Assembly (NCBI RefSeq): GCF_035084215.1
Contig: NC_090339.1
Location: 56,110,001-56,174,000, forward strand
Source: Heptranchias perlo
Lineage: Eukaryota
Direction of reading: 5' to 3'
Length of the DNA: 64,000 bases
Shown: one piece after another, positions 1 through 64,000 of the stretch
Layout of the letters: each line of letters starts with the position of its first letter
Numbering within the stretch: position 1 is the stretch's first letter
Position numbers and translations under genes: made by a program
Notes under the pieces: model-generated
What the model was told of the DNA's origin: nothing
The model's database searches: none
What the model saw: the letters and a program-made list of their open reading frames with translations, nothing else

Positions 1-607
1 TGCACACAGAGGGGGTGGATTTGGTATTTGGCGGTAATGGAAAATAAATCAGGCGGAATGTAAAACAGGCTGTCGATTCGAAATCGCCTTTTTTGCGCTA
101 CCACCGAATACCAATTTCACCTCCAGAGAGTCAAGTGTACTCTTCAGGTGAAGCAGCATAAGAGGACGGGGGATAATTGGACAAGGGCATGCAGATGTAA
201 TTCAGTGCCCATTTTAAAGTCATACATTTTGTCCTTATTTTAATTAATGTTTTGAATTTATGTTATTATTATTTATATGGCAATTTGGAAAGCAGAGATG
301 TAGAATTGGTTAGTACGGCGTTTCTCAGCAGCACAGGCTGAAGGGCTGGGTGATCGAAGACTGAGGTGCCACGGTGCCACCATTGGTGGGAGGGTGTATT
401 TGCAATATGACAAATTTACTGAGACTGTTCCATTATAAATGTGGCCATAGGAATTTAAAATGGAAAAACTTGACAGAAAACGCTTGTAGATGTAAGATTT
501 TAGATATGGATGTATTGGTCTTTATTCACAGGTACTGCACACAGCTCAGGGAATGGTATCGACATTTGCAGACAATACCAAATAAGAGATATAGTTAATT
601 CTTTAGA

Positions 608-1020
608 ACAGCAACAACTTGCATTTATATAGCGCCTTTAACGTAGTTCAATCAAAATTTGACACCGAGCCACATAAGGAGATATTAGGATAGGTGACCA
701 AAAGATGGGTCAAAGAGGTAGGTTTTAAGGCGCGTCTTAGAGGGCAAGAGAGAGGTAGAGAGGCGGAGAGGTTTAGGGAGGGAATTCCAGAGCTTAGGGC
801 CTAGGCAGCTGAAGGCACGGCCGCCAATGGTGGAGCGATTAAAATCGGGGATCCGCAAGAGGCAAGAATTAGAGGAGTGCAGCGATCTCGGAGGGTTGTA
901 GGCCTCGAGGAGGTTACAGAGATAGGGAGGAGTGAGGCCATGGAGGGATTTGAAAACAAGGTTGAGAATTTTAAAATCGAGGCGTTCCTGGACCGGGAGC
1001 CAATGTAAGTTAGCGAGCGC
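608..1020 (-). mobile_element. L2 LINE 3' end
   Basis: Reverse complement of the 20250-20680 region; CAACAACTTGCATTTATATAGCGCC tail. Confidence 0.88.
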
Positions 1021-1039
1021 CAGGAAACCATAGGAAGCT

Positions 1040-2310
1040 ACAAAGGAATATTGATAAGATGGGAGAATGAGCTAAAAGGCAGCAGATGGAATTCAATGTC
1101 AGGAAGTGTGAGGTGATGTATTTTAGTCAGAAAAATAACAGTAGTAATTATTCTGTGAATGGAAGTAGGGTCAGTAGGATACTAAGGAGCTTTTTATGGA
1201 TACTAAGGAGCTTTTTATGGATACTAAGGAGCTTTTTATGGATACTAAGGAGCTTTTTCCCTTCGTTGAGGGTTCTATAACAAGGGGACATAGATTCAAG
1301 GTAAAAGGCGGGAGGTTTTGAGGGGATTTGAGAAAGAACTTTTTCACCCAGAGGGTGGTTGGAGTCTGGAACTCACTGCCTGAAAGGGTTGTGGAGGCAG
1401 GAACCCTCACAACATTCAAGAAGCATTTGGATGAGCACTTGAAATGCCATAGCATACAAGGCTACGGACCAAATGCTGGAATATGGGATTAGAGTAGACA
1501 GGGCTTGATGGCCGGCGCGGACACGATGGGCCGAAGGGCCTCTATCCGTGCTGTATAACTCTATGACTCTATGACTCTATGACTCAGTACTGTGGAAGAG
1601 CAGAGGCGTTTGGGGATACATATTTACAGGACATTAAAGGCAACATATAAAGGTTGATAAGGCCATAAAGAAGCTAATTGAATTCTAGGTTTTATCATAG
1701 AGGTATAGAATATAAAAGCCAAGAGGCAAGATGAGCCAATATAAAACTTTAATCAGACCTCAGTGAAAGTACTGTGTGCAGTATTGGGCTTCACACTATA
1801 GGAAAGATATTGAGGCTTTAGAGACGCTATAATGCAAATGCACTAGAATGCTCCCTGGTATGAGGAAATACAAATATGAAAAAAGAATTGTAAAACTGGA
1901 GCTTTTCTCGTTAAAAAATGCAGATTACGCGGACCTCTGATCGAAGTGTTTAAAATTATGAAAGGATGGGATTTGGTAGATAGAAGCAAACTGTTTCCCG
2001 TCGTTGAGGAGTGAAGAGCAAGGGACCATCGATGCAAGATTAAATGTAGGCGATTTAGAACAGAGGGCTTTACACAGAGAGTTGTGAAATTGTAGGATTC
2101 ACTTCCAGGGTTAGTGGTTGAGGCAGGAACTATGTCAACGTTCAAGGTTAGATTGGATAGGTGCAAAAGGGGATGAAGGGATATGGGAACAGAGAGGGTA
2201 AATATGATTAGGACTATTTGCTTGCATGGAGGGTAAACGCCAAGATAAAATGGTTGAGATGAATGGCCTGTTTTGTGTTGTAAAGTCTATAAATTCTGTG
2301 TTTCTATGAA
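1040..2310 (+). mobile_element. old CR1 with a younger CR1 3' end inserted at 1177-1585
   Basis: MEFNVRKCEVM...GSRV|STVEEQR interrupted; TCAGTA duplicated at 1171-1176 and 1584-1589; (TATGACTC)n tail. Confidence 0.85.
1177..1258. repeat. 21-bp tandem repeat x~3.9 (GGATACTAAGGAGCTTTTTAT)
   Basis: Units at 1177, 1198, 1219, 1240. Confidence 0.95.
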
Positions 2311-3390
2311 TCAAGAATAAAAAGGAAGGACGTCTACTTGACCATTGACTCATTCATTGGATGTTAACAGTGTAGGATTAGTAATTTTGACATTTTTTTA
2401 AAGGTTTCCTTGTGGGACAACAGGGGCAGGAGTGCTTCTCCCGACCCCAAAGGAAACCTTGGGCCTCCCCCGCCCCGGTCTTTACCCCCCTTCCCCGGCT
2501 GCAACCCCCATCGGACTCCTCCTCCGACTTCCCTTAGTGCCGGGAACCGTTCCGTCGGGTGAACTACAAACAAGTTGTAAAGGTGGCTGGTGAGAAAATG
2601 GAAATCCTCAATAGAGCTTGGCTCTGGTTGTCAGTATGGGTGACTTCACTGTCCTGCCAAGCCTGGATCCCTCGGTAAAGAGATATTGGGGTATAAATTT
2701 GGTTTGCGCGGTAGTGCAATACGGGTAATCGCGAATCGGCTGACGTTTTTGCACTCTTTTCTGTTGACTTCAGCGGACAAGAAAATTGGGCGGAGTGTAA
2801 ACGAGCGGCAGATTTGCTCTCGCCCATTTTGCACTAATGCCCAAAGACCGACTTCTACCCCAGTGAATACAGAGGGGAGAACATACACTCTCCTGTACCT
2901 GGACAAGGCACTATCAGCACAGGTAATAAACAGGCAGCTTGCAGTATGACAGCTGAATCGACAGTAACAAAAGGGGTTGGGGCTAACGCAGTGGGTAACT
3001 TGTGATCCCGAGAAAATCGAAAACACATTTGAACCATTGAGAAAGGCCAAATGCCACAGCATATAAGCTGAATGAGGACTACAGTTTTTTTTATAATTCA
3101 ATAAACTACACTAAAAAATATTAACAGCATAATGTTTACTTGGAAAAATCAATCGTAATGGAGGAAGTGAGACTCTATGGAAGCAGTGTTTGATAAGGCA
3201 AAGAGCATTGATGAACCTCCGGAATCTGATTCATGATTATGTGATGATTAGGTAGCATTTACAGGTTTGATCAGAGGACATTAAATTGATTGGATTATTC
3301 TCATATCATACAGAGTACCTGTACTGAGCATATTGAACTTCCATGGGTCAATTTTGTAAACAGCTACCTATAATAATATAAAGAATCTTA

Positions 3391-3465
3391 CAAACTGTTG
3401 GACCTGGTGTTGTAAGATTCCTTACATTTGTCCACCCCAGTCCATCACCGGCATCTCCACATTAT
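3391..3465 (+). mobile_element. 3'-terminal fragment of Penelope family A
   Basis: CCTGGTGTTGTAAGATTCCTTACATTTGTCCACCCCAGTCCATCACCGGCATCTCCACAT matches the tail of the other copies. Confidence 0.8.
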
Positions 3466-3587
3466 AATAAGATATTAAGATGTGTGTGTCACACGCTCCT
3501 TATTTAGGTATCACCATCCTGCCATACCATTAGGTGGCATCTTGATCAGATTTTCCCATTAAAAAGTGACCTGTCACATGGTCATGT

Positions 3588-3810
3588 TTGTAAACAATTT
3601 TACAACACCAAGTTATAGTCCAGCAATTTTATTTTAAATGCACAAGCTTTCGGAGGCTTCCTCCTTCGTCAGGTGAACGATGTTCACCTGACGAAGGAGG
3701 AAGCCTCCGAAAGCTTGTGAATTTAAAATAAAATTGCTGGACTATAACTTGGTGTTGTAAAATTGTTTACAATTGTCAACCCCAGTCCATCACCGGCATC
3801 TCCACATCAT
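3588..3810. mobile_element. Penelope-derived palindromic insertion (family A) with hammerhead motifs
   Basis: 91-bp inverted arms 3588-3678 and 3682-3772 (one mismatch), 38-nt tail; direct repeat CATGGTCATGTTTG at 3577-3590 and 3808-3821. Confidence 0.9.
3683..3721 (+). ncRNA. minimal type-I hammerhead ribozyme motif
   Basis: TTCAC-CTGACGA-A-GGAGG-aag-CCTCC-GAAA-GC-TT^GTGAA: helix I TTCAC/GTGAA, helix II GGAGG/CCTCC, palindromic helix III AAGCTT; mirror copy on the - strand. Confidence 0.8.
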
Positions 3811-5097
3811 GGTCATGTTTGGCATTCCACACTTCTACCATACGCTCCAGATCACCATACCAAACCTACAGCGTCACTAACGCACTCTGAAAGAAGTGTA
3901 TTTTGTCCTGACCTTCTTTGGGTAATGCTGCTAATGTTATGTATAATTCTGTTGATAATCATCTGCTTTATAATAATGTGTGCACATTATGCAAATTAAT
4001 TTGTCCTCTTTTATTTTTCTGAAAGCATAAAATAGTTTATTTTTAGCAACTTCCATCAGATTTTGCATATATTGTGGCAGGTATATTGATGCAGAGTAAG
4101 CTCCTTTGCAACACACCGTACTTCTTTTAAAATTCTACTTACAGACATTAGATAAAATGAAGCGCATTTATTTAAAGGAAGTTTTGATGAAAACAGCTCT
4201 CTGGGTATTGGGGCCAATTTATCAAGAATGCACAGTGTAATATTACTCAGGATCTATTATACACTTCCTTGGATATCATTGTGATGAACATACAAAATTG
4301 AAGGGCAGGAAAAGACCAGCTGGTCCATCAAGCCTGCCCCACACCGTGATGGCCAGACCATGGTGGCTAAATACTTCTTCCCTCCCCCGACCTCCTCCCC
4401 CTCCTCCCCCCCCCGCTACCATCCCCCCACCCTCCGCCGCCATCTAATCTCCTGGGAAAGGCAAAAAAAACTGAGAAAAGTCCCAGGTCAATAAGGGAAA
4501 AAATATACTGTAAAATTCCTCTCTAACCCCCTCAGGCGATCGAAACCAGTCCAGATCACATGGACTAAGTGTTACGAGATATATAAGTGTCCCGTGGAGC
4601 AATTATTCTTCTTTTATGGCAGTTTGGTAGGTTGTATAAATAATGTAAGTAATACAGTATGTAACTTGCCCCTGAAGCATGATAAAATTTGCAATATGGC
4701 CAAAAGAGCATTAAATTAGCAGGAATTCGCAGCTAAAATTAGTCCGTTGACAGGAATGACTTGATCCCTCAAATGTCACAGAACGAATGTAGCTAGAAGC
4801 ATTTTTGGTATTATTAATTTCCACTCCTTTAACAGAATATAATGAAGTGCAGTCTCCTATTCTACTACCTTCCCACCACATTATAGCACTTTCTCATGAT
4901 GATCCCTGATACAATGTTGTCTTTAGTGAAGTCCAAAAATGCAGACGCTATTAACTGCTAATACTTACAATAGCTACCTTACTAAATAATTTACTAAAAT
5001 AATTTGACAATAAAGTGAGAAGGTAATGAAAACATTGCAAGCACAAGCTTTTACATATTCTGGCACATGACTTTCATGTGAAATCTGATTAATATCC

Positions 5098-5505
5098 ATG
5101 GCTCAGTGGTAGCACTCTCACCTCCGAGAGAGTTCCATTCCAGAGACTTCAGCACAAAATCTAGGCTGACACTCCAGTGCAGTACCGAGAGAGCGCTGCA
5201 CTGTCGAAGGCGCCAACTTGCAGATGAGGCATTAAACTGAGGTCCCGTCTGCCCTCTCAGGTGGACATAAAAGATGCCATGGCACTATTTGAAGAAGAGC
5301 AGGGGAGTTCTCCCTGGCATCCTGGCCAATATTTATCCATCAACCAACACCACTGAAACCAAATTTTCTGGTCATCATCTCATTGTTGTTTGTGGGATCT
5401 TGTTATGTTCAAAGTGGCTGCCGCTTAGTGACTACACATCAAATGCACTTAATTGGCTATAATGCACTTTAGGACGTCCTGAGGTTGTGGAAGGTGCTAT
5501 ATATA
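5098..5505 (+). mobile_element. tRNA-derived DeuSINE (SacSINE1/AmnSINE1-like)
   Basis: A-box TGGCTCAGTGG; Deu-like core TAAAAGATGCCATGGCACTATTTGAAGAAGAGCAGGGGAGTTCTCCC; L2-like tail. Confidence 0.8.
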
Positions 5506-5744
5506 TTTTTAATATGTACCAATATGTGCCCTTCAATGCAATTTTCGTTTGGATGCTGTGTTCTAAAGACGGTTTACCACAATCTCAAGATTGTGTGCTA
5601 ATTTATACAGAGGATGGTGACTGTAAGGAATGGGCTGTCCATGGAAGCAGTGGGGGCTGATGGTACCAGCAAATATAGGCAAGAGTTGGAAAGTAATTGG
5701 AGAAAAAATTATAGAGGGGTTTTATGGGTATTGTGAGACATAAT

Positions 5745-7076
5745 GGGCACTAAATTGGGCTGTGTAGTGCCCGTTGTTTCAGCGCTACACAGCCTCGCTG
5801 ACATCCAAGATGGCGTCTTGGATACGCATGCACATTTCCAGCATTACATGCCCCAGACGCCATCTTGGTATAGGAGTTAGCGCAGGCGCAGATAATGAAC
5901 GCTGGAATCATGTAAAGTAGGGAGAAAATGGCTTCCATCAGTGTGCAATGCTGATTTAAAGTGATAGACACCATTTTGGGACTTAACGCTCAACTCAACG
6001 CACAGTCTTAACCCCGACCATCTGAATGTGTTTTAGAGTGCCTGGAGGACCCCCCACCAGCGCTATTTAAAGGGATCATGCCGGATTTACAGGTTAGTGG
6101 CTGGATTATTGCTTCTGGCTGCCGAGACATTTGTAACTGTTTTTGGAGGTCTCCTAGACTTGAATACTAGGACGCGGGGACATAGCCTAACACTTAGAGC
6201 CAGGACGTGCAGGAGTGAAGTGACGAAATAGTGGTAATGTGTAAGGGTGAGAGGAAGCATTTGATTAGAAGATGTGAGTACTGATGGAAAGATTCTGTTG
6301 GTATGTGGGTGATGGGGGGTGCAGTGCGTGGTGCAGTTGGTAGGAGACACCACTTGACAGTTGACCTCACTCACCTTGACCACTCATGTCAAAGCTTTGA
6401 ACTTCTTCCTGCACTGCATCCATGTTCATGATGCTGTGCGCCTGGCATTGACTTCATCCCCCACTGCCTCCCACTGCCTTTTGGATATATGTCTGGAGGG
6501 CCTCTTGCCTCCCCCCACCACCTCTGTGGATATAGGATGTCCCTCCTTCTGTCCACCTCTTGCACCAAGGCCTCTAGTGCATCAGCAGAGAACCTTGGTG
6601 CACGCACTCTCACAGGCCTGGTACCAACTCAGATTGGCAGACTGGTGAGGTCTGGCCTGCAGATTGGAGGATGTGGGATTTAGTAGTGAGCAATCTTTAT
6701 TCAATGTTTTAACATAACTCATTAGTGTGTAAACATAGTGATGGGACCTGCATCTGTGTTTTACGTGTGCAATGTCTGAAATCCATTCAGACTCTGTGCA
6801 GACAGTTGACTGTTATTTTCAGCAAATAACAGATACCAGCTACCTTTAAGAGATTTCTAAGAAACATCCTCCCTTTAAGTGATTGGGCTTCCCTGCTGGT
6901 GGAAAGTGCAAATTGCATTGATTCCACTTGCAAGGCCCGGAATGAAACGTTGATTGCAGGTTAGTACTCGGGCTGGCCGAAACTCGCGTCCTGCCTGCGC
7001 AGGGGTCATTGAGCGCGGGGTAATTGCTCATCACACTACCTACGCCCAAAAACAGCCCTTATCCAATTTTTCTGCC
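5745..7076 (-). mobile_element. non-autonomous Harbinger with Myb/SANT remnant
   Basis: RAPRFSADALEALVQEVDRRRDILYP; GG-initiated imperfect TIRs; AAT flanks. Confidence 0.78.
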
Positions 7077-8810
7077 AATATTTCCTAAATACTGGGACCA
7101 GCCAGAAGGGCCCCAATAGTCTTCTCCAGCTTTACATATTTCTACGTTCATGCTGCAATCACTGAAGTTTGAGTATAACTCCAATTTTGAGATCCCAGCA
7201 AAATTGAGGCTGCACGCATCTGTCTCAGATAATAATCATTGGTTGTTGTCAGGGAGGAGTAATCTGACTATTTTAATGGGCTGAATCATCTCTTTCTATG
7301 CTGTAAAATTTCATGATTCTACGATTTATGAAATTACATTGATATTGGGCGTGTGATTTTGAGTTTCAGGCATTTTTTCACTCACGGGAGAAAAGGTTTT
7401 ATAATTAAGTAGATCTTTAAGGTTTCTGACACAATATTAATATAGTATGTAAACAAGCTTTTTTGGGGTCAAGTTGGCTCAAGATGGCAATGGGAAACTG
7501 AATCCCAGCTCATCCTCTGATCCTCGGAGGCTCAGTAATCTGATACCTGAGTCATGTCAGTCCATGGTACTTTAGGGTGCTGTTAATAATTGACCAGCCT
7601 GGCTCATTGACGGATACTGGGACTGGGATTGGGCAAATAGTTTATACTCATCATCTGAACCACATCCTTAATGTCACCCTTTCTAGTTGTCGTTTATGAG
7701 GGGTGATTTTGCGGAATGAAACTTTGTTAGTGATGAACACGGGTTGGAAAATTGGAGATGGAGTTCCATCTCTCCTACCACGCTTAGCACTTATGTACCA
7801 TAAGTGGAGCCTCGCAAAATTACCAGAACCAACCCCCCACCACTTTGAAAATACCCTTCAGCCATTGCCTTTTTGGGACTGACCCCTCTGTCGACCATGT
7901 GGCCCCCGGTGGCCTAGTATCACACCGGCATTTGGGAACCATTTTGTCAGTTTAATGTGATTCTCTTGTTGGTGGCTATAAATACCTCTGTCCTCGTCAG
8001 TATATGGTGAAAAACAGGGACTGACAGGGCTGTGTTTTCAGTTATATTATTTATATATAGGTTTCGAAGTGACTGCCGTTTTGATTACTTACCAGATTGT
8101 GTGGTAAACTGAAAGCTGAGCTCAGTGTGGTACAACAAACACATTAAGTTATTAAATATAATTTAGGGGGAAAAAGTATCTGTAGGTAATTGCAAGAATA
8201 TTGTAGCGTCAATACATATTATAATACAATAATAATTTGAGCACCTAATCACTGGAAAGGTAATGCAAGCGTTTACAAAATAAACATTTTAGAGGATTGG
8301 GATTTTAAAGGTTTGCAAGGCTGTGGTTTCAGGATGGTGAAACCTCAATTTTTATATTGTATATATGTATTCTGTGCATTGACAGCAATATTAATATTTA
8401 TGCTGGCAGACTGGGAATAGTGTAGCTGAATTAAGAACTAAGTAAGTCAGCAATAGTGAATCTTGAAGAATTTCTGGAAAAGAATGAGAGGGCAAGCCTT
8501 TTGAAGCAACGAAAATAATATTCACATTGCAGGATTACGTTTTAAATAAGGAACCTTGCATAATCATCAGCTAATATCTTGCTTTGTTAAACAAAAGTGT
8601 TTTTTTTTATGTTTTCATGCTGAGAACTAAACCGCACTCTACTTGATGGAAGCACACAAAAGCCAACGCATTATTATATGATTAAAAAAAAAATGCACAG
8701 GACAAATGTTAATTTAGAAATGAATATTTTGCAATGTTTTCCAGTTCTGATTTCTGAACTGTGAAGCGAGTTGTTAATGATCGTGTTGTTAGGCAGCTGA
8801 GCTGTTGAAT

Positions 8811-8821
8811 TGACCTACTTT
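8811..8821 (-). promoter_or_regulatory. ROR/REV-ERB response element (AAAGTAGGTCA)
   Basis: TGACCTACTTT is a perfect match to (A/T)A(A/T)NT(A/G)GGTCA, in repeat-poor DNA upstream of the clock-family gene. Confidence 0.55.
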
Positions 8822-11800
8822 CGACGTAGCTTGCCAGCAGACAATCACCCTATTTTTTGTGTGTCTGGAGGAGGATGGACTGAGACAGAAACCTTACAGG
8901 AGAATTAGTTGCACAAATGACCAGCCTTGATTTTAGGCTTACAAAGCGTCATCTGTTTAAATCTCTGTTGGTGATGGGAGGTTAAATCCATGGCTTGTTG
9001 GGATTCACTGTGGACCTCAATTATGTTTCATGTTTTTCCGTGATGCTAAGGTGGATAATGTGGCTTAGAACTGTGCATCTTTAAGAATGGTATCCAACCA
9101 CACCAGGCACTGAACTCCAATAAAAGACGTTAAGTAAAAGGTATGTAATTGCTTGCAAGTTAATTCCTTCTATGGTCTTAAGGATTATAGTATTGTATAA
9201 AAGAAAGGACATCTCATCGGTGCATTCATTTTATCCATGCTTTCGAATAGGTTTCTCTGAGTGCTGATAAATAATAAGTTCTTTCAGTTTACTTTCATTA
9301 CATGCTAATACTAAGCACCACATGATATCAAATCATTAAATTCCGCGCAGTAATGTAAATTATGTTAAGCTGTATTATGTATAGCTCAGAAAAAAAATGT
9401 TAGTGCTTTTTTCTTAGTTAGAAAGACATGTGATTTGTAGTTGCATCAGTGTTTTAATACATAAGTTTTGTCTTTATATTTAGGTGGGGTAATTAAAATG
9501 TCTGAAAGGCAGATCAATATTCAAATTGTATAACTCAAATAAAGCAACTGTCTTTTTTCTGCATAGTTGTTCTGGAGAAATGTGAATTTAGCATTCGGTT
9601 AAAATAGTAAAATATGAAATTATCCCCCAGTTATGGAGGGATTGAATAAATCTGCTATGAGTTCAGGCACAATCATTCGGGATTGCAAGTGCGTAAAATT
9701 GCTGTGCTAATATGGAATGTGTAGAATATTGCATCAATGAAGTGCATCATGGGAGTTAACAAGTGTACGGTATGAGTGACTTAGGACAGGTTGTGAACAA
9801 CTGAAAATCTCAGCAGTGCACTGTAATATTTGTCATAAGATGTTTGTCAGTAAGTGATAAGTAACTGCAGTCAAATGTCACCGCAGCTAGTTATCACTTT
9901 CACGGGCACTCAAGATGTCACTGACACTTACAGAATAAATTTGTTTGTTCTACATCTGTGACTTTAATCAGAATGGAATGTAAGGTGTGCTGTTTTGTTA
10001 TAATGTGCTTTAACACAAATCTTTGGCATCACTGTACTTCAGATCAGATTGTACAACAACACTCGAAGAGACAATTGGATGCATTTCTGGATAAAGGGGA
10101 GCAGGTGGAGGGAGGACGCAGGAGGCTTGTTGGGCTGAATGGCCTTTTTCTTTCCCGGAAGTTTCCTAATATCCTTCTAACCTGTGTTCCTTTCTCCTAA
10201 AAAAAAACATGTGATTTGATTAGCGAAGCCTGCAATCCATCATTCTTCATCACCACCAACTCACCACCAACGAAGCAAATAGCTTGCTGAAAATGAATGG
10301 GAACAAAGGTATGTCGAGGACTGCAAAATACGACAGCGGTCCAGCTGGTCAGGCTGGTGTATAGGAAATACCATATCGAGCAATATCTCTCATATCCCTC
10401 GTTCAAATGTTTTTACCAGGTATTTATCCAACTCGCTCTTGAATTTGCTATTACAGTCAGCTCCCACCACCTCCCATGCCACTCTATTCCATATATTCAC
10501 CATTCTCTGTGTACGATAATTGAAGATACACTGTCTTTTCACCTTCCCCCTTCTAAGTTTGAAGCTATCGACTTCAACGGAAAAGAAAATTGGGCAGAGT
10601 GTAAAACAGGCGGCCAATTCACCTTCGACGTTTTGCACTATCTTCCAAGACAAATTTCTAGCCCGTTGTATCCCTCTTTGGCTGGTTGCAGTGAAATGCC
10701 CATCTCTTACTCCTGGACCTAATGCAGTCCAAAGCTATGCAGACCAGTGTTCTTGATAAAGGACAACCTACTTGATGCCCGAATCCACCCTTTTACAACA
10801 TATTAAATTGTGACCTGGAGCAGCACCAGAAGAGTTGATGTAGCTTAAGAACAGATCTCCATGTTTACATGGGGAACACTGCTGGAGTTGTACCCCAGTA
10901 TTGTACACTAGTCTAAAACATTTTCACATATTGCTTCTCCTCCCTGTAGAACAGTCTCCAGACTTTGCTTGTTTACATCTGCATTAGTTTATGAAAGTTC
11001 CATGATTGCTCCTGAGTAGAGTTTCTGCAAGCCTTTCTGTGCTCCCAGCAATCATGTGGGTCAAATTCATTAGACATATGTCCTTGTCTCCAGTTGCACT
11101 ATGTTGTGATTCACTCAACTCTAAAGATCCATCACTGAGAGAGCCACAAATGATTTGTATTTGTCCACAAGTGCAAGTAATTCTACAAAATGTCATATTC
11201 TAAAAATATTCATACCTACAGCTTTCTTTTTAATATTTAAAAAGTAATGCATGTGTGAATAAGAAAATTTGATTCCAAATTACAAGGTTATTTCTCCCAT
11301 GATAAGGACTTAGAAATCATGGAATAACCCAGTAATGCACTGCTACTGGGCAATGACCTTCATCCATTACATGTCCAGAACTGTTATTTTCACTGACTCA
11401 ATAACTGACATGTCAAAGCACTGAAAATATGAAATGCTACATGTCACTCATGATGCCTATTAAACTCTTCCAAATCTGCCACTATTGCCATTAAACCAGC
11501 TACACCACAACCAATACATTCAACTCTCACACCCGGTAGAGCTCTCACTTCAGAAAACTCCGCACAGAACAAAAACCCTAAGTATCCCAGTTTTTCAGAA
11601 GGAACCAACCAAACAGCAAAAATATAAGAAAACACAAGGCAAATAGATCAGACACAGACAACGAACATGATAAACATACCGACAATGTAACACCCCAGCT
11701 GTTCAACAGAGAACAAATGTCCAACTTCCTTCATAATAACGACAATGAAAAATGAGAAACTACTTTTCACATCAAAGAGTAATGGACCGGGAATGAACAC

Positions 11801-13558
11801 CAAAGAAACACTCACAATGAGTTATGAATCTTTCTCATTGTGAAATAGACTCCTGAGTATATCACAACCAGTACAATATCCTACTTCCTTCAATGGTTAA
11901 TCGTTTCACTACTAAGACGATAGATTTCATCAGCGTGAAAATCAGAAAGAAGCTACTGGGAATGACACACACATAAAATAACCAGAATATACTGACTGCC
12001 TGGTGATAGTGAGTTCCACACATTCCTCACTTATCACTGTTTGTATTTAGGTTGGGATTATGGACTGGCCAAGGTGCAAATTATTCTGTAAGGACTTTCC
12101 TGAAATCGCTATTCATTCTGCAAGACCTTCTCTCTCAGAACGGCTATGTTCCCGTTCAAATTGTAGTCGATTATCTTTGTCTGTCGAGCACAACAGAGTG
12201 TTACCTTACTTTAACTAGGGCTGTCACATTGAAAGCCAAATTCAGCCATGCAGCTGCTCAAGCCTTTTTGTTTCCCATTGAATTCTGCCATTCCAGATAA
12301 TGAAGAAAAAATAGATGTGGCTTTGGAAATCCAGTACATTAGTATTTTCATTATATACTTCTGTAAAAAAGACAAACTTTTTCCATTCCCGTCAATCGCC
12401 TTGAGACATTTTTCTGCATTAAAGGCGCTATATAAATGTAGGTTGATGTAACTACGGTGAACAATTTTCAGCAACTGAATTTATCTTGGAACTATAGGCT
12501 TGCCAAAATTCCTCATCTGAAAACGATAGGAAACTAATATAATTCTGTTTCATAATATGTATGAGCTTTGATATTTCCCTCTATAATTCAGTTAAATAAA
12601 TCCCAATGTTTTAAGGTTTAGAACAACAATTATTTGTGATCAAGCATTTATACACAATTTTGAATATCGCACCAAATTTTAAAGTGACGTCATCATCCCA
12701 TTATGGAGTTATCAGGTAGCATACATTTCTGAAACAAGCTTGCTCTGAAAAACCATGCTGGCCAATAGGGTAAGTCTGCATTATAAAAGATTGCACTGCT
12801 GCACAAGTAGCAACAGCATCTTTTGCAATGTGCTGTTATTTTGCTAGATTAAGATCAAAGCTTAGAAATGTGTGGGGATAGATAAGGTAGTATTATCAGA
12901 CCATTATTAAGTACATTTTTACATGCAAGATACTTAGCTTGGTAGATGATGGCCATTTAAACAACTGTGCCATAGTTTTCATAAAATGAAGGTTGCAATA
13001 TTGTATACTGAACCAGCAAATGTCACCTTTCATTATCTATTGTTACAATTTCCGGTTTTCTCTCAACAGATTCACAGTAGCATCCTTATCCTTTATCCCC
13101 AGCCATCTGAAAGCAGTATTTTATTGATAATCTGCCTTTGCAGAGCTCTGTAAGGTGATGATTAATATTACTGTTATTTGCAGTAATCTATTTACTGAAA
13201 TTACTCTAGTCTCGCTTGATCATACCACTCTGTTTAGATTGAACAGAATAATAGACACATACCTGAACTAGTCACATTTAAATACAAGGTGAATCACAAA
13301 AATACAGGACAACATTGAAATATAGTGAGTAACGTCCATAACGGGTTAATTACTCATTCCAATAACTTCCTCTGAAGAAATATAATAATATATTCTGTTT
13401 TGATAAATAAAGTTTTTGTAATCAGCAAAGTAATTCAACAGGTGGCATCTTCTCATACTTCCTTTGGCTCTGGGGGTTGGTTTGAATTAAGTTATGACAT
13501 ACATAAAATACGTTCCATGTTTCAGAGGTCGTCATAGAGCTCCCTCATAAAATTTGAT

Positions 13559-13777
13559 AATTGTAAACAATTTTACAACACCAAGTTATAGTCCAGCAAT
13601 TTTATTTTAAATTCACAAGCTTTCGGAGGCTACCTCCTTCGTCAGGTGAACGATGTGACGAAGGAGGTAGCCTCCGAAAGCTTGTGAATTTAAAATAAAA
13701 TTGCTGGACTATAACTTGGTGTTGTAAAATTGTTTACAATTGTCAACCCCAGTCCATCACCGGCATCTCCACATCAT
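13559..13777. mobile_element. Penelope-derived palindromic insertion (family A); hammerhead intact on - strand
   Basis: Inverted arms around ~13645-13655; TSD TCATAAAATTTGAT at 13545-13558 and 13774-13787; loop-II variant TAG in both arms. Confidence 0.9.
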
Positions 13778-15869
13778 AAAATTTGATGTGAGTTCAGTAC
13801 AGCTTGTAATATACTATTCCAAAGAAGAGTGGGCAGTATTCCTGATGACCTGGCCAACATTTATTCCTCAACCAACACCATTAAAACAGTTTATCTCATT
13901 GCTGTTTGTGGGACCTTGCTGTGTGCAAGTTGGCTGCCCTACATTACAACAGTGACTACACTTCAAAAGTACTTAATTGGCTGTAAACTGCTTTGGGTGT
14001 TTGAAAGGCATCATATAAATGTAAGTTCTCTCTTTCCTTCTTTACACACCACTGTTCCAATTTAAGCTGCAGTCACTGCATAGAATTCTTCATAAAATGA
14101 TGGTCTCAGAATTCAGGGCAAACTGTTGAACTGAGAAACATCCCAGAATTTGAATGATCTGATTAACAGTAATAATTGCTTTTGTACGCTTCCCAGGTTT
14201 AATAAAACAAAAAGCTTAATGATACTACAACTCAAAAATACAAACAACTTCCTACAATATTCAATTAAATGCAGTGTTCTACAGAAGCTAATAAAACATT
14301 TTCATTTATATAGCCACTGTCTGAACTTTATGTTAAACTGCCACCAGTAAATGCACACATCTGTGACAGCAATGCTGGCAATAACTTATTGTCATTGATC
14401 ATTAATGCAAATAAATATCATTTGGCGCAATTTCAAATATGAATAAAGTTTGGACCTACCCCACAGAATCAGTTTGACCTTCAGAAATGATTGATTTAAG
14501 ATCAGATTTTTTTAATGTTAAAATTTCTGGAGTTTTTTTGGCAGGAATCACTAGCAAAATATTCACTAAATGTCCATGTAGGTGTTGTATGTTCATCTAA
14601 TGTAATAGTTGTCAAGGAATTATTGGGCAAGCCCCACCAAATTATCAAAAACTCTTAGCTACAGACTCCATAGATTCTACTCGATAGGGCCTAGTCCTTA
14701 ATTTGAAGTTCAAAGTATTGTAGTTGTTCCCCTGAATATCTGATGTTTTTGAGATGTTGTAACTCTTTTAAATTAAACATAATATTGACATTTTATATTG
14801 ACATTTTAAAAAGTTACCATCACAATCAGTATATCCATACACTATTTTTAAAAAAGGCGCACTTCCTTTCCACAAACCTTATTTCCTATTATTGTGGTTT
14901 TTGATCATGATTTTCTGTTACCATGTATCATTGTAAATTGCTACATCGATATTTCTCATTCAATTTTGCTATGTCAACTGTCACAATGTAGTGCAGGCTC
15001 AGGCCACTTGGTGGCTCTGTAGAGCAAAGCTCTGAAGTGTCTCTCTGAATTCTGCCTCCATTTGATATATTTTTTTAAAAACTTATATCCATCAACTGAC
15101 AGTTGACAGACATCAACTGTCAGGCAATTTATTGATATCATTCTAACTTTTCTTGTGCGATTGGATTATTTATATTCAAATTTCCCCTTCTCCTTTGTAT
15201 TATTTTGTACATCTCAACCAGCACAGGTTTCTGACTGCAGGAGTCATCTGTTTACGTTTATGGGGCTCTATCTAAACAGGTTTCACGCTACATCTGGATC
15301 AACCTTACACCCCACAGGTTGCTAATCACAGACCTAATGGTTTCAATATGTGATAGAAAGGGTGAAACAGGAGATACTGTGAATTAACTTCTAATTTTTT
15401 TCCAATCAGTCTTTTTTTTTTAAAGTAGTGCAATGCTGGGCTGCTCTGCCTCTTCAGTGTGTGAGTGAGCATTGGGAATTTTGAACAGAATTGCAAACAG
15501 ATCTAATTATTAGCCTGATTAAGAATTTGAGATATTAAAAAGTCTGAAATATTTAAAATCACCTTTTTTTAATTGTAAAGAGGATTCCCAAAGCTACTCA
15601 CATACAATTTAGATTACAGTTAATAACTCAGTCCTTTATGAAAGGCTATATTTCAAAGCTTCAAATTAATGTGAGAACATAGTTGGTTTTGTTAATGATA
15701 CATGATTGGAAGAAACCGAAGATACTTCAGCTGTAGTTTAAGTTTGATTATTGTTTCTACTGTAGTGACAGTGCAAATTACCAGAATTAATAATCAACAC
15801 TTTTATCTGCACTCCTTTACAGAATTCTGTTGAAATGATGACACTGTGAACCAGCAGCCCAACTGAGCA

Positions 15870-16055
15870 AAATAAAAGCAAAATACAGTGGATGCTGGAA
15901 ATCTGAAATAAAGACTGAAAATGCTGGAAACACTCAGCAGGTCAGGCAGCATCTGTGGAGAGAGAGAAACATCTGCCTGAAACGCTAACTCTATTTTTCT
16001 CTCTCTCCAAAGATGCTGCCTGACCTGCTGAGTGTTTCCGGCATTTTCTGTTTTT
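15870..16055. mobile_element. fold-back element family B (probably Penelope-derived)
   Basis: Inverted arms ~15911-15969 and ~15996-16055 (ATGCTGGAAACACTCAGCAGGTCAGGCAGCATCT / AGATGCTGCCTGACCTGCTGAGTGTTTCC); hammerhead 3' remnant CCTGAAACGCTAAC. Confidence 0.75.
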
Positions 16056-16057
16056 AA

Positions 16058-16435
16058 GATTTGAGCACAAAATTTAGGCTGAGACTCCAGTGCAGTACTG
16101 AGAAAGTGCTGCACTGTTAGAGGTGCCGTCTTTCGGATGAGATGTTAAACCGAGGCCCTAGTTTTCCCTCCCAGGTGGACGTAAACAATCCCATGGCACT
16201 ATTTTGAAGGAGAGCAGGGGAGTTCTCCCCAGTGTCTTGGTCAATATTTATCCCTTAACCAACATCACTAAAACATTGTTGGTCATCATCTCATTGCTGT
16301 TTGTGGGAGCTTGCTGTGTGCAAATTGCACGTTTCCTACATTACAACAGTGACTACACTTCAAAAGTGCTTCATTGGCTGTAAGGTGCTTTGGGACGCCC
16401 TGAGATAGAGAAAGGCGCTATATAAATGCAAGCCT
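16058..16435 (+). mobile_element. DeuSINE copy (5' part missing)
   Basis: Same core and AAAGGCGCTATATAAATGCAAG tail. Confidence 0.8.
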
Positions 16436-16528
16436 TTCTTTTTAAGTAGTTCAGTTGTCAAGAAGGGAGAAAAGTATATTCTGCATCGTGACATCTTGGC
16501 AGTTGTTTCCAGTGACTAGATGAGTTGT

Positions 16529-16737
16529 CAAATGTAAGGACTTGCACAATACCAGGTTATAGTCCAACAGTTTTATTTTAAATCACAAGCTTTCGGAGCT
16601 TACCTCCTTCGTCACCTGACGAAGGAGGTAAGCTCTGAAAGCTTGTGATTTAAAATAAAACTGTTGGACTATAACCTGGTATTGTGCAAGTCCTTACATT
16701 TGTCCACCCCAGTCCATCACTGACATCTCCACATCAT
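16529..16737. mobile_element. Penelope-derived palindromic insertion (family A); + strand hammerhead 16612-16648
   Basis: Inverted arms centred ~16615; TSD TAGATGAGT at 16517-16525 and 16737-16745. Confidence 0.88.
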
Positions 16738-16924
16738 AGATGAGTGGTGGCATTATGAGCTGTCTGGAACAGCTTTGGCTGATTCCAGTATTGATAGCAT
16801 CCAATTGACACCACTTGTCTCAGAAGTACAGCAAAAGCATGTTTGGGAATTGTATATTTGATATTGATTCTCAACAATAATGTCATCATACCAGACTGCT
16901 TACTATTGACTTTTTTAGCCAGCA

Positions 16925-19260
16925 TGTAGCAAGCCCAACGAGAGGGAGAGCAGTTCTGGATTTAGTTTTAGGGAATGAAGCTGGTGGAAGGAGTATCAAT
17001 GGGGGAGCATTTTGTTGGTAGTGATCATAATTCAGTTAGATTTAGCATAGTTATGGAAAAGGACAGAGGTAGAACAGGAATAAAAGTTCTAAATTGGGGA
17101 AAGGCCAATTTTACTAAGCTGAGAAGTGATTTAGCGAAAGTAGACTGGAAACAGCTACTTGAAGGTAAATCAGTGTCAGAGCAGTTGGAGGCATTCAAGG
17201 AGGAGATTCAAGGGGTTCAGAGTAAACATGTTCCCACAAAGAGAAAGGGTGGGACTGCCAAGTCTAGAGCCCCCTGGATGACAAGGAGCATACAGGGTAA
17301 GATAAGGCAAAAAGGGGAAGCTTTGTCAAACACCAAGAGCTCAATATGGCAGAAAGCCTAGAGTGCAGAGTTGAAATTGAAAAGGAAATTAGGAAAGCAA
17401 AGAGAGGGCATGAAAAAATACTGGCAAGTAACATTAAGGGAAACCCCAAAATGTTTTATAAATACATAAAGAGCAGGAGGATAACTAAGGAAAGAGTAGG
17501 GCCTATTAGAGATCAAAAAGGTAACCTATGTGTGGAGGCGGAAGATGTGGGTATGGATCTTAATGAATACTTTGCGTCTGTCTTCACAAAAGAGAGGGAC
17601 GATGCAGTGATTGTAGTTAAGGAGGAGGAGTGTGAAATATTGGATGGGATAAACATAATGAGAGAGGAAGTATTAAGGGGTTTAGCATCTTTGAAAGTAG
17701 ATAAATCGCCAGGCCCGGATGAAATGTATCCCAAGCTGTTAAGAGAAGCAAGGGAGGAAATCATCATTTTCCAATCCTCCCTGGCTACAGGCATGATGCC
17801 AGAGTATTGGAGGACTGCTAACATTGTACTGTTGTTTAAAAAGGGAGAAAGAGATAGACCGAGTAATTATAGGCCAGTCAGTCTAACCTCGGTGGTGGGA
17901 AAGTTATTGAAATCGATTCTGAGGGACAGCATAAATCGTCATTTAGAAAGGCATGGGTTAATCAAGGACAGTCAGCATGGATTTGTTAAGGGAAGGTTTT
18001 GTCTGACTAACTTGATTGAATTTTTTGAGCGGGTAACAAGGAGGGTCGATGAGGGTAACACATTTGATGTAGTGTACATGGATTTTAGCAGGCTTTTGAC
18101 AAGGTCCTACACAGCAGATTGGTCAAAAAAGTACAAGCTCATGGGATCCAAGGGAAAGTGGCAAGTTGGTTCCAAAATTGGCTCAGTGGCAGGAAGCAAA
18201 GGGTAATGGTTGATGGGTGTTTTTGCGACTGGAAGGCTGTTTCCAGTGGGGTCCCGCAATGCTCAGTACTAGGTCCTTTACTTTTTGTGGTATATATTAA
18301 TGATTTGGATTTGAATGTAGGGGGCTTGATCAAGAAGTTTGCAGATGATACAAAAATTGGCCATGTGGTTGATAGTGAGGAGGAAAGCTGTAGACTGCAG
18401 GAAGATAGCAATGGACTGGTCAGGTGGGCAGGACAGTGGAAAATGGAATTCAATCCAGAGAAGTTTGAGGTAATGCATTTGGAGAAGGCAAACAAGGCAA
18501 GGGAATACACAATAAATGGGAGGATACTGAGAGGTGTAGAGGAACAGAGGGACCTTGGAATGCATGTCCACAGATCCCTAAACATAGGTAGGTAAGGTGG
18601 TTAAAAAGGCATACAGAATACTTGCCTTTATTAGCTGAGGCATAGAATATAAGAGCAGGGAAGTTATGCTAGAACTGTATAAAATGCTAGTTAGGCCACA
18701 GCTTGAGTACTGCGAACAGTTCTGGTCATCACATTACAGGAAAGATGTGATTGCACTAGACAGGACACAGAGGAGATTTACCAGGATGTTGCCAGGGCTA
18801 AAGAATTTTAGCTATGGGAAAAGATTGGATAGGCTGGAGTTGTTTTCTTTGGAACAAAGGAGGCTGAGGGGAAATTTAATTGGGGTATATAAAATTATGA
18901 TGGGACTAGAAAGAGTGGGTAGGAAGGACCTATTTTCCTTTAGCAGAGGGGTCAGTGACCAGGGGGCATCGATTTAAAGTAATTGGTGGAAGGATTAGAT
19001 GGGAGCTGAGGAGAAATCTTGTCACCCAGAGGGCGGTGGGGGTCTGGAACTCACTGCCTGAAAGGGTGGTAGAGGCTGAAACCCTCAACTCATTTAAAAA
19101 GTACTTGGATGTGCACTTGAAGTGCCGTAACCTACAGGGCTTCGGACCAAGTGCTGGAAAGTGGGAGTAAGCTGGAAAGCTCTTTATCGGCCGGCGCAGG
19201 CACGCTAGGTTGAATGGCCACCTTCTGTGCCGTAAATTTCTATGATTCTATGATTCTATA
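16925..19260 (+). mobile_element. 5'-truncated CR1 LINE ORF2
   Basis: SDHN, KSPGPD, NYRPVSLTS, QHGF, FADD, LEYC motifs; (TATGATTC)n tail. Confidence 0.95.
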
Positions 19261-19494
19261 ACTTACTTGGGTGTCATACAATAAACAACAAAGGATCTAA
19301 GCGTCAGTTTTAAAAACAATTTCAACCAGCTGATGTGCCTTTTTATTGTACAAAATGCAACTTTTTTCCAAGTAAACGGCCACAACTAATCATGACCTGG
19401 TATTAGAGGAAGACAGATTTGTATTTTAACTATTTAAAATCATAGTTGAATTCACGTTACCTCAAGGATCTTTTTACTGCAATAAAAACAGATT

Positions 19495-20680
19495 CTCCTG
19501 CCTGGCCTCTCCTCCGTCGTCCAGCTGGGTGGGACTGCGCTTGCCTAGTTGTATTCTTATCCATCCAGTCGTAGCCAGAGAATCACCTGCATTGGCTTCT
19601 CTTCCCGCTCCCACACCGATACCTCCGAAGTCCCCCAAGGTTCTATCCTTGGCCCCCTCCTATTTCTCATCTATATGCTGCCCCTCGGCGACATCATCCG
19701 AGAACACAACATCAGGTTCCACATGTATGCTGATGCCATGCAGCTCTACCTCACCACCACACCCTCGACCCCTCCACTGTCTCTGATTTGTCACACTGCT
19801 TGTCCGACACACGGTACTGGATGAGCAAAAATTTCCTCCAACTTAATATTGGGAAGACCGAAGCCACTGTCTTCGGTCACTGCCACATACTCCGTTCCAC
19901 AACCACCAACTCCATCCTTCTCCCCGGTCGCTGTCTGAGGCTGAACCAGACCGTTCGCAACCTTGGCATCCTATACGACCCTGAGATGAGTTTCCGACCA
20001 CATATCCGCTCCATCACCAAGATTGCCTACTTCCACCACCGTAACATTGCCCGTCTCTGCCCCTGCCTCAGCTCATCTGTTTGCTGAAACCCTCATCCAT
20101 GCCTTTATTACCTCTAGACATGACTATTCCAAGGCTCTCCTGGATGACCTCCCATCTTCCAACCTCCATAAACTTAAGCTCATCTGAAACTCTGCTGCCA
20201 GTATCCTAACTCACACCAAGTCCCGTTCACCCATCACCCCTGTGCTCGCTGACCTACATTGGCTCCCGGTCTGGGAACGCCTCAATTTAAAAATTCTCAT
20301 CCTTGTTTTCAAATCCCTCTATGCCCTCGCCCCTCCCTATCTCTGTAACCTCCGCCAGCCCTACAACCATCCGAGATCTCTGCTTTCCTCCAATTCTTGC
20401 CTCTTGCGCATCCCCGATTTTAATCGCTCCACCGTTGGTGGCCGTGCCTTCAGCTGCCTAGGTCCTAAGCTCTGGAATTCCCTCCCTAAACCTCTCTGCC
20501 TCTCTACCTCTCACTCTCCTACTTTAAGACGGTCCTTAAAATCTACCTCTTTGACCAAGTTTTTGGTCGCCTGTCCTAATATTTCCTTTTGTGGCACGAT
20601 ATCAAATTTTGTTTGATAGCGTTCCTGTGAGTGAAGCAGTTTGGGATGTTTTACTACGTTAAAGGCACAAGTTGTTGTTG
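19495..20680 (+). mobile_element. L2 LINE RT and 3' end
   Basis: [46 protein letters not shown] motifs; GTTGTTG tail. Confidence 0.92.
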
Positions 20681-22091
20681 TCACTTCTTCAAAGAGTTCA
20701 ATAAGTTTGGTCAAGCCTGACGTTCCCTTCTGAAATCCGCGCTGACTACTGTTTAATATATTTTCGTTACCTAGATGTTTTTCCAATACAGCTTTGAGTA
20801 AAGATTCCATCGTGAAGCGTCTTGAGATGCTTTACTACATTAAAGGCGCTATATAAATGTAGGTGGTTGTTGTTGACTGTTGCCGTCGACTAGGTCACAT
20901 GCTGCTAACCTCATTTTAATTTTTTACTCGTTTTTAAAATTCTACTAGACTGTGGCACATTTGAAGATGTTCTGACGAAAGGATATGTTACATTTAATGT
21001 TCATTCTCACAAGGTTTAAAAAAAGCTTCTAGACAAAAGGTGGTTAATATGCTAATTGGAAGTTCTTTTCCCCAGAAACTAAGCAATTCAATTTGTTAGA
21101 TCTTCCAGGTAGATAGAGAAAAAACACCTCACATTCATTGTGTTGTCAAACTCTTTGATCTCTGCCTGTGAAGAGAGAGGTGAAAAGGCAGAGAGAGAGA
21201 GAGAGAGAAGGAGAGAGGAAGAGAGAGTGAGGAAGGGAGAGAGAGAACATTTTTGAGAAACAGAATACTGTGCAGGCAATCACGCAGCAAAAAGCAGGCT
21301 CAAAGGAAAGATGTGGGAGTAGAAATTGGACCTAATTGCATCCTTTCTACAAGTGCAAAACAGGCACAATCAAGACCAATTTCAGGGAGCAGCAGCTCTG
21401 CCAGATCAGTGTCGGGGTACGGACACTGCCATATTGACAGAGGCAGCTATCCAGGCCCCCATGGTGTCTACTTGAAACAGGACCTAGGGGCCTCACATAA
21501 GTAAATGAAGTGCCTGAGACCTGCTTCAGGGGCCCTGCACTAAATTGTTTGGCGATGAACAGATCAGGCAGTGGGCCTGCAGGCTGCAGCCTACCTGCAA
21601 CAGGCCCTTTCCATTGTCCTTCCAATCTCCCACCCACCCCGCCCCTTTCGTATGTTCCTACGCTTAGTCCCTGGGGGCAAAGCACTGCAAAAAGGGGCAA
21701 AGACGTATGAAACTGGACTTCTGCCCCCTTTAAGTTGCCGCAAAATTTTCAGCGGTTCCCATGAGAGGCAGCAGAGTACTTGCATGTACAATATGCACAG
21801 GGTAAGGGCTGCCGTGTGAATGAGGTGTGGGGGGTGGAGGATGGACTTCCCAGTTCTTCTGCCTCATTTTCCCATTTTAATTCAAAATTCAAAACTGTAC
21901 AAGATTTTCACCTCTGACAACTCAAACTAGCGTCCAGTATTCTCTATATTGCTATAGAAACATTAAACAGTAGACTCTTTTTTTCTCTATTTCCAACACA
22001 CGTCAAGGAAAACCAAACCATTTGTGGCAATCTACTAATTAGACTTGTATGTCATCGTAGTATCCTATTATCATAGTAGGTATAGCACAGA

Positions 22092-22560
22092 TTGATTCCT
22101 GGGATGAGAGGGTTGTCCTATGAGGAGAGATTGTGCAGAATGGGCCTACGCTCTCTGCAGTTTAGAAGAATGAGAGATCATCTCATTGAAACGTATAAAA
22201 CTCTTAGAGGGCTTGACAGGGTAGATGCTGAGAGGCTGTTTCTCCTGGCTGGAGAGTCTAGAACTAGGGGTCATAGTCTCAAGATAAGGGGTCGGCCATT
22301 TAGGACCGAGATGAGGAAAAATTTCTTCACTCAGAGGGTTGTGAACTTTGGAATTCTCCATTCTAGAGGGCTGTGGATGCTCAGTCATTGAGTATATTCA
22401 AAACTGAGATCAATAGATTTTTGGACACTAAGGGAATCAAGGGATATGGGGATAGGGCGGGAAAGTGGAGTTAAGGTAGAAGATCAGCCATGATCTTTTT
22501 GAATGGCGGAGCAGGCTCGAGGGGCCGTATTCCTGCTCCAATTTCTTATGTTTTTATGTA
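22092..22560 (+). mobile_element. CR1 3' fragment
   Basis: IPGMRGLSYEERL...TRGHSLK...FFTQRVV. Confidence 0.9.
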
Positions 22561-23190
22561 GGAGGAGGCCATTCAGCACATTGTGCCCGTGCTGGCTCTT
22601 TGAAAGAGCTATCCAATTAGTCTCAATCCCCTGCTCTATCCCCATAGCCCTGTAATTTTTTTCCTTTCAAGTATTTATCCCACTTGAAAGTTACTATTGA
22701 ATCTGCTTCCACCACCCTTTCAGGCAGTGCATTCCAGATCATTACAACTCGCTGCATAAAAAATGTTTCCTCATGTCGCCTCTGGCTGTTTTGCCGATCA
22801 CCTTAAATCTGTGTCCTCTGGTAACCGACCCTTCTGCCACTGGAAACAGTTTCTCCTTGTTTACTCTCTCAAAGCCGTTCATGATTTTGAACACCTCTAT
22901 CAAATCTCCCCTAAACCTTCTCTGTTCGAAGAAGAACAACCCCAGCTTCTCCAGTCTCTCCACATAACTAAAGTCCCTCATCCCTGGTACCATTCCAGTA
23001 AATCTCTTCTGCACCCTCTCGAAAGACTGGACATCCTTCCTAAAGTGTGGTGCCCAGAATTGAACACAATACTCCTTGCTTTTGTATTCTGTGCCTCTAT
23101 TAATAAAGCCCAGGATCCCATATGTTTTTTTTAAAAAGCCTTCTCAACTTGTCCTGCCACCTTCAAAGATTTGTATACATACACCCCCAC
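22561..23190 (-). mobile_element. CR1 3' fragment, tail-to-tail with the previous copy
   Basis: QKRFTGMVPGMRDFSYVERLEKLGLF on the - strand. Confidence 0.9.
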
Positions 23191-23197
23191 GAACATT

Positions 23198-23362
23198 GGG
23201 GTAGATTTTGACTTTGTGCGATAGTGTAAAACGGGAGAAGCCCATTTTGCCTCTCTCCCTGATTTTTTTATTTCCATTGAAGTCAATCGGGACAGATGTA
23301 AAACAGGCTGGCGATTTGCTATCACTCGTATTACACTATCGCACAAAGTCAAAATCTAGCCC
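23198..23362. mobile_element. short MITE (relatives at 11-124, 2687-2861, 60952-61078)
   Basis: TIR GGGGTAGATTTTGACTTTGTGCGATAGTGTAA / TTACACTATCGCACAAAGTCAAAATCTAGCCC; ATT TSD. Confidence 0.85.
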
Positions 23363-23845
23363 ATTGTGTGCACACTTGGCAGCCTGAATAATCATGTAAG
23401 CATATTTAAATATTGGTATTCATTCTGTGTTCTCTACAGCTAATCTCGCCTCCATTTAACATTTTAAAAACGTTTCTTATTAATTTGGTCGTTGGGAAGC
23501 GCTAACCTTAGTGACCTCTCGGCTTCTTTAGCATAATTTGCATTTATTACGTAAATAATTTGTCAATGTCTATCGAAATGTTCTGGTCAGATCAAGGTTA
23601 TACTGTACTTATAAATATAAAACAGGTAGCATCCATTATTTTCTAAGGAGCCATTAGTGACCCTTTGTACTGCAACACATTTCCGTAGCAATCTATGCAT
23701 CAGCTGTAACAAAATAAGGAAATGCAGACACAAGTGGTCATAATTTGTGAATACAACTGTAACATTTAAGCGTCGATTTGTAGGCGTTATGACATTGTGA
23801 TTCTCATCTCTGCACACTCGACTGCTAGGGAAGGCCAGAGACCAT

Positions 23846-25814
23846 GGGGCCGATTTTCGGGTGACAGAGCGGGGGCAAGGGGGCCCCGAAAATCGCTAAA
23901 ATGCCGAGTGGGTTCAGTGCCCAGCTCCAACCCGCTGACTTCCGGGTTCCCGCGCGCCTCCCGAATGTGGGAGTCCCACCGGCAGTTAAAGCCGGCCGGA
24001 TGATAATTTGCATAGTTTGTCCGATAGTTGAGGTACTTGAACTACTTGATTGACTAGACATTTTGGCAGGGGTGCGATTTTGAAGGATCCTCAGCATGTT
24101 TCCCGTGTGGTGGGAATCACTCCCTGTTGCAACAGATGTGTTTCAGCCAGCAGCCAGTGGGAGACGCAAATGCTAATTATACGTATCTGCCTGCCTGTAT
24201 AAGGCGGCAGAATGTTGTTCACCCTGAGTCCGAAGGGCCGTTGTCAGGGCCTGAACGGATTCATGTGTGAGCCATGCTTGAAGCTCCAAGGAGGCTAGCC
24301 TTCCCTCCATCGCAGACGTTCCCGCACTTATCCGCAACACTATTTCAGAGATGCCCTCACGTACCTGTGACAGTATCTCAGAGATGCCCTCCCTTACCAG
24401 TGCCACCATTCCACTCATGCAGACGTTGGACTCCTCCATCCTCTGCGCTATTGTGGAGAGTGCGCGTGGCACCTGTTCCAGCACCTCGCAAATGTGCTGC
24501 TGCCCCTCGATCATTCGCTTTTTAATGGATGGCCCCAAGGGTTCAGCATCTGTGTCCAGCTGAGCAAAGCCTGGAGAAGAGTGCTCCCACTGACGCGGAC
24601 TCTCCACTGCTGCCCTTGCCACCAGTGTCTGCTCGTGCTCACATGTGTGTGGTGACTCACCATGTGTGACACCAATTAAGTGAGGACGGGGACCCACCGA
24701 GCTGTGTGTATCTGCGCTGGTGGATGGCTCGCTCAGATGTGACGGTACCCCCTCAGAGGCCGGCAAGTCCTGTGAGGAATCGCCCTCCGCCGTCACAGCG
24801 GTCACTGAAGGCCCTGTAAGAGAACAGAAGGCAATATTAAGCATGATGACAGATGTTGAGGTGCTGAAGATAGCGAGGCATGTTAACATCAATTGATATT
24901 GTGTGTGCTGAATGTTAAAGTTCTGTCACCAGACGTTTGTCGGGTGGCAGTCTCGGCGTCCCCGACGGACAGGCACTCGAGGGTGCGGCTCAGTTCAAGA
25001 ACTTCCTGCTCCACGTCTGTGAGGATGACTATCTGTTGTGGACCCCTCCGGTTTTTGCCCTCTCCCATGCATTCTGGGCTCTCTTCTCCTATAAGGGGAG
25101 AAAGTAGAGAGGCGTGAATGAGGGATGGTGACGTGGCCAACCGCTGAATGCATTGATTTGGGTGAGGCTGACCATGAAAGAGATGCATCAGAGGGTGAGT
25201 ATGAGACAGAGCCATGACATTGTATGAGGATTGGGTTGAGTGGTAGTGGTGAGGTGAATACTGGGGAGGTGAGGAAGTGGTGAGTAAGTGCAGGTAAGTT
25301 GAGGATGAGCTTTGAGTGGGTGTGAGGAGTGATGTGATAGAGTAGTGTTGGCAGTGCAGAAGGAGTTGTGGGGTGGGGGTGGTGATGTGGAAGACGGAGT
25401 GTAGGAGAATGAGTAAGTGTACTCACTTTGTCTGACCTACTTAGGTCATTGAAGCGCTTCCTGCACTGGATCCAGGTGCAGGAGATGTTGCTGCTTCTGG
25501 TGACCTCCTCTGCCACCTCGAGCCAGGCCTTCCTGGTGGCAGAGACAGGGCACTTCCTCCCATCTGCGGGTAGAAGACACCCCTCCTCCTCCTCACCCCA
25601 TCCAGTAGCACCTGGAGTGAGGCATCGCTGAATCTTGGAGCAGCCTTGCAGTGTTGCTCCATTGTGCTGTGTGGGTGTTTGCTCCAGGAGCAAACATTGG
25701 AGGACTGCCCCTTTAAATAGAGCTCCTCCAGCTGACAACCTGTGATGCGGGTGTGGTCAATCGCCCCCCCACCTCCCCTCGCTACAATCCCGCCTCCCCG
25801 CTAATATCAGGGCC
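23846..25814 (-). mobile_element. PIF/Harbinger element with decayed Myb/SANT gene
   Basis: APRFSDASLQVLL...KAWLEVAEEVT...WIQCRKRFNDL; imperfect TIRs GGGGCCGATTTT / AATATCAGGGCC; CAT on both flanks. Confidence 0.82.
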
Positions 25815-25949
25815 CATAAGCTAGTAAATCTGAAGATTTTAAGCACGCACAAATCCACAAAATATCCACGGTAAGGAGAGAATTTGGAAAGCAAGGCTGA
25901 AATCAACATCTATCCAATGTAATTCATCCTTCTCCAAGAAGTATCCAAT

Positions 25950-27285
25950 CAAAAAAGGGGAGAGGGATAAACCCGGCAATTACAAGCCAGTCAGCCTCAC
26001 GTTGGTGTGGAAACCTTTAGAGACAATAATACGGGACAAAATTAATTGTCACTTGGAAAAATATGGGTTAATAAATGACAGCCAGCACGGATTTGTTAAA
26101 GGCAAATCGTGTTTGACTAACTTGATTGATTTCTTTGGTGAAGTAACAGAGAGGGTTGATGAGGGTAGTACAGTTGGTGTTGTGTATATGGGCTTTCAAA
26201 AGGCATTTGATAAAGTGCCACATAATAGACTCGTTAGCAAAATTGAAGCCCATGGGATTAAAGGGTCAGTGGCAGAGTGGATACAAAATTGGCTAAGGGA
26301 CAGAAATCAGAGAGTAGTGGCGAATGGTTGTTTTTCAAACTGGAGGGAAGTATTCAGTGGTGTTCCCCAGGGGTCAGTATTAGGACCACTGCTCTTTTTG
26401 ATATATATTAATGACCTGGACTTGGGTATGGAGGGTATAATTTCAAAGTTTGCAGATGACACGCAGCTCGGAAATGCAGTAAACAATGAGGAGGATAGTA
26501 ACAGACTTCAGGAGAACATAGACAGACTGGTGAAATGGGCAGATACATGGCAGATGAAATTTAACATAAAGAAGTGTGAAGTGATGCATTTTGGTAGGAA
26601 GAATGAGGAGAGGCAATATAAACTAAATGGTACAATTTTAAAAGGGGATGCAGGATCAGAGAGACCTGGGGGTGTACGTACACAAATCTTTGAGAGTGGC
26701 TGGATGAGTTGAGAAGGCTGTTAAAAAAGCATATGGGATCCTTGGCTTTATAAACAGAGGCATAGACTACAAAAGCAAGGATGCTATGCTAAACCTTTAT
26801 AAAACACTGGTTAGGCCCCATCTGGAGTATTGTATCCAATTTGGGGACCACACTTTAAGAAGGATGTCAAGACCTTAGACAGGGTGCAGAGAAGGTTTAC
26901 TGGAATGGTATCAGGGATGAGGGACTTCAGTTATGTGGAGAGGCTGGAGAAGCTGGGGTTGTTCTCCTTAGAACAGAGAAGGTTAAGGGGAGATTTGATA
27001 GATGTGTTCAAAATCATGAAGAGTTTTGATAGAGTGAATAAGGAGAAACTGTTTCCAGTGGCAGAAGGGTCGGTAACCAGAGGACACAGATTTAAGGTGA
27101 TTGGCAAAAGAGCCAGAGGCAAGATGAAGAGAAATTTTTTTACATAGCGAGTTGTTATGATCTGGAATGCACTGCCTGAAAGGGTGGCGGAAGCAGATTA
27201 AATAATTTTCAAAAGGGAATTGGATAAATACATGAAGGGGAAAAATTTCCAGGGCTGTGGGGAAAGGGCAGAGGAGTGGGACTAA
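25950..27285 (+). mobile_element. CR1 LINE RT and 3' end
   Basis: [36 protein letters not shown] motifs. Confidence 0.93.
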
Positions 27286-28066
27286 TCAGGCTCCCATAGT
27301 GCAATTGGGAGCCCAACTAAAAATTCACTGCTGCTGCGTGGGTTTCCCAGGGACCAGGAAACCCGGCAGGGAAAGGGAGGCAGGAGCTGCCGACTACACA
27401 ATGTATGTGCCTTTCTCAGCACTCCATGTGGGTGAGGAGGAGCAGGAGCGCTGCCCCCGGCCCCTCAAGGAAGCCATCGGTCACCCCCCTGCCGATCGTG
27501 GCCTCTCTCTCTTCCCCACTCCCAATCACCGACCCCCCTCCCGCCCTGGCCCCGTTTGCCGACCTCCCCCCACCTAAACCCGACGGCCTCTCCCTACCCC
27601 ATGCCCCAGTGGCAGATTTTCCCCCATCCCAATTGATGGGGACCGTCCCCAAGAGTCTCTTGCTGATTAAAGGTTTGATGTGCTGCATTGTAATATGTAT
27701 ATTGTAATGAAACAAATGACGTAAGTACTCTTTCAGTTGTCCGTAGCAACCGTGCGGCCGTGTTCACAGCCCCACAAAAGTTTCATCATGAGCTTTCATT
27801 TTCTTCTTACTTTTCTAGTACCCAGTAGCATTGTTTGTCAAAAGCAAACAAAGGCTAATCGATGGTAAGTGTTCTTTTTTCTAACTTATCCACACCTGTA
27901 ATTAAGGCCATCATGTCCTTTTCCCTCTAATTGACAGCTCCAGTATACATCTTCACTATCAAACTCCAGGTTTTGCTGCAGCTCATTGATGGCCGAGTCA
28001 ATTAGACGTTCGCTTTGTTGAAGGTGAGATGTAACTTGTATTTTTTTTTTCTGTTCTGTTTTACAG

Positions 28067-62349
<34,283 letters not shown>

Positions 62350-62935
62350 TAGGTTAGCTACGGTTTTTAATAACGGAGCACAGGGAAACTGTGGCTGCAG
62401 GAGACAGCGCATACATAATCTTTCCTCTCCAGTGCCCCTGCTTAAGAATGAGGTCATCCGCTGATATGGAAACTGTAATATCCTCACTGCGCAGAGTTTC
62501 CCCTTTTCTCGAACTCCAGCTAACCATTGCAACGCAAACAAAATATATTTCCCTCACTGAGTAAGATTTTAAAAACGCCACAACGGCCCGCGTCTTGAAG
62601 TGAAAACTTTTGACAAAATGCCGACGTCGCCTTTTCTATGAAATCATCAGTTTGCACATTTGGAGGTGTTGGGCGCTTGGGATTATTTTCAAATTAAAAT
62701 TATGAGGAGAAAGAACGTCAAGTTTTTTGTGTAAAACAGGGTCCAGCTCACAGCTCAGGTAAGAAAAGCAAAAGTAGGCCCGGGGGAGGGAGGTTACGAG
62801 TCTGCACTAAGAGCAGGGAGCGTTCGTCGCAGGTAATGCAAGTCACAGACTCAGGCGCACACGGCCCATGACAATCTGAACAATGGCGGTGCCAGGTGTA
62901 TGTGGAGTGGGCCCTTTAACGGCGATAGAATCACA

Positions 62936-64000
62936 GGGCCTGATTTTACCAGGCCTGCGGGTTTCCGGCGGGTTGGGTTTCGGGAGCGTGGGCAACACGC
63001 TCGGTGAAATTAGTGGGTTGCCCGCGCGATCGTAGCAGGCAAACCACTAATGGGATCCAATTACCTGCTCCTCCGGGCTCCGCGCTGCTGGTCTGCGCGT
63101 CGGGCGGGCTGCACATGCGCAGTACGATCTGTCAGCTGGAGGCTCTCTAGTTAAAGGTGCAGTCCTCCACTGACAGATGCTGCAACCAATAGAACACATT
63201 ACAGCATGGAGCAGCCCAGGGGGAAGGCTGCTCCCAGTTTAATGATGCCTCACTCCAGGTATCACCAGATGGGGTGAGGAGGAGGGGGAGGACAGAGATC
63301 TTCCACCCGGCGGGCGGGAGGAAGCGGCCTGCCTCTGCCACCAAGAAGGCCTGGCTCGAGGTTGCAGAGGAGGTCACCTGCACCACCAACATATCGCCCA
63401 CCTGCATGCAGTGCAGGAGGTGCTCCAATGACCGCAGTAGGTCAGCCACAGTGAGTACACGTAGTCTTTCCCCTACATTCCGTCTGCCACAACACTGCCC
63501 CCACCCCACATCTCCTTCGGCACTGCCAACACTACTCTGTCACATCACCCCTCATACCCACTCAAACCCCATCTTCATCTTACCTGCACCTACTCACCTC
63601 GCGAGTACTCACCCCGCCACTAACACGCAACCCAATCCTCATATAATCTCATGGCTCTATCCCATATGCACCCTCTCGTGCATCTCCCTCACGGCCAGCC
63701 TCACTCAACCTGCCACCACCTGTGCTGCAGCCACAGGGCATGCATCACATATGTGCAGTAGGAAGCGTAAGGCAAACGTGTCGTGAGCATGAAGGGGATG
63801 CACAAGGGTGTTTGAGGGTTTGTCATGGGTGTTACCTATATTGAATTTCAGAACAACTCACATTACATATTATATTGGCACCACCACTGCCATGTCTCCG
63901 CGAATCCTGTCTATTTTGTGCAATAATGCCCGCTCCTGGGTATCACTATGAGGACCCACCACTGATGCCACCCATTGTGTCACTGCAGAGTAGGTGCAGG
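62936..64000 (+). mobile_element. Harbinger element (same family as 23846), truncated by the window edge
   Basis: GGGCCTGATTTT end; KKAWLEVAEEVT...QCRR Myb/SANT remnant. Confidence 0.8.

Follow-up and report, generated by a model that had tools for sequence, protein, structure and literature searches.

The window, a 64-kb stretch of DNA, contains five fold-back insertions of about 200 bp, each with a minimal hammerhead motif, a 38-nt tail on one side only, and TSDs of 14, 14, 9, 11 and 11 bp in coordinate order. All five had been picked out in an earlier note on this DNA and were re-found in a scripted re-check of the sequence. The hairpin at 3588-3810 has arms of 91 nt that are 99% complementary, separated by a loop of 3 nt, and hairpin folding gives z = -24.1 (0 of 200 shuffles as good). 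It begins with a tailless inverted arm (3588-3678, minus strand), which is a copy of the 3' end of a Penelope-like element (PLE), starting about 56 nt past the predicted cut site of the hammerhead and reaching back to 40 nt before it. The head-to-head junction, which is the 3-nt loop (3679-3681), follows and falls 5-11 nt short of where transcription is predicted to start in its subfamily; next comes the direct arm (3682-3772, plus strand), which is the 3' part of a pLTR and is 99% identical to the intact PLE copy L115. The AC-rich one-sided tail of 38 nt (3773-3810, plus strand) ends, in tandem copies, on the AT of the ATG of the ORF. The insertion is flanked by TSD copies (plus strand) at 3577-3590 and 3808-3821, 14 bp at most, each overlapping the end of the element by 3 nt.

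The direct arm contains a predicted minimal type-I hammerhead (3683-3721, plus strand; motif match), consisting of helix I (3683-3687/3717-3721), CUGACGA (3688-3694), an extra A (3695), helix II (3696-3700/3704-3708), GAAA (3709-3712) and a palindromic AAGCUU, with the cut predicted after 3716. The minus-strand core of this hairpin has a mismatch in helix I (GUGCA). Three of the other copies have the tail on the right (all plus strand): 13554-13777, with a TSD of at most 14 bp and an intact core confined to the minus arm; 16524-16737, of the older subfamily, with a 9-bp TSD and its intact core confined to the plus arm; and 34983-35199, also of the older subfamily, with an 11-bp TSD and both cores. 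The fifth, 57495-57697 (minus strand; tail left; 11-bp TSD), is asymmetric, its tailed arm ending 7 nt before the cut site while the other arm reaches 42 nt. As the earlier note had it, the CUGAnGA...GAAAGCUU core is present on both strands at 3588 and 34983; it is present on one strand in the remaining three.

Two solo copies of the same family had been overlooked: a 64-bp 3' end with tail, of the older subfamily (3402-3465, plus strand), and a 5'-truncated copy of 920 bp (45850-46769, minus strand; 92% identity to L115), which holds the GIY-YIG end of the ORF, the 3' UTR, a full pLTR, the hammerhead and the tail. The window also contains an exon of a CLOCK-family PAS gene (45106-45225, plus strand; phmmer E 1e-9 to CLOCK structures), in keeping with a vertebrate genome, perhaps that of a shark, and the PLE copies near it may be intronic. 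Tandem repeats with units of 28 bp and 25 bp lie at 53769-54236 and 40928-41152, respectively. The segments at 17301-18595, 25843-26712, 44037-44558 and 57990-58877 we take, from their translations, to be CR1-type LINE ORF fragments. An imperfect hairpin at 15933-16033 gives a weak match to a miRNA model, below its gathering score.

The family is abundant in the 3.25-Gb genome that was searched. A 24-mer from one arm has 48,126 exact genome matches (control, 0), and 40 of the first 100 listed matches fall in 20 short head-to-head pairs, three of which represent one tandem duplication. Extrapolated from this share, short hairpins number of the order of 10^4 genome-wide, in agreement with the abundance that the earlier note had proposed. 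Stretches sampled by position hold 12 short hairpins in the 334 kb surrounding the window, and 5 in 800 kb taken from elsewhere. The sample comprises 1.61 Mb, of which 1.13 Mb was taken by position and the rest around listed matches, including 55 loci chosen for an intact ribozyme. It yielded 92 head-to-head pairs after removal of duplicates, and 273 arms; 252 of these were scored, and the other 21 were set aside as duplicates, as too close to an edge or because their start lay too far 3'.

The parent element is represented in neighbouring DNA by a 2.66-kb insertion in which an RT ORF is flanked by the same two ends as the hairpins. A genome search gave 47,346 candidates; all of the 73 that were scored show 99-100% identity, and the full 918-aa frame is present in 18 of them. 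At L115 the arrangement is pLTR-ORF-pLTR; the ORF, counted from the ATG where the tail ends, is 902 aa long. Partial-tandem direct repeats of the pLTR with a period of 3066 bp are found at L115 and L124. The ORF start is entered by 23 of 273 arms, through read-on from the pLTR. The 902-aa ORF has a Pfam RVT_1 match (E 3e-10) with DKG and YIDD motifs, a CX4CxxC linker (CHGNLCKTC, residue 753) and, at the C terminus, a GIY-YIG domain recognised by motif alone (VVY..YIG, NGH, GEH; CCHH-like); the Pfam search of this ORF gave no match to GIY-YIG endonuclease, and its comparison with solved structures gave no match. A CX2-5CxxC linker between RT and EN marks Neptune/Nematis PLEs, according to PMC8557442. 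The parent is a young EN+ PLE, of Neptune type judging from the linker motif. The family, at L115:580-3285 and 72 other loci, is very young and possibly still active. The L115 pLTR is 99% identical to window positions 3683-3810, and the Penelope origin suggested earlier is supported.

The layout of the insertions is uniform. The tail is on exactly one side in 89 of 92 pairs, and a TSD of at least 7 bp is present in 83 of 92 pairs (3 of 92 controls), mostly 11-14 bp in length. The 3' end of the tailed arm lies at +92-94 in 87 of 92 pairs, and that of the tailless arm mostly at +54-58 (59 of 92). Of the 92 pairs, 73 are short; the other 19, with cut sites 253-5942 bp apart, share the tail and TSD layout of the short hairpins. 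The window hairpins are the shortest members of a continuum of head-to-head PLE insertions of up to 6 kb. The same process produces multi-kb palindromes of back-to-back near-full ORFs, with open frames of 735/735 aa on opposite strands at G000:C5:123694995-123698930, 744/744 aa at C6:9716716-9720951 and 727/727 aa at C28:46512379-46516290. The pattern corresponds to that published for PLE insertions, an inverted 5'-truncated copy with a one-sided tail of 30-40 bp, as given in PMC8557442 and PMC3846280.

The hammerhead has both cores (CUGAnGA and GAAA), helix I, helix II, an NUH site and the palindromic link, all in line with the minimal-hammerhead consensus, in support of the minimal hammerhead reported earlier. 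The core pattern has 228 matches in the sampled loci and 0 in 868 kb of shuffled sequence, while an Rfam scan of the window returned no hammerhead family at E<=1, only miRNA-hairpin matches below gathering score. Across 18 haplotypes, 95.6% of cells are paired (0 of 500 shuffles as high), a figure of modest weight since these are related sequences picked by the core pattern; two-sided changes occur in 5 of 10 hammerhead pairs, most from one divergent copy, and position 7 varies between C and G. Cleavage of minimal hammerheads as dimers is reported (Lunse et al. 2017, cited through the review PMC6765202). A single plus arm is predicted to fold helices I and II at 0.99 (3588) and 0.86 (34983), and the minus arms are predicted to fold helix I less well (0.27 and 0.02, respectively). 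The suggestion that a sense ribozyme would result whichever strand is transcribed is not supported: the antisense arm is made first either way, and in whole-hairpin RNA of either strand the ribozyme helices have a pair probability of 0.0 (-156 to -172 kcal/mol), so that in read-through RNA the ribozyme is predicted to be locked within the long stem. Nor are cores on both strands a general rule, being found in 41 of 73 short pairs overall, a share inflated by selection, and in 21 of 43 from unselected loci; the ribozyme would be on both arms solely because it lies between the predicted start site and the tail. A signature of cleavage in vivo was considered and rejected: a few copies hint at it, but genome-wide, among tens of thousands of arms, 167 have a non-T before the cut-site G and 132 have one a base further upstream, which is no end excess. 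Real truncations account for 26 of the first 30 of these 167 arms.

The upstream ends of the arms, expressed as nt 5' of the predicted cut site (C3 of CUGA is then at 29), are strongly clustered. They fall at 28-51 nt in 137 of the 252 scored arms, in 76 of 161 when ribozyme-selected loci are left out, in 23 of 56 obtained by position sampling alone and in 31 of 77 solo arms. Among the 161 unselected arms, the hazard of ending is 0.023-0.039 per nt at 28-51 nt, compared with 0.001-0.006 elsewhere. A TATA-like box is present in 42 of 51 ORF-linked pLTRs. For 104 ends at 28-60 nt the best parent has a placed TATA box; counted from the first T of TATAAA, 44 of these ends come 29-31 nt further on, 23 of them at exactly 30. 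The fold-back points are therefore non-random, as the earlier note had anticipated, but their anchor is the TATA box. RNA polymerase II promoters start transcription at about TATA+30, and we infer from these DNA end points that the PLE transcript starts there.

Comparison of subfamilies indicates what the ends follow. The end mode is at 39 nt where the TATA box is at 69 (7 of 19), and at 45-46 nt where it is at 75/76 (21 of 60). Exact genome counts of subfamily A fall from 9,991 to 6,983 to 6,082 at 39, 46 and 53 nt (-30%, -13%), and those of subfamily B from 6,389 to 3,229 to 2,539 at 46, 53 and 60 nt (-49%, -21%), although variants within a subfamily likewise reduce such counts, and the B-60 pattern lacks nesting at its 3' end. 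For the same ribozyme-relative step, 46 to 53 nt, A thus drops 13% whereas B drops 49%; the steep step shifts with the TATA box between the subfamilies, and hence the end point follows the TATA box and not the ribozyme. The description of the element as ribozyme-centred is accordingly not supported, since the ends track TATA+30 and shift by 7 nt between subfamilies while the ribozyme stays put. In the sampled arms themselves the end points of A and B do not differ significantly by rank test (p = 0.097); a Fisher test gives p = 0.016, with bins chosen post hoc. Short palindromes at 40-49 nt form a second end hot spot in subfamily A. A 3' splice site at the ends was rejected (no common upstream exon after the ends, and no AG before them), and numbers are too small to weigh a cap-templated G, which precedes the arm in 7 of the 12 subfamily-B cases listed with an end at A46. 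PLE transcription start sites are reported within the pLTR in PMC8557442, while Penelope of D. virilis uses an internal promoter that lacks a TATA box (PMC2377424), so that the TATA type of promoter is not general to PLEs.

We consider the hairpins to be dead-end insertions of the young Neptune-type PLE, probably formed from run-off cDNAs of its uncleaved RNA, the pile-up of arm 5' ends at TATA+30 likely arising because the RT ran off the 5' end of this RNA. In the proposed mechanism, the TATA promoter of the pLTR, whose box and spacing are observed, would start the RNA 10-17 nt before the hammerhead core. The GIY-YIG endonuclease would then make the staggered cut of 11-14 bp that is recorded by the TSDs, and cDNA would be primed by both DNA ends, one at the tail end and one at the tail start, consistent with the two positions of the arm 3' ends at +92-94 and +54-58. 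The anole element initiates internally in vitro at two tail borders and on both strands (PMC11167929). Priming at a tail close to the RNA 5' end would lead to run-off after about 135 or 100 nt, and the two cDNA ends would be trimmed and joined through microhomology of 1-4 nt or filler, as the junction anatomy suggests (1-4-nt overlaps in 26 of 70 pairs, or filler). The more specific version, in which a dimeric RT-endonuclease primes both strands at the tail borders and the cDNAs reach the capped TATA+30 start and join head-to-head, giving some 10^4 perfect 90-bp hairpins, has in our estimation an even chance of being correct.

At three loci (L165, at 16346 in joined T164; L145; L194), the junction filler is 20-200 bp long and foreign or templated, including simple repeats and a piece of the ORF end.

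The strongest rival, in our opinion unlikely, is a fold-back process, with parent and end point unchanged, in which one run-off cDNA snaps back at a short palindrome or a stretch of microhomology to serve as its own template, while endonuclease resolution accounts for the tail. Self-priming at palindromes was proposed in PMC3846280, and several junctions do lie on palindromes such as AGGAGCTCCT or GATC. The arms are concordant at subfamily-diagnostic sites in 46 of 57 comparable pairs, which fold-back copying also predicts, and the lengths of the two arms are coupled: a long arm is joined to a short one in 1 pair where 14.7 such pairs were expected (0 of 10,000 permutations; rho 0.58, n=84). 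This coupling needs one shared RNA or paired loading, two independent RNAs being insufficient; it is the weakest part of the two-cDNA model and also fits fold-back. Against fold-back, 28 of 70 pairs have a tailless arm that extends beyond the tailed one on the 5' side by at least 4 nt, 21 show the reverse and 21 have arms within 3 nt of each other; the 28 contradict copying from the tailed cDNA, for which no such pairs are predicted. Furthermore, the two arms carry different subfamily alleles in 11 of the 57 pairs, 5 of which differ at more than one site (one of the 5 may represent two adjacent insertions), and 19 of 29 arm differences are on common alleles, which make up 8 of 99 possible changes. 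Random pairing of arms would give 85% discordant pairs. The arms thus usually derive from one source and sometimes from two, or were converted later; gene conversion could explain the discordant pairs.

Less likely still is ordinary 5' truncation, in which, independently of the start site, an RT copying a long 3' RNA would stall or fall off where the hammerhead is folded or bound by protein. Ends that spread across 28-51 nt, immediately 5' of the core, with 37 of 252 at 28-35 nt, would suit such stalling, but the 7-nt move of the end mode with the TATA box would not, and ends accumulate neither at the cut site nor in helix II, where 8 lie at 20-27 nt.

The central junctions also bear on whether the hairpins are propagated as such. 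Short pairs whose cut sites are 40-140 bp apart show 58 distinct central junction strings, the commonest occurring 3 times (a tandem duplication) and 2 times. A perfect junction at A46 is present at 5 loci among the first 100 listed matches, in two parent subfamilies, and thus arises repeatedly. At L167-L168, a hairpin and a solo copy share a segment that occurs three times as a tandem duplication. No head-to-tail arrays of the hairpin were seen, the short elements being head-to-head pairs or solos, and, where a MITE has symmetric ends, a fixed short TSD and one fixed unit with a common internal junction, these hairpins have a one-sided tail, a variable TSD of 11-14 bp and the diverse junctions just described. 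The earlier proposal of a unit in its own right, a non-autonomous, ribozyme-centred hairpin (retrozyme- or MITE-like) copied as such and giving active ribozyme from either strand, could draw on abundance, clustered ends, the frequent pairs of cores, the recurring A46 junction and the preserved helix pairing, but it is highly improbable and already largely refuted, since the junctions are almost all unique, the recurring one spans two subfamilies, the promoter is absent from 75 of 75 short hairpins (TATAAATGCG is kept in none), the ends follow TATA and not the core, the ribozyme helices have zero probability in hairpin RNA, and helix conservation is accounted for by selection in the autonomous parent.

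The hairpins are therefore a described kind of PLE insertion debris and not a ribozyme-centred element. The mechanistic part, the likely run-off at the transcription start and the joining of two separately primed cDNAs, looks new: TATA+30 anchoring of ends and signs of two primed cDNAs were not found in the open literature searched, which took in few subscription papers and did not include Repbase. A young and abundant family provides counts that separate the models with respect to start-site run-off, two templates and no use of cleaved RNA, and the exact positions named here could be examined in the existing in vitro PLE system. If the proposal is correct, dual-priming run-off would explain the long-known layout of inverted copy plus tail, PLE promoters would be mappable from DNA alone, the TATA+30 cDNA would be a strong-stop-like product, and the hairpins would be a genomic footprint of PLE integration. 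They would also be a large dispersed source of intronic double-stranded RNA; speculatively, some 10^4 near-perfect 90-bp hairpins, some of them near or within host genes, could feed dsRNA pathways.

Several known systems resemble these insertions in part. In LINE-1 twin priming, both nicked target strands prime cDNA, leading to an inversion inside the TSD, and each cDNA has a different part of the RNA as its template. By contrast, the two hairpin cDNAs proposed here copy one common stretch, offset by the tail, and the product is therefore a hairpin, unlike that of LINE-1. The complex insertions of EN+ PLEs (Craig et al. 2021, PMC8557442; Arkhipova et al. 2013, PMC3846280), as far as the accessible parts of these papers describe them, are alike in the head-to-head copy, the tail at one end (here in 89 of 92 pairs), the TSD of 9-14 bp, the pLTR hammerhead and the palindromes or microhomology at the junctions. 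They differ in that the commonest product here is minimal, with arms of about 100 and 135 nt and no ORF, and ends at TATA+30. The metazoan PLE minimal hammerheads studied by Cervera and De la Pena (2014, PMC4209133) share the short helix I, the extra nucleotide before helix II, G10.1-C11.1, the lack of helix III and the palindromic 15.2-16.2. Dual motifs, one on each strand at a distance of about 100-700 bp, were reported in that study together with numerous solo motifs derived from truncated PLEs, whereas the predicted cores here are nearer, about 10-40 bp apart.

PAc, the Poseidon element of Anolis carolinensis characterised by Frangieh et al. (2024, PMC11167929), is alike in having two RT start sites that bound the tail, nicking and extension of both target strands, an uncleaved RNA template and no cut-site ends, and its protein is a predicted dimer. 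Inverted products were outside the scope of that study. PAc belongs to the Penelope/Poseidon clade and has its ATG inside the ribozyme, whereas the element described here has the CX4CxxC linker and an ATG at the tail end. Lastly, the non-LTR retrozymes of animals (bioRxiv 10.64898/2026.07.22.740005) are likewise non-coding, pLTR-derived and equipped with a type-I hammerhead; they form head-to-tail tandem arrays of a repeated unit, whereas the present hairpins are single head-to-head inversions with unique junctions.
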